Origin: Mustelus asterias
Lineage: Eukaryota
Assembly: GCF_964213995.1 (NCBI RefSeq)
Contig: NC_135803.1
Coordinates: forward strand, 73,098,001-73,162,000
Direction of reading: 5' to 3'
Length of the DNA: 64,000 nucleotides
The notes beneath the pieces are model-generated. The model ran no database searches, was not told where the DNA came from, and worked only from the letters and a program-made list of their open reading frames with translations. Shown here one piece after another: positions 1 through 64,000 of this stretch; within the stretch, counting starts at the first letter, position 1, and every line of letters begins with the position of its first letter. Made by a program: the position numbers and the translations under genes.

Positions 1-120
1 TCCTTCCGCAAATAAGGGGACCAATACTGCACACAGTATTCCAGCTGCGGCCTCACCAATGCCCTGTACATATGCAGCAAGACATCTCTGCTTTTATATT
101 CTATCCCCCTTGCGATATAG
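1..120 (-). mobile_element. CR1-type LINE fragment (RT C-terminal region)
   Basis: Reverse strand reads like the CR1 segment LYRALVRPQLEYCVQYWSPYLRK, homologous to other CR1 copies in the window. Confidence 0.6.
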
Positions 121-537
121 AATAAAGGGGCTCCAGGAGGAAGGGCAGAAGGAAGCTTGTAGAAATGACCTGTTTCAGTGCTGTAAGTGCTACGCAAATA
201 GTGTTATTCCAGGCAATGTCACACACAGGCAAGACAATCACTAATCCATTATTTTGTTTTGTTCCATTAATCTCTCATTAACAAAAGAACGCTGGCGTAT
301 AGAAGCCCTCCTCAGACAGCTAGAGAAGTTCAATGCCCCAGAGGCAACAGATAGCAATGGGTTATGATAAAGTGAAACCAGCGTAGAATGGACAGCAAGA
401 TAAGACACGGAAAAAGTGACCCTCACCATTCTGCTGTAAATGCAGGTTACCATCTCCATATGATGTATTCTTTCTGCATTGAATGTACTCAATCAAAACA
501 GGTCTGCAAATGAAACAGGCAATAACCATTACTTTAC

Positions 538-1057
538 CTTCTCCCAGACCATGCTTCTGCAGGTTGTCAATGCGCGACTGAAGTTGATGCTCCTTCACTC
601 CAAACAGTTCTGGACAGTTTTCCAGGACCTTGATGATGCTGGTTTGGTTTAGGCCAAGGAGGTTGAGCATGTAAAGTGTAGGGAGACTCTTTTGTGGCGG
701 CTGTACAGCAATACTGGGATTCAAAGCGAGCAGCTGCTTCATCTGAACCTGGCTGAATCCCAGCTTCAGGATGGATTCGGCCACACTCTCAAACCCAGAG
801 GCATCAATGTCTGACTTTCCAAAATATTTCGCAGCAGTTTGGCGAAGAGCTTCCAGAAAGTCAGATTTGATCTTTGGAGCTGAAAGGGAGTCTGGTGAAG
901 TTTTCTCAGACTGACTGAGAGTCCTGGCTGTAGAGAACCCACAAGAGATGTATCTCCAAGATCCTGCATTTTGAGCGTTGTATTTTTGTGTAGAGGGAAG
1001 CTGCCAATAGCTGACAGGGGGCTGGATCCTCTGGAGATGACAGTGTAAGAGCACAGC
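538..1057 (-). CDS. MTERF4: MTERF4 coding exon 2 (mitochondrial transcription termination factor 4); gene continues left of the window
   Basis: Acceptor tttcag|GCT, donor GAAG|gtaaag. Translation ...SILKLGFS...LLGLNQTSIIKVLENCPELF...LQKHGLGEG resembles human MTERF4 exon 2 as I recall it (ending LQKLGLGEG). Confidence 0.88.
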
Positions 1058-1435
1058 CTGAAATATAACATGGACCAGGGTGAGGAAAGAAGGGAAATAG
1101 TCCACGTGCAGCACAGACTGGACATGGAGCCCAAAACCTTTCAAATTTCACCATGCCCTATATTAAACCCTCTTGAGGCAGTGGACAGACCCAGCAGGTT
1201 ACATTCAGGGCTGACTGCATTCCAATTATCTTATCACAATATCAATCATCTCATTATTAAGCACCATAGGATTCACTTCCTCTTTTACTGAAGATCAGTC
1301 CAAAGTATTTATTAAATACCACCCCCATGTATTGATAATCTTCATGTGGAGATGCCGGCGTTGGACTGGGGTGAACACAGTAAGAAGTCTCACAACACCA
1401 GGTTAAAGTCCAACAGGTTTATTTGGTAGCAAATA

Positions 1436-1472
1436 CCATAAGCTTTCAGAGCGCTGCTCCTTCGTCAGATGG
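1436..1472 (-). ncRNA. Minimal type I hammerhead ribozyme in Penelope pLTR
   Basis: Reverse complement CCAU CUGACGA A GGAGC agc GCUCU GAAA GC UU AUGG. Confidence 0.75.
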
Positions 1473-3357
1473 AGTGGAAGTGTGCCCTCAAACAGTGCAC
1501 AGACACAGAAATCAAGTTACAAAATACTAATTAGAATGCGAATCCCTACAGCCAGCCAGGTCTTAAAGGTACAGACAATGTGGGTGGAGGGAGCATCAAA
1601 CACAGGTCAAAGAGATGTGTATTGTCTCCAGACAGAACAGCTAGTGAGATTCTGCAAGTCCAGGGGGCAAGCTGTGGGGGTTACTGATAATGTGACATAA
1701 ATCCAACATCCCGGTTTAGGCCGTCCTCATGTGTGCGGAACTTGGCTATCAGTTTCTGCTCAGCGACTCTGCGCTGTCGTGTGTCGTGAAGGCCGCCTTG
1801 GAGAACGCTTACCTGAAGATCCAAGGCTGAATGCCCGTGACTGCTGAAGTGCTCCCCCACAGGAAGAGAACAGTCTTGCCTGGTGATTGTCGAGTGGTGT
1901 TCATTCATCCGTTGTCGTAGCGTCTGCATGGTTTCCCCAATGTACCATGCCTCGGGACATCCTTTCCTGCAGTGTATCAGGTAGACAACGTTGGCTGAGT
2001 TGCAAGAGTAGGTACCGTGTACCTGGTAGATGGTGTTCTCACGTGAGATGATGGCATCCGTGTCGATGATCCGGCACGTCTTGCAGAGGTTGCTGTGGTA
2101 GGGTTGTGTGGTGTCGTGGTCATTGTTCTCCTGAAGGCTGGGTAGTTTGCTGCGGACAATGGTTTGTTTGAGGTTGCGTGGTTGTTTGAAGGCAAGAAGT
2201 GGGGTGTGGGGATGGCCTTGGCGAGATGTTCGTCTTCATCAATGACATGTTGAAGGCTCCGGAGGAGATGCCGTAGCTTCTCCGCTCCGGGGAAGTACTG
2301 GACGACGAAGGGTACTCTGTCCACCGTGTCCCGTGTTTGTCTTCTGAGGAGGTCGGTGCGGTTTTTCGCTGTGGTGCGTCGGAACTGTTGATCGATGAGT
2401 CGAGCGCCATATCCTGTTCTTATGAGATCCTCATCGATCAACAGTTCCGACGCACCACAGCGAAAAACCGCACCGACCTCCTCAGAAGACAAACACGGGA
2501 CACGGTGGACAGAGTACCCTTCGTCGTCCAGTACTTCCCCGGAGCGGAGAAGCTACGGCATCTCCTCTGGAGCCTTCAACATGTCATTGATGAAGACGAA
2601 CATCTCGCCAAGGCCATCCCCACACCCCCACTTCTTGCCTTCAAACAACCACGCAACCTCAAACAAACCATTGTCCGCAGCAAACTACCCAGCCTTCAGG
2701 AGAACAGTGACCACGACACCACACAACCCTGCCACAGCAACCTCTGCAAGACGTGCCGGATCATCGACATGGATGCCATCATCTCACATGAGAACACCAT
2801 CTACCAGGTACACGGTACCTACTCTTGCAACTCGGCCAACGTTGTCTACCTGATACGCTGCAGGAAAAGATGTCCCGAGGCATGGTACATTGGGGAAACC
2901 ATGCAGACACTATGACAACGGATGAATGAACACCGCTCGACAATCACCAGGCAAGACTGTTCTCTTCCTGTGGGGGAGCACTTCAGCAGTCACGGGCATT
3001 CAGCCTTGGATCTTCAGGTAAGCGTTCTCCAAGGCGGCCTTCACGACACACGACAGTGCAGAGTCGCTGAGCAGAAACTGATAGCCAAGTTCCGCACACG
3101 AGGACGGCCTAAACCGGGATGTTGGATTTATGTCACATTATCAGTAACCCCCACAGCTTGCCTCCTGGACTTGCAGAATCTCACTAGCTGTTCTGTCTGG
3201 AGACAATACACATCTCTTTAACCTGTGTTTGATGCTCCCTCCACCCACATTGTCTGTACCTTTAAGACCTGGCTGGTTGTAGGGATTCGCATTCTAATTA
3301 GTATTCTGCAACTTGATTTCTGTGTCTCTGTGCCCTGTTTGAGAGCACATTTCCACT

Positions 3358-3394
3358 CCATCTGACGAAGGAGCAGCGCTCCGAAAGCTTATGG
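3358..3394 (+). ncRNA. Minimal type I hammerhead ribozyme in Penelope pLTR
   Basis: CCAU CUGACGA A GGAGC agc GCUCC GAAA GC UU AUGG: CUGANGA and GAAA core, stem I CCAU/AUGG, stem II GGAGC/GCUCC, palindromic AGCU stem III. Confidence 0.8.
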
Positions 3395-3657
3395 TATTTG
3401 CTACCAAATAAACCTGTTGGACTTTAACCTGGTGTTGTGAGACTTCTTACTTGATAATCTTCTACAGACTATCGCACTCACACAGGCTCCCGGAATCACC
3501 ATTTGTGTCACAATTCTATTTCTTTAGAATGGAATCAGCACCTTCAGTGTCGCTCTGCTCCCTCTCGACCTCAACACTCCCTCAGTCTCCCACCTCCTTA
3601 TTCATCCCTCTCCCTTCCTCCTCATCCTTTACCCTCTCCACCTCCCCTTAGCCTCAC

Positions 3658-3678
3658 CTGCTGTGTCACCCTTTTCAT
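3658..3678 (-). CDS. MTERF4: MTERF4 coding exon 1 (MKRVTQQ)
   Basis: ATG AAA AGG GTG ACA CAG CAG|gtgagg in a locally CpG-richer region. 7 codons, phase 0, joins in frame to exon 2; same size as the short human first coding exon (MAAFGRQ). Confidence 0.75.
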
Positions 3679-4342
3679 CCTCCGCCTCAGTTGTCTGTGT
3701 CCGTCGGTAATTCGGACTCTCCAACCAGCCGTTCCCTAGATAAACGTTCCGATCCCGAGCGAAGGTTCCCCTTGCTGCTGCACTGAGCTCCCTACTGGAA
3801 GGTCCAATATGTGCGGCAGTAATGACCAGGGTCAGCTTTGGCTCTGCTGCCTGGATTGTAGGATGATCTATTGACAGTTGTTTCCCCAACTGTGAAACTG
3901 CCCCACATTAGCATATTGTGGGGAAGATGGGAAGGGGGAAAGAAAACTTTTTTTTTAATGATGTACTTTAGCTGAAACCGGTATTAATCATAAAAAAATG
4001 TGAGCAGCAATAACAAAATCAAGCTTGATCTCCCCTTAAAGGGATAGTGCGACTACAAGTTTGTTTTCTTTTGCCATCAATATAGAGGCACAAGGTACCG
4101 CATTTTTGTCAAAAGGCTGCCTCCTGCTTGACTAGAAGAGCTTAGATCAAGAGAATCGGGGGATGCAGGGAGTACACATTCACAAATGTCACCAGGTTAA
4201 TAATAATCATAAAGAGCAAACCAAGCACGGAGATTCATTTAGACAGGGAATTCAAAAGTAGATGTTAATCTTGTATTGAACTTTGGTTAGGTCGAATTTT
4301 GTCCATCTCACCCTCATGTTCTTGACAGCCAATACACTCAAG

Positions 4343-5082
4343 ACTCAGTTAATGGTAGGGTGTTGGGGAGAGTTATAAAACAAAGAGATCTAGGGGGTAC
4401 AGGTTCATAGCTCCTTGAAAGTGGAGTCACAAGTGGACAGGGTGGTGAAGAAGGCATTCGGCATGCTTGGTTTCATTGGTCAGAACATTGAATACAGTAG
4501 TTGGAACATCTTGTTGAAGTTGTACAAGACATTGGTACGGCCACACTTGGAATAGTGCGCAATTCTGGTCACCCTATTATAGAAAGGATATTATTAAACT
4601 AGAAAGAGTGCAGAAAAGATTTACTAGGATGCTACCGGGACTTGATGGATTGAGTTATGAGGCTGGATAGACTGGGACTTTTTTCTCTGTAGTGTATGAG
4701 GCTGAGGGGTGATCTTATAGAGGACTATAAAATAACGAGGGGCATAGATCAGCTAGTCAATATCTTTTCCCAAAGGTAGGGGAGTCTAAAACTAGAGGGC
4801 ATAGGTTTGTGAGAGGGGAGAGATACACAAGGGTCCAGAGGGGCAGTTTCTTCACACAGAGGGTGGTGAGTGTCTGGAACAAGCTGCCAGAGGTAGTAGT
4901 AGAAGCGGGTACAATTTTGTCTTTTAAAAAGCATTTAGACAGTTACATGGGTACAATGGATATAGAGGGATATGGGCCAAATGTGGCAATTGGAACTAGC
5001 TTAAGGGCTTTAAAGAAAGCGGCGGCATGGACAAGTTGGGCCAAAGGGCCTGTTTCCATGCTGTAAACCTCTATGACTCTAC
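4343..5082 (+). mobile_element. CR1 LINE 3' fragment
   Basis: Degenerate KVESQVDRVVKKAFGMLGFI...FFTQRVVSVWNKLPE, ending in a ctctatgactcta tail. Confidence 0.8.
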
Positions 5083-5909
5083 TGGTGAGTGTGAGGCTAA
5101 TGACAGGCAGGAGGAACTCATAAAACCATCCTAACGTCAAGATCATGTTTCTAGTTGTAGAATAGGCAGACAGCTATCAAAGATGATATGTTCCATAATC
5201 AGATTCACATTTCACATGATCTGAAACTCACCTACTTTATATATGGTGTGAATGGGAATAACTGCTACAAGATTAGCCATTACCCCATACTGCAATGATT
5301 TTGTGTTGAAGATCACACAGCCGTGCACTCAAAGGTTGACTAAAACGAGTAATCAACTTTATTTACAAAAATTATGACCATACAGAAGCAAACGTATACA
5401 AGCAAGTACCTAGCAGTATTACAGAACTCAAAGAACTTTAAATATCTTCAGAATACATTTTTTACATAGGTGATAAACTTGTCATCTTAGTTTGAGGCCA
5501 CTTCCTGTGCTAGTCACATGGATTCTAGCTGTTAGCATGTATAGCACTAGACTGGCAAAATACAAACATTATGGCAAAAATATCCTTTCATGTTACAGAT
5601 GTTAGCACGTACATTAATCACCTGTTCAAGGCAGATTGCCGATGGGTTAGGCCAGAGAGAACTTCAGATCTTTGACACTGGGGAACAATACTTATGCTCT
5701 TGTCTGATTGGAATTTACAAACAAAATGCTTATTCCAACTCATAAGCTTATTTGTTTGACTGGGTTGAGTTACCGGAACAACCCTGAAGCATGCAATGGG
5801 CATCCCGGAGTTTAATATGTATTCAATATTTCAAAGCCAACTTGGTTTCAATTCTGATCTGAATCTCTGACAAATAGGCAGGCTGCAATCCCTGGTAACT
5901 CTATTTGCA

Positions 5910-6067
5910 CAGTAAGAAGTCTCACACCAAGTTAAAGTCCAACAGGTTTATTTGTAGCAAACGCCACTAGCTTTCGGAACTGGCTGTTCCTTCGTCAGGT
6001 GGGTGGGAGATCTGATCACAAACATCTTACTGTGTTTACCCCAGTCCAACGCCGGCATCTCCACATC
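5910..6067. mobile_element. 158-bp miniature fold-back Penelope derivative with 13-bp TSD
   Basis: pLTR end on minus (5910-~6023) plus 3' tail on plus (6025-6067). AACTCTATTTGCA at 5897-5909 and 6068-6080. Confidence 0.85.
5964..6002 (-). ncRNA. Minimal hammerhead ribozyme (variant stems)
   Basis: Reverse complement CCAC CUGACGA A GGAAC agcca GUUCC GAAA GC UA GUGG. Confidence 0.8.
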
Positions 6068-6553
6068 AACTCTATTTGCAGACAGTATCTTGGTTTGGTC
6101 TTTCCCTCCTTAAGTAATTTGATTTTAACCAATCTAGCCTTCAGGCCACTTTAAAATTCACAACATATTAGTCTATATATAAATGAGATATTATACAAAT
6201 ATGTTGTGATTTGAAACAAGACCTTAGTTCTGGCACATATGAATTGTACTTCAGTGGCCCATTAGAAGGGTTAAGACTTATTTAGATAGGATGTGAACCA
6301 GGAGGAATGGGGCCAGTTATGCAGCGAAAGTATAGACAGAATGTGGAACTCAGTTCAGACATTTGGTGAAGCTGCTGTTGCCTGCAAGTCATCTCTCCCA
6401 ACTGTGTCGGTGGTGGTCTAGTGTCCCACATATAAAAGGCAGCAAAGAAGGTATAGGACTGTGGGGGTGAGGGGGTCACATCTTTATAACAAAAGCAATT
6501 TTCGCAGTAAAAATTAAATAAGTGTGGAATGCAGTGTATTCAACTTGTACCAA

Positions 6554-7092
6554 TCACTTCAGAACGGTAAAGGCTAGAGTCACCCCGATTCGAACCCGTA
6601 GTGCTGGGTGGAGAGGCTCAGTGAATGCTCCATGGAAGGTGTGTAACAAGGTTAGTTCATGCTCTGACACAGTGTAGAAGGAGATTAACCCACCTTCAAA
6701 ATCAATATAGACTCCCAATGTGGAGAGCTTTTCTGCCTTCACAGCAATTCTCTTCCCGTCATGTAGGCATGAAAGGGCGTCAGGCCCAGAGTGAATGCAC
6801 CAGGACTTGTCGTTAAAGCCCAGCAGACATTCATTGCCTGCTCCTCTCCTGCTGATACTTTTGTAGCAGACTCCAATGCTCCAGGCCCCATCACCCTCCT
6901 TAACCTTAACCTCCCAGTAAGATCGACCACAACTCACAGCCTCGGCACCAAGAATCTGTGGCCACCGGTCAAAGATTTCTACGCTTTTGGGAAACATCTG
7001 GATCTGACTGGATGCTGATACTGTTCTATTATTGTCTGTCAGAGCGAGGTAGGGATTTGCTGTGTTTGGATCCAGAGTTGGTGTCTGTCCAT
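6554..7092 (-). CDS. TRIM E3 ligase, exon 6 (PRY/SPRY, B30.2 domain, stop)
   Basis: tgatag|AT GGA...; YGQTPTLDPNTANPYL...GRSYWEV...LGVYIDFEGGLISFY...FTEPLHPAL, ends TGA; phase fits exon 5. Confidence 0.92.
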
Positions 7093-8763
7093 CTATCAGT
7101 AAAAAGGAGACAGTGAAGTAAATGACCTGTTCACTTCCTACAGAGTATCTGAAGTTTTTTTAAAGAAACATGGCAGACCCCTTTCACGCAATTTCTCTGT
7201 GGTTTCCAAGTCAGCCTTGGCTTCTTGGTAGCACACACTGGTTCAGAGGGTCACTGATTCCAGTCCCACTCCAGAAACCTCAGTTTATAATCCAGACCAA
7301 CTCCCAGTGCAGTGCTGAGAGAGTACAGCACCTGTTAAAGATGCCATTTGGACGAGATGTTAAACAAATTCCTCCCTGAGGTAGACATAAAAGATCCCCT
7401 ACTTGGAATCCTCAAGATCTACTTGAACAGCAAGTGATTCCATACATACAAGCTAGGAGAAGGTCACTCAGCCCCTCATTTTTTTGATCTGATTGCAACC
7501 TCAACACCACCCTCCTGCCTACCCCCATTGTCTGGTCATTTATTTAATGTAAATCAGCTGCCACATTTCCTCAAAGGAAGAATGTGTAGGGTTACGGCTG
7601 GGAAATGCTACTAGGTGCATTGCTGAGAGTTAACACAGACACAATGGCAAATGGCCACCTTCTGCACTGTAACCGTTCTGTGATTACAATGACTACGATT
7701 ACAAACCACTTTGGGACGTGATGAGGTTACAAAGGGTGTTACAGAAATGCAAGTTTATTGTCCTTTCTTACAAAGCTTTTGAATAAATGCAGTGTCTGGA
7801 GCAGACAAACTGTCCACTGACTGACATCTCTGATCCTATCACCTTTAATCTGTTCTTTTCAGCAAGCCAATGGCACCTCCTTTAAATATGTAGATCAGGT
7901 GCTAATTCAGGGGCAGTCGAATGTAATTTTAACTTGAGGCCTTCGCATGGGGGCGGAGCCGTCCTGACTTTCTCACAAAGCTAACAAGCAGACATGGAGC
8001 CAGGATGGGCTTAGTAAAGTCAGCTATGTGTCATTTCTCTGTTCTTCTGGAAGAGGCCTAAAATACTGATCTCCTCCAGCTGTACGAGGAAACCTTCGGC
8101 CTTTTTCTTCTTCCCTCCAAATCCTCCTTCTCAGGGGCAATTCCTTCAAGACCACAATAGCAAACTCACTGCTGTCCAAGATCCCATTTCTATCTGCCTG
8201 CCCAGAGTTGATTTGGGTGGGAAACTGAGTGCCTGGGGTGCTTTTTGATTGTTGAAAGTGTTATTATTGTCACCAATGTTCATTACATGCAATAAAGGCA
8301 TCAGCTCCGTTTTTACACTGTTAACAACATTCCCATTAGATATCCCAGCTTCAATCTGTCACAGTGTAATCATAGATTTAAACACAACCTGGTTTAACCA
8401 CATCACTCCTCTTTGGGTCCAAATATTTTACGAGAGAGCCATAATGTGAGCCTCTGAAATTATTTTGCCTCTAAAAAAGTGCCGCTGATCTCAGGTGTAC
8501 AGTGCTGTTATAAACCATTTTGGGTGAAGTGGTCAAGTATTCAATATTAAATTCTGCAATCAGTGCTCAATTAATAAAAATAAATTTTATTGATATATAA
8601 AATAGCTCTAAGGGAGAAGGATTATTACATAGATAATTGGTGGTTGCAGTTGAATTATATTGTGACAGCTGAAATAGCAAAATTGAATGGGAAACGCTGA
8701 CAGAAGAAAGGTTTGTGCACAGGGAGCAAGGCTATTAAAAATAGATTTCTGTCGGGCACTTAC

Positions 8764-8891
8764 AGAGTTTGACCATCATCTGCCTGTTCCTCAGCTCCTC
8801 ATTCCCCTCAACTGTACATTTTATTGGGTCTTTTATTTGCGTACTCCCCAAACTATAGGGTGTTGATAGTGGTAACGAGACATCTTTCAAG
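8764..8891 (-). CDS. TRIM gene exon 5 (128 nt linker)
   Basis: ttttgcag|C...T|gtaagt; open frame LKDVSLPLSTPY...QMMVKL bridging phase 2 to phase 1. Confidence 0.75.
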
Positions 8892-10463
8892 CTGCAAAAG
8901 AAAGATGATGTATGGGTTCAATGAAAATAAGATATGTGAAATAATACATGTGGCTGAAGTGTTTACTGGAAAGTCAAGTACAAACGTTTCCACAAAGTGT
9001 ACAAAAGTTATCAAATCTGAAGTTAGATACAGAATGTTAAACACCTCCCTTCATAGGTTCAGTCCAAGAAAGGCTGCCTAGTTGGGTCGTAACAGATTCT
9101 TACCTTCACAAAGCTGCCTATACTGATGGTAAGATGCTCAATGAAGTTTTACCTGAGAATCACATCCACCTCAACTGACCCTGTCAAATGACATGTCCTG
9201 AGAAATAAAACCCAATCATAAATATTCACAAGGAGTCTGACAGATCTCGAATATAGTGAGCAGTATTGCCCATCAAAATAACACCATTTACACAGCACCA
9301 TGTCACGTCAAAATGTCTCAAACTTTTTATACAACTATTTCTTCATTTGGAGTAGATTTGTTCTGTAGGCTAATAAAGCAACCATTCTACACTAGCAGTG
9401 TCACAGAAAGAGTAATCAGATAAGTACATGTGCTTTAATGGCGACGTTGGTTGTAGGAATGATATTGGTCAGGATTCCGGGAGAACTCCCAACAGTTCTC
9501 AATTGATGCAGTGGGATCTTTCTATCCAATGGAATGTGAAGGCAAGAGAATAGATTTAAACTTCCCACATGTGCTAATACATCAGGCGACTGAGAATAAA
9601 GGAGCACGCTGACCAATTTTAATTTTTGACAGACTGGTGTAACATTTACCCTCTCTCACATTCATACCTCCATTAGCTCATTCAAGGGATGTGCCTGGAT
9701 CAATTCTTTGCTAAGTGGGAGATTTGACTTCCCTATTGTGATGCTGCTTCACTCGGTGTAAATCATGTACACAAAAGGTCAGGTCATGAACTGATGCAGC
9801 GCTCATTACTTTTCATGGGTTGTGGGCACCATTGAAAAAGTCCAGCATTTTTTTTGCAGTCCACTTGAATGGCTTGCCAGGTCATTTCAGAGGGCAGTTA
9901 AGAGTCACACTGCTGTGGATCTGGACTCAGATGTCATACTCTGGGACAGTGCACCGGAATAAATTTATCCCATTCTTTGTCAATTCTGGGGTGGATTGTA
10001 GGGACTACGATAGATCACTAAAACCAAGTAGAGGCAGGCTCTACAAGCGGGGTCTGCCTGCATGCACTCACTTGTAGAGTCAAGCACAAGTCAGAAAAAA
10101 TACAATTACATTTCAACAAGTGGGCAGGATTGTGACTGGCTGCATTGCTACATTCCTCTTTAAACCGATAGATATCTAAAATAGTACAAAATTAAAGCAG
10201 AATACTGCAGATGCTGGAAGGCTAAAACAAAGTGCTGGGAAATAGAGTTAACCTTTAAAGTCCAATATGACTCCTCATCAAAATCGAAGGTAGGTAGAAA
10301 TGTGATGGGTTTTATGCCATTTGGGGCAGGGAGAGGAAGAACAAAAGGAAAGATTTGTGGTAGGGAAGAGATTAGACGACTAGTCAAATTGTAAAATGTA
10401 AAATAGCATGTTTGCTTATTGACGACTTTCATTGTTACTATAGGATAGAAGCTGGCCACTTAC

Positions 10464-10486
10464 CGTGCAGCAATGGAGTTAAATTC
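10464..10486 (-). CDS. TRIM gene exon 4 (23-nt microexon EFNSIAAR)
   Basis: tttgtttcag|GAA...CG|gtaagt; a 23-nt exon after the coiled coil is typical of many TRIM/B30.2 genes. Confidence 0.8.
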
Positions 10487-10809
10487 CTGAAACAAAATAA
10501 ACAGAACACAGGTGTAAAACAGAATACATAGAATATGAACAGGCTCAAACTGGAAGGGTGGTCATAGCCCCTGTGGCCACAGAGCCACCATCATTGCACA
10601 TTTATCTATGTCGGTGGTGGGAAAATCTAGGCTCATGGAGTGGCCCTCAAGATTGAAATTGGACATGCTCAGAGCTGTGATACTGATACATTTTATGTTT
10701 CAGGAAAATGTTCAGTCTTCTTTTTCTACAGAGTCGGAGTGTCCGGAAGGAATATAGCTCAGATGCTGGGAAAGCAAGATAACTACTCATTTTAGGCATG
10801 TAGTGTTTA

Positions 10810-11810
10810 CAACTATGCTGCAGGAAGCATATCCTGGGATGTTTCCCGACCGTGTGGTAATAAGATCACAAAGGCACAGGTTGAGACAGGAAGAGGAGAA
10901 ATCAGAGAGTAAAGACAAGGAGGCTGCGATTCATAATCCGAAACAATCTTTGACCAAGATTGATAAAGAACAGGTGGAAGAGGAAGCTGCTATCTTTAGT
11001 TTAGGGAAGTTGGCAGAATTACAACAGAAAGATGCAGAGATAAAGCAATTGTGTCAGAAAGCACACACAGGAGGAGAATCTGTGTGTATACCAGAGTGTT
11101 ATTAATGAGGAAGTGGAGACCGTTACATATTCAGACAGATGAAAAATGAGTAGAAGTTCATCAAGTTGTATTACTGATGGGTTATAGAACCTTTACTCGG
11201 GTCCTAATTGGTTGTGTGGGACCCCTGTCTAAAACGAAAAGTGGGAATCAGTATTCGGTGACCATAATGGATGTGTTTAGATTTCTGGAGGCCATTCCAT
11301 CATATTACATTACAACTAAAGAGGGTTGTAGAGGAGTTACTTAAATATTTAAACCAGATACAGACTGCCCACAAATCCAATCAGATCAAGATCCATTTTA
11401 CATTGAAGTGATTCAGGGATGTTATGGATAGCTTGGAGTAAAACAATTTAAATTAACTGCATATCATCCAGAGTTGCAGGGAGCGCTGGCACGATGGCAT
11501 CATCTTTAAAGACCATGTTAAGGGCCTATAGTCAGGATTATCCAGAGGATTGGGATAAAGGAATTCCATTTATACTTTTTGTAATTAGGGATGCACCTAA
11601 TGAATCAATTAAATTCAGTCCATTGGAATTGGTTTTTGGTCATGAGATAAGAGGACAACTTAAATCGATCAAGGAGAAAAACTGGTGAGTCAATGTTCTG
11701 AGACTACATTGTTGTACTATGTCAAATTTATGAAGAGGTTAACTAGGGCTGATGAGTTGGTTAGACAGCATTTTAAAATGAAGAAAATAGAAATGGATAA
11801 AAGATCAAAT
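10810..11810 (+). mobile_element. Decayed Gypsy/Ty3 LTR-retrotransposon integrase remnant
   Basis: Frameshifted CVGPLSKTKSGNQY..TIMD, IQSDQ, TAYHPE.QGAL, LKTMLRAY..DWDKGIPFILF.IRDAPNES.KFSP.ELVFG. Confidence 0.8.
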
Positions 11811-12429
11811 TCAGTTTTGTTAGTGGGGGTAAGCATTAGTACTACTAATCAGTTAAAAGTTAAGCAGCTTCACAAGCTTGTTTTCATAAAAGAACCCTAA
11901 TTTGTCAGTGGAATTACTTCCAGAGTGAAGCATCTTTTCCTCACATTTATTAAAAAATAAAAAGATTGTGGGGTCTAGTTTGGCTTAATAATATAACTTG
12001 GGATTCTAGTCTGGGACCTCAACTATGACCCTTAAATAAGATCAAATACATGCCAAATATTTTGCAACAAGTTATAGAAAATTTTTAATCATTCACTTAT
12101 ATTAATAGAAGTGTCAAGTGGTAGAAACCAAAAGAAATATTCATGTTTGATTGGATGCAGAGGGAGCGCACAGCTCTCATGGTCAATATTGTGTACAGTT
12201 GGCACACGCCTCACTTCACGGGTATATCACCTTAGTCATACCAGTAAGAGAAAAACTACACAGTGGAATGTGGCAACCCTGCACATGGGCAACAGTCAAC
12301 AAATCTTATGGACCACACACAGAACCCCGGTGGGCTGCATGTGGCCTACCACTGAGCTATATTGTTCATTTAAAAAAAATCCTAGCTATGTATGTTGAGT
12401 TCAAATGGGAGAGAGAGTAAAGGGAGCCT

Positions 12430-13270
12430 TATGACTTATTGGAGAAGGTCCTTAAAGAGGGATTTTTAAGGCGGGTATTTCAGCTAAGTAGCCAAAAGCA
12501 CTACACCTTCAGGAATGGGGCAGGTGATATGGGAACAGTCCAGTCAGAAGAGAGCCAGAGAAACAGCACATAACAGCAGGAGGAGATGACAGGGAGAGAG
12601 AGACCATGGAGAGATTTCTTTTAATTCCAATTCAATCAAATCAGCGTCTCAACAAATTGAGACATTCCCGATCCGAGCTGACAAGACAGGGCTCTCACCT
12701 CCTGTCTTGGGCTTGATCTACATGATCCAAGCTGATTGGAGTAGGCATAGCTCCTCCAAGGCTTGATCTCATTTGCATCTTAGCCAAAAGGCCGAGATGC
12801 CACTTTTAAAAATTGCTTCAAATGAAGCTAAAATGTAACCTAATGACTTCAACCAAGCACAGCATGTCGATACTACACTCGATCTTAGCCAAAAGGCCGA
12901 GATTAAACAAGAGGATTTTGAATTAAGTGTGACATGGGTTGGGAAATGAATATTAGTGAGGATAGAGGCACTAGGGAAGTTGAATTTAGTTCTGTAGAGG
13001 ACTCGTGGGGCAGAGTATGGGTGACCAGCCAGCATAGCATCTAAACAGTCAAGTGCACTAGTGATAGTCAAGAATAAGGAATTCAGCAGAGACTGATTGA
13101 TGGAAGTAGGTAATCCATCTGGTGGGAGAATGGGGAGACTAAAACTATGCTCAGGGTCAAACAAGATGCCAAGTTCGCAAATGGTCAATTGAGTCTGAGG
13201 CATTGGTTGTGGAAACGGACGAAATCCATTTTGAAGGGTTTTTAAAAAAAATGGGGATAGAAGTTTTCAA
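12430..13270 (-). mobile_element. Old L2-like LINE remnant (host of the U2-derived insert)
   Basis: Degenerate LGILFDPEHSF segment; similar to the L2-like copies at 47.1-48.2 kb and 57.0-57.8 kb. Confidence 0.5.
12617..12902 (-). mobile_element. U2 snRNA-headed structured element (SINE-like) inserted in an L2 remnant
   Basis: 12869-12902 matches U2 nt 7-40 (33/34); 12777-12797 matches U2 nt 7-27. Followed by three hairpins and a TTGA/GAATT-like tail. GAGATT on both flanks. Confidence 0.7.
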
Positions 13271-13949
13271 TTTTCCCCAAAATTGAGCTGGAAGAATCAT
13301 GGAAGCTGTCAAAGGGCCAAGGCAGCAGAGAGTGCCAGCATCCACTCTGGAAGCTGTAACGTGGTCATTGAAGAGCAACCATCCAAACCTCCACTTTCCT
13401 ATCCAGCCAAGAAACCCCAGCCATTGCAACAAGATTCAGAGAATACATTGGAAACTCTAGGGCAGAGGATGCCTTACAGAAATTACCACATGCATTAAAA
13501 AGAACCACCTGGCGGTAACCCAAAGGGAAGCAACTGAAAATGGATTTATCCCACAAGGTGATTGAATTATCCCTGAACAGCACAAAGAGCTCACTGATTT
13601 TAGCTGGGCATTGGCCGGAGCATCTTCAGGATAGTTAGTGAAAGGGAGAAACAGACCAGCGTCCCCAACTCCAATCACATATGTGCTTCATCAGAAAGCA
13701 AGCGTATTTGGAGATTGGGTGAGGATGGGAGTGAACTTGATCATGATTCACTTTAGAATGACTCTGCCTATACCTACAGCTCAACTACTTTCACAAACCT
13801 AGTGCAGTGCCTTTCCCTGACTCCGTTGTACATTTTACTCCAGCATTCACACAGGAGCAATTTAAAGAAAAAGTTGACATAAAGATAGACAGCTGGACAG
13901 ACACGAAAACAAACAACATAAATGAGAGATTTTGATTTACAAAATCAAA

Positions 13950-14372
13950 AGGTGGCATGGTCGTTAGCACTGCTGTCTCAGATTTCCACTCCATCTGACG
14001 AAGGAGCAGCGCTCCGAAAGCTAATGGCATTTGCTATCAAATAAACCTGTTGGACTTTAACCTGGTGTTGTTAAAACTCTTACTCAACTCCAGGAACCCA
14101 GGTTCAATTCTGGCTTTGGGCGATTGCTCAAACTGTACACAGACATTCGCCCAGTGACTGCATGGGTTTCCTAGCACACTCCAAAGATGTGCAGGTTAGG
14201 TGGATTGGCCATGCTAAATTGCCCCTTAGTGGCCCAAGATGTGTAGGTTAAATGGATTAGCCATGGGAAATGCGTCGGGTTACAGGGATAGGGTCTGGGT
14301 AAGTTAGTGTGTCAGAGAGTTGGTATGGACTCAATGGGCTGAATGGTCTCTTCTGCACAATAGGGATTCTGT
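13950..14372 (+). mobile_element. HE1-like tRNA SINE interrupted by a Penelope pLTR fragment (13981-14084)
   Basis: SINE head ggtggcatggtcgttagcactgctgtctca resumes at caactccaggaacccaggttcaattc; CR1-like tail. Confidence 0.75.
13991..14027 (+). ncRNA. Minimal hammerhead ribozyme
   Basis: CCAU CUGACGA A GGAGC agc GCUCC GAAA GC UA AUGG. Confidence 0.8.
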
Positions 14373-14441
14373 GATTATTAATAATACATGTGGTTTATAG
14401 CAATCAATCATTTGATCGCCTCCAATCACATTAAGTATTAC

Positions 14442-14675
14442 CTGGATAAAGAGGATGTCATCATACTTTTGTGAAAGGATGTTGAGCTCTGTCAGAGATT
14501 TCTCAAATTCTTTTGCTGCGTTCTGGAGGTTGATGATCCTTGCGTCAATCTCTGCTGTTACACGGATCTGCTCCCTGTCCACCTCTTCAAAGGCTTCTCT
14601 TTCTTCTTCATTAATCTGCTGCCTGAGAGCCTCGTACTTCTCCTCAATGTTTATTTCCTTCTCCTTTATTGCTGC
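14442..14675 (-). CDS. TRIM gene exon 3 (234 nt, coiled coil)
   Basis: tgaag|GCA...ATC CAG|gtaata; AAIKEKEINIEEKYEALRQQINEEE...DDILFIQ. Confidence 0.9.
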
Positions 14676-15129
14676 CTTCAATAACAATGTTTTAGTGATT
14701 ACACAATACAGATCTTGCACACTCTTCATTAATAGTCAGCTGTGTTTCAGTGGGCAGTACTCTCACCAATGGATCAGAAGGTTGTGGGTTCAAGCCCCAC
14801 TCCAGAATCATGAACTCAAGGCTAACCCAAGAAAATATTGCAATGTTTGGCCCCTTGGGCAGACAAAAACATCCAGAACACTATTTGAGAAAGAATGGAG
14901 TTTTCTGGTCAATATTTATCCCTACACCAACATCTAAAACAGATGCTCCCATTGCCTCATTACTGTTGTGGAAGTTTCGAGCACACAAATTCACTCCATT
15001 GCAAGTGATTGACTGCACAGTGCCTCAAGAGATCAGTAAATGCAAATCTTTTGCCTTTTCCTCACATTGATGCCCAACAGTAAGAGTGTGTCATTAAACA
15101 GAGAGGAGGAGATTACAGTAAAGAGTGTG

Positions 15130-15920
15130 TGATTTCCACCTAGTATTGAGTATATTGAAGTGGATGGAAAACTGGTTGGCAGACAGGAAACAGTAGGAAT
15201 AAGAGGTATTTTTCCGAATAGCAGGCAGTGACTTCTGGGGTACTACAGGGATGGGTGCGAGGACCCCCCGCTCTTCACAATATTTATTAGATGATTTAGG
15301 TGAGGGAACTAAATGTAATATCGCCAAGTTTGCAGGTGACAAAGCTGGGTGGGTGGGTAAGCTGTGAGGAGGATGCAGAGATGCTTCAGTGTGATTTGGA
15401 CAAGTTGCGTGAGTGGGCAAATGCATGGCAGATGCAGTTTAATGTGGATAAACGTGAGGTTATCCACCTTGGTAGCAAAACATGAAGGCAGACTATCTGA
15501 ATGGCTATAGATTGAAAAAAACAATGTACAATGAGACCTGGGTGTCCTTGCACACCAGTTGTTGAAGGTAAGCATGCAGGTGCAGCAGGCAGTAAAGAAA
15601 TAAAATGGTACGTTGGCCTTCATAGTGAGAAGATTCGAGTACAGGAGCAGGGATGTCTTTCTGTAATTATACAGGGCCTTGGTAAGACCATACTGGAATA
15701 GTGTGTGCAATTTTGATCTCCTTATCTAAAGAAGGATGTTCTTGCTTTAGAGGGAGTGCAGTGAATGTTTACCATACTGATTTCTGGGATAGTGGGACTG
15801 CCGTACAAGGAGATAGAGATCGAGTCGGTTAGGACAATATTCACTAAATTATAATGAATGACGGAGTAGGCTCGGAAGGTTAAATGGCCACCTCCTGCTC
15901 TTATTTTTTATGTTTCTCTG
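15130..15920 (+). mobile_element. CR1 LINE RT fragment
   Basis: Degenerate AKFAGDKAG / LQCDLDKLREWANAWQMQFNVDK.EVIH. Confidence 0.8.
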
Positions 15921-16939
15921 CTTCCATCCCTTCCATGCTGAAAATATTTTTGAAAATGTCCCACTGAAATCCTGCTCACAATCTATTGCACTCGATTTCC
16001 AACGGGCCTAAAATGGGAGGAATGGGCATGGTGATAGGGAACATTAAGGGAGGGCAGAAACCACAGATATTTATGTCCAGTCTCTCTGGCTACCGCCCAG
16101 TTCCATCTATTCACGCTATGGATTAATCACTCCATTCACTACCTGACGCGCACAGAGGGAGTGCTTGGCTGAAGAAGCTTCTTCAGTTTAGTGATCACTG
16201 TTTACAAATCAGCAGACTGCAAACTAACCACAGGAAAACAGTAGCTCAGCGTGATCCCATCTTCCACCATCATCTATTCATACCCTTCTAACACAGGGCA
16301 AGAATTGAAACACAGCTGATTTTTCCGATCTTTAGGCGGAAGATGTCAGGTCCATCTGTTCCTGAAGCTGGCCAGTACTCTGCACACACCAGGAATAAAA
16401 TCTAATAGATTCTGAGACGATGTGCATTCTATTAACTCATTGGACATCAAATAGAGTTGACAAACAAAAGTGAAGAAAGATTTGTAATTTCTATAGCAAC
16501 AATATACATCCCAAAACATTTTTCGTCTGTGAAGTAGCTTTAACTTGTAGTTGCTGTTAGAATGCAAGTAAAGCAGCAGCTAAATTGTGCAGAGCCAGAG
16601 CCCACAACAGAAATCTGATAATGAACGTATAATCTGTTTTCAAGTTGACTGAGAGATAGATATTGGACAGGACAGTGGGAAAACACCTCTGTTCTTCTTC
16701 AAAATAGTATCATGGCTCTTAGACTGGGCCTCAGTTTAATGTCTCCTCTGAAAGATGGCACCTCAAAGTGCTGCCTTCCCTCAGCACTGCACAGGAGTGT
16801 CAGCCTGGATTGTGTGCTCAATTCTCCAGAGTGGGACTTGCTGACTTCAGATGGGAGTGTGCTACCCACTGGGCCAGAGCTGATACCATACAATGTTCAA
16901 GCTTTTTATTTAAATCCACTAACTGGTTGGTTTACTCAC

Positions 16940-17035
16940 CAAAGCATTTTTTTTTTCTTCCTGAAGATCTTCAAGAGCGATTTGTGAAGCTTCAGCATTA
17001 ATCTTTAGCTTCTCCTGTTGATCTTTCAAATTATT
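16940..17035 (-). CDS. TRIM gene exon 2 (96 nt, coiled coil)
   Basis: ctgttag|AAT...TTG|gtgagt; NNLKDQQEKLKINAEASQIALEDLQEEKKNAL; canonical 96-nt TRIM exon. Confidence 0.88.
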
Positions 17036-18251
17036 CTAACAGAAAACAGTAGAGAAACAGTCACTTCAAGGTGTTACACATCAGACCCATAATCTGCAAA
17101 TGATTGAGATGAACTTAACCTAACATCATCAAATCTATGGCCTTCAATACAAAATGTAGAGTGCAAAAAGCCTTTCATTTTTGTTTGGTATATTAAGGAA
17201 ACCTGCATTTTGCAGCAGTGTAATTAATGGTCTATTGAAAAGTTCAGAATTGTGCAATCCTTTTGTTATTTTATACTTTAATGATAGACTATTACCATTA
17301 TGAATTATGATTGTTTTATTTGTATTGTCATCATAATTCCTTCAACATCACTTCCAAAACCTCAACGTCTACCACCCCTAGAAGAACAAGGACAGCAGAT
17401 ATCCAGGATCATCGTCATCTGCAAGTTCCCTTCCAAGCCACACACTATCCTGATTTGTAAATATGGGCCGTAACCTCTGAGCTCCCCAGTGTTGGATATG
17501 TAAGGACGGGTACACCCAAGAAATGCTGGGGAATCCCTCTCTGAACTTCCCAGATGAGAGTTTACAAGGCAATTGCCCAGAAGTACAAACTTTCTCTGGA
17601 CAACTGCTCTGTGCTAGGAGCCATCCAAAAATGCATTCAAATCTCAAACTTTGGATGGTTCTGGCTGTGTAATACAAATAGTCAACAGCAAGTTAGAATT
17701 AAAACTTCCTCTAATTTCTGAGAAACTATAGAAAAGATCCAGACCGCCACATCCATGACTATCACTGCCCCTCCACCACAAAACATGGGGTACCACCCAC
17801 CCAACAATCATATGCCTGACCTTCCAAGGTCTGACCACCCTCTGACCCCTTCACCACCTACTAACACACCAGGTACAACCACCAATTCTATCTGATTGCC
17901 TTTTCTCGGGCCTTTCAATTTCAATGAAGCCTTTAACTAACCTGATTCATGGCAGTTAAAAAAACAGGACATGTCATTGTTCAGTCCAACTGATCTGTGC
18001 CTTGAGGACAGCTGCACTACCTGGATCTTGCCCAGTCTAAATCAGGTCAGGTGAGACAGGCTTGGAAGGAAATCCATGTAGGCAAACAGGCACAGAGTGC
18101 CAATCCAACACAGATTGCCACTCCAAGGAAGTTGTGGCTCTACATTAGCTCTCTTTCATTGTTGCTGGGTCAAATATCCAGACTTCCTTTTCTATCAGCA
18201 TCATGGATGTACCTATACCAGATATTCTGCTGTGGTTTAAGTAGTTTAAGC

Positions 18252-18649
18252 TGTTAAGTTTATTGGTGTCACAAGTAGACTTACATTAACACTGCAATGA
18301 AGTTATTGTGAAAATCCCCTAGTTGCCACACTCCAGCATTGTTTGGGCAAATTGAGGGAGAATTTAGCATGGGCAATGCACCTAACCACCAGGGTTTACA
18401 CCCACAGTCCAAAAGACACAGGGAGAATGTGCAGATTCCGCAGAGTGAACAAAGCCCGGAGTCAAACCTGGGCCCCTGGCACTGTGAGGCGTCGATGGTA
18501 GTCATGATGTGGAGATGCCGGCGTTGGACTGGGGTAAACACAGTAAGAAGTTTAACAACATCAGGTTAAAGTCCAACAGGTTTATTTGGTAGCAAAAGCC
18601 ACACAAGCTTTCGGAGCTCCAAGCCAGCAGTGCTAACTACTGTGCCACC
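18252..18649 (-). mobile_element. tRNA SINE interrupted by a Penelope 3' fragment (18491-18624)
   Basis: SINE head split at gttagcactgctg|gcctcacagtgcc; insert carries the pLTR end, tail and the 3' half of the ribozyme. Confidence 0.75.
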
Positions 18650-18822
18650 ACACCACTTGAAAGAAAGTAGCTCACCACCACCTTCCCAAGTGCAATTAGG
18701 GGCCGGTAACAAATGCTGGCTTAAACAAAACTTTAATAAATCATCCATGGTGATTTTTCATTAAAGCAATTATCTATCTAGTTAAAATAAAGAGCTATAT
18801 ATTTTCACTAGTGCACACATAC

Positions 18823-19392
18823 CCTCAACTCCTTCACTGCTTCACTAATGCTGATCAAGTCGTGGCCCTTGTGGCTTCCTATTAAAGCGCAGAGGCTGCA
18901 GACACAGATAGCATCGTCCTTACAGTAAATTTCCAGCAACTTCTGGTGCTCTGCGCATTTGCCAATCGCCATGTCTGCAGTTGGGTCTGTGAGAGGGTGG
19001 CTTTGCAGCACCACATTCTCCTGGTGCAGCCTGAGGTGTATGGAGCACATGGAGACTTCACATTGAAGGCAGCTTTTAATGGCCGAGCGCCTTTTCTTGG
19101 TGCAGTAGGTGCAGGGCACAGCGCCATGGGACGGATCCAGAGCCAAGTAACTGGCCACGATGTTGGCCAGCTGGAAATTCTTCTCCAGGGTGGGCCTCAG
19201 GCCGGAGCCTGCCCGACACTGCGGGCAGCTGTAGGTGCCACACCCGGGCTCCCTCCACACTGCCTCAAGGCAGGCCCGGCAGAAACTGTGCTTACAGCTG
19301 AGAATCACCGGCTCCGTGTAAATCTCCAGGCAGACCGGGCAGGTCAGCTCCTCCTCCAGAGGCTCCTGCTGGAGAGCTGCTGCTGCCGCCAT
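18823..19392 (-). CDS. TRIM gene exon 1 (RING, B-box1, B-box2); TRIM25/47/finTRIM-like architecture
   Basis: MAAAAALQQEPLEEELTCPVCLEIY..CKHSFC..C..CPQC (RING), CTYC..CLQC..C..H, CAEH..C..D..C..C..H..H; donor AGG|gtatgt. Spliced CDS 1590 nt = 529 aa. Confidence 0.92.
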
Positions 19393-20069
19393 GTCGCCCG
19401 GAAGTAGCGGGGAGGAAGAGGAATCAGACTGTACAACTCCCTGTGCACCGCAGAAAGAGTCCCGGACAATTGGAAATAAATAGCCCAACACTCAGGAGAC
19501 TGCAGATTATTAATAATAATTATTATCATATTATTATATAGTTTTATTCTTTCACAGGATATTATTATTGCTGCCCAGACAGCTTTATTGCCTCCGTTTT
19601 TGCTGCATTTTTCCCCTCACAATAATAACTTTCTATGTGGGGTTGAAGTTACAATCAGATCAGCCATGGTGAAGCAGGCTCGAGGGGCCTACTCCTGCAC
19701 CTAATTCGTATGTTGCTGTACGATAGTGCCATGGTCAGTCAACCTATCCGCCCTGCAGCCCTCACTCTCATCCAAACAAGCTGAAAGAACCTCAAACCTG
19801 TTGGACAATTGTATAGACTGACATGCCTGCCCTCTGGGTCTCCTTACATGCCTCAGCTGCAGTCATATCATCCTGTCCATGACCACCTTCCAGATCGAAG
19901 AGCCTATCCTAAGGCTGTGATTGCCTCCACATACAAAGTGTCCAGGTAACTCACATCCTCCTTGATGTGTCACTATGTCCATAGCTCAGCATCCAGCTCA
20001 GTCACTCTGAGCCAAAGCTCCTTAATCCACAGACACTTACTACAGATGTGCTTGCCCTGGATAACACTG

Positions 20070-21833
20070 GTAGCCATGATGTGGAGATGCCGGCTTTGGA
20101 CTGGGGTGAGCACAGTAATAAGTCTCACAACAGCAGGTTAAAGTCCAGCAGGTTTCTTTGGCAGCACTAGCTTTCGGAGTCTCAGGCTCCTTCATCAGGT
20201 GACTGAGGACTTGTGTTTTCAAACAGGTCATATACAGACACAAACTCAATTTACAAGATAATGGTTGGAATGCGAGACTTTACAGGTAATCAAGTCTTAA
20301 AGGTACAGACAATGTGAGTGGAGAGAGGGTTAAGCACATGTTAAAGAGATGTGTATTGTCTCCAGCCAGGACAGTTAGCGAGATTTTGCAAGCCCAGGCA
20401 AGTCGTGAGGGTTACAGATAGTGTGACATGAACCCAAGATCCCGGTTGAGGCTGTCCTCATGTGTGCAGAACTTGGCTATCAGTTTCTGCTGAGCGATTC
20501 TGCGTTGTGTGTCATGAAAGCCGCCTTGGAGAAGATCAGAGGCTGAATGCCCGTGACTGCTGAAGTGTTCCCCGACTGGAAGGGAACACTCCTGCCTGGT
20601 GATTGTCAAGCGGTGTTCATTCATTCGTTGTCGTAGCGTCTGCATAGTCTCCCCAATGTCCTTTCCTGCAGCGTATCGGGTAGACAACGTTGGCCGAGTC
20701 GCAAGAGTATGTACCGTGTACCTGGTGGATGGTGTTCTCACGTGAGATGATGGCATCTGTGTCGATGATCCGGCACGTCTAGCACAGGTTGCTGTGGCAG
20801 GGTTGTGTAGTGTTGTGGTCACTGTTCTCCTGAAGGCTGGGTAGTTTGAAGTTTGTAAATGGTCTGTTTGAGGTTGTGCGATTGTTGAAGGCAAGAAGCG
20901 GGGGTGTGGGGATGGCGTTGGCAAGATGTTCGTCTTCATCGATGACATGTTGAAGGCTCCAGAGAAGATGTCATAGCTTCTCCACTCCGGGGAAGTACTG
21001 GACGACGAAGGGTACTCTGTCCGCCGTGTCCCATGTTTGTCTTCTGAGGAGGTCGGTGCGGTTTTTCGCTGTGGCACATCGGAACTGTCGATCGATGAGT
21101 CGAGCGCCATATCCTGTTCTTATGAGGACATCTTTCAGTGTTTGTAGGTGTCTGTTGTGATCCTCCTCATCTGAACAGATCCTGTGTATACGGAGGGCTT
21201 GTCCGTAGGGGATGGCTTCTTTAACATGTTTAGGGTGGAAGCTGGAGAAGTGGAGCATTGTGAGGTTATCCGTGGGCTTGCAGTACAATGAAGTGCTGAA
21301 GTGACCGTCCTTGATGGAGATACGTGTGTCCAAGAATGCAACTGATACCGGAGAGTAGTCCATGGTGAGTCTGATGGTGGGATGGAACTTCTGATGTCAT
21401 CAAATAGTTGTTTCAGTGATAGTTCTCCATGAGTCCAAAGAAAGAAAATGTCATCCATGTATCTAGTGTATAGCATCGGTTGGAGGTCCTGTGCGGCGAA
21501 GAGGTCTTGTTCGAACCTGTGCATAAAGATGTTGGCATATTGAGGTGCCAATTTGGTCCCCATTGGCTGTTCCGTGTGTTTGGGTGAAGAACTGGTTGTT
21601 GAAGATGAAGACGTTGTGGTCCAGGATGAAGCGGATGGGTTGTAGAATTGCATCTGGAGATCGGCAGTTGTCAGCGTTGAGTACTGAGGCAGTTGCAGCA
21701 ATGCCGTCACCGTGGGGGATGCTGGTGTAGAGTGCCGAGACATCCATGACATTAAGGACACTACGGACTTCCTACAGAAACTCGGCACACATGGAGCAGT
21801 TGAACCAGGAGCACTCCTCGTCACAGTGGATGT
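20070..21833 (-). mobile_element. 5'-truncated Penelope-like element (RT + GIY-YIG, frameshifted) with 5' inversion
   Basis: MDVSALYTSIPH, GTKLAPQYANIFM, YTRYMDDIFFLW, VAFLD, SFHPKHVKEAIPYGQALRIHRICS; same family as 1344-3450. Confidence 0.92.
20165..20201 (-). ncRNA. Minimal hammerhead ribozyme
   Basis: Reverse complement CAC CUGAUGA A GGAG ccugaga CUCC GAAA GC UA GUG. Confidence 0.72.
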
Positions 21834-22376
21834 ATGCAATGGATGCATTGCTGCACGGGTAACCATGAGCTCCCACATGCTGCAGCCTTGACACATCACG
21901 TGTCCTGCCATACTTATGTGCTTTAATTATGTAATCAATTATTTATTTTCTTTTACATATTTATTAATCTAGTCACAACTTCCTTTAATATTTTAAACTT
22001 TAGGAATAGAAGACCTTGACCAATTATTGGATACTCACTAAACAGCTCACTCCGCCCTCTGTAATAGTGCAGGAAGCAATTCCTACAGGGTGAAAATGTT
22101 AGTAAAAGCAAAGGAGTATCTCCCTCCCCTCCTCACCAAATTCCTTCAGCTCACCAACCTCTCACACTCTGATGAAGTTTCACTCCAGTGCTGGTTTCGG
22201 TGAAACTAGACAGAATGCGATGTACTCATACAAGGGATATAGAAAGTTAGCATGCAGGTGCAACAAGCAACATGCAAATGACATGTTGGCCTTTATTACA
22301 AGGGGATTGGAGTACAAGAATAAGGAAGTCTTGTTCCAATTGAATAGGTTTTGGTGAAACCACACTGGAGAGCAAT

Positions 22377-22503
22377 GGCCGGAATTTTACCGTCCCGCCT
22401 GCCACGGGAATCGGAGCAGGCAAGGGGCGGACCACGGAAAAGTCCGTTGACCTCGGGTGGGATTTTACGGTTTCAGGACGAGCAAGGCCAGAAAATCCTG
22501 CCC
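22377..22503. mobile_element. Short MITE with imperfect terminal inverted repeats, inserted in a CR1 fragment
   Basis: Ends GGCCGGAATTTTAC ... AGAAAATCCTGCCC; CR1 sequence (22200-22800) continues on both sides. Confidence 0.65.
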
Positions 22504-23459
22504 AGTGTGCTTTGGTCTTCATATTTAAGGTATATTTGCATTGAACGTGGTTTAGTGAAGGTTCACAAATTGGTCCCAAGGTTGAAAGGGTTGTCCCATG
22601 AAGAGAGGCTGAGTAAATTGGGCCTATACTCATTGAAGCTCAATGCGAAGTGATCTCATTGAAACATTTAAAATTCTGAAGGGCAGACATGGAAAGGTTG
22701 TTTCCCCAGGCTGGGGAATCTAGAACATGGGAGCACTGTTTCAGGATAAAAGGCTGATAATTTAGGACTGGGATGAGGAGAATCTTTTTCACTCAACAGT
22801 GATAAAACATTGTAAAACAGCAACAAAAATTGTTTAGCTCATCCACATAGCTTCCATGTTTTCACCCGCAAGGTTCTGAACTAAAATAACCTATGACTCC
22901 AATACTTGGGCCTGCTAAAAACATTTCCGCAAAACTGGTGTTTCTGAACAATAAATTTCCTACTGAAGAGGTTAGAGTGTATTCACAGCTGGTGTGGGTG
23001 AAGCTAAAGTGTTCCAAGCAGACTGAACTAGATTTTAAATTATCCCACAACCAGCCAAACATTTCCCTCAACTGTCTTATGCAAGACGGGGTGAGTAAAG
23101 GTGGTACCTCATGCAGTTTATGGGACACGAGATGAGATTCCGTCCAATTTAATTGTCTTATGTGTGCAGTTAAATTATATCAAGCATTAACAGGCACGGT
23201 AGTACAATGGTTCTGTTCTAGTCTAATAATCATCTGTAATAAAAAGCTAGTTTCAGTATTGGTGAAACTGCCAGATTGTCATAAAAACCCATCTGGTTTA
23301 TTAATGTCCCTTAGGGAAGGAAATCTGCCATCCTTATCTGTTCTGGCTTACTCCAGATCCACAGCAAAATGCTGAGCTCTTAACTACTCTCTGAAATGGC
23401 CTAGTAAGGTAATCAGTTGTACCAAATTGCAACGGAAAACTATAATAAAAATAAAACCA

Positions 23460-24520
23460 GATGAGAATTGACCAAGACATCAAGTTCATAAACAACAGAG
23501 TAACATCCTGCAAACTCACAAACATTTGGAGATTTGTGCCACAGACCAGTCAAGCTCCAGCTGGACATAGCCATGCACAGAATCAAATCTTACATCCAAT
23601 ATTCCAGACTCCTCCAACACCATTCTTGGGTATGTCCTGCCCCACTGGTAGGACTAAGTGACCAAAGGTGGCAGCACAGTAGTGTATGTTCAGGAGCAAG
23701 TGGCCCTGGGAATCCTTAACATTGACTCTGGATCCCAGGAAGTCTCATGACATCAAGTCAAACATAGGCAATTAAATCTCCTGCTGATTACCACCCATCA
23801 CCTTCCCTCAGCTCATGAATCTACTCCTCCATGTTGAACACTACTGCCCATCATCAACAATAGCAGCAATGGTGACCGACTGGTTGAATCCTGTTGGACA
23901 AATCTGCGGCAGGTGGCAAGAGAAATAACCTACTTGTCACCCATCTCCCTGGTATAGATACAGCTGCCCATGACAGTATTGATATCATTGACTAGTAAAG
24001 TCCTGTCTTCACACTTGAGAATAGGCTCTTGCTTGTTGTGTGGCATAACACTGTGCTTAATGGGATAGATTCAGAATAGATCTAGCAGCTCAAAATTGGG
24101 CATCCGCGAGGCACTGTCAACCATCAGCACAATTTGTAACCTTATGGCCTGACATATCTCTCATTCTACCATTACCATCCAGCCATGGGAACAATGCTGG
24201 TTCAATGAGGAGCGCAGGAGAAAATGCCAGGAGCAGCACCAGGCATACCTTAAAATGAGGTGTCAACCTGGTGAAGCTACAACATAGGACTACCTGCATG
24301 CTGAATAGTGGAAGCAGCATGCTATAGAAGCAGTTAAGTGATCCCACAACCAACAAATCAGATCAAAACGTAACACAAAGAAAGATGGCTGGGGTGGTTG
24401 GAAACCAATCACCTCAGTCCCATTGCACATGGACTGCTGTGATTCAAGAGAGTGGCTCACTTCTCAAGGGTCATTTGGAACAGCCAGCAAATGTTGGATG
24501 CCCAAATCGCAGGAATGGAA
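23460..24520 (+). mobile_element. Decayed non-LTR retrotransposon (endonuclease region); related copies at 30540-31050 and 38970-40050 (minus)
   Basis: Recurrent dispersed homology, with a 3' end resembling the Deu-type SINE tail; clade not assigned. Confidence 0.5.
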
Positions 24521-24879
24521 AAAATATGTTCCACAGTCGTATGTAATTTTCTTCCTGGGTGGGAGCCAGATCAGAATCTCATGGGACTGTATTTTGAGAT
24601 GGAAATTGCAGGAAGGCCTGGCTGAGTCTAGGGGAGTTGTGGTGAATTTAATATTAGTGTGCCCAGATTTGTGATTGTTCAAAGAGGAGTGCACGATAAG
24701 GGAATAAATCTGAAATGCCATTTCAGAAATAGAAATAGCATTCTAAGGCATTATGGATTTATTCAGAAAACAATTTAAGAAAATATTTTTGACTGTTTTT
24801 TGAAGTTCAGTAGGTTAATATATATCTTAGGCAACAAATTGAACTTTTAGTCACTTGATAATATAGAACTTGAGTATTG

Positions 24880-27800
24880 CTCAAAGAAGAGACACGCTGT
24901 CAAAGTTTTTTGTCTTGCACTCATCAGGACCAATGCAAGAGATTTCAAAGGGAACGACAATTCATACTGTATGAGGAAAGGGTGTTGCGTGGTTGGCAAG
25001 TTGACTCTTGTCAAGTCATTGCCATAGAGAATGCACCAAGGAACTAATATCCCCATACATAGAACATAGAACAGTACAGCACAGAACAGGCCCTTCGGCC
25101 CACGATGTTGTGCCGAGCTTTATCTGAAACCAAGATCAAGCTATCCCACTCCCTATCATCCTGGTGTGCTCCATGTGCCTATCCAATAACCGCTTAAATG
25201 TTCCTAAAGTGTCTGACTCCACTATCACTGCAGGCAGTCCATTCCACACCCCAACCACTCTCTGCATAAAGAACCTACCTCTGATATCCTTCCTATATCT
25301 CCCACCATGAACCCTATAGTTATGCCCCCTTGTAATAGCTCCATCCACCCGAGGAAATAGTCTTTGAATGTTCACTCTATCTATCCCCTTCATCATTTTA
25401 TAAACCTCTATTAAGTCTCCCCTCAGCCTCCTCCGCTCCAGAGAGAACAGCCCAAGCTCCCTCAACCTTTCCTCATAAGACCTACCCTCCAAACCAGGCA
25501 GCATCCTGGTAAATCTCCTCTGCACTCTTTCCAGCGCTTCCACATCCTTCTTATAGTGAGGTGACCAGAACTGCACACAATATTCCAAATGTGGTCTCAC
25601 CAAGGTCCTGTACAGTTGCAGCATAACCCCACGGCTCTTAAACTCCAACCCCCTGTTAATAAAAGCTAACACACTATAGGCCTTCTTCACAGCTCTATCC
25701 ACTTGAGTGGCAACCTTTAGAGATCTGTGGATATGGACCCCAAGATCTCTCTGTTCCTCCACAGTCTTCAGAACCCTACCTTTGACCCTGTAATCCACAT
25801 TTAAATTAGTCATACCAAAATGAATCACCTCACATTTATCAGGGTTAAACTCCATTTGCCATTTTTCAGCCCAGCCTTACATCCTATCAATGTCTCTTTG
25901 CAGCCTACAACAGCCCTCCACCTCATCCACTACTCCACCAATCTTGGTGTCATCAGCAAATTTACTGATCCACCCTTCAGCCCCCTCCTCTAAGTCATTA
26001 ATAAAAATCACAAAGAGCAGAGGACCAAGCACTGATCCCTGTGGCACTCCGCTAACAACCTGCCTCCAGTCCGAAAAGTTTCCATCCACCACCACCCTCT
26101 GTCTTCGATCAGACAGCCAGTTACCTATCCAATCGGCCAACTTTCCCTCTATCCCACACCTCCTTACTTTCATCATGAGCCGACCATGGGGGACCTTATC
26201 AAACGCCTTACTAAAATCCACGTATATGACATCAACTGCCCTACCTTCATCAACACACTTAGTTACCTCCTCAAAAAATTCAATCAAATTTGTGAGGCAC
26301 GACTTGCCCTTTAAGAATCAGTGCTGACTATCCCGGATTAATCCGCATCTTTCTAAATGGTCGTAAATCCCATCCCTAAGGACCTTTTCCATCAATTTAC
26401 CAACCACCGAAGTCAGACTAACCGGTCTATAATTACCAGGTCATTTCTATTCCCTTTCTTAAACAGAGGAACAACATTCGCCACTCTCCAGTCCTCTGGC
26501 ACCATCCCCGTGGACAGTGAGGACCCAAAGATCAAAGCCAAAGGCTCTGCAATCTCATCCCTTGCCTCCCAAAGAATCCTAGGATATATTTCATCAGGCC
26601 CAGGGGACTTATCGACCTTCAGTTTATTCAGAACTGCCAGGACATCCTCCCTCCGAACAACTATTTCCTCCAGCCTATTAGCCTGTAATACCTTCTCTTC
26701 CTCAAAAACATGGCCCCTCTCCTTGGTGAACACTGAAGAAAAGTATTCATTCATCACCTCGCCTATCTCTACTGACTCCATACACAAGTTCCCACTACTG
26801 TCCTTGACCGGCCCTAGCCTCACCCTGGTCATTCTTTTATTCCTCACATAAGAGTAAAAAGCTTTGGGGTTTTCCTTGATCCGACCCGCCAAGGACTTCT
26901 CATGTCCCACCCTAGCTCTCCTAAGCCCCTTTTTCAGCTCATTCCTTGCTAACTCGTAACCCTCAATCGAGCCATCTAAACCTTGTTTCCTCATCCCTAC
27001 ATAAGCTTCCCTCTTCCTTTTCACAAGACATTCCACCTCTTTCGTGAACCATGGTTCCCTCACTCAGCCATTTCCTCCCTGCCTGACAGGGACATACCTA
27101 TCAAGGACACCCAGTATTTGTTCCTTGAAAAAGTTCCACTTTTCATTAGTGCCTTTCCCTGACAGTTTCTGTTCCCATCTTATGCCCCCTAATTCTTGCC
27201 TAATCGCATCATAATTACCTCTCCCCCAATTGTAAATCTTGCCCTGCCGTACGACCCTATCCCTCTCCATTGCAATAACAAAAGACACCGAATTGTGGTC
27301 ACTATCTCCAAAGTGCTCTCCCACAACCAAATCTAACACTTGGCCCGGTTCATTTCCCAGTACCAAATCCAATGTGGCGTCACCTCTTATCGGCCTATCC
27401 ACATATTGGGTCAGGAAACCGTCCTGCACACACTGCACAAAAACTGCCTCATCTGAACTATTTGACCTACAAAGGTTCCAATCAATATTTGGAAAGTTAA
27501 AGTCCCCCATGACAACTACCCTGTGACCCCCACACATATCCATAATCTGCTTAGCAATTTCTTCCTCCACATCTCTATTACTATTTGGGGGCCTGTAGTA
27601 AACTCCTAACAACGTGACCGCTCCTTTCCTAACTTCAGCCCATATTACCTCAGTGTGCAGATACCTTTGTTTAATTCCAAAAAGCCACAATGCCTGGGCA
27701 TGTTCTTTCTGCTTGCAGTGGGGAAGGCCTTGCATATGAACATATGTAGCCTTTAGCAAGCATAAGTGAGCCACATTACGAGTCTGACTGACAATCCTCA

Positions 27801-27900
27801 TTTGGTAGTTATTGTAATTCTTAGCAAGGATTGCTCAGTTCATGTTGTCCAGTTGTGGAATCACATCTGACGTTAGACATTTTTGAGTTTTGCAAGCACA
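24880..27900 (-). mobile_element. Older, different Penelope-like element (GIY-YIG C-terminus 27662-27900, pLTR 24880-25056) split by a CR1
   Basis: RIVSQTRNVAHLCLLKATYVH...CKQKEHAQAL resembles PLE endonuclease C-termini; decayed CUGAUGA hammerhead at ~24899-24933. Confidence 0.55.
25057..27661 (-). mobile_element. Young 5'-truncated CR1 LINE, ORF2 (EN + RT) with few frameshifts
   Basis: [45 protein letters not shown]; (TTCTATG)n-type 3' tail. Confidence 0.95.
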
Positions 27901-29093
27901 GGCTGTGTTAGGGTACTGGACCAGAACCTCAAGGTTTATTATGAAGCCAGACTAGACCCCAACAATTTTTCTATTTTGGTATAAATGTGAGAATAGAATG
28001 TTTTTCTCCAGAAGTAATTCCACTGACAAATTAGGGATCCTTTACAGTAAAACAAACTTTATTTAATAACAGAGTTTAAATATAACTCTAGCAAATGAAT
28101 CAGCTTAACTATTGACAGTTGAACAATATTTAAAATTGAAAAGGAAACAACTTTAATTTCTAACTTATATCACTGTTTCAGTTCCAAATAAGCAACATTT
28201 ATCTTACAGACTTAAATGCCACTTTAAATACAGTTAGTACCATAAGCACACTTGCTATAACGAGTGTGGATGGTTTTGAAGATTTCAGAGAGAAAATGAG
28301 TTTCAGAGCAGCTTGCAGAAAACCTCTGTCTTCAAACAATTCCCAGCTAGAACGGCAATCTAAATTGCAGTTTCTTCTCTCCACTACAGACCCAGTTCTG
28401 CCCATTAACCACATTGTCACATGACCCTGTCGATCAATCTCATAAGGAATCTTTTGAGTAAATGAAAGCCCATTAACTCTATCAAAGTAACAAATTCCTA
28501 GCTGAAATGAGTACTTAACTTGCTTTTACAACCCAAGTTAAATATTTTCCCGACACACGATTGCAGAATTAGGCTTAATTTTAAACATTCTCCTTAAACA
28601 AAAAAATATACTTTGCACTGCTATCAGAGTCCAGTTAGTACTTTGCCAATTGCAAATAGCCGCATTAAATGGAACTTTCATTCTGTAGCTAAAACTGGTA
28701 GAATGATCATAATGCCTTAATGTGTTTAATATTGAACAAATCAAATGGGCAAAGTAACAAATTAAAGTGATAGCCCCTTAAAGGGGACAGAAACAAGACT
28801 CCAAAGCAAATTTATTCAGCTAAATCAAAATGTTGTTTTGGGGCGAATGAGGCACTTCAACCCGTGGTGTCCACCTGTCATGGTTAGCCAGTCAGTCTTT
28901 ATACTCTTTTGAGTTGATCAATTCATCAAGTAGCTAATTTTTTTTCACAGTAACTTCATTGCAGTGTTAATGTAAGCCTTACCTATGACTAATAAATAAA
29001 CTTTAACTTTTAATTTAAAAAAATTTAGGCAATGAAATAAACAATAGCCCCTAAGGGAAATGTTTTCCTGAATAGCCCTTAAGGGAGGTTGGC

Positions 29094-29494
29094 CTCTTTT
29101 TAGGTCAAACCGAATAAACAAACTCAAATTAAACCAGGACAAAGTAAAAGGGGCAGCTCCCCAAAAGGAGGGGGAACAGCCTGAACAAAAATCAAAGTAT
29201 AAAGGAAACTTAAAGACATCAAATTAAAATGTGATTATCAGGGTCAATAACGCACCCCAACCCCTGCGGTGCCCAACGGGCACGGAAGGCGTCAACCGCG
29301 CCTGTGGACACCACATGCTCCCTCTCCAGGGACACCTGGCCGCGAACGTAGCCGCGGTAGAGAGGCAGACAGTCAGGATGGACGGCCCCCTTGATCGCCC
29401 GCTGCCTGGACTGGTAAATGGCGCGTTTCGCCAGGCCCAGGAGCAGGTTCATGAGGAGGTCGCCATCCCGACCCTCCCCTCTCCGCACCAGGTG
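29094..29494 (-). mobile_element. Tx1-clade LINE 3' fragment
   Basis: DLLMNLLLGLAKRAIY...DCLPLYRGYVR..VSLE...FRARW resembles the Tx1 ORF2 C-terminus; 3'UTR ends ctaaaaagag. Confidence 0.7.
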
Positions 29495-31259
29495 AGCAAA
29501 GGAAAATGATTAGAGAAGCCAATACCTAATTAAATCAGGATGTCACTTTGTGGGATGAGGAAGCACTTGGACCCCTGTGGTGATGGTTGTGGAAGGCTGC
29601 CTCTCTTTACAAGTGCTCTAGTTGTTAAAGCAGCAGTCACTAATTGGGGAAAGGTTAGCACACTATTTCTAAGCTTATGCAAGAACCAGCTTTTACCTAT
29701 ATGGAGCAGGGAAAAAGGGAGTCTGTACCTATATTCACTGGGTTTTGTGAATATATCTACATTAAAGACTGGCTCCAGCTTTACTTAATGAAAGAGCATC
29801 AAATTATAACACATCACCCCCCCCCCCCCCAACCTGCTGTTTGAAAACAAGTTTAACATCCCTCACCTCAATCAGAATTTATTCCTCTGCAGCGTCTGCA
29901 CACGCTTGTGCACTTTGCTTGTACAGCAGCTTTGGGTTCACATGGGTGATCAAACATCTCAGGTTTTTTTGGGATTGTACTATCATTCGGCCGTTTGTCC
30001 CATGTGCCCCATGTGTTACAGGCCGGGATGCCATTTCTTCCCCCATTTGTGATGTTTGTACTTTGCACATGTGCAGTATGCACTTTTGCTGAGCCTGAAA
30101 ACATGCCGTTCTGTCGCTCTCATAGCTCTGGCAGCTAGGGTTGCCAACTGTGATCAAACAGGAGATTAAATAATAAAATCTGGAGGTTTCACATGACTTG
30201 CCCCCACAATCCTGCCATTAGTTGGCCAACACATCTATCCTTGTGACGCATTGTCTTCTTGTGCCAATTGGAAAGCAGACTCATTATGGAATTGGATGAT
30301 GCCTGATTGTCGGCCAAATAGAGCTCTGACAAAGTGTCATCTAGACTCGAAATGTTGGCTCTATTCTCTCTCCACAGATGCTGTCAGACCTGCTGAGATT
30401 TTCTAGCATTTTCTGTTTTCGTGTCATAAATTTTTCGCTGTGAGTTTGCCTGATGTGGATGCTGATTTTAACCTTTTTGGCACCAACCTAGGGTATTCAT
30501 TCAAGGACAAGTTTCATGAACTGCAGACTGTTTCATGAGATGGTTTATCAAGGGTAAAGGAGATTATATATTTCCAAATCAAGTGGTGTTGTTCCCATGT
30601 GCCTGCTGCCTTTCTCCTTCTACGTGGTAGTGGATTTGTAAGTTGCTGGCTAAGGCGCCTTGGTGAGTTGCTGCAGTGCATCTTGTAGATGGTGTACACT
30701 GATACTACTATTTGTTGATGGTGGAGGGATTGATGTTTGTGGAAGGGGTACCAATCAAGTGGGCTGCTTTGTCCTGGATGGTGTCAAGCTCCTTCAGTTG
30801 TTGGAGCTGCACTCATCCAGGCAAGTAGGGAGCATTCCATTACACTCCTGATTTGTGTTTTGTAGATGGTGGACAGGCTTTCGGGAGTCAGGGGTGAGTT
30901 ACTCCCCACAGGATTCTTAGCCTCTGCCCTGTTCTTGTAGCAAGTATTTACATGGCGAGTCCAGTTCAGTTTCTGGTCAATGGTAACCTCCAGGATGTTG
31001 ATAATAGGGGATTCAGCAAAGGTAATGCCACTGAATGTAAAGGGGCAATGTTGGCGTATGCGTCGCCATTTCAGACTCCAGGCTCCACAGGAGGATGCAT
31101 TTGGCAAAGCCCCATTGGGAGAGAGAAAAGCAAATGCTGACGATAACAGTAAATGTTGGAAATCCTCAGTATCTGCGGAAAGAGAAACAGAATTAACATT
31201 TCGGGTGAACAACCAGCCGATTCCACCTCAGCCACTGCGCGCCAATTCACTCATGAAAT

Positions 31260-31700
31260 AAAAAAGACTACAGTCCCCAGGAGTGACCCGCCCCTTCGTC
31301 ACCTGCTACCATGACAACCCCGGTCAGAGTTCACCCGCGGTCAACTCCGGCCAATGGGAACCGCCGATGGGCCAGCCAGCTCGTAGCCAATGGAAGCAGG
31401 CGTTGCTGATCGCGGCTCCGCCCTTCCTCTGGGACTCCGCCAATTAGCGCCTCGGTTGTTTGGATCGTCGTCGATGGGCTCGCGGAGTCTGGGGAAGCGA
31501 AAGGAAGGCAGAGCAGAGCAGAGACCAGCATAGCAGCTGGCCCGTCCCGCCCGCCCCACCGGGAATCAGCTGAGGTGAGGTTCCTCTCCCGGGTACAGGG
31601 AGAGCGACAGGGACCGGGAGAGCAGAGGCCAGCATAGCAACCTACCCGTCCCGCCCGCCTCACCGGGGAATCAGCTGAGGTGAGGATCCGCTCGACGCAT
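31260..31700 (+). promoter_or_regulatory. SAP130: CpG-island promoter and non-coding first exon of SAP130
   Basis: CpG-rich. ZNF143/THAP11-type GACTACAGTCCC (31266), RFX-like box (31305-31318), CCAAT at 31351, 31387 and 31440, GC boxes; donors GAG|gtgagg at 31575 and 31680. Confidence 0.75.
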
Positions 31701-32313
31701 CCGCTCCGGTGCAGAGGGGGAGACACAGCGAGGCCCTTGGGTGCTGTTAATGTGAGAGGAGAGAGACGCACTGAGGCCCCGGTGAGAGGGAGAGATAACA
31801 GCCCAGGGCAGTGATGGAGGAGAGGCAACTATCTCTCACTGCTCCACCATTGGTGGCTGTGCCTTCACTCGCCTAGGCCCCAAGCTCTGTAATACCCTAA
31901 TCCTACCCCCCCCCCCCTTTAAAATACCCCTCTTTGACCATGCTTTTGGTCAACTGCCCCAATACCACCACCTATGGCTCGGTGTCAAACTTTCTTTTAA
32001 AACACCCGTGTAGATAAAAAGTGCTTTCTAAATATAAGTTGCTGTGGTGAGACACTGGGCGATCACAGGTGGTGAGAGGAAGGGAGTTGGGTGGTGACCC
32101 TGGTTGGTGAGGGGAGGTGGAAAGCGAGAGGATGGAATCCATGGGTGGGAAGGGAAAGTGTCCTTGGGTGGCATGAAGAGGGGAGATGTGAAACCATCCT
32201 TAATCTCTGTACATGAGGTGAATTTGTAGTGAAGAGTTTGTGCTGGTTCTTTGAAAGAGTTTACCAATTTGGTCCGACACCTCAACTTTTTCCCTGTTGC
32301 AAACATATCAATT

Positions 32314-32733
32314 CCCACGCTCCTGATTTACGGACACCCGGTGCGGAGAGGGGAGGGTCGGGATGGTGACCTCCTCGTGAACCTGCTCCTGGGCCTGGCG
32401 AAACGTGCCATTTACCGGTCCAGACAGCGGGCGATCGAGGGGGCCGTCCATCCTGACTGCCCCTCTACTGCGGCTACGTTCGTGGCTGGGTGTCCCTGGA
32501 GAGGGAGCATGCAGTGTCCACGGGCGTGGTTGATGCCTTCCGTGCCCGCTGGGCACCGCAGGGGTTGGGGTGCGTTATCGACCCTAATAATCACATTTTA
32601 ATTTGATGTTTTTAAGTTTCCTTTGTACTTTGATTTCTGTTCGGGCTGTTCCCCCTCCTTTTTGGGGAGCTGCCCCTTTTACTTTGTTCTGACTTAATTT
32701 GAGTTTGTTTATTTGGTTTGACCTAAAAAGAGG
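32314..32733 (+). mobile_element. Tx1-clade LINE 3' fragment with 15-bp TSD
   Basis: Same family as 29094-29494; GCAAACATATCAATT at 32299-32313 and 32734-32748. Confidence 0.8.
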
Positions 32734-32782
32734 GCAAACATATCAATTAGGAGTTGGCTGTTCATACACTCCACATCAGTCA

Positions 32783-33090
32783 GGCAGCACAGTGATTAGC
32801 ACTGCTGCCTCATTGCGCAGGGAGACCTGAGTTTGATTCCCGGCTTGGGTCACTGTCTGTGTGGAGTCTATACATTCTCCTCGTCTCTGTGTGGGTTTCC
32901 TCCGGGTGCTCTGGTTTCCTCCCACAGTCTGAAAGATGTGCTGATTAGGTGCACTGGCCATGCTAAATTCTCCTTCAGTGTACCTGAACAGGTGCTGGAG
33001 TGTGGTGACGAGGGGATTTTCACAGTAACATCGTTGCAGTGTTACTGTAAGCCTACTTATAACTAACAAACTTTACTTTACTTTTACTTT
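32783..33090 (+). mobile_element. tRNA-derived SINE
   Basis: ggcagcacagtgattagcactgctgcctca...gtttgattcc head; (acttt)n tail; same family as 18252-18649. Confidence 0.75.
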
Positions 33091-33641
33091 TTTAAGAACA
33101 TGCCAATTGCCTTTTAAATCTGATTTTGTCATCCCATTAGTTGGTACGTCCAAATCTTAACCCTGTGTTCCACTTTAGGTTTCTTTTTGCCAACTATTTT
33201 AAGTTAGTGACTGACTTTTCAGAGGAAACAACTTCTTCCAATCTACTTCACTGAAATCCCTTTCAATTTTGAACATCCCTATTAATTCTCTTAACCTTGT
33301 CTTTTCTAAGGGGAACAGTGCCAGCTTCCCGATCTCTTTCATAACTGAAGTTGATTATCCTGGTATACCTTATCTGCTCCCTTATGAAGGCCTTGACATC
33401 CTTGAAGCTTCATGTCTGGAATTGAACACAGTACTCCAACTGAAGCCTAAATGTTTGGTGTGGCCTTAATTTTATCAGATGATAAGGATGAAGCATTTCA
33501 ATTCAGCAGAAAAACTCGAAGCTGCGATTGTTCTCCTTGGAGCGGAGGTGGTTCGAGGGAGATCTATTGATAGACCAGATGGAGAAAATGTTTCCGCTGG
33601 CAGGAGGATTGGTAACTAGATGACACCAATTTGAAGTTATT

Positions 33642-33813
33642 GGGGTTGGGGTGCGTTATTGACCCTGACAATCACATTTTAATTTGATGTTTTTAAGTTT
33701 CCTTTGTACTTTGATTTCTGTTCGGGCTGTTCCCCCTCCTTTTGGGGAGCTGCCCCTTTTACTTTGTCCTGACTTAATCTGAGTTTGTTTATTTGGTTTG
33801 ACCTAAAAAGAGG
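33642..33813 (+). mobile_element. Tx1-clade LINE short 3' fragment
   Basis: Near-identical to the 3'UTR of the copy at 32314-32733. Confidence 0.75.
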
Positions 33814-33874
33814 GCAAATGAGCCAAGGGGGAAAGAAAAGATGCCTTTTACACAGTGAGCTGTTGTGATCTGGA

Positions 33875-34822
33875 ATGTGCCTCAGGGGTCGCTGCTGGGA
33901 CCACAACTTTTCACAATATACACATGATTTGGAAGAAGGAACTGAAGGCACTGTTGCTAAGTTTGCAGATGATACAAAGATATGTTGTAGAGGAAGTGGG
34001 GGGCTGCAGAAGGACTTGGACAGGTTAGGCGAGTGGACAAAGAAGTGGCAGGTGGAATACAATGTGGAAAAGTGAGAGGTTATGCACTTTGGAAGGAGGA
34101 ATGGAGGCATAGACTATTTTCTAAATGGGGAAATGCTTAGGAAATCAGAAACACAAAGGTCCTTGTTCCAAGATTCTCTTAAGGTTAACGTGCAGGTTCA
34201 GTCAAAAGTTAGGAAGGCAAATGCAATGTTGGCATTCATGTCGGGAGGGCTACAATACAAGAGCAGGGATGTACTTCTGAGGCTGTATAAGGCTCTGGTC
34301 AGAGTATTGTGAGCAGTTTTAGGCCACGTATCTAAGGAAGGATGTGCTGGCCTTGGAAAGGGTCCAGAGGAGGTTCACAAGAATAATCCTTGGAATGAAG
34401 AGCTTGTCGTATGAGGAACGTGTGAGGACTCTGGGTCTGTACTCATTGGAGTTTAGAAGGATGAGGGGGAGAATCTTATTGAAACTTGCAGGATACTGCG
34501 AGGCTTGGGTAGAGTGGACGTGGAGAGGATGTTTCCACTGGTAGGATAAACTAGAACTAGAGGACATAACCTCAGGCTAAAGGGATGATCATTTAAAACA
34601 GATGAGGAGGAATTTCTTCAGTCAGAGTGGTGAATCTGTGAAACTCTTTGCCACAGAAGGCTGTGGAGGCCAGGTCGTTCTGTCTTTAAGACAGATAGAT
34701 TCTTGATTAATAAGGGATTATGGGGAAAAGACAGGAGAATGGGAATGAGAAAAATATCAGCCATGATTGAATGGCGGAGCAGACTCGATGGGTCGAGTGG
34801 TCTAATTCTGCTCCTATGTCTT
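33875..34822 (+). mobile_element. CR1 LINE 3' fragment
   Basis: AKFADDTK, LQKDLDRLGEW, LALERVQRRFTR. Confidence 0.85.
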
Positions 34823-35618
34823 GTGTGACCTAATAATTTTCAAAAAGGAATTTGAAAAATATTATTTTTCTGTGTTAAAGGAAAAGAGTGGGGGGAATTT
34901 ATTGGATTGTTCTATCAAAGACCCTGCACAGGCACTACGTTTGGTTTGATGAATTGGTGCCTGAGACCTTGGAGTTCACCGTGCTGTCCACAAAAGCAGG
35001 CATGTGGACCTCCCAGCACTAAATAGAGACAGCACTTTGTGATTAAAATCTGAGATTTTAATCCATGAAGCTGAGCTGAACATTGCAATTTTACCCATGG
35101 CTATTTTCCTTATAGATGGAAAATATTCTGGAAGCTGTGCAGCAAGTCTGTGCCTTGTATTGAGTAAAGAGCCCCTGGAAAGAGGGAGACTGCAACCTAC
35201 CATGGCGGTTCTTTCTGACCAGTGGGCACCACGGAATAGCAGACTCGGCCAATAAGAATACAATTTAGAATGAGTTTTGTTCAAACCAATTCTAAATTTA
35301 TTCTATAGAATCATAGAATGTTGCAGCACAGATTGTCAATTGGGTACAGTGCCTCTGCCAGCTCTTCAACAGAAAACAGGCATATGCAGAGTATTTTATT
35401 CTGATGAAACTGGGGTGACTCTACGAGTCACACAAGACAAGCTTGCAGCAATTTGCAGTATGGTTTGTTTTATAATTTTACAAATGTGCCTTTTGGTGAT
35501 CCTCTAAGTTATTTAAAGCCATAGACACTTAATGACCAATGAAAAAAAAAAGTTTACTTTTCTCCTATCCCTCTGTTCTTTCTGTAACTATCTCCTTACT
35601 GTTTTATTCCAGGATCCA

Positions 35619-35742
35619 ATGAGCACCCAGCAGTTTCCAAGGCCTGGTGTGCCTGTGTCAGGCCTGGGAGCAGGCCCACCTTCCATCACCAGCATGCAGA
35701 ACAGCAGTGGTTCAGGGACACCAGGCAATAACACTGTAACAG
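35619..35742 (+). CDS. SAP130: SAP130 first coding exon (Sin3A-associated protein 130)
   Basis: ttccag|GATCCA ATG; MSTQQFPRPG...; donor G|gtaaat. Confidence 0.85.
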
Positions 35743-36697
35743 GTAAATGGAAGCCATCCTTCTTCAGTCTCTGTGTAAATCATGTGAATTTGTACAGTGA
35801 ATGACTTGAAGCCAGAATTAGCATGACACTCTCATGTTACTTAAACATTTTAAAATGCTTACCTACAAATGAAATCCTTTGAAGTGAGTTTGTTTATTAT
35901 TCATTTATGGGATGTGGGTATCGCTATCAAGGCTAACATTTATTGCCCATCCTTAGCTGCCCTACATAAAGTGGTGATTTGCCTTCTTGAACTGCTGCAG
36001 TCTCTGGTGTAGATATACCCACAATGCTGTTGGGGAGGGAATTTCAGGATTATGACCCAGGCCAAATAAATATGGGGAGTTGTGGGAAATCCCAGACCCT
36101 TGGTGGCCAGCTGTTGCAGGTTGCTAATCCCGCATCCACCTACATCTCTGCCACTCCTGGGTACTTCGAATGTATTCACATAGATTCATAGTTATGTCAC
36201 AGGACATCTGATCATCTTGTGACTGCTTACTTCTAACTGCCAGGGTAATATCAACATGGCTTTATTTCACGTTGCCCCATTTAATGTTTCTTTGACCCCC
36301 ACCCACAATGTGGGAACCGCTGATGTAAAACCTCGCGACTGGCTGATGAGGTTATATTATCGTGTAGCAATCCACCTCGAGCCATAATCTGGAGGAAGTG
36401 AGTTCAAATCCCCCAATGGTAGTTTGAGAATTTGAATTCTGTCTAAAACAAAATCTAACTGCTGTATGAAGTCTCTTGGCAGGTTACCTAGTTGTTTAAA
36501 AGAAGACAAAATGCCATACTACCTCGGGGAACTCAAATGGATAATAAACAGTCTTGCAAACAACCCCCACATTCCAAGAGCAAATTGTCAAAAAACGGTG
36601 CAAGCGGTAATTTCTTAAAAGGGTTGGGGTCAATAAAGTTGGACATTTGATGATAGTTTACTCTATGGGTTAACAATTATTTTTTGTTTACTTCCAG

Positions 36698-36954
36698 CTG
36701 GCAGTGAAGAGATGAATCGGGATGTGGAACACTTGCCCCGTGATCATCCTAACCCTATATCTTCATTGCCATTCCGAGATGAGAAACAGGAGACTGTGGT
36801 GGTTAGGCCTTACCCACCGGTGCAGACTCATGCGCAGTCATTACCAGCAGCCCAGCACCATATGCAGCAACCTGGTGTGCCTGTCACTCTGGGTGCTCCT
36901 CCCACACACCTAACACAGACCACTCAGCTTTCCTTCCCAGAAGGACTAATGAAG
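36698..36954 (+). CDS. SAP130: SAP130 coding exon 2
   Basis: RDEKQETVVVRPYPPVQ...LSFPEGLMK|gtatgt; phase consistent. Confidence 0.92.
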
Positions 36955-39900
36955 GTATGTGGTCTTTTAACAGTCGTTAACAGAACCCTCTAGATTTGGA
37001 TTTGAGATAGGGGATAACCATGCTCTTGTTTTACTGTCAATGTTCCATTCATCATTCTAGTTTTGAGAATCAGCAGTAGGCCATTTTGGGATGTGTCGGC
37101 TCTCTGGTTGCGTGGCCAGCTCTCTGCAACTGGCTATTGTTTCTCTGTACTTTTTGCTCGGGGCTTAAAAGGGTTAACAATTCTAGGCAATTTGGATAAA
37201 CTTGGCTTGTATTTGAGATGGTGTCACTTCAAAATTAGGACTAAGCCATTAAGAAGTGAAATCAGGAAACAATCTCGAGGGTAGTGGTAATCTGTAACTC
37301 TTGGGGCAAAACTGCAGATGCTGAGGGACAATTGAAATCTTCCAGACAAAGATTAATAGATTTTTTTGGTAGTTGAAGGATGTGGGACTAAAGCAGGTAA
37401 ATGGGATGAGGTACAGATCAGCCCCGAACTAAGTGGTGGAAGTCTTGAAGTGCTGAGTGGCGACTTCTGTTCCTAATGTCCTTACAGACCTGCTATGGCT
37501 CAGCATTGCTTCAAAGTCAACACACTTGGTACTAGGTCATCTTCAAGTTCGAGCACCACTAAATTCTGCACTATAGCTGCATGCAATTGTAAAGCCTCTT
37601 AGAGTTGTGTATCTTGCAAAAGTTGGTGTGCTGGATGTTGTTCTTTACAATCCTATGATTTCAAAAATGGATATGAAGCTGTGCTTATTATCCTGAGTAA
37701 ACTCAAAACACTTCCAAACAGTGTCAGACTGGCTCACTTATTTCAGAATGACTCGTACATCTCCTGGGACGATGCTCATGGTGATTCAAAGAATATAACT
37801 CAGTTTGAAGCATATTTTCCTCAAGGATTGATTCCAAAAAGAAGCATCCTTTTTTAATTGTTGTAAAAGGATGACTTTATTATTTTTATTCTTATTTTTT
37901 AAAGGGACACTTTTAAAAAATTATTACGTGCAGTAAATGACTTTTAATGTATTAGAGTTTTCAAGGACCCTATTTGAATATAATGCAAATTCCAATAGGG
38001 CATGATCCCGGTTGGAATTTGTTAACTGAGTTAAATACTCCTGGACTTCAGTAAGACATAGGAACACGGGAGCAGGAGTAGGCCATTCTGTCCATCAGGT
38101 CTCCTCTGCCATTCAATCCAATCATGGTGGATCATCCACTTCAGTGCCTTTTTCCTACACTATCCCACGTTGGGGGGTAGAGAGGGAACCACTGCTGAGC
38201 TCTGATTCTTCCAAGTCAGTTCCCACTTGATGGCATCAGTATTTAGAGTCATGATTATTTACAGCACAGAAGCGGGCCATTCGACCCTTCAAGTCCACGA
38301 AGGCTGTCTGTGAAGTAATCCAAGTCCGTCCCACTCCCCTGCTAGATCTCCATAGCCCTGTAGGTTCATTTCCTTCAAGTGTCTATCCAAGCTCCCTTTA
38401 AAATCATTGATCATCTCTGCTTTCACCTCCTGAGCAACAAATTCCAGGTCATTACCATTTGTTGTTCTTTGTTAGATTCCTCTACGTCTTTGCCCAAATC
38501 CTTAAATCTGTATCCACTTAGTCCTTGTACTATCAGCTAATGGGAACAGCCTTTCTTTGTCTATCTTATCCAAATCTGTCATAATCTTGCACATCTCTAT
38601 CAAATCTCCCCTCAATCTCCTTTGCTCCAAGGAGAACAATCCCTGCTTCTCCTATCTAATCTTGTAACTAAAATCTTCCACCCATTGAACTATTCTGACA
38701 AATCCCAGCTGCACCCTTCCTGCAGTGTAGTGATCAGAACTTGGGTACAATACTCTATTTGGGCCTAACCAGAGCTTTATAAAGGTTCAACATAACTTCC
38801 CTGTTTTTGTCCTCGATGTCTCTATTTGTGAACGCATTATAAAATGCTTTGCTAACCAAAGATCTGTGCGTGTGCACCTCCAGGTCTGTTCCTGCACACT
38901 GTCTCGATCTGTGTCATGAGACCCATATTGCCTCACCCTGTCCATTCTGCCAAAATGCATCCTCTATTTTTTCATTCATTTGTGGGACGTGTGTGTTTCT
39001 GGCTAAACCAGCATTCATTGCCCATCCCTAATTGCCCTGAAATAAGGTGGTGGTGAGCTGCCTTCAACCACAAGTCCATGTGGTGTAGGCATATCCACAG
39101 TGCCATTAGGGAGGGAATTCCAGGATTTTGACCCGGTGACAGGGAAGGAACGGTGATATATTTCCTCGTCAGAATGGTGAGTGACTTGGAAGGGAGCTTC
39201 CAGGTGGTGATGGAGGAATGAATGGAATCTCTTCCACAAACAATCAAATGGGCTGCTTTTCTGGATGGTGTCAAGCTTTTTGAGTATTGTTGGAGCTGCA
39301 CTCATCTAGGCAATGGGAGCGTATTCCATCACACACTAACTTATGCCTTGCAGATTGTGGACAGGTTCTGGGGAGTCGGGAGATGAGTTACTTGCTGCAG
39401 GATTCCTAGCTGCTGACATCAAGGGTAGTCACTCTCTCCACATCTCTGGCGTTCAGCTCTTTAGTCCATGTTTGAACCAAGGCTATAATGAGATCAGGAA
39501 CTAAGCAGCCCTGGTAGAACCCAAACTGAGGGTCAGTGAGCAGGGTTATTGCTAAGTGTTGATGACCCCTTCTGTAACTTTACTGATGATGGAGAATAGA
39601 TTGATGGGGTGGTAATTGGCCAGTCTGATTTGTCCTGCTTTTTGTGTATAGGACATAGCTGGGCAATTGTCCCCATTGCTGGGTAGATGCCAGTGTGTTA
39701 GTTGTACTGGAACAGCTTAGCTAGGGGCATGGCCAGTTCTAGAGCAGAAATCTCCGTACTATTGCTTCAGTTTTGTACTGATGTGCTGGACTGTTCCATA
39801 TTGAGAGTGGGGATATTTGTGGAGTCTCCTCCTCCAGCGAGTTGCTTAATTGTCCACCACCATTCATGGTTGGATGTGGCTGGACTACAGAGCTTAAATC

Positions 39901-40346
39901 TGATCCGTTGTTGATGGAATTTCTTAGCTCTGTCTATTGCTGTTTTCGCTGTTTGGCACGCAAATATTCCTGTGTTGTAGCTTCACATGGTTGACACGTT
40001 ATTTTTAGATATGCCTGGTGCTGTTCCTGGCGTGCCCTCCACACTTTTCTGTATTAAATAATATCTGCCATTTGCTAGTTCATTCTGTTAGCCTGTCAGT
40101 GCCATTTAACAAGTGATTCATATCATTCTCTGTTGCGATTGAAATGTTTTGAAGAGCCACATAATTACTGTTAACACAGCTGTGATGCTTGCAGCTGTTC
40201 TGAGACACAACACCTGTGGTAAGGTCTGTACTCACAGACACACGTTGTGATAATTCCAAGCAAGCAGAAATCTTGCTGGCTTCTCCCAACACCAGTATTG
40301 CTATTTTTGTTCTGCGCAAAGTCAGATTGTGGTTTTGATTTCCCAG

Positions 40347-40514
40347 ACAACACTGAAGACGCCCTTGCCCAGTCGACCCATTGCTCCAGCTCCGTCATCT
40401 GGCCTAGGACATTTGACTGTTCCCCCGAAGGTTTCAGGACATGTAACTGTTAGCATGGACACTGGTGTACCACAAGCCTCTGCAATTCCTGTGGCTACAA
40501 TCAGCGGGCAGCAG
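40347..40514 (+). CDS. SAP130: SAP130 coding exon 3
   Basis: PSRPIAPAP...PQASAIPVATISGQQ|gtaaga. Confidence 0.92.
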
Positions 40515-40641
40515 GTAAGAGCACAAATTCAAACATCATTTCACAGATATGTCCAGCACACCCTAAACAGGAACAAACCATTCTATCAAGCACCTGTCAT
40601 TTCAGTTACTGTATCTTGATTCTGAATTATATCATTCCCAG

Positions 40642-40774
40642 GGGCATCCAAACATCCCTCATTTGATGGGCACCAACGTGCAAATGTCAATCATCCGAAA
40701 CTCTGTTCCAGCTTCACTCCATATTGGACCATCCACAGCACAGACCCAGATGTTCTCATCCCATGTGCCTAGAG
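40642..40774 (+). CDS. SAP130: SAP130 coding exon 4
   Basis: GHPNIPHLMGTNVQMSIIR...HVPRG; AG/GT boundaries. Confidence 0.9.
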
Positions 40775-41534
40775 GTATTGTGGATCTTGTGTCTGTGCGC
40801 CTGCGTGCTTGTCTGGCTGTCTGTCGGTGGGTGGGTGTTGTTGTCTGTGCTGTGGGGAAGTGTGGACATGGTGGTGAGTGGTGGGGGGAGAGTGTGGTGG
40901 TGAGTGGTGGGGTGGGACTTGGACATCTGCATGTGGGTGGGGGGTGTGCGAGGGTGGGGCGCGCATGGTAGTGCATGCGCGGGGCAAGAGGACTTGTGTT
41001 TGTGAAGATGAATATAATGTGATGTATTGTTCTAGCTTGTAGATTTATTTTTGCTACATTAAATGTTTTTAAGAAAAGGTGAACTGTTCGAGGTGTGCAG
41101 GTTAGGTGGATTGGCCATGCCATGAATTGATCCTTTAATGTCCAAAGATGTGTACGTTAAGTGGATCCACCATGGTAAATCTGTAGGGTTATGGGGAGTT
41201 GGAGTGGGGTGGGCCTGGGTTGTTGCAGACTTGGTGGGCTGCCTTCTGCACTGTCAGGATGCAATGGGAAGCCCGCCTTGTTGAGGGGAGTGTTGCATGT
41301 TATCCTTGAATGGGAGGTTAAACTGAGGCCCCATCAGTCTGCGCAGGTACCCAGGCCAAATTGAAAAAAATTGTAAATGCTAATTCTCGAAGAGAAATGC
41401 ATGAATCTCCTGGTGCCTTGATCCACCTCAACTAAACCATTACAGATTAGCTGGCCATTCATTTTATATGTTTGCATGACTATTTGTCAAATAACTTTGC
41501 AGTCAGTGCACTTCTGACATGTTATCCTTCATAG

Positions 41535-41662
41535 GTGCAGCAGTCGCAGCAGCAATATCAAGTTCTAAAGTAACTACAGTCCTACGTCCTGCTCCAGCAC
41601 CATTACCAACAGCTGGGAATCCTCAGACTGCTGTGCAGCATTCTCTGCACTTACCTATACAG
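41535..41662 (+). CDS. SAP130: SAP130 coding exon 5
   Basis: AAVAAAISSSKVTTVLRP...LPIQ|gtaaac. Confidence 0.9.
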
Positions 41663-42387
41663 GTAAACACTTTACTCTTAAATACTAAGCTCCTTTTAAA
41701 CTATTTTTTTATCACTGGGGCTGCAGTGAGGCTGAGAGCTGGTGGAATGAGTCTCATCTTAAAGTTGAACTTTTAAACACAAGATACTGTTCCTCTGACT
41801 GTTGAATGTTAAGTCTGGGATGAGGCGTAATTCTCTCTTACTCAACGTAAACAAGATCGAAGCCATCTTGATGAGCTGTCAGCAGAACACATGCACCCAG
41901 ACTCCCTTAACGTCCTTGGTTGACCATTCCTGAACTGAGTTTTTCTAAATATGCCTGGTTGATAGTCAAAATTTTTTTTCACCTCTTGTTTCGGTGTCTA
42001 CCTATTGTGTACGTTGACTTGCCGCTCTTCTCTATACCTCCATCAGCTCCAAGGCAGACTGCTGGAGTGCCCTCCTTCATTAGCTTCCCAACTCTACCCG
42101 ACACAACCTTCAACACATCCACACCTATATCTCTCTTGTGCTAAGTTCCACACAACTAATGCTGTTTCTGCCACTTCTCACTGAGGGTAGTGAATCTGTG
42201 GAATTCTTTACTGCAGAGAGCTTTAGTGGCTGGAACATTAAGTACGTTCAAGGCTGAGACAGATTTTTAAACAGTAAGGGAATCAAGGGTTATGGGGATA
42301 AGGTGGAAAAGTGGAGCTGAGGATTAACATATCAGATCTGCTATGATCTCAGAATGGTGGAGCAAACCTGATAGGCCGAATAGGCTA

Positions 42388-42707
42388 GAATCCTACAGTG
42401 CAGAAGGAGGCCATTCGGCCCATCGAGTCTGCACCAACCACAATCCCACCACCCAGGCCCTATCCCCATAACCCCATGCATTTACCCTAGCTAGTCCCCC
42501 TGACACTAAGGGGTAATATAGCTGGGCCAATCCACCTAACCCGCACATCTTTGAACTGTGGGAGAAACCAGAGCACCTGGAGGAAACCCACACAGACACA
42601 GGAGAATGTGCAAACTCCACACAGACAGTGACCCAAGCCGGGAATTGAACCCAGGTCCCTGGCACTGTGGGGCAACAGTGCTAACCACTGTGCCAGCATG
42701 CCACCCC
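42388..42707 (-). mobile_element. HE1-like tRNA SINE
   Basis: tRNA-like A/B-box head, gggtcactgtctgtgtggagtttgcac body, CR1-type tail. Confidence 0.85.
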
Positions 42708-43340
42708 TCACTTCTATGCCTTATGGCCTAAGCCTTGCTGGCGTCCTGTGGCCTGGTTGATTGAGTTGGAAAAATCTTGATTTTTCTTTTTTTAAACCCC
42801 CTCACCCCACTCTGAGTTCAAATCTTGCTCCACCTTATTTCTTCACTCCTTTTCCACCTGTGGGTTCCAATTTTCGAACAGTTTACCAACTGTCCTGAGA
42901 TGACTCTTTGCCCTGGTTTGCTGGAACCCCCTGGAATGTAATTAACAGCAGGGGGAGCACTGAACACACCTGCTGCCTGGTTGTATTGTGTAGATTGGAC
43001 AACAGCTATTAAGGAGTTTGTTGGCGAAGTGGCTCTTGCCTCATAAATTGAAGGAAGACTGCACAATCTGAAAGTGTGGTGGGGGTAAGTTCAATGGTAA
43101 CTTACAAAAGAGAATTAGATAAATATTTGTAAAGGAAAAAAAAATCAGGACTTTGGGGAAAGCAGAGGTGTGGGGCTAAATGGACAGTTCTATCAAAGAG
43201 CCACCACAAACACAATGGGCAGAATGGCCGTTTGTGCTACGAGTCCATGAATGGCTAACTTCCAACTTGAGTTTGACACGTGATGGCATTTCCTTTCCAT
43301 TTAAGTGAGTTAAGTTTGAATGTTGCTTTTTGTTTTGCAG

Positions 43341-43465
43341 TCTCGCCCTCCTTCGACCACCTCTACAGCAATCCCTCCAGCAGTGGTAGCAACGGTATCT
43401 GCAACCCGAGCACAGTCTCCTGTCATTACAACAGCATCAGCTCACGGGACAGATGTAGCACACAG
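43341..43465 (+). CDS. SAP130: SAP130 coding exon 6
   Basis: SRPPSTTSTAIPPAVVATVSATRAQSPVITT; AG/GT, phase 0 to 2. Confidence 0.9.
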
Positions 43466-43729
43466 GTAATTAAAGAAAATAGAGCTATGGAAGGATTTAT
43501 GTAATGATTCTGTACGGCAAAGAGAGAACTTGGATTTTTATAATGCTCTTTACATCTTCTGGGTATCTGTGCTTGAACTGCCTTAGTACTGTGCAATAAT
43601 TGGTATGTTACAGTTCTTATATTCAATATTGGATTTCAGCTAGCTTGAAATGCTGTCTCTTGCTTCCAGAAGACTGCGACTGTTGATACTGGAGTCTGTC
43701 CAAAGTTTTGACAGCTCCACAAGAGAAAT

Positions 43730-43963
43730 TAACACAGATATCAGACGGACATATTTTACACGGAGGGTGGTGGGGGCCTGGAATGCGCTGCCAGGCAAGG
43801 TGGTGGAGGCGGACACACTGGGAACGTTTAAGACTTATCTAGACAGCCATATGAACGGAGTGGGAATGGAGGGATACAAAAGAATGGTCTAGTTTGGACC
43901 AGGGAGCGGCGCGGGCTTGGAGGGCCGAAGGGCCTGTTCCTGTGCTGTATTGTTCTTTGTTCT
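43730..43963 (+). mobile_element. CR1 3' end fragment
   Basis: YFTRRVVGAWNALPGKVVEADTLGTFKTYLD followed by a (tgttctt)n tail. Confidence 0.8.
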
Positions 43964-45044
43964 TAGCCTGGGACCATTGATAGGGTTCTCGTACTCACTC
44001 CATCTCTGGCTGCTGTAACTTGGTTCAAGTTGTCATGAACAGTTCTGCACTTCTAATGTGTAAATGTGGAGATTTTAGAAACTGACCTGGAACCAGGTCT
44101 GTGTATTTATAATGCTGACTCTTGTAATGAGTTTCCGAAAAATGCACTGGCTCAGAAATCTGTTAGAATAAAGCCTCAAATTGTAGCATTCTTTATGATT
44201 TGGTAGGTAAATGTTCCTTCTATCCTTCAAGGGTTGTAAAAGTGAACAACCCTCTCATGCCTTCAGGGATTCTGAATGGATGAGATGTTGAGATATAGAT
44301 TACTGCTACCTTGATCTGAAGGTTTAACTGTTGCATCAGTAACAGGCACATATCTTTAGGCATTGTATTTAATATATCAGGTAACTTTTCCTGCAATACT
44401 TGGTTACTGAGCAGAACAAAATTACAGCTATATAAACCTCTGGTTAGACGCCACTTGAAGTACTGCATTCAGTTCTGGCAGTTGTTCTCAGGAAAAATAT
44501 GTTGGCCTTGAGGGGCTGCAGGACAGATTAACCAAAATGGCATTAGTCTAAAAAGTTAGATTACGAAGACTTGTTTCTGTAGTGTAGACAAGACTTGTAT
44601 TCCCTTGAATATAGAAGATGAAGGCTTGACCTAATTGAGGTGTTTCAATTGATTTGTTGGGGTCAATGAAAACTATTTCCTCTGCTCGGCCAGTCTTGCA
44701 TAAGGGACCATAACCTTAAAATTAGAGTTGTGTCATTCAAGGGCAAAGTCGAGAAGCACTTCTTCGCGTAGTGGAGATCTGGACTCTTCAAAATATTATC
44801 AATTGAAAGTGCCAAATCTAAGATTGATAGATTTTTATTTGGTAATAGTCTTAAGGATTGCAGAGCCAAGGCGGGTAGGTGGAGCTCAGATACAAGTCAA
44901 CTACAATCGAATAAATGGTGCCACGAGTTCCAGAGGCTGAATGACGACGTCCTGTTCCTAATTTCCAAATATAGTTATTTGTCAGTAAATACTCAAATAA
45001 TTTCTTGTCTGATTTGTCATTTTGCTCCCCCTCATCCCTTTTAG

Positions 45045-45192
45045 TAGACCAGCACTGACCATTCAACCTCATCCATCTGCTGCTACGATTAGCATCCAGC
45101 GCACTCAGCAACCCAGGGACACAACAGCTCGAATCACGTTACCTTCCCACCCTGCCGTGGCTACCCAGAAACCACAGCTCCACATAACACAG
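45045..45192 (+). CDS. SAP130: SAP130 coding exon 7
   Basis: RPALTIQPHPSAATISIQR...RITLPSHPA...HITQ|gtaagg. Confidence 0.9.
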
Positions 45193-45545
45193 GTAAGGGT
45201 TCCACCTCCCTCCCTTCTATATTGCTACGTTGCACAAGGTGGTTTCAGGGGTAATCCCTATTTATCCCTTTCACCCACACCTTCACCCTCATCCCTTTCC
45301 TCTTGAAGCCCTTCCACTTTGATCCAAGTTAGATGTATTGTTCCAGAAAAGGAATGTTTTTGTAACTTAGGCAATTACTAGTTCAGTCAATTCATATGTA
45401 GTTTAACCAGAAGTCTGAGGGGCGGGTGACTTTAATGCCTTGTCCTGGACTCATTACGTCATTTAAGTACCTTTAAACCCCATTCTTGGTTTTTGGCCGG
45501 TGAGGTGATTTTAAATATTTCAAATGATAAATATTTTAAAATTAG

Positions 45546-45880
45546 GGCAGCGCGGTAGCACAATGGTTAGTACTGCTGCTTCACAGCTCCAGGGACCTGG
45601 GTTCGAATCCCGGCTCGGGTCACTGTCTGTGTGGAGTTTGCACATTCTCCCCGAGTCTGCGTGGGTTTCCTCTGGGTGCTCTCCGGTTTCCTCCCACAGT
45701 CCAAAGATGTGTGGGCTCGGTTGATTGGCCATTCTAAATTGCTCCTTAGTGTCCTGGGATGCATAGGTTAGCGGGGTTAGTGGGTAAATATGTAGGGATA
45801 TGTGGATAGGGCCTGGGTGGGATTGTGGTTGGTGTAGACTCGATGGGCCGAATGGCTTCTTTCTGCACTGTAGGATTCTG
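45546..45880 (+). mobile_element. HE1-like tRNA SINE
   Basis: gggcagc..ggtagcac..tggttag...ggttcgaatccc head; tail ctgcactgtaggattct. Confidence 0.88.
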
Positions 45881-46585
45881 AGGTCTTGACTTAGCATTAT
45901 AAGACGTAATGCATTTAAGGCATAAATCTTTTGAGAGCTTTATGCATTTAATTTTGAGTTGATGCCTAGTTCATTGTGCATAAACTGATAACTTGAAGTA
46001 ATTCTCCAATGCCTTTCAAAATGGGAAACATTTGTAGGACTGTGGTGAAAGAACGAATTGGATAGATCTTTCAAAGGACTGGCACAGACACAATGCACTG
46101 AATGGGACCCTGCTGTGCCGTAACTGTGAATGTTGACTTTTGTTCTCTCTCATTCAGGGGTTTCCATGTGCTTATTTGAAAGACAGTTTCTGCAGTACCA
46201 GGGGCATAACTTATTTGTGGCTCTTCAGGCATCATTGTGTTCCAAATGGAAGGCTTCTATAGATCAGCAATACTGAGAAACATTGATTTTGCTGCTCAGA
46301 GCAGCCACACCTGTTGTGAGCAGCAACCGCACGACCTTGATGCCACTACTGGCAGCGCTGCAGTTGTTCTTAAACTGGCAACTGTCAGGTGTTTACATAT
46401 TCTAATCCCTGCAAATTAAAGATCTGGTTGAGCTAGCTTCGAATTCTTGTTTTGTGGCTTGTGATATTTGGTGTTCATCTCAAGATCCCTTCCTGTTAGT
46501 TAGCCAGTGGAAATATAGCAAATTGAAACTGGAGCTTGTAATGTTGCCAGCCTTCAATACCAACAAGGCAGTTCTCTTTCAACAG

Positions 46586-46676
46586 AAAACCATGTTCAGT
46601 ACCGGGACACCAGTTGCTGCTGCTACTGTGGCACCCATACTCTCCTCAAATTCAATCCCCTCTACCACAGGTCAGG
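46586..46676 (+). CDS. SAP130: SAP130 coding exon 8
   Basis: KTMFSTGTPVAAATVAPIL...; donor G|gtgagt (alternative in-phase donor after 46670). Confidence 0.88.
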
Positions 46677-47079
46677 GTGAGTACCTGGTTGCTGAAAAAC
46701 GCTCATTGTATGTCTGTGTTCTAGAGATTTCATTTTAGACTGACCGATAGCAGTTAATTGCTCTTTAAAATAAAGTACCCAAGATAAGATGCGAGGGACA
46801 GTGGAACATACTGAACCTCAATGATCACATCGTGTTGTCTCATGTGTTCATGTGCTGAGACAAATTAAGAGAGTTTCTGCCTTTCAGATCAAATTCAAGA
46901 TTCAAACATTCTAATCTTCACAGGCCTAAAGCAAAGCATCTCTAGGCACACTTTAAAAAGTAGCCTTCTTGGGTGAGTGAGTAAACAATAAAAGTATAGC
47001 TACCTTCCATCATACCTTCTATGTAGAATTCATTTGGGATAGAGTTTCCTCAGCCTCAATTCTACTGAAGTCCTCAACC

Positions 47080-48240
47080 AGGTTTGTGCTCTGTTTGCAG
47101 TACTGAAACAGCTCTTATTAAAACCACAAATAATATCCTGTGTGATTGTGACAAAGGTAAATTGTTCCTCCTCATCCTTCTTGACCTGTCAGCCATTGAC
47201 ACATTTGACCACTGCATCCTTCTCCAATGTCTTTCCACTGTTGTCCACCTGGGTGGAACTGCACTCTCCTGGCTCTATTTATACCTAACTGTAGCCAGAG
47301 AATCGTCCACAATAGTTTCTCTTCCCACTCTTAAACCATTACCTCTGGTATCCCCATGCATCTATTCTTTGCTCCTCTCCTACTTCTCCTCTACATTCCT
47401 CTTGGTGATATCATCTGAAAAGTAAGGATCACTTTCCAGTTATATAATGGAAACCAGTTCTATCTTGCCACTACCGCGCTCGATTCCTCCACTATTTCCA
47501 AGTTATCAGACTGCTCATCCTGCATTCAGCACTGGATTAATAGAAATGTATTGTAATGCAATATTGGAAAGACCAAAGCTTTTGTTTTTGGTGTCACTCC
47601 AAATTCCATTCCCTTACCATTGACTCAGTCCTTCTACTTGGCGACTATCTTCACACCTTTTCATTGTATTTTATGCTGAGATGAGCTACCCTATCTCTGC
47701 GCCATCACTAAAATGTCCTATTCCAACCTTGATAAGCTTACCTGACTCTGCCTCAACTCATTTGCTGAAACCCTCTTCCATACCTTTTTCTAATTTCTAG
47801 ATTTGACTATACCAAAGCACTCTTGGCTAGTCTGCACATTCTACCTTTGTAAACTAAGGTTAGACAAAACTATTACCTGTGTCTTGCAACGCTGAGCTTG
47901 CTGACCTACACTGGCTCCCAGTTAAGCAGTACCTTGATTTTAAAATTCCCATCCTTGTTTTCAAATCACACTATAGCATGCCCTTCCCTATCTCTCTCAA
48001 TTCCTCGAACCCACAAATCTAAAGATATCTGCACTCGTCTGATTCTGTGTCTTTTGAGCTGCCTGGGTCTTAAACTCTGAAATTCCCTACCAACGCATCT
48101 CTTGCCTCTAAGACGCACCTTTAAAAACTTCTTAAACCAAGTTTTTGGTAATCTGCCCTGATATCTGTTTTTCTGACAGTGTCAAATTTGCTTTATAACA
48201 CTCCTGTAGAGCCCCTTGCTATGTCAATGCAGGTTGTTAT
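47080..48240 (+). mobile_element. Old L2 LINE RT remnant
   Basis: STETALIK.TNNIL...LILLDLSA.DT.DH.ILLQ.L motif. Confidence 0.75.
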
Positions 48241-49496
48241 TGTGGTGGTGGGCAATTCCTGACACTGCTTCACAATAACAAAGGTAACTTGTGACCCACA
48301 GGAAAGAATCCCAAGTGTCAGTTAACGGTACCAATCAATTCATGAAGTGGCAAACAAGCACTGATTAAAATGTTATTTTGGAAAAGTAGATGCGTAACTT
48401 TTTATCACTGGATAAATTGACTGGCCTCTGGAATGTGACTGGGAATAATTAGAGCCTGGCTAGTGAGGACATAGGTTATTGGAACTTCAAAACGTATGTC
48501 TGGTTACAGAATAATGGTCTGCTTCAAGGCTTTACAGATCACTTACAATGGTATGAGTGTTACACCAAGGATTTGAACAGTTTCTGATTTCAGTGAGTTC
48601 ATTTTGGGTAAAGGAGCAAATGGAGGTGAGCGTGGCCAATTGCCAATGATAAAATCCAGGTGCAGCCACGCAACGGTTGAAACCTTGATCTTGAAGCTGA
48701 ATATTAAACTGTTGTACGGTTGCGATCCTTTCCTGCACTCCTTGTGTATAACAAACCACTTGGTACTTTATGGAGCAGTTTCATTTCTTTGGGTAATGAA
48801 GCTACTGTTTTAATTTGTGGGTCAGAGCTTGATGCTCTTCCTGCTATTGTGACATGAGTCATAAAATGTGAATGGAACACTAGCAAGCCTCAAATAAGAC
48901 ACTAGATAGGAAAGATGATAATCCCAGAGAAGGGATTAATTCTACATGATGGTTGACTTATTCATATCTATTTTAATTTGATTTTTAGCACTTGCATTCC
49001 ATATTTATGCTGCATATCAATGCTTGATAACTTATCATTAACTTATTTTTAAAAGTAGTTGGATAGTTATGAAAGGAGATGGCAAGCACTGATCCTTCTC
49101 TGATCTTGGGAAAGTCTCTGAGAAACAGTTAAATGGCTAGAATAATGTTCAGCTGATTTTTTGTAATGTATTTTACTTTGTTACCATTGCAAAGTGTAAT
49201 ATATTTGAGTTTGCAACAGAAACGGCAAAGTCCATGAAATATAAGGAAATTGCAAGAAGATTAAAACCTAACTCATCAGTATTTTTCAAAATCTGACTAT
49301 TGTAATAGATTTGTTTCCTGTTAGACAGTAAAACTAGTAAGTTGGGGAAAAAGCTCAGTATTTTCTCATGTTTCTGCCTCAAACTGGATTTAGTCTCCAT
49401 TGCTCTGAGAGTTTGTCTTATTTGGGAATCGATGTCTTTGGTTGTTTGCCAACATTCCTGATATTTTCTTGATTCACAATCCCTCTTTCTTCCCAG

Positions 49497-49598
49497 GTGT
49501 TTCCCATGCTCAAGTGACGAGCAGTACAATTGTTAACATGACAATGGCCTCTCACACACCACATGCTCCTGTGGTCACCACTTCAACTATTCCTGTCG
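49497..49598 (+). CDS. SAP130: SAP130 coding exon 9
   Basis: VSHAQVTSSTIVNMTMASH...VTTSTIPV; G|gtgagt. Confidence 0.88.
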
Positions 49599-50654
49599 GT
49601 GAGTAAAGGCAAGCAGTACAACTGCCAAATTGAAACAAAGTGTAACACTGAAGCAAACCTCGACCTCCAATTGCAAAGAATTGGGTTCAACTCAAGCCTG
49701 GGTTTGCATCAAGCCATTGCAGCCATTCACATGCAAACTTGAGGTGCCCATTCAGGATGCTGGTGCTTTGTATTAGCAAAGCTCTGCTGAGGAGTAATGT
49801 TGTGAATGGGACTCTCATTCCCTCTTACCCATTCAGTGGGAATTGTAGTAATGAATTCCTTGGAATAATCTTAGCATATTGATGGGTCTGTGATCCTATT
49901 TCGGGACAAAGTACAATTGTGGGGAAAAATTGGCTGTTTCAAATATCGGTAAGAAGGTTTGGAAGCTTAGAAAATTTATGGCACAGAAAGATGCCATCAT
50001 GTCTTTGACGATTGAAAAAGAACCATTAAGTCTATCCCCATCTTCGAGTTCTTGGTCCATAGCATGTAGGTTACAGCACATCGAGTGCGTATCCAGGTAC
50101 TTTTAAATACGATGAAGGTTTATGTTTCTAGCACCCTTTAAGACGGTGAGTTCTGGATTTCCTGCACCCCCTCAGTGAAACAATTTCTCAGCTCCCCTCT
50201 AATCGTGATTTACTTTAAAATTGTGCCTCCTAATATTTAACCCCTCTGCAATCGTCCTCCCTATGCACTCTGGGCCCTGTATGATTTTATACACTTCAAT
50301 GCTCCCCGACCACCAAGGAAAACAAGCCCAGCCTGGCTAAACTTTCCTTGTGACTAAAATTCTCTATTCCTGACAATATCCTAATCTCCATACTGCTCCA
50401 GTGCGATTACATGCTTCCTGTAATATGATGACCTGAACTGTATGCAGTGTGTTGCACTAAGAATTCCTTTTGAGATGTGTTGAGCAGGAACTCATTGCCA
50501 TTTCTTAGTCTGAATTGAGGATCGGTTTAATGGGCAGCATGTGGAAGTTTGCTTGCTCATCTGTAATTTTGGAAACATAGAAAAGTGTTGGAAAATTAGC
50601 CTAAGCAGAAGGGAATGCAATCTCTACCATTAATGTACATACCTTGTGTTGCAG

Positions 50655-50796
50655 CAAAAGTTGTTCCTCAACCAATAACCCACACTTCCCCACGGATCCA
50701 ACCTGACTATACAACAGAAAGGGGGAACCTGATCTCCATACCTGGTCATAGGGCCTCACCTAACCCTGTTACTATGGAAACACGAACTGAGAACAG
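50655..50796 (+). CDS. SAP130: SAP130 coding exon 10
   Basis: KVVPQPITHTSPRIQPDY...GHRASPNPVTMETRTENR. Confidence 0.93.
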
Positions 50797-51079
50797 GTAA
50801 GTTGCCAGACACTTCAGTGTTTGAGTGGATAGGTTAGAAGCACAAGCAAATATTTTGTGTTTGAATATCCAGCATTCTCAATGCATTCATTCCACTGTCT
50901 AGATTTTCCTTTAGCTTTTCCTTCTCTGTGAAATAGCAGAACAGGCCATTCGTCCCCTCACGCCTACTCTCCCATTTGATAAGATCATGATTGATCTTTT
51001 TCTGTTTCAAATTCTACATTCACATCTACCTCTGATTCCCTTGCCTAACAATCTTATCTACCTATGATTTTTTTAAAAA

Positions 51080-51445
51080 TTCATTCGTGGGACATGGGTG
51101 TCTCTGGCTGGCCAGCATTTAATGCCCATCCCTAGTTGCCCTTGAACTGAGTGTCTTGCTAGGCCATTTCAGAGGGCAGTTGAGTCAACCACACTGCTGT
51201 GGTTTTGGAATCACATGTAGGCCAGGTAAGGATGGCAGATTTCCTTCCCTAAAGGACATTAGTGAACCAGATAGGTTTTTCTAATAATCAACAATGGTTT
51301 CATGGTCATCAGTAGACTCTTAATTCCAGGTTGATTTTTTTTTATTGATTCAAATTCCACCATCTGCCGTGGCGGGATTTGAACTCGGGTCCCCAGAACA
51401 TTAGCTGAGTTTCTGGATTAATACCACTAGGCCATTGCCTACCCT
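51080..51445 (-). mobile_element. Deu-domain tRNA SINE (SacSINE1-like); 5' part duplicated in tandem
   Basis: tRNA-like head ggcaatggcctagtggta...gagttcaaatccc; body ggttcactaatgtcctttagggaaggaaatctgcc; related fragment at 23280-23410. Confidence 0.65.
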
Positions 51446-51772
51446 GTAACAGGTGGAGGTATTGAAACCTAAATAGAAGTTCATTCAAACGTTCAACAGT
51501 CTAGGCCCTTCCCTAAAGGACATTAGTGAACCAGATAGGTTTTTCTAATAATCAACAATGGTTTCATGGTCATCAGTAGACTCTTAATTCCAGGTTGATT
51601 TTTTTTTATTGATTCAAATTCCACCATCTGCCGTGGCGGGATTTGAACTCGGGTCCCCAGAACATTAGCTGAGTTTCTGGATTAATACCACTAGGCCATT
51701 GCCTACCCTGTAACAGGTGGAGGTATTGAAACCTAAATAGAAGTTCATTCAAACGTTCAACAGTCTAGGCCC
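51243..51772. repeat. Apparently perfect 264-bp tandem duplication
   Basis: 51243-51508 equals 51507-51772 by eye; 2-bp CC microhomology at the junction. Confidence 0.9.
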
Positions 51773-51840
51773 AGTTTGAGTTGGAGATGCTACTAATTAA
51801 GGTTAATTCACTGTTCTCATTCCTTTTCCCCTGCATCCAG

Positions 51841-51971
51841 GCAAGTACCTGTACAGTTCCAGTATTATCTGCCAGCTTACCCACCATCAGCTGCCATCCC
51901 TGGCTACCCAACACTGGCGCACAACTTTACTGCAATAACAAGCACAGTGTCCACTATACGGCAATACCCAG
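51841..51971 (+). CDS. SAP130: SAP130 coding exon 11
   Basis: QVPVQFQYYLPAYPPSA...ITSTVSTIRQYP. Confidence 0.92.
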
Positions 51972-54900
51972 GTATGGATATGCTCTATTCATTCATTGAC
52001 GTTTTTACAGCAGTGGCCAAATAAGAATACGTGCAGAACAAAGAGCTATCAGGGGAGTTGAGAGAAGGAATGTTGTGAATTTAAATTAAAACAAAATGTT
52101 GGAAAAATTCAGCAAGTCATGCAGCAACTGTTTACTTGAAACGTTAACTCTTTCCTTCTCCACAGTTGCTACCTGACTTTTTGAGAATTTCCAGGAGTTA
52201 CTGTTTATATTTTAGGTTTCCAGCATCTGCAGTATTTTGCATTTGTATTGTTGAAAGTTAAATGGCTCGATTTATAGCTGGGTAAACTCTGAGAAGCTGC
52301 GAGAGTGCGTCATTAGATTTTGATCCGTTTTTTTCAGTAGTTTCCGGAGTGACATGAATTCTCCTCGTAAATGGACATGCTTGAAGCTGTACTGTATTGA
52401 GCTCACAAAGACAGAAATTGACTTAAAAAGACAGCAACACTTTACTAAATTGTAAACTTTACAATACCTTTCAATTTAGAAGCAGGGTTCTTTTTGAAAG
52501 TCTGCATGATGACTGGTTATCTGACCTAGTTTCCTGCTGTAGTATATCACCATGGAGAGGTGTTTTATAAGTATACAACAATTAGTGTTCATGTGCAATT
52601 TTAATTGCACAATAATTAATTAGCTTGTACATCTAACAACTAACTGTTTTGAAGGTTGTGCCTGTGATCCTTGCATTATTCCCATGAATAGAATAAAACC
52701 TTCCCACTCTCCAGTGTAATGAAACAATCTTGTCATTTTTTTCATAATTATGTGGGAAAATTGCTTGATGTTTTTCATGGTTTTGTAGAAAAGTACAACT
52801 GCGATTCAGTATGGATTCAGAGTTGTAGTCTAAATAAGACTGTTATATTTGAAGTTTGAGATTCCAGTTAGTGACAAGTTGTACCACCCTTCATGGATGA
52901 TGTTACACCTTCCTTGTTAATGGAGATCCTGTTATTTTAAATTTGCTACATTTCTTGTAAAGCCATTTTCATTCTGGGGTAGGCTATATACTGATTTTGC
53001 ATCTCCAGTAAATCCAGTCAAAGTGACTTGAAACTTTAAATTCTACTGTGTGAAAAGTATATTGTGTATATTTAAATCAATACATTTTAAAAATACTCCA
53101 TGTTAAATATTTTTATTTATTTGAAACCTTCCATTTCATCCTCAAATTGAAGTACATTCTTATTTGACAAATACAAAATAAATTACAAAAATGCTGCTGT
53201 TAAACAATCTGAATCCCCAAATTGTTGGCTGTTCCAGATGGATAGCTCCATGGGTGCTGCCAGCTATTCAGTACCTTGTGCAAGTGGCTGTTCATCTTGT
53301 CAGGCATGTCATCTTTGGATTTTCTTCTCATTTGACAGGCAAGTTTGCCTGCGATCCAGCTGGGGTGACTGGGCAGTGATCAGCAGAGGGTACTTGGGCT
53401 GTTTGATATATTCCCATTCCTTTTGCCCACTTTGCAATTCCCCCCAACCCAGAGCACAGAGGTCCCTGAAGGGCACTCGCAGTTCTTGTGAATAATCCCC
53501 TACCAGATGAAGTGATAAAACTAAAACAGAGAAAGCTGGAAAAACTCAGCAGTTCTGGTAATGTTCATAGGAAGAGAAAACTGTTGTTCAGAACTAAAAA
53601 GAAGAAAAAATGTTTTGGGATTATATACTGTATGAGAGGGGGTGGAACAGTGATTAGTGGGAGCTGAAGAGATTGCAATAAAGATGCAACAAAATGTAAG
53701 AAGTGACAGATGGCCCAGAGGGGAAGGGAGGGAGGGATTTTGCATAATTGGGACATTAAAAAGGTTAAAATAGAGGAGAAAGGTCACAGTCCTAATCATC
53801 TCCAGTCACTCCAGTTGGATCACGGGCAAATCTGCCTGTCAAGTGAGAAGAAAATCCAATGACATTGAGTTGAGTCCTGGAGATACGTAGAGAAATGTAA
53901 TCCTGCTACATCTTTGTTGCAATCTCTCCCAGCTCTCACTATTCAGTTTCAGCTGTTCTATCCCCTCTTTTACACCCTCTTTTACAGTATATAATCCAAC
54001 ACATTTTTCCCTCTAATTCTGAAGGATCACGCAGATTTACAACATTAACTGTTTTATCTCCCTATGAATGCTGCCAGACCTGTTGAGTTTTTTCAGCATT
54101 GTTTTTGCTTCAGATTCCAGCATCCTCATTATTTTGCTTTCATTAAAACCTGAGACTATCTGTTTTCTTTGACTTGTGCTACACTAGGCTCTGCTGTTAT
54201 TCAAATACATTTGAATGCTTTAGATTAAGGCAATTTTATGTGCATCTTGCATTTGTTTAATATCTGAATTATATTGTCGGCCTGAAAGTTTTGGGTGTGA
54301 ACTAAGTTTGACGTTTTCTAAATGTTACCTGAAGATCTTGTAAATCAATTAATATCATAATTATTTGAATAACCGTTTGGAGTCAGTTTACACACAGCTG
54401 TTGAAGAAAACCTAGGACTTACGTGGCAGTTTTACCTGGGCAGGTGTTATTTCTTGCACATTTTAAGTTTTGAAAACAGGCCAAACACACATTTCTTTTA
54501 AGGATTGGGAATTGGTAATTCTGCTTTGTTTTCCCTTTCTGTAAATGTGAACTTGAACCAGAATTATTACAGCGAAAATCCCTTTTAACCAAACCATCAG
54601 TTCTTAAACACCAAAATGTTAAGATTGAGATGGATTGCTTACAGGATGTAATGTAGAATTTCTTCCTACTAAACTTAGCAATAGGTGATCAGAATAATCG
54701 TAGCTTTTGAGCTGAAACTCTGGTACCCCAGAATTCATTTTCGATTGCAATTCAACCATCATCCTATATTTTCTTGGGCACATTGACAGAAAAGGTGGTT
54801 TTGTTCACCTGTTTAGAACCATCGCTCATCTTGTGGACTTGACTGGAACCATAGCATCATTTGCTCATTAATCCCTGGGACCAGTCACAGTCAACATGAC

Positions 54901-55183
54901 TATTTGCTCCTAAAGGTAAATGTAGTAGAGGAGTGGACAACATGCCAAATGTGTTAATTTTAAAATGACTCCTTTCTGCAATCTCTCAAGTTGCCATTTC
55001 CTTTCACACTTTAGTGAGTTTAATGCACTCTATCTGAATTTGTTTACTGGTGATTTTTCCTTTCATTTGGATTTACAAATCCATATCTCTTTGGCAAGTG
55101 ATGTGGAAATAAAAGGAAGGTCCATTGTGTTACGTGTTTATAAAACCCAATGTCGAGTCTTCAGTTGTCTACAGTTGACACGG

Positions 55184-55216
55184 TGGGGGGGGGGGGGGGG
55201 GGGGGGGGGAGGGGGG
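55184..55216. repeat. Poly-G tract
   Basis: Run of about 26 G followed by aggggg. Confidence 0.9.
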
Positions 55217-55555
55217 AATGGCATTTGCATGTTGGGTAATATCATAACTGGCAAGTGTCTTATGATTGTTGCTGCTTTTGTGCACAAGAACACTTTGTGT
55301 CCATGTTAGCAACTAAGAACAAGGACTGGGCTACTTTTATGATATTTACGTAACTAATATATACTTGTGAAGGACTGATTTGCAGAGTTATAAAGAAAAA
55401 TCTTGGGTGCAGGATTGAATTAGTGAGGTTTTTTCCAAAGAACCTCCATCAACGCTGTAACATTCAATGATTCTATAACTGCTCTTTATATAAACGTGAA
55501 CCTCTGAATAAGTAAGTTGTTTCTTTTTAAAACTAATGTCCAATCTCCATCTCAG

Positions 55556-55864
55556 TTTCAGCACAAGCACCAAGCTCTGTGTCTGCAGCAGCAATTGCAG
55601 CTCAGGCAGGTGTTGGTGTGGCCTCCACTGTCCATCTGAACCCCATGCAGTTGATGACTGTGGACACCACACATGCACGTCACATTCAGGGGCTCCAGCC
55701 TGCGTCGATCAGTGCCCAAGGGCTACAGCCTACTTCAATTGGCCCCCAAGGGATTCAGCCAGCTCCACTTGGGGCACAAGGAATTCAGTCAACATCCATT
55801 GGCACCCAGGCTATGCAACCTGCAGCACTTGGCCCGCAACAGAATGCAGAGAACAAACCACCAG
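55556..55864 (+). CDS. SAP130: SAP130 coding exon 12 (contains 10-aa QG(L/I)QP repeats)
   Basis: GVGVASTVHLNPMQLMTVD...HIQGLQPAS...ENKPP. Confidence 0.92.
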
Positions 55865-58444
55865 GTAAATAAGTGGTATTTTGAATAATTAATGGGCTCG
55901 GCTACATCACTGTACAAAAAAGGGAAATAATTACCAGCAAGCAGACATCCTGAATGTCTGTAAAGGTTCAATTATGACTGAATTTTTGACATTTTAATTC
56001 CACTATATTTTGCTCTGTATTAATTTTTAAGAGGTGCAGGAACAAGAGACTTGTGTACACAAATTGAACAAGTTGAAAAGGTTATTTAAAAATGCACCCA
56101 GTGTACTATTTTTAAATAGGCATGGAGTATAAAAGTAAGGAAGTTATGGTGATCGTTTATGGATCTCTGGTTAGACCTCAGATGGAGTACTGTTCAGTAT
56201 TGGGCACCACACTTTAGGAAGCATGCCTTAAAGAGGATTCACCAGAATAGTACCAGGGATGAAATATTTCAGTTATCTGGAGAAACTGGTGCAGTTGGGA
56301 TAGTTGTCCTTGGAGCAGAGCAGGTTGGGGGGAGATTTACCAGAGGTGTTCAAAATTATGAAGAGTTTTGACAAAGTTAGCATGGAGAATTGTTTCTACT
56401 GGCAGGAGGGTCAGTAAACAGCAAGGACAGATTTAAGATTAAGACAACTGGTGGAGGAGATTAGAATTTGTTTATGCAGTGAGTTATGATTTTAGAATAG
56501 ACTGTCTGAAGTGGAAGCATACACTGCAGTTACTTCCAAAAGGAAATTAGATATCTACTTGAAGCAAAATTTGCTAGGTTATGGGGAAAGAGCAGTGAAG
56601 TGAAACTAATTGGAATAGTTGTTCCTGAAAACCTTCCTTGTATGCACATTTGTCAAAATTTGTTTGATAATGCTCCTATGAAGTGAGTTGTAACATTTAG
56701 AGATGCTTTATAAATACCAGCTGTTAGCCCTTTCAAAGCGTAGTCATGTGTTGAACAGCTGTCTCGTGTGCTGTCCAATTCTGATTCTTGTAATCTATCT
56801 GTTGCTTTGTCTAATTTATTCAGTCTGGGTATTTGGGCTTAGCCCCCAGTAGCTTGGATGCCTGTTATGGTTCAATTGTGTGTTGCTAATATGATTACAC
56901 TGAAGGTTTGATAACCACTGCCAGGCCATTTCCAACATGGTTATGTTACTGGACTAATAATCTAGAGGAAAATCTTGCTAATGTATGGTGGCTTTATAAT
57001 AGTAGAATGTCACATATTTTACAGGCAACCTATCAGACAGAGCCTTACGTTGGACAGGCGACCAATAGCTTGGGCAAAGAGGTATATTTAAAAGGGGCTT
57101 TGTGGGAGGGAAAGAGGTAGAAAGATTAAGGGAGAAAATTGCAGCGTTTAGGGCCTAGACAGCTAATGGTGATGTGAAGGGAATCAGGATGTTCAAACAG
57201 CCAGAGTTGGAGGAAGGTTGTAGGTCTGGGAGGAGGTTAGTTAAATGGGGAGGTGTGAGACCATGGAGGGATTTGAAAACTGATATGAATTTTGAAATTG
57301 AGGCATTGGTGGGCCAGGAAGCACAGGGGATGCTGGGTGAATGGGGCTTGATGCAAGTTAGGATATGGGCAGCAGAGTTTTGGTGAGCACAAATTTAGAG
57401 GTGTTAATATGTGAGGTCAGCCAGGACAGCATTTAAAATAGTTGAGGTAACAAGAAAAGACATGTTGTGGGAGATATAAGCAGATGAGCTGAGGCAGTGG
57501 GGGGAGGCGAATAATGTTATGGAGGTGGAGTTAGGTTGCCTTGCTGATGGGGGAGTATGGAGTTGGAAGCTCAGTTTGGGTTCAAATAGGACACTGAGGT
57601 TTAGAACTGTGTGGTTCGGCCTGAGATATTGGATAGGGAGGGGATGGAATCAGTGGAGAGGAAAGAGTATTTGTGGAATAATAAGGTGATGGGGCCTTGA
57701 TCTTATTGTTTTAACTAAAGGAAGTTTCCAAGTAGTTTGACACAGGCACTGGAGAGCTTGAGTGATGGTGATGAATTAAAGCTGGGTATTGTTAGTATGT
57801 TGTCCAGATTCTGCCCCCCGTCCCCCAACTAGTATCCTGGGAAGTATTTAGTATTTATCTCTCAACCAGCATCGCTAAAGCAGTTTATCCTGCCATCAGA
57901 TATGGGATTTTACTGTGCATATATTGGCTGCCATGTTTCCCAAATTACAACTGACTGCAATACAAAAAGTACATTGTTGGCTGTAATCTGCTTTGGGACA
58001 TTGTACAAAGACATTTTTATATGGCTTTTCACAATGTTGCTGAGGGAGAAACAGGTAGGTGAATAGAAGACACTTTGTACTCTCCAGTGTCTCCTTATCA
58101 TATTCAGCTGTTACACTGCGCCCTGGTTCCAGATATCACCGAGGACATGGACATGGTGCTCCAGATCAGTTTACAAAATAGTGAGTTGGAAACGGGGAGT
58201 TGTCTTATCAATTACACAACCTGGATAATAGTAGATCCTTAATTGCTGGCTGGGACATTGGATGTAGAACAGCTTCAGTGCTCAAATGATGAGGAAATCC
58301 TGGAGCTGAATCACCCCCTGAAGGAACTCGTTGATGCCTATTCCTTTTTTTTGTTAAATTGTCAAATCTACGCTAGCATTGTGTGTTGGATTCACAAGTC
58401 CATCAGGGACATCATGTCATTGCTTTACTTGTGCCCTTTCTCAG

Positions 58445-58619
58445 CAGTGGTATTAACAGACGGAGCCACGATTGTAGCCAATCCTATTAGCACGTTTAGT
58501 GCAACGCCTGCTGTCACCACCGTGATCCAGACCCACACTCAGAGCAGCAGTACAACTGCTCCAGCACAGGGATCTTCACCACGACCCAGCATTCTACGCA
58601 AGAAGCCAGCCTCTGATGG
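58445..58619 (+). CDS. SAP130: SAP130 coding exon 13
   Basis: VVLTDGATIVANPIS...QGSSPRPSILRKKPASDG. Confidence 0.93.
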
Positions 58620-59347
58620 GTAAGAGTGATTAACTGCTGATTGACTGTACCTGGTCTGTTTGACAGGGACAAAGATAACGGAGAGGAGTTGAGCCTTGAA
58701 TTTAGATGGTAGTAAAATTCTTTCAGTTGCTTAGGCATGTGCAGTGAAACCTAACTAATGTGTGTTGACGAAGATCTTTCTGTAAATGTCAATGAGTTTT
58801 AGGGAAGGTGGCGGCGGGGGGGGAGGAGATTGATGTGGAGGAAAAATAAGTCTGATAAATCACCCAAGTATAGAAATGTTTTGAGGATTCCAGAAGGAAT
58901 CATATGCTTGCTGCTGCAATATAGCAATTGAATTGACATTCCCAGTGCTGGAAATCCTGTTGAGTCTCAGATAATCTCATCCACATGTTGTCTCTAGCTC
59001 AAACATCTGAAATCACTTCACGTACAGAGGTCTCTGTAGCCACAACCAATAAACAGAAGTTTTTCTAGCCAAAACAAACATAACTAAGTGCCATTGTTAG
59101 AGTTTTATGATGTAATTGTTTTTAAAAGATTTTTATTAAACTTGTTAGATCAGTTGTCCTGTAGGAATGCCAATGAATTTTGCTTTAGTCCATGTACACT
59201 TGATCTGAGCATGTTGGAGCCAATGACTTTGTCCAGGTTCCTACACACCTGATCTGGTTGCTTGGGGCAAGACGTTCTACTGAAGACCTTGAATCTTCAA
59301 CATGTTTGTTCAGCAGGGCTTCAGAAATACCTCTAATTTGCAACTTC

Positions 59348-59694
59348 ATAGAAATCATAGAAACCCTACAGTGCAGGAAGAGGCCATTTGGCCCATCGAG
59401 TCTGCACCGACCACAATCCCACCCAGGCCCTACCCCCATATCCCTACACATTTTACCCACTAATCTCTCTAACCTACGCATCTCAGGACACTAAGGGGCA
59501 ATTTTAGCATGGCCAATCAACCTAACCCGCACATCTTTGGACTGTGGGAGGAAACCGGAGCACCCGGAGGAAACCCACGCAGACACGAGGAGAATGTGCA
59601 AACTCCACACAGACAGTGACCCGAGCCGGGAATCGAACCCAGGTCCCTGGAGCTGTGAAGCAGCAGTGCTAACCACTGTGCTACCGTGCTGCCC
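59348..59694 (-). mobile_element. Young HE1-like tRNA SINE with AACTTC TSD
   Basis: Full-length; AACTTC at 59342-59347 and 59695-59700. Confidence 0.9.
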
Positions 59695-59814
59695 AACTTC
59701 TAATCTCTGAGTTATTATTTGGGCCCCTAACGCGAGTTGTACAGCATTGTCTGAAATAAATGAGCTATATTTTGCTCAATATCGTATTTTAACTTTTATT
59801 GTATTTTTTTGTAG

Positions 59815-59919
59815 CATGGCTGTCCGGAAAAGCCTCATTCCTCCACAACCAACAGAGGCTACAAGCCCTCGATTAGATGGCACAATGCGAAACACATCAG
59901 GATCCCCACGACCAGTTGG
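59815..59919 (+). CDS. SAP130: SAP130 coding exon 14
   Basis: MAVRKSLIPPQP...SPRLDGTMRNTSGSPRPVG. Confidence 0.9.
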
Positions 59920-61727
59920 GTAAGGGCTGTAGCTATTTTGTGTGCCTTTTTCTCAACCTTTTGTATCATCTTGTGTGATCGACAGAAACTAAACAAATGT
60001 AGTCAGCAGGTCTGGTAGAATCTAACCCTTCACCAACCTGAGTTTCTCCCTCCACAGATGCTCTCAGACTTGCTGAGTATATCCAGCATTTTCTTGCTTC
60101 TATCTCAGATTTGAAACATCTTCAACCTCTGCTCTTGTCTTTGTATGAGAGCAGTCTGAAATCTAGGTCAATACTGCTTCGTAACAGATCACTTGGCAGT
60201 ATTCTGAGGGCTGTGTGTGTGTACCCAAGTAAGAAGCTGAACTCTTCAGATTAAAAAAGTTTCCAGATTTGTTGTTTGCTATGTGCTGTTACAGCTTTTG
60301 GCACATAATTTAGAGTTGGTCCTGGGCCCTGGATTCAGGAAGGAAAAATAAACAATGCATTGTTATGCAGCAACTTCTTGTGTGCATGTGCAGATCTTAT
60401 TTGTTATGGACCATGGTTGTACAGTCCATTGACATTCCTGGTCAAGCTTTGGACCAGTTGGATGAGCCTACTAACGGTGACTGTTATCTGTGTTGCTATA
60501 CTTCAGTCACGGGATCAATTAATTCCTTCAAGAGATCAGGTTAGAAACTGGTGAAAGGTAGAGTAGACATTTGAGTGTAGATTTTTTGCTGGTAACTGCT
60601 GATTTTGAAGTAACACGGTGAAACCTGGGGCTGAGATCATCTGGTGAGCAATGCAAGTAATTTAGTGCAATGACAGGCATGCTGCAAACAGTTAGTTTGG
60701 GGAAGGTATAACTGGGTTTGTCTTGCTTGCTTACCAGACCCAGTAAGGTTGCTTAATATTTAGCTGTATAGCATTGTCATGTATGAATTGGTTACTTCTA
60801 CCTATTGCTTTCCTTCGAGCTTTTGCTCTGCCTTGCTTCAATGGGTTAGGACTCTACCATCCTGGAGACCTGCCAGACATTATTTAGTTGCACCAGAGGC
60901 TGTGCTCCCAGTCCACCATTTCCATTGCTTGTCCCTTTAAGTTATTGCAACCCTTCAAATTTGCTGCAACACCAATAGACAAGCTCCCAATCTTTGTTCG
61001 CCTCAAATATGTAAGTTGACTTAGGAAATGTACAGTGCGGCAGTCTACTAGAGCATGAGCCACCCTACTCTGGTCAGGATTTTGCACGGACATCCAAGCT
61101 ATGCTGCATTATCTTCTGTGTATGGTTTCATCAGCCGTGATGGTGAACCAGAACATACTCTAATTGTTTCAGCTCTTTGTGGTACATGACCAATGATTTT
61201 CCATCACCTAAGTAGCAGGGAGTTGCTGGTCCTCATTCATTACAATGACTTACTAGCCTGGGTTTTCCTATTGCCAGGTAGCCGGTTAATCAGTGTTGCT
61301 CACAATGGTGAATTCTAATTTTATTTTACAATCTAGTTCTCTTAGAAACTTATAGTTCCAAAATAACATTCTCAGGTGAGGTTTCAAATTGTTTTTTTTT
61401 AAATATGGCCACACTCCATATAAATAGAAATGAGCACAGTTAAAGTTTGGCTTTCTCCCAACATTTTCAACCTGTACCCTTGAGATAAAATACCCTATGA
61501 TTATTAATTTACCCCTTAACTATGGTGATGCTCCAGAATCCAAGTGGGATGCCCACCGCATTCGCTTGCCTATTTCAAAAGGCTTTCAGTCATAGATTAG
61601 ACTGATGATCAAATTGAGTTGTCAACCATTAAGTGAGCCTCAGTAGTTTGTGTGAAAACGACTAAACAGAATACTCTTCTCAAGAAAGGGATAGTGCTGC
61701 TCCCAGTTACTGTGGCAGTCAGTGAGT

Positions 61728-62073
61728 GAAATCATAGAAACCCTACAGTACAGAAGGAGGCCATTCGGCCCATCGAGTCTGCACCGACCACAATCCCACC
61801 CAGGCCCTATCCCCATATCCTTACATATTTACCCACTAATCCCTCTAACCTACGCATCTCAGGACACCCTAAGGGCAATTTTTAGTATGGCCAATCAACC
61901 TAACCCGCACATCTTTGGACTGTGGGAGGAAACCAGAGCACCCGAAGGAAACCCACGCAGACACTAGGAGAATGTGCAAACTCCACACAGACAGTGACCC
62001 AAGCCAGGAATCAAACCCAGATCCCTGGAGCTGTGAAGCAGCAGTGCTAACCACTGTGCTACCGTGCTGCCCT
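61728..62073 (-). mobile_element. HE1-like tRNA SINE
   Basis: Near-identical to 59348-59694. Confidence 0.9.
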
Positions 62074-62735
62074 AAGTTACTAAAGTTATTAAATAAGGTG
62101 AGATTAATGAATGTGGAGCTGCTTTCAACCCATACAACTGACTGAAGGTGGGAAAGGCAGAACACTCCCTGCAGATCGTTATGTAATGCATATAATCATC
62201 AATTCTGGTTTTTGAACCTTCCTTAAACGGTGACATTGCACTCCCCTGACTTTCAAAGACAACTTGCATCTTTTTAGCACCTTTCACAACTCTGGGGCAG
62301 CCCAGAGTATTTTACAGCTAGTCAAATAATTTTGAAGTGCAATCACCATTGTAATGTAGAAAATACAACAACCAATTTGTGCAAAGCAAGTTCCCACAAA
62401 TAGCAATGTGACCAGACATTTCAGTTCCATGATGTTGATCGAGGTGTAAATATTGGTTAAGATATGGGGCAATCTCCCTGGACATCTTTGAAATAGTGCC
62501 ATGGGATCTCGAGAGGGCAGGTGAGACTTCAGCGTATCTGAAGGACTGCGATTCTCTTGGTGTGTCAGTCTAGGTTTATGTGCTTGAATCTTTTGGAGTG
62601 TGTAACCTTCTGATTCATTGCTAGCTTTGAGCCATGTCTAACCATTGTAATTTTGGTTGACAGTTACATAATGAGTAGCCTGCTTAAAAGGAACAATGTG
62701 ATGTTTTACTGTATGATTTAATTGTTTCTTTTTAG

Positions 62736-63100
62736 TGCCAAATCAAAACCAGAGATCCATGTTTCTATGACCGCACCAGTGGCTGTTGCAATGGAAGCAG
62801 TCAGTAGCCAGAACATGGAGCAAATGCCTGGGCCGGGCCAGTCAAATTCTCAGCAGCCTCAGCCACCAATCCCAACCCTCATTGCAGCTGCAGCAGCTCC
62901 TCATCCTCAACCTACTGCCTTATCCACTGTTACAGCGGCCGTCTCCGCCACTCCTCCAAGTTCAGTCTCCATGGCTACAGTGGTAGCTCCTTCAGCACAG
63001 CCAGTTGCCATTTCTGTTCCTGTCTCCATGAGCTCAGCATTACCAGAGGTTAAAATCAAGCAAGAGAGCGAACTAATGGACACACTGCAGCCTGTAGCAG
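62736..63100 (+). CDS. SAP130: SAP130 coding exon 15
   Basis: AKSKPEIHVSMTAPV...PEVKIKQE...; G|gtaggt. Confidence 0.9.
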
Positions 63101-63754
63101 GTAGGTGACCTGTGATCTCCCCTCATGAGCAGTAGTTCATGTTCAGACAAATATTTTTGTAAATAAAGGATATGAGCAGTTTGCTGGTGCGTCAAATTCT
63201 TTGTGTGGGTGTTGGGGTACTAGTGCTTCTATTTCTCTGAAGTAAAGGGGAGTGAGAAAAATAAAAGTAGCTGAGGTGGTCAGTATTTTGGCCAGCTAGG
63301 AAGCAACTCAGTGTATTATCTTTGTGGAGAGTGTATCAAGAATTACTGATTTTTGTGAAAGACTTAACTTATTCACAGCATTGATTGTCTTTCAGACTTT
63401 CAGAAGGACTTGAGAACACACTGATAAAATATTTGGCATTCATTGGGGAAAATTGGTGAAGTAGTAGACTGGAATTTTTGAAAAAAATGGGTTGAGAAGA
63501 GACTATTGTGGCACAGTTGAAATCCAATAGTAAATTTGCTGCTTTCTGTGTCATTGCGAAAAGTTTTGAGATTGGGATGGCCAATCAGTAGGAATAGATA
63601 AAAGTTGGCTGGATCCTACATTTTCATATGTTTTTATCTGAAATGTGGTCTATGTTCTTTTTGAGAATATTGATTACTTTTTGATTTTTTTTTTCTCTCT
63701 CCTTCCCTCTGCTGCTTCCTCTATCCTCTCCCTTCTCTGCATCCCCAATCCCAG

Positions 63755-64000
63755 TTACAGTATCGTCCCAGTCCATGTCCGTGGCATCTCCTGCTCTACC
63801 TCCAATGGTGAACAACCTTGGCCTTCCTGGTAATGAGCTGCCGCCTGGTGCATCCCCCCGAAAGAAACCCCGCAAACAGCAGCACATCATCTCCACTGAA
63901 GAGAGCGAAATGATGGAAACAAATAGCACAGATGAGGAAAAGAACAACAGCAGCAAGCCAGTACTCCTTAAAGCAGAAAAAAGGAAATCTCCTCCAAAAG
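63755..64000 (+). CDS. SAP130: SAP130 coding exon 16 (truncated by window end)
   Basis: GASPRKKPRKQQHIISTEE...METNSTDEEK...KAEKRKSPPK after a long polypyrimidine tract. Confidence 0.92.

Follow-up and report, generated by a model that had tools for sequence, protein, structure and literature searches.

The window, by which we mean the whole 64,000-nt stretch of Mustelus asterias contig NC_135803.1 that was analysed, contains on its minus strand a TRIM gene whose exons, at positions 6554-7159, 14331-14735, and 18808-19491, encode the RING, B-box, coiled-coil, and PRY-SPRY parts, and a short retroposon copy lies within an intron of that gene, in sense orientation, between the coiled-coil and the PRY-SPRY exons. 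The window holds, in addition, an open reading frame with an mTERF domain (362-1147, minus strand; E 1.8e-9) and, at 10758-11900 of the plus strand, a series of broken frames that by eye resemble the integrase region of an LTR retroelement, for which stretch there was no Pfam match. The upstream flank of the copy returned itself alone in a search of the genome and had no Pfam match, while the downstream flank gave one match of ~90 nt among the loci examined; the L2-like remnant that the initial annotation had described around the element could not be confirmed from these comparisons. The parts of the copy are as follows:

12615..12902, minus strand: whole retroposon copy of the young subfamily A, 5'-truncated by 6 nt and with two small deletions
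12869..12902, minus strand: U2 head, nt 7-40, 33/34 to the host U2 gene
12838..12866, minus strand: predicted anti-U2 arm, pairing back onto the head (MFE fold and 44-copy consensus)
12804..12828, minus strand: small hairpin, then a conserved A-U5-A (near-invariant columns; placed by Rfam on the U2 Sm region)
12770..12800, minus strand: second U2 segment, nt 4-33-like, including an octamer (31-nt alignment to U2 4-33, 90%)
12724..12768, minus strand: hairpin 1, duplicate of hairpin 2 (local alignment z 7.5, 0/500 shuffles)
12670..12718, minus strand: hairpin 2, from U2 nt ~25-66 by way of an older family, and bearing the one clear compensatory pair
12646..12663, minus strand: hairpin 3, which the older-family alignment sets opposite U2 stem-loop IIb
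12615..12645, minus strand: tail, the U2 Sm-site region in decayed form and then an A-rich end, as aligned through the older family
12899..12904, minus strand: putative 6-bp target-site duplication (TSD), 5' copy, with 4 nt common to the U2 head
12611..12616, minus strand: putative 6-bp TSD, 3' copy, from the sequence

The initial annotation had matched the head, which spans the U2 stem-loop I together with the branch-point-recognition sequence, to U2 nt 7-40 at 33 of 34 positions, and the same count was obtained against the host's own U2 gene (12902-12869); in the full-length reference copy L007 the head is 40/40 identical to the host U2 nt 1-40. The gap of ~70 nt claimed to precede a second U2 match, nt 7-27, measures 71 nt; that match has its nt 7 at 12797, is exact over 21 nt, and continues into the octamer ATGCAAAT at 12778-12771 of the minus strand, while the three hairpins likewise could be located (12768-12724, 12718-12670, and 12663-12646). 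The A-U5-A stretch is Sm-site-like, minus the final G, and, as an internal T5 run, would double as a Pol III stop. The 6-mer reported on both sides was found as well (12904-12899 and 12616-12611), but as a TSD it is weak when taken alone because four of its six bases on the 5' side are those of U2 nt 7-10. At the gathering score Rfam gave no matches over the whole window, the U2 match of the copy (E 6e-7, 44.1 bits) falling below the cut-off of 46 bits. U2 was the only family among the Rfam matches of the element, on which ground, along with the internal T5 run, we rejected a classical Pol III SINE having a tRNA, 7SL, or 5S head and an internal promoter. The predicted fold of the element RNA had a z of -4.95, none of 200 shuffles being as good.

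In a DNA search of the 3.68-Gb genome, in which the best 40 of 2,300 candidates were scored, the window copy was 92-94% identical to the 39 best other copies, and it carries 2.5% substitutions relative to the majority of subfamily A. The dispersed family that the initial annotation had proposed to look for exists: an internal 18-mer had 5,356 exact matches genome-wide and its control none, which figure, in counting exact matches, is a lower bound on the copy number; the 135,653 Rfam candidates, a rough figure, were dropped in favour of that exact count. The unit measures ~310 nt and has a U2 head, an A-rich tail, TSDs, and several subfamilies, each 2-4% from its own majority and each with a constant head-spacer junction. 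The first 60 distinct loci of the 18-mer list, taken in order of position, yielded 75 copies, 5 of them of subfamily A and 72 with an intact 3' end. Among these latter, 31 start at U2 nt 1-5, 29 at 6-16, 5 at 17-40, and 7 further in, so that 60/72 begin within U2 nt 1-16. Duplications of at least 7 bp flank 43/72 copies versus 194/1,417 swapped-flank controls; a stricter script, which accepted only duplications of at least 10 bp and omitted tandem members, retained only 24/73 copies (19/51 in the position-ordered sample and 5/22 in the young set). Head-to-tail tandems occur at 8 of the 60 sampled loci, and the flanks of the dispersed copies are either unrelated sites or U2. The spacer, the hairpins, and the subfamily-specific changes that the copies have in common exclude U2 processed pseudogenes, which would be independent copies with no common non-U2 structure. 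Part of a subfamily-A copy was present in 19 runs (8 coded organisms and one fish metagenome, from 9 studies), none of those listed being an RNA run. As separate observations, L090, L116, and L173 contain inverted 5' segments or head-to-head copies that recall twin priming, and at L191/L192 there is a 5' half of the element whose second U2 segment runs on as true U2 to nt 94, which structure suggests recombination or template switching between the element and U2 RNA.

An older, single-headed family (92 exact matches of a 26-mer; loci L009, L194, and L229-L248), whose median divergence over 20 copies is 14% with flank columns included, gives an alignment z of 13.2 against U2 34-191 and one of 10.4 against the modern body, with 0/500 shuffles in each instance. 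Because the modern body, when aligned directly to U2 34-191, gave nothing significant (z 1.2 and 0.2), its U2 ancestry was established via that older family. As judged from these alignments, the body of the element—the three hairpins and the tail—is decayed U2 and not LINE-derived. The older family looks like a diverged U2 of full length to which an A-rich tail has been attached, and is itself a candidate snRNA-derived SINE. The octamer hardly varies among 44 copies; it differs from U2 nt 26-33 by a single insertion and a single substitution, and the second U2 segment thus extends to nt 33. We had considered the octamer as an imported enhancer, but by alignment it is better taken as mutated U2 nt 26-33.

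In the 44-copy consensus the spacer pairs with nt 14-36 of the head, which fold-back comprises 19 consensus pairs with 97-99% of the cells paired and with single-sided changes only; over the whole consensus, 67 pairs have 98.2% of the cells paired, compared with 25-41% in slid controls. Changes on both sides occur in 13 cells, 12 of which are in one pair, and the remaining support comes mostly from wobble changes. Before the pairs were counted, the long-range pairs of RNAalifold (4 + 3) were removed and 3 pairs were added to hairpin 3. We regard the support for the structure as moderate, because the kinship of the copies inflates the pair counts. The identity alignment of the spacer with the reverse complement of U2 1-60 was weak (z 2.4), in that the pairing depends on G-U. 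When modelled in this way, the arm would mask stem-loop I of the head as well as the branch-point sequence, and might serve as a shield with respect to the spliceosome.

The U2 genes proper of this host form a 1,833-bp array and an 8,035-bp array on C24, and a variant U2, 90% identical to the major type and which may be a pseudogene, forms short arrays with a different upstream region; a motif of the U2 3' half matched 122 sites. The initial annotation had proposed a search for source copies in U2 genes, and at seven loci the element lies directly behind a U2-gene upstream region. L056/L060, whose upstream region is 330/330 identical to the major promoter, and L223, whose proximal 90 nt are at 85%, are of the major type, with L129, L132, L142, L145, and L139 being of the variant type; the best major-promoter copy (L056:2051) lacks an internal stretch. 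At 6/7 of these loci the sequence after the element continues in U2 at nt 38-39. The variant-promoter matches (n = 19) lead into the element in 10 instances, into a LINE in 5, and into an intact U2 in 4, and some of those loci may be dispersed pieces of arrays. Exact junctions of the element tail with U2 nt 38 numbered 8 (control 0), or as a lower bound ~0.15% of the copies. A promoter-bearing copy of subfamily A was repeatedly sought in the assembly and not found, for which reason we infer the source of that subfamily from L189 alone. Separately, L148-L151 (C21:28.05-28.08 Mb) hold variant U2 genes in repeating units of 448 bp, which have an upstream region distinct to them and are heavily occupied by both the LINE and the element; and in U2 array units at L054 (2125-2331 and 3974-4180) ~16 nt are duplicated internally around nt 18-37, which may be scars of the insertion site.

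Sequence from the U2 locus also accompanies dispersed copies. L189, at 96% identity to subfamily A, continues into U2 38-191 plus 36 nt of the 3' flank of the major array (187 nt at 98.9%), the whole unit being enclosed in a 14-bp TSD on another chromosome; its template RNA thus originated in a major U2 gene with a copy of the subfamily-A type inside. At L064, U2 35-53 precedes and U2 38-58 follows the element, all within a 13-bp duplication. On the 5' side, extended copies carry 7 nt (L059, the weakest case), 93 nt (L130), 36 nt (L141), or 12 nt (L146/147, one event) of U2 upstream sequence within duplications of 13-18 bp, and three of them are preceded by an additional U2 5' piece, with end points at nt 43, 48, and 52. 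From such transduced bases at either the 5' or the 3' end it follows that the RNA of these retrocopies derived from U2 genes, as a read-through template. The earlier proposal that the RNA is transcribed at a U2 locus into which a short parasite has inserted appears well supported, at the level of sequence, by these 5' and 3' transductions and by the promoter-bearing copies at U2 nt 38-40.

Within the 8,035-bp unit lies a LINE that has a U2 head at its 5' end and joins U2 nt 38 at its 3' end; its ORF1 carries a zinc knuckle, and APE, RT, and zf-RVT domains are present. This LINE starts with U2 nt 1-33/35, its 5' end likewise folds back onto its own U2 head (z -3.77), and its features fit the Keno type as described in PMC4494074 and PMC4640811. 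The highest-identity named match of its ORF2 was a ray protein (81%), no named Keno sequence was present among the 120 homologues listed, and both LINE copies with listed ORFs are broken. At L051 (C24:44.81-44.94 Mb) the 8,035-bp unit is repeated in tandem at least 15 times, every unit pairing an intact U2 gene with a truncated U2 that holds a broken Keno-type LINE, so that the LINE there is amplified along with the U2 array. Since just 22 LINE 3' ends—15 of them in the amplified array, and counted with a shorter pattern—abut U2 nt 38, compared with 286 exact 3' ends, this LINE is ~92% off-target. Among the first 30 LINE-end loci, 7 have the short element within 1.5 kb (6 if the U2 locus is set aside), compared with 0.13-0.49 loci expected for 5,356-20,000 copies (P <= 1.3e-5), and L023, L160, L170, and L177 are direct LINE-element tandems with one common TSD. 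Insertion at GY|A, as in U2, was observed for 9/20 element copies (p 0.001) and 5/9 LINE copies (p 0.005) upon a background of 0.145, with the signal looking weaker in the young set. Because of the off-target insertions and the presence of the LINE beside the element at 7/30 loci, the Keno-type LINE is the likely mobiliser, and the co-insertions are in keeping with the retrotransposition in trans, with a link to Keno, that the initial annotation had put forward. A non-autonomous Keno or Utopia derivative with LINE-derived ends is probably not what the element is: between it and the Keno-type LINE there was no significant non-U2 match (best E 0.1), and the suggested check for a LINE-derived tail gave no significant match to that LINE either. 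A second Tx1-like family, 75-84% identical to the first, is present at L052, L057, L219, and L220, its 3' ends abutting U2 nt 40 and not nt 38; this family is an alternative partner for the element.

We consider it quite probable that the element is a short retroposon of U2 descent which, in homing to U2 genes, has its sources there, and which is mobilised in trans by the Keno-type LINE. In such a cycle, a few source copies, observed at U2 nt 38-40 in U2 gene units, would be transcribed by the external Pol II snRNA promoter of the gene, to give an RNA that, as the transduced copies suggest, would contain U2 1-40, the body, the A-tract, and the remaining U2 up to the 3' box. The proteins of the Keno-type Tx1 LINE would bind that RNA, prime mainly at the internal A-tract, and copy toward the 5' end. 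The majority of the insertions would enter degenerate sites throughout the genome with duplications of 11-21 bp and, in lacking a promoter, would be dead ends, while rare returns to U2 nt 38 would create new sources; the structures were observed, and their order in time is the presumed part. The family itself would have arisen from a full-length diverged U2 retroposon through 3' trimming, hairpin duplication, and the addition of a second head and the fold-back arm, in which scheme the homology was observed in the sequences whereas we infer the direction and the purpose of the changes.

The same data could be read as a SINE that drives its own transcription from a promoter or enhancer inside it, such as the octamer, with the U2-embedded copies being by-products of LINE targeting. 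The near-invariance of the octamer, the coexistence of many subfamilies in the face of just 122 U2 3'-half sites, and the failure to find a promoter-bearing subfamily-A copy would all fit; but the transduction of U2-locus flanks at both ends, the T runs inside the element that stop Pol III, and the alignment of the octamer to U2 nt 26-33, along with the statement by Kojima (2015, PMC4494074) that snRNA genes have no known internal promoter, render this explanation improbable. Alternatively, every insertion could acquire a fresh head when the reverse transcriptase switches template to the abundant U2 snRNA, the true unit then being a headless body, as might be thought from the extra U2 5' pieces with differing ends (nt 43, 48, 52) before three 5'-extended copies and from the recurrent 5' additions reported by Kojima (2015, PMC4494074). 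Head-spacer junctions that are fixed within subfamilies, a spacer that pairs with the head, and the circumstance that just 7/72 copies start past nt 40 oppose that notion, which we hold to be very improbable.

Slightly less improbable than an internal promoter, though still unlikely, is a cycle with the same sources but with another Tx1 or L1 family as the main mobiliser, the second Tx1-like family, which abuts U2 nt 40, being one candidate. The existence of that family at four loci, the absence of a tail common to the element and the Keno-type LINE—the LINE compared—and the weaker site signal in the young subfamily point in that direction, while the element junctions that continue at nt 38, as do those of the Keno-type LINE, and the four direct tandems with one common TSD favour the Keno-type partner. 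We retain homing into U2 genes with mobilisation by the Keno-type LINE. A bolder extension, which we put forward tentatively and with somewhat less than even confidence, is that of an undescribed shark and ray lineage of 'homing' SINEs, almost entirely U2 in sequence, that would renew its sources behind an external promoter, and whose antisense arm would hide the branch-point sequence so that the spliceosome tolerates the RNA, the LINE partner having evolved the same fold-back. If true, the transcription of an snRNA-headed SINE would here be worked out for the first time; the named source loci, the transduced flanks, and the candidate partner LINE make the transcription question of such SINEs now testable. 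Apart from that extension, a single genome here preserves the probable steps by which a U2 gene gave rise to a composite SINE, a SINEU-like class is present outside the crocodilians, and two retroposons appear to compete for the few U2 genes, which are essential.

Regarding known systems, no published description of this element was found in the open literature, Repbase and Dfam being outside that scope so that an entry may exist there, and the portions of PMC5381603, PMC5786205, and PMC5499810 that were covered make no mention of such an element in sharks. Utopia uses the same U2 site and has reptile families with TSDs of about 20 bp, but is autonomous with a restriction-like endonuclease (PMC4640811), whereas the LINE here has an APE domain. 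With Keno, as described in PMC4494074 and PMC4640811, the element has the U2 junction in common, and the host LINE has the APE and RT and the insertion at the U2 site; unlike Keno, the short element encodes nothing and has no significant non-U2 sequence in common with that LINE, which itself, in contrast to a U2-specific Keno, is mostly off-target. Short R2 elements derive from a LINE, whereas the present element derives from the target RNA itself and occupies thousands of off-target sites. R2 in 28S rDNA is promoterless, transcribed from the target gene, and carries target sequence on its RNA (PMC4494074), as the present element would, though R2 resides at a Pol I locus. The Alu monomers from 7SL RNA offer another parallel, a small-RNA gene having become a SINE without a LINE tail and later a composite (PMC4494074), with the difference that Alu has an internal Pol III promoter and none is evident here.

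The closest likeness is to SINEU-1, -2, and -3, described from crocodilians only and with their transcription left open (Kojima, 2015, PMC4494074), which transcription is puzzling because snRNA promoters lie outside the transcribed region (PMC4494074). In common with SINEU, the element is a short (<500 bp), multicopy, poly(A)-tailed retroposon with a U2-derived head, a common structure, subfamilies, tandem insertions, repeated addition of heads, and internal oligo-T; SINEU-3, moreover, is likewise a remodelled U2. SINEU has no LINE-derived tail and has a partner in the Keno group of Tx1; for the present element, the tail gave no significant match to the Keno-type LINE, and the shared nt 38 site, the co-insertions, and the site preference are circumstantial signs of such a partner. 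The crocodilian host and the preference for Mariner-N4_AMi were not found here, SINEU targeting that transposon and not U2, and for SINEU neither a source locus nor a transcription mechanism was found, whereas here the sources lie inside U2 genes, sequence from the 5' as well as the 3' flank is transduced, and the head would be masked by a fold-back arm. As compared by description, the element works like SINEU, with a probably separate origin. What it adds to this known SINEU-like kind is source loci inside U2 genes.
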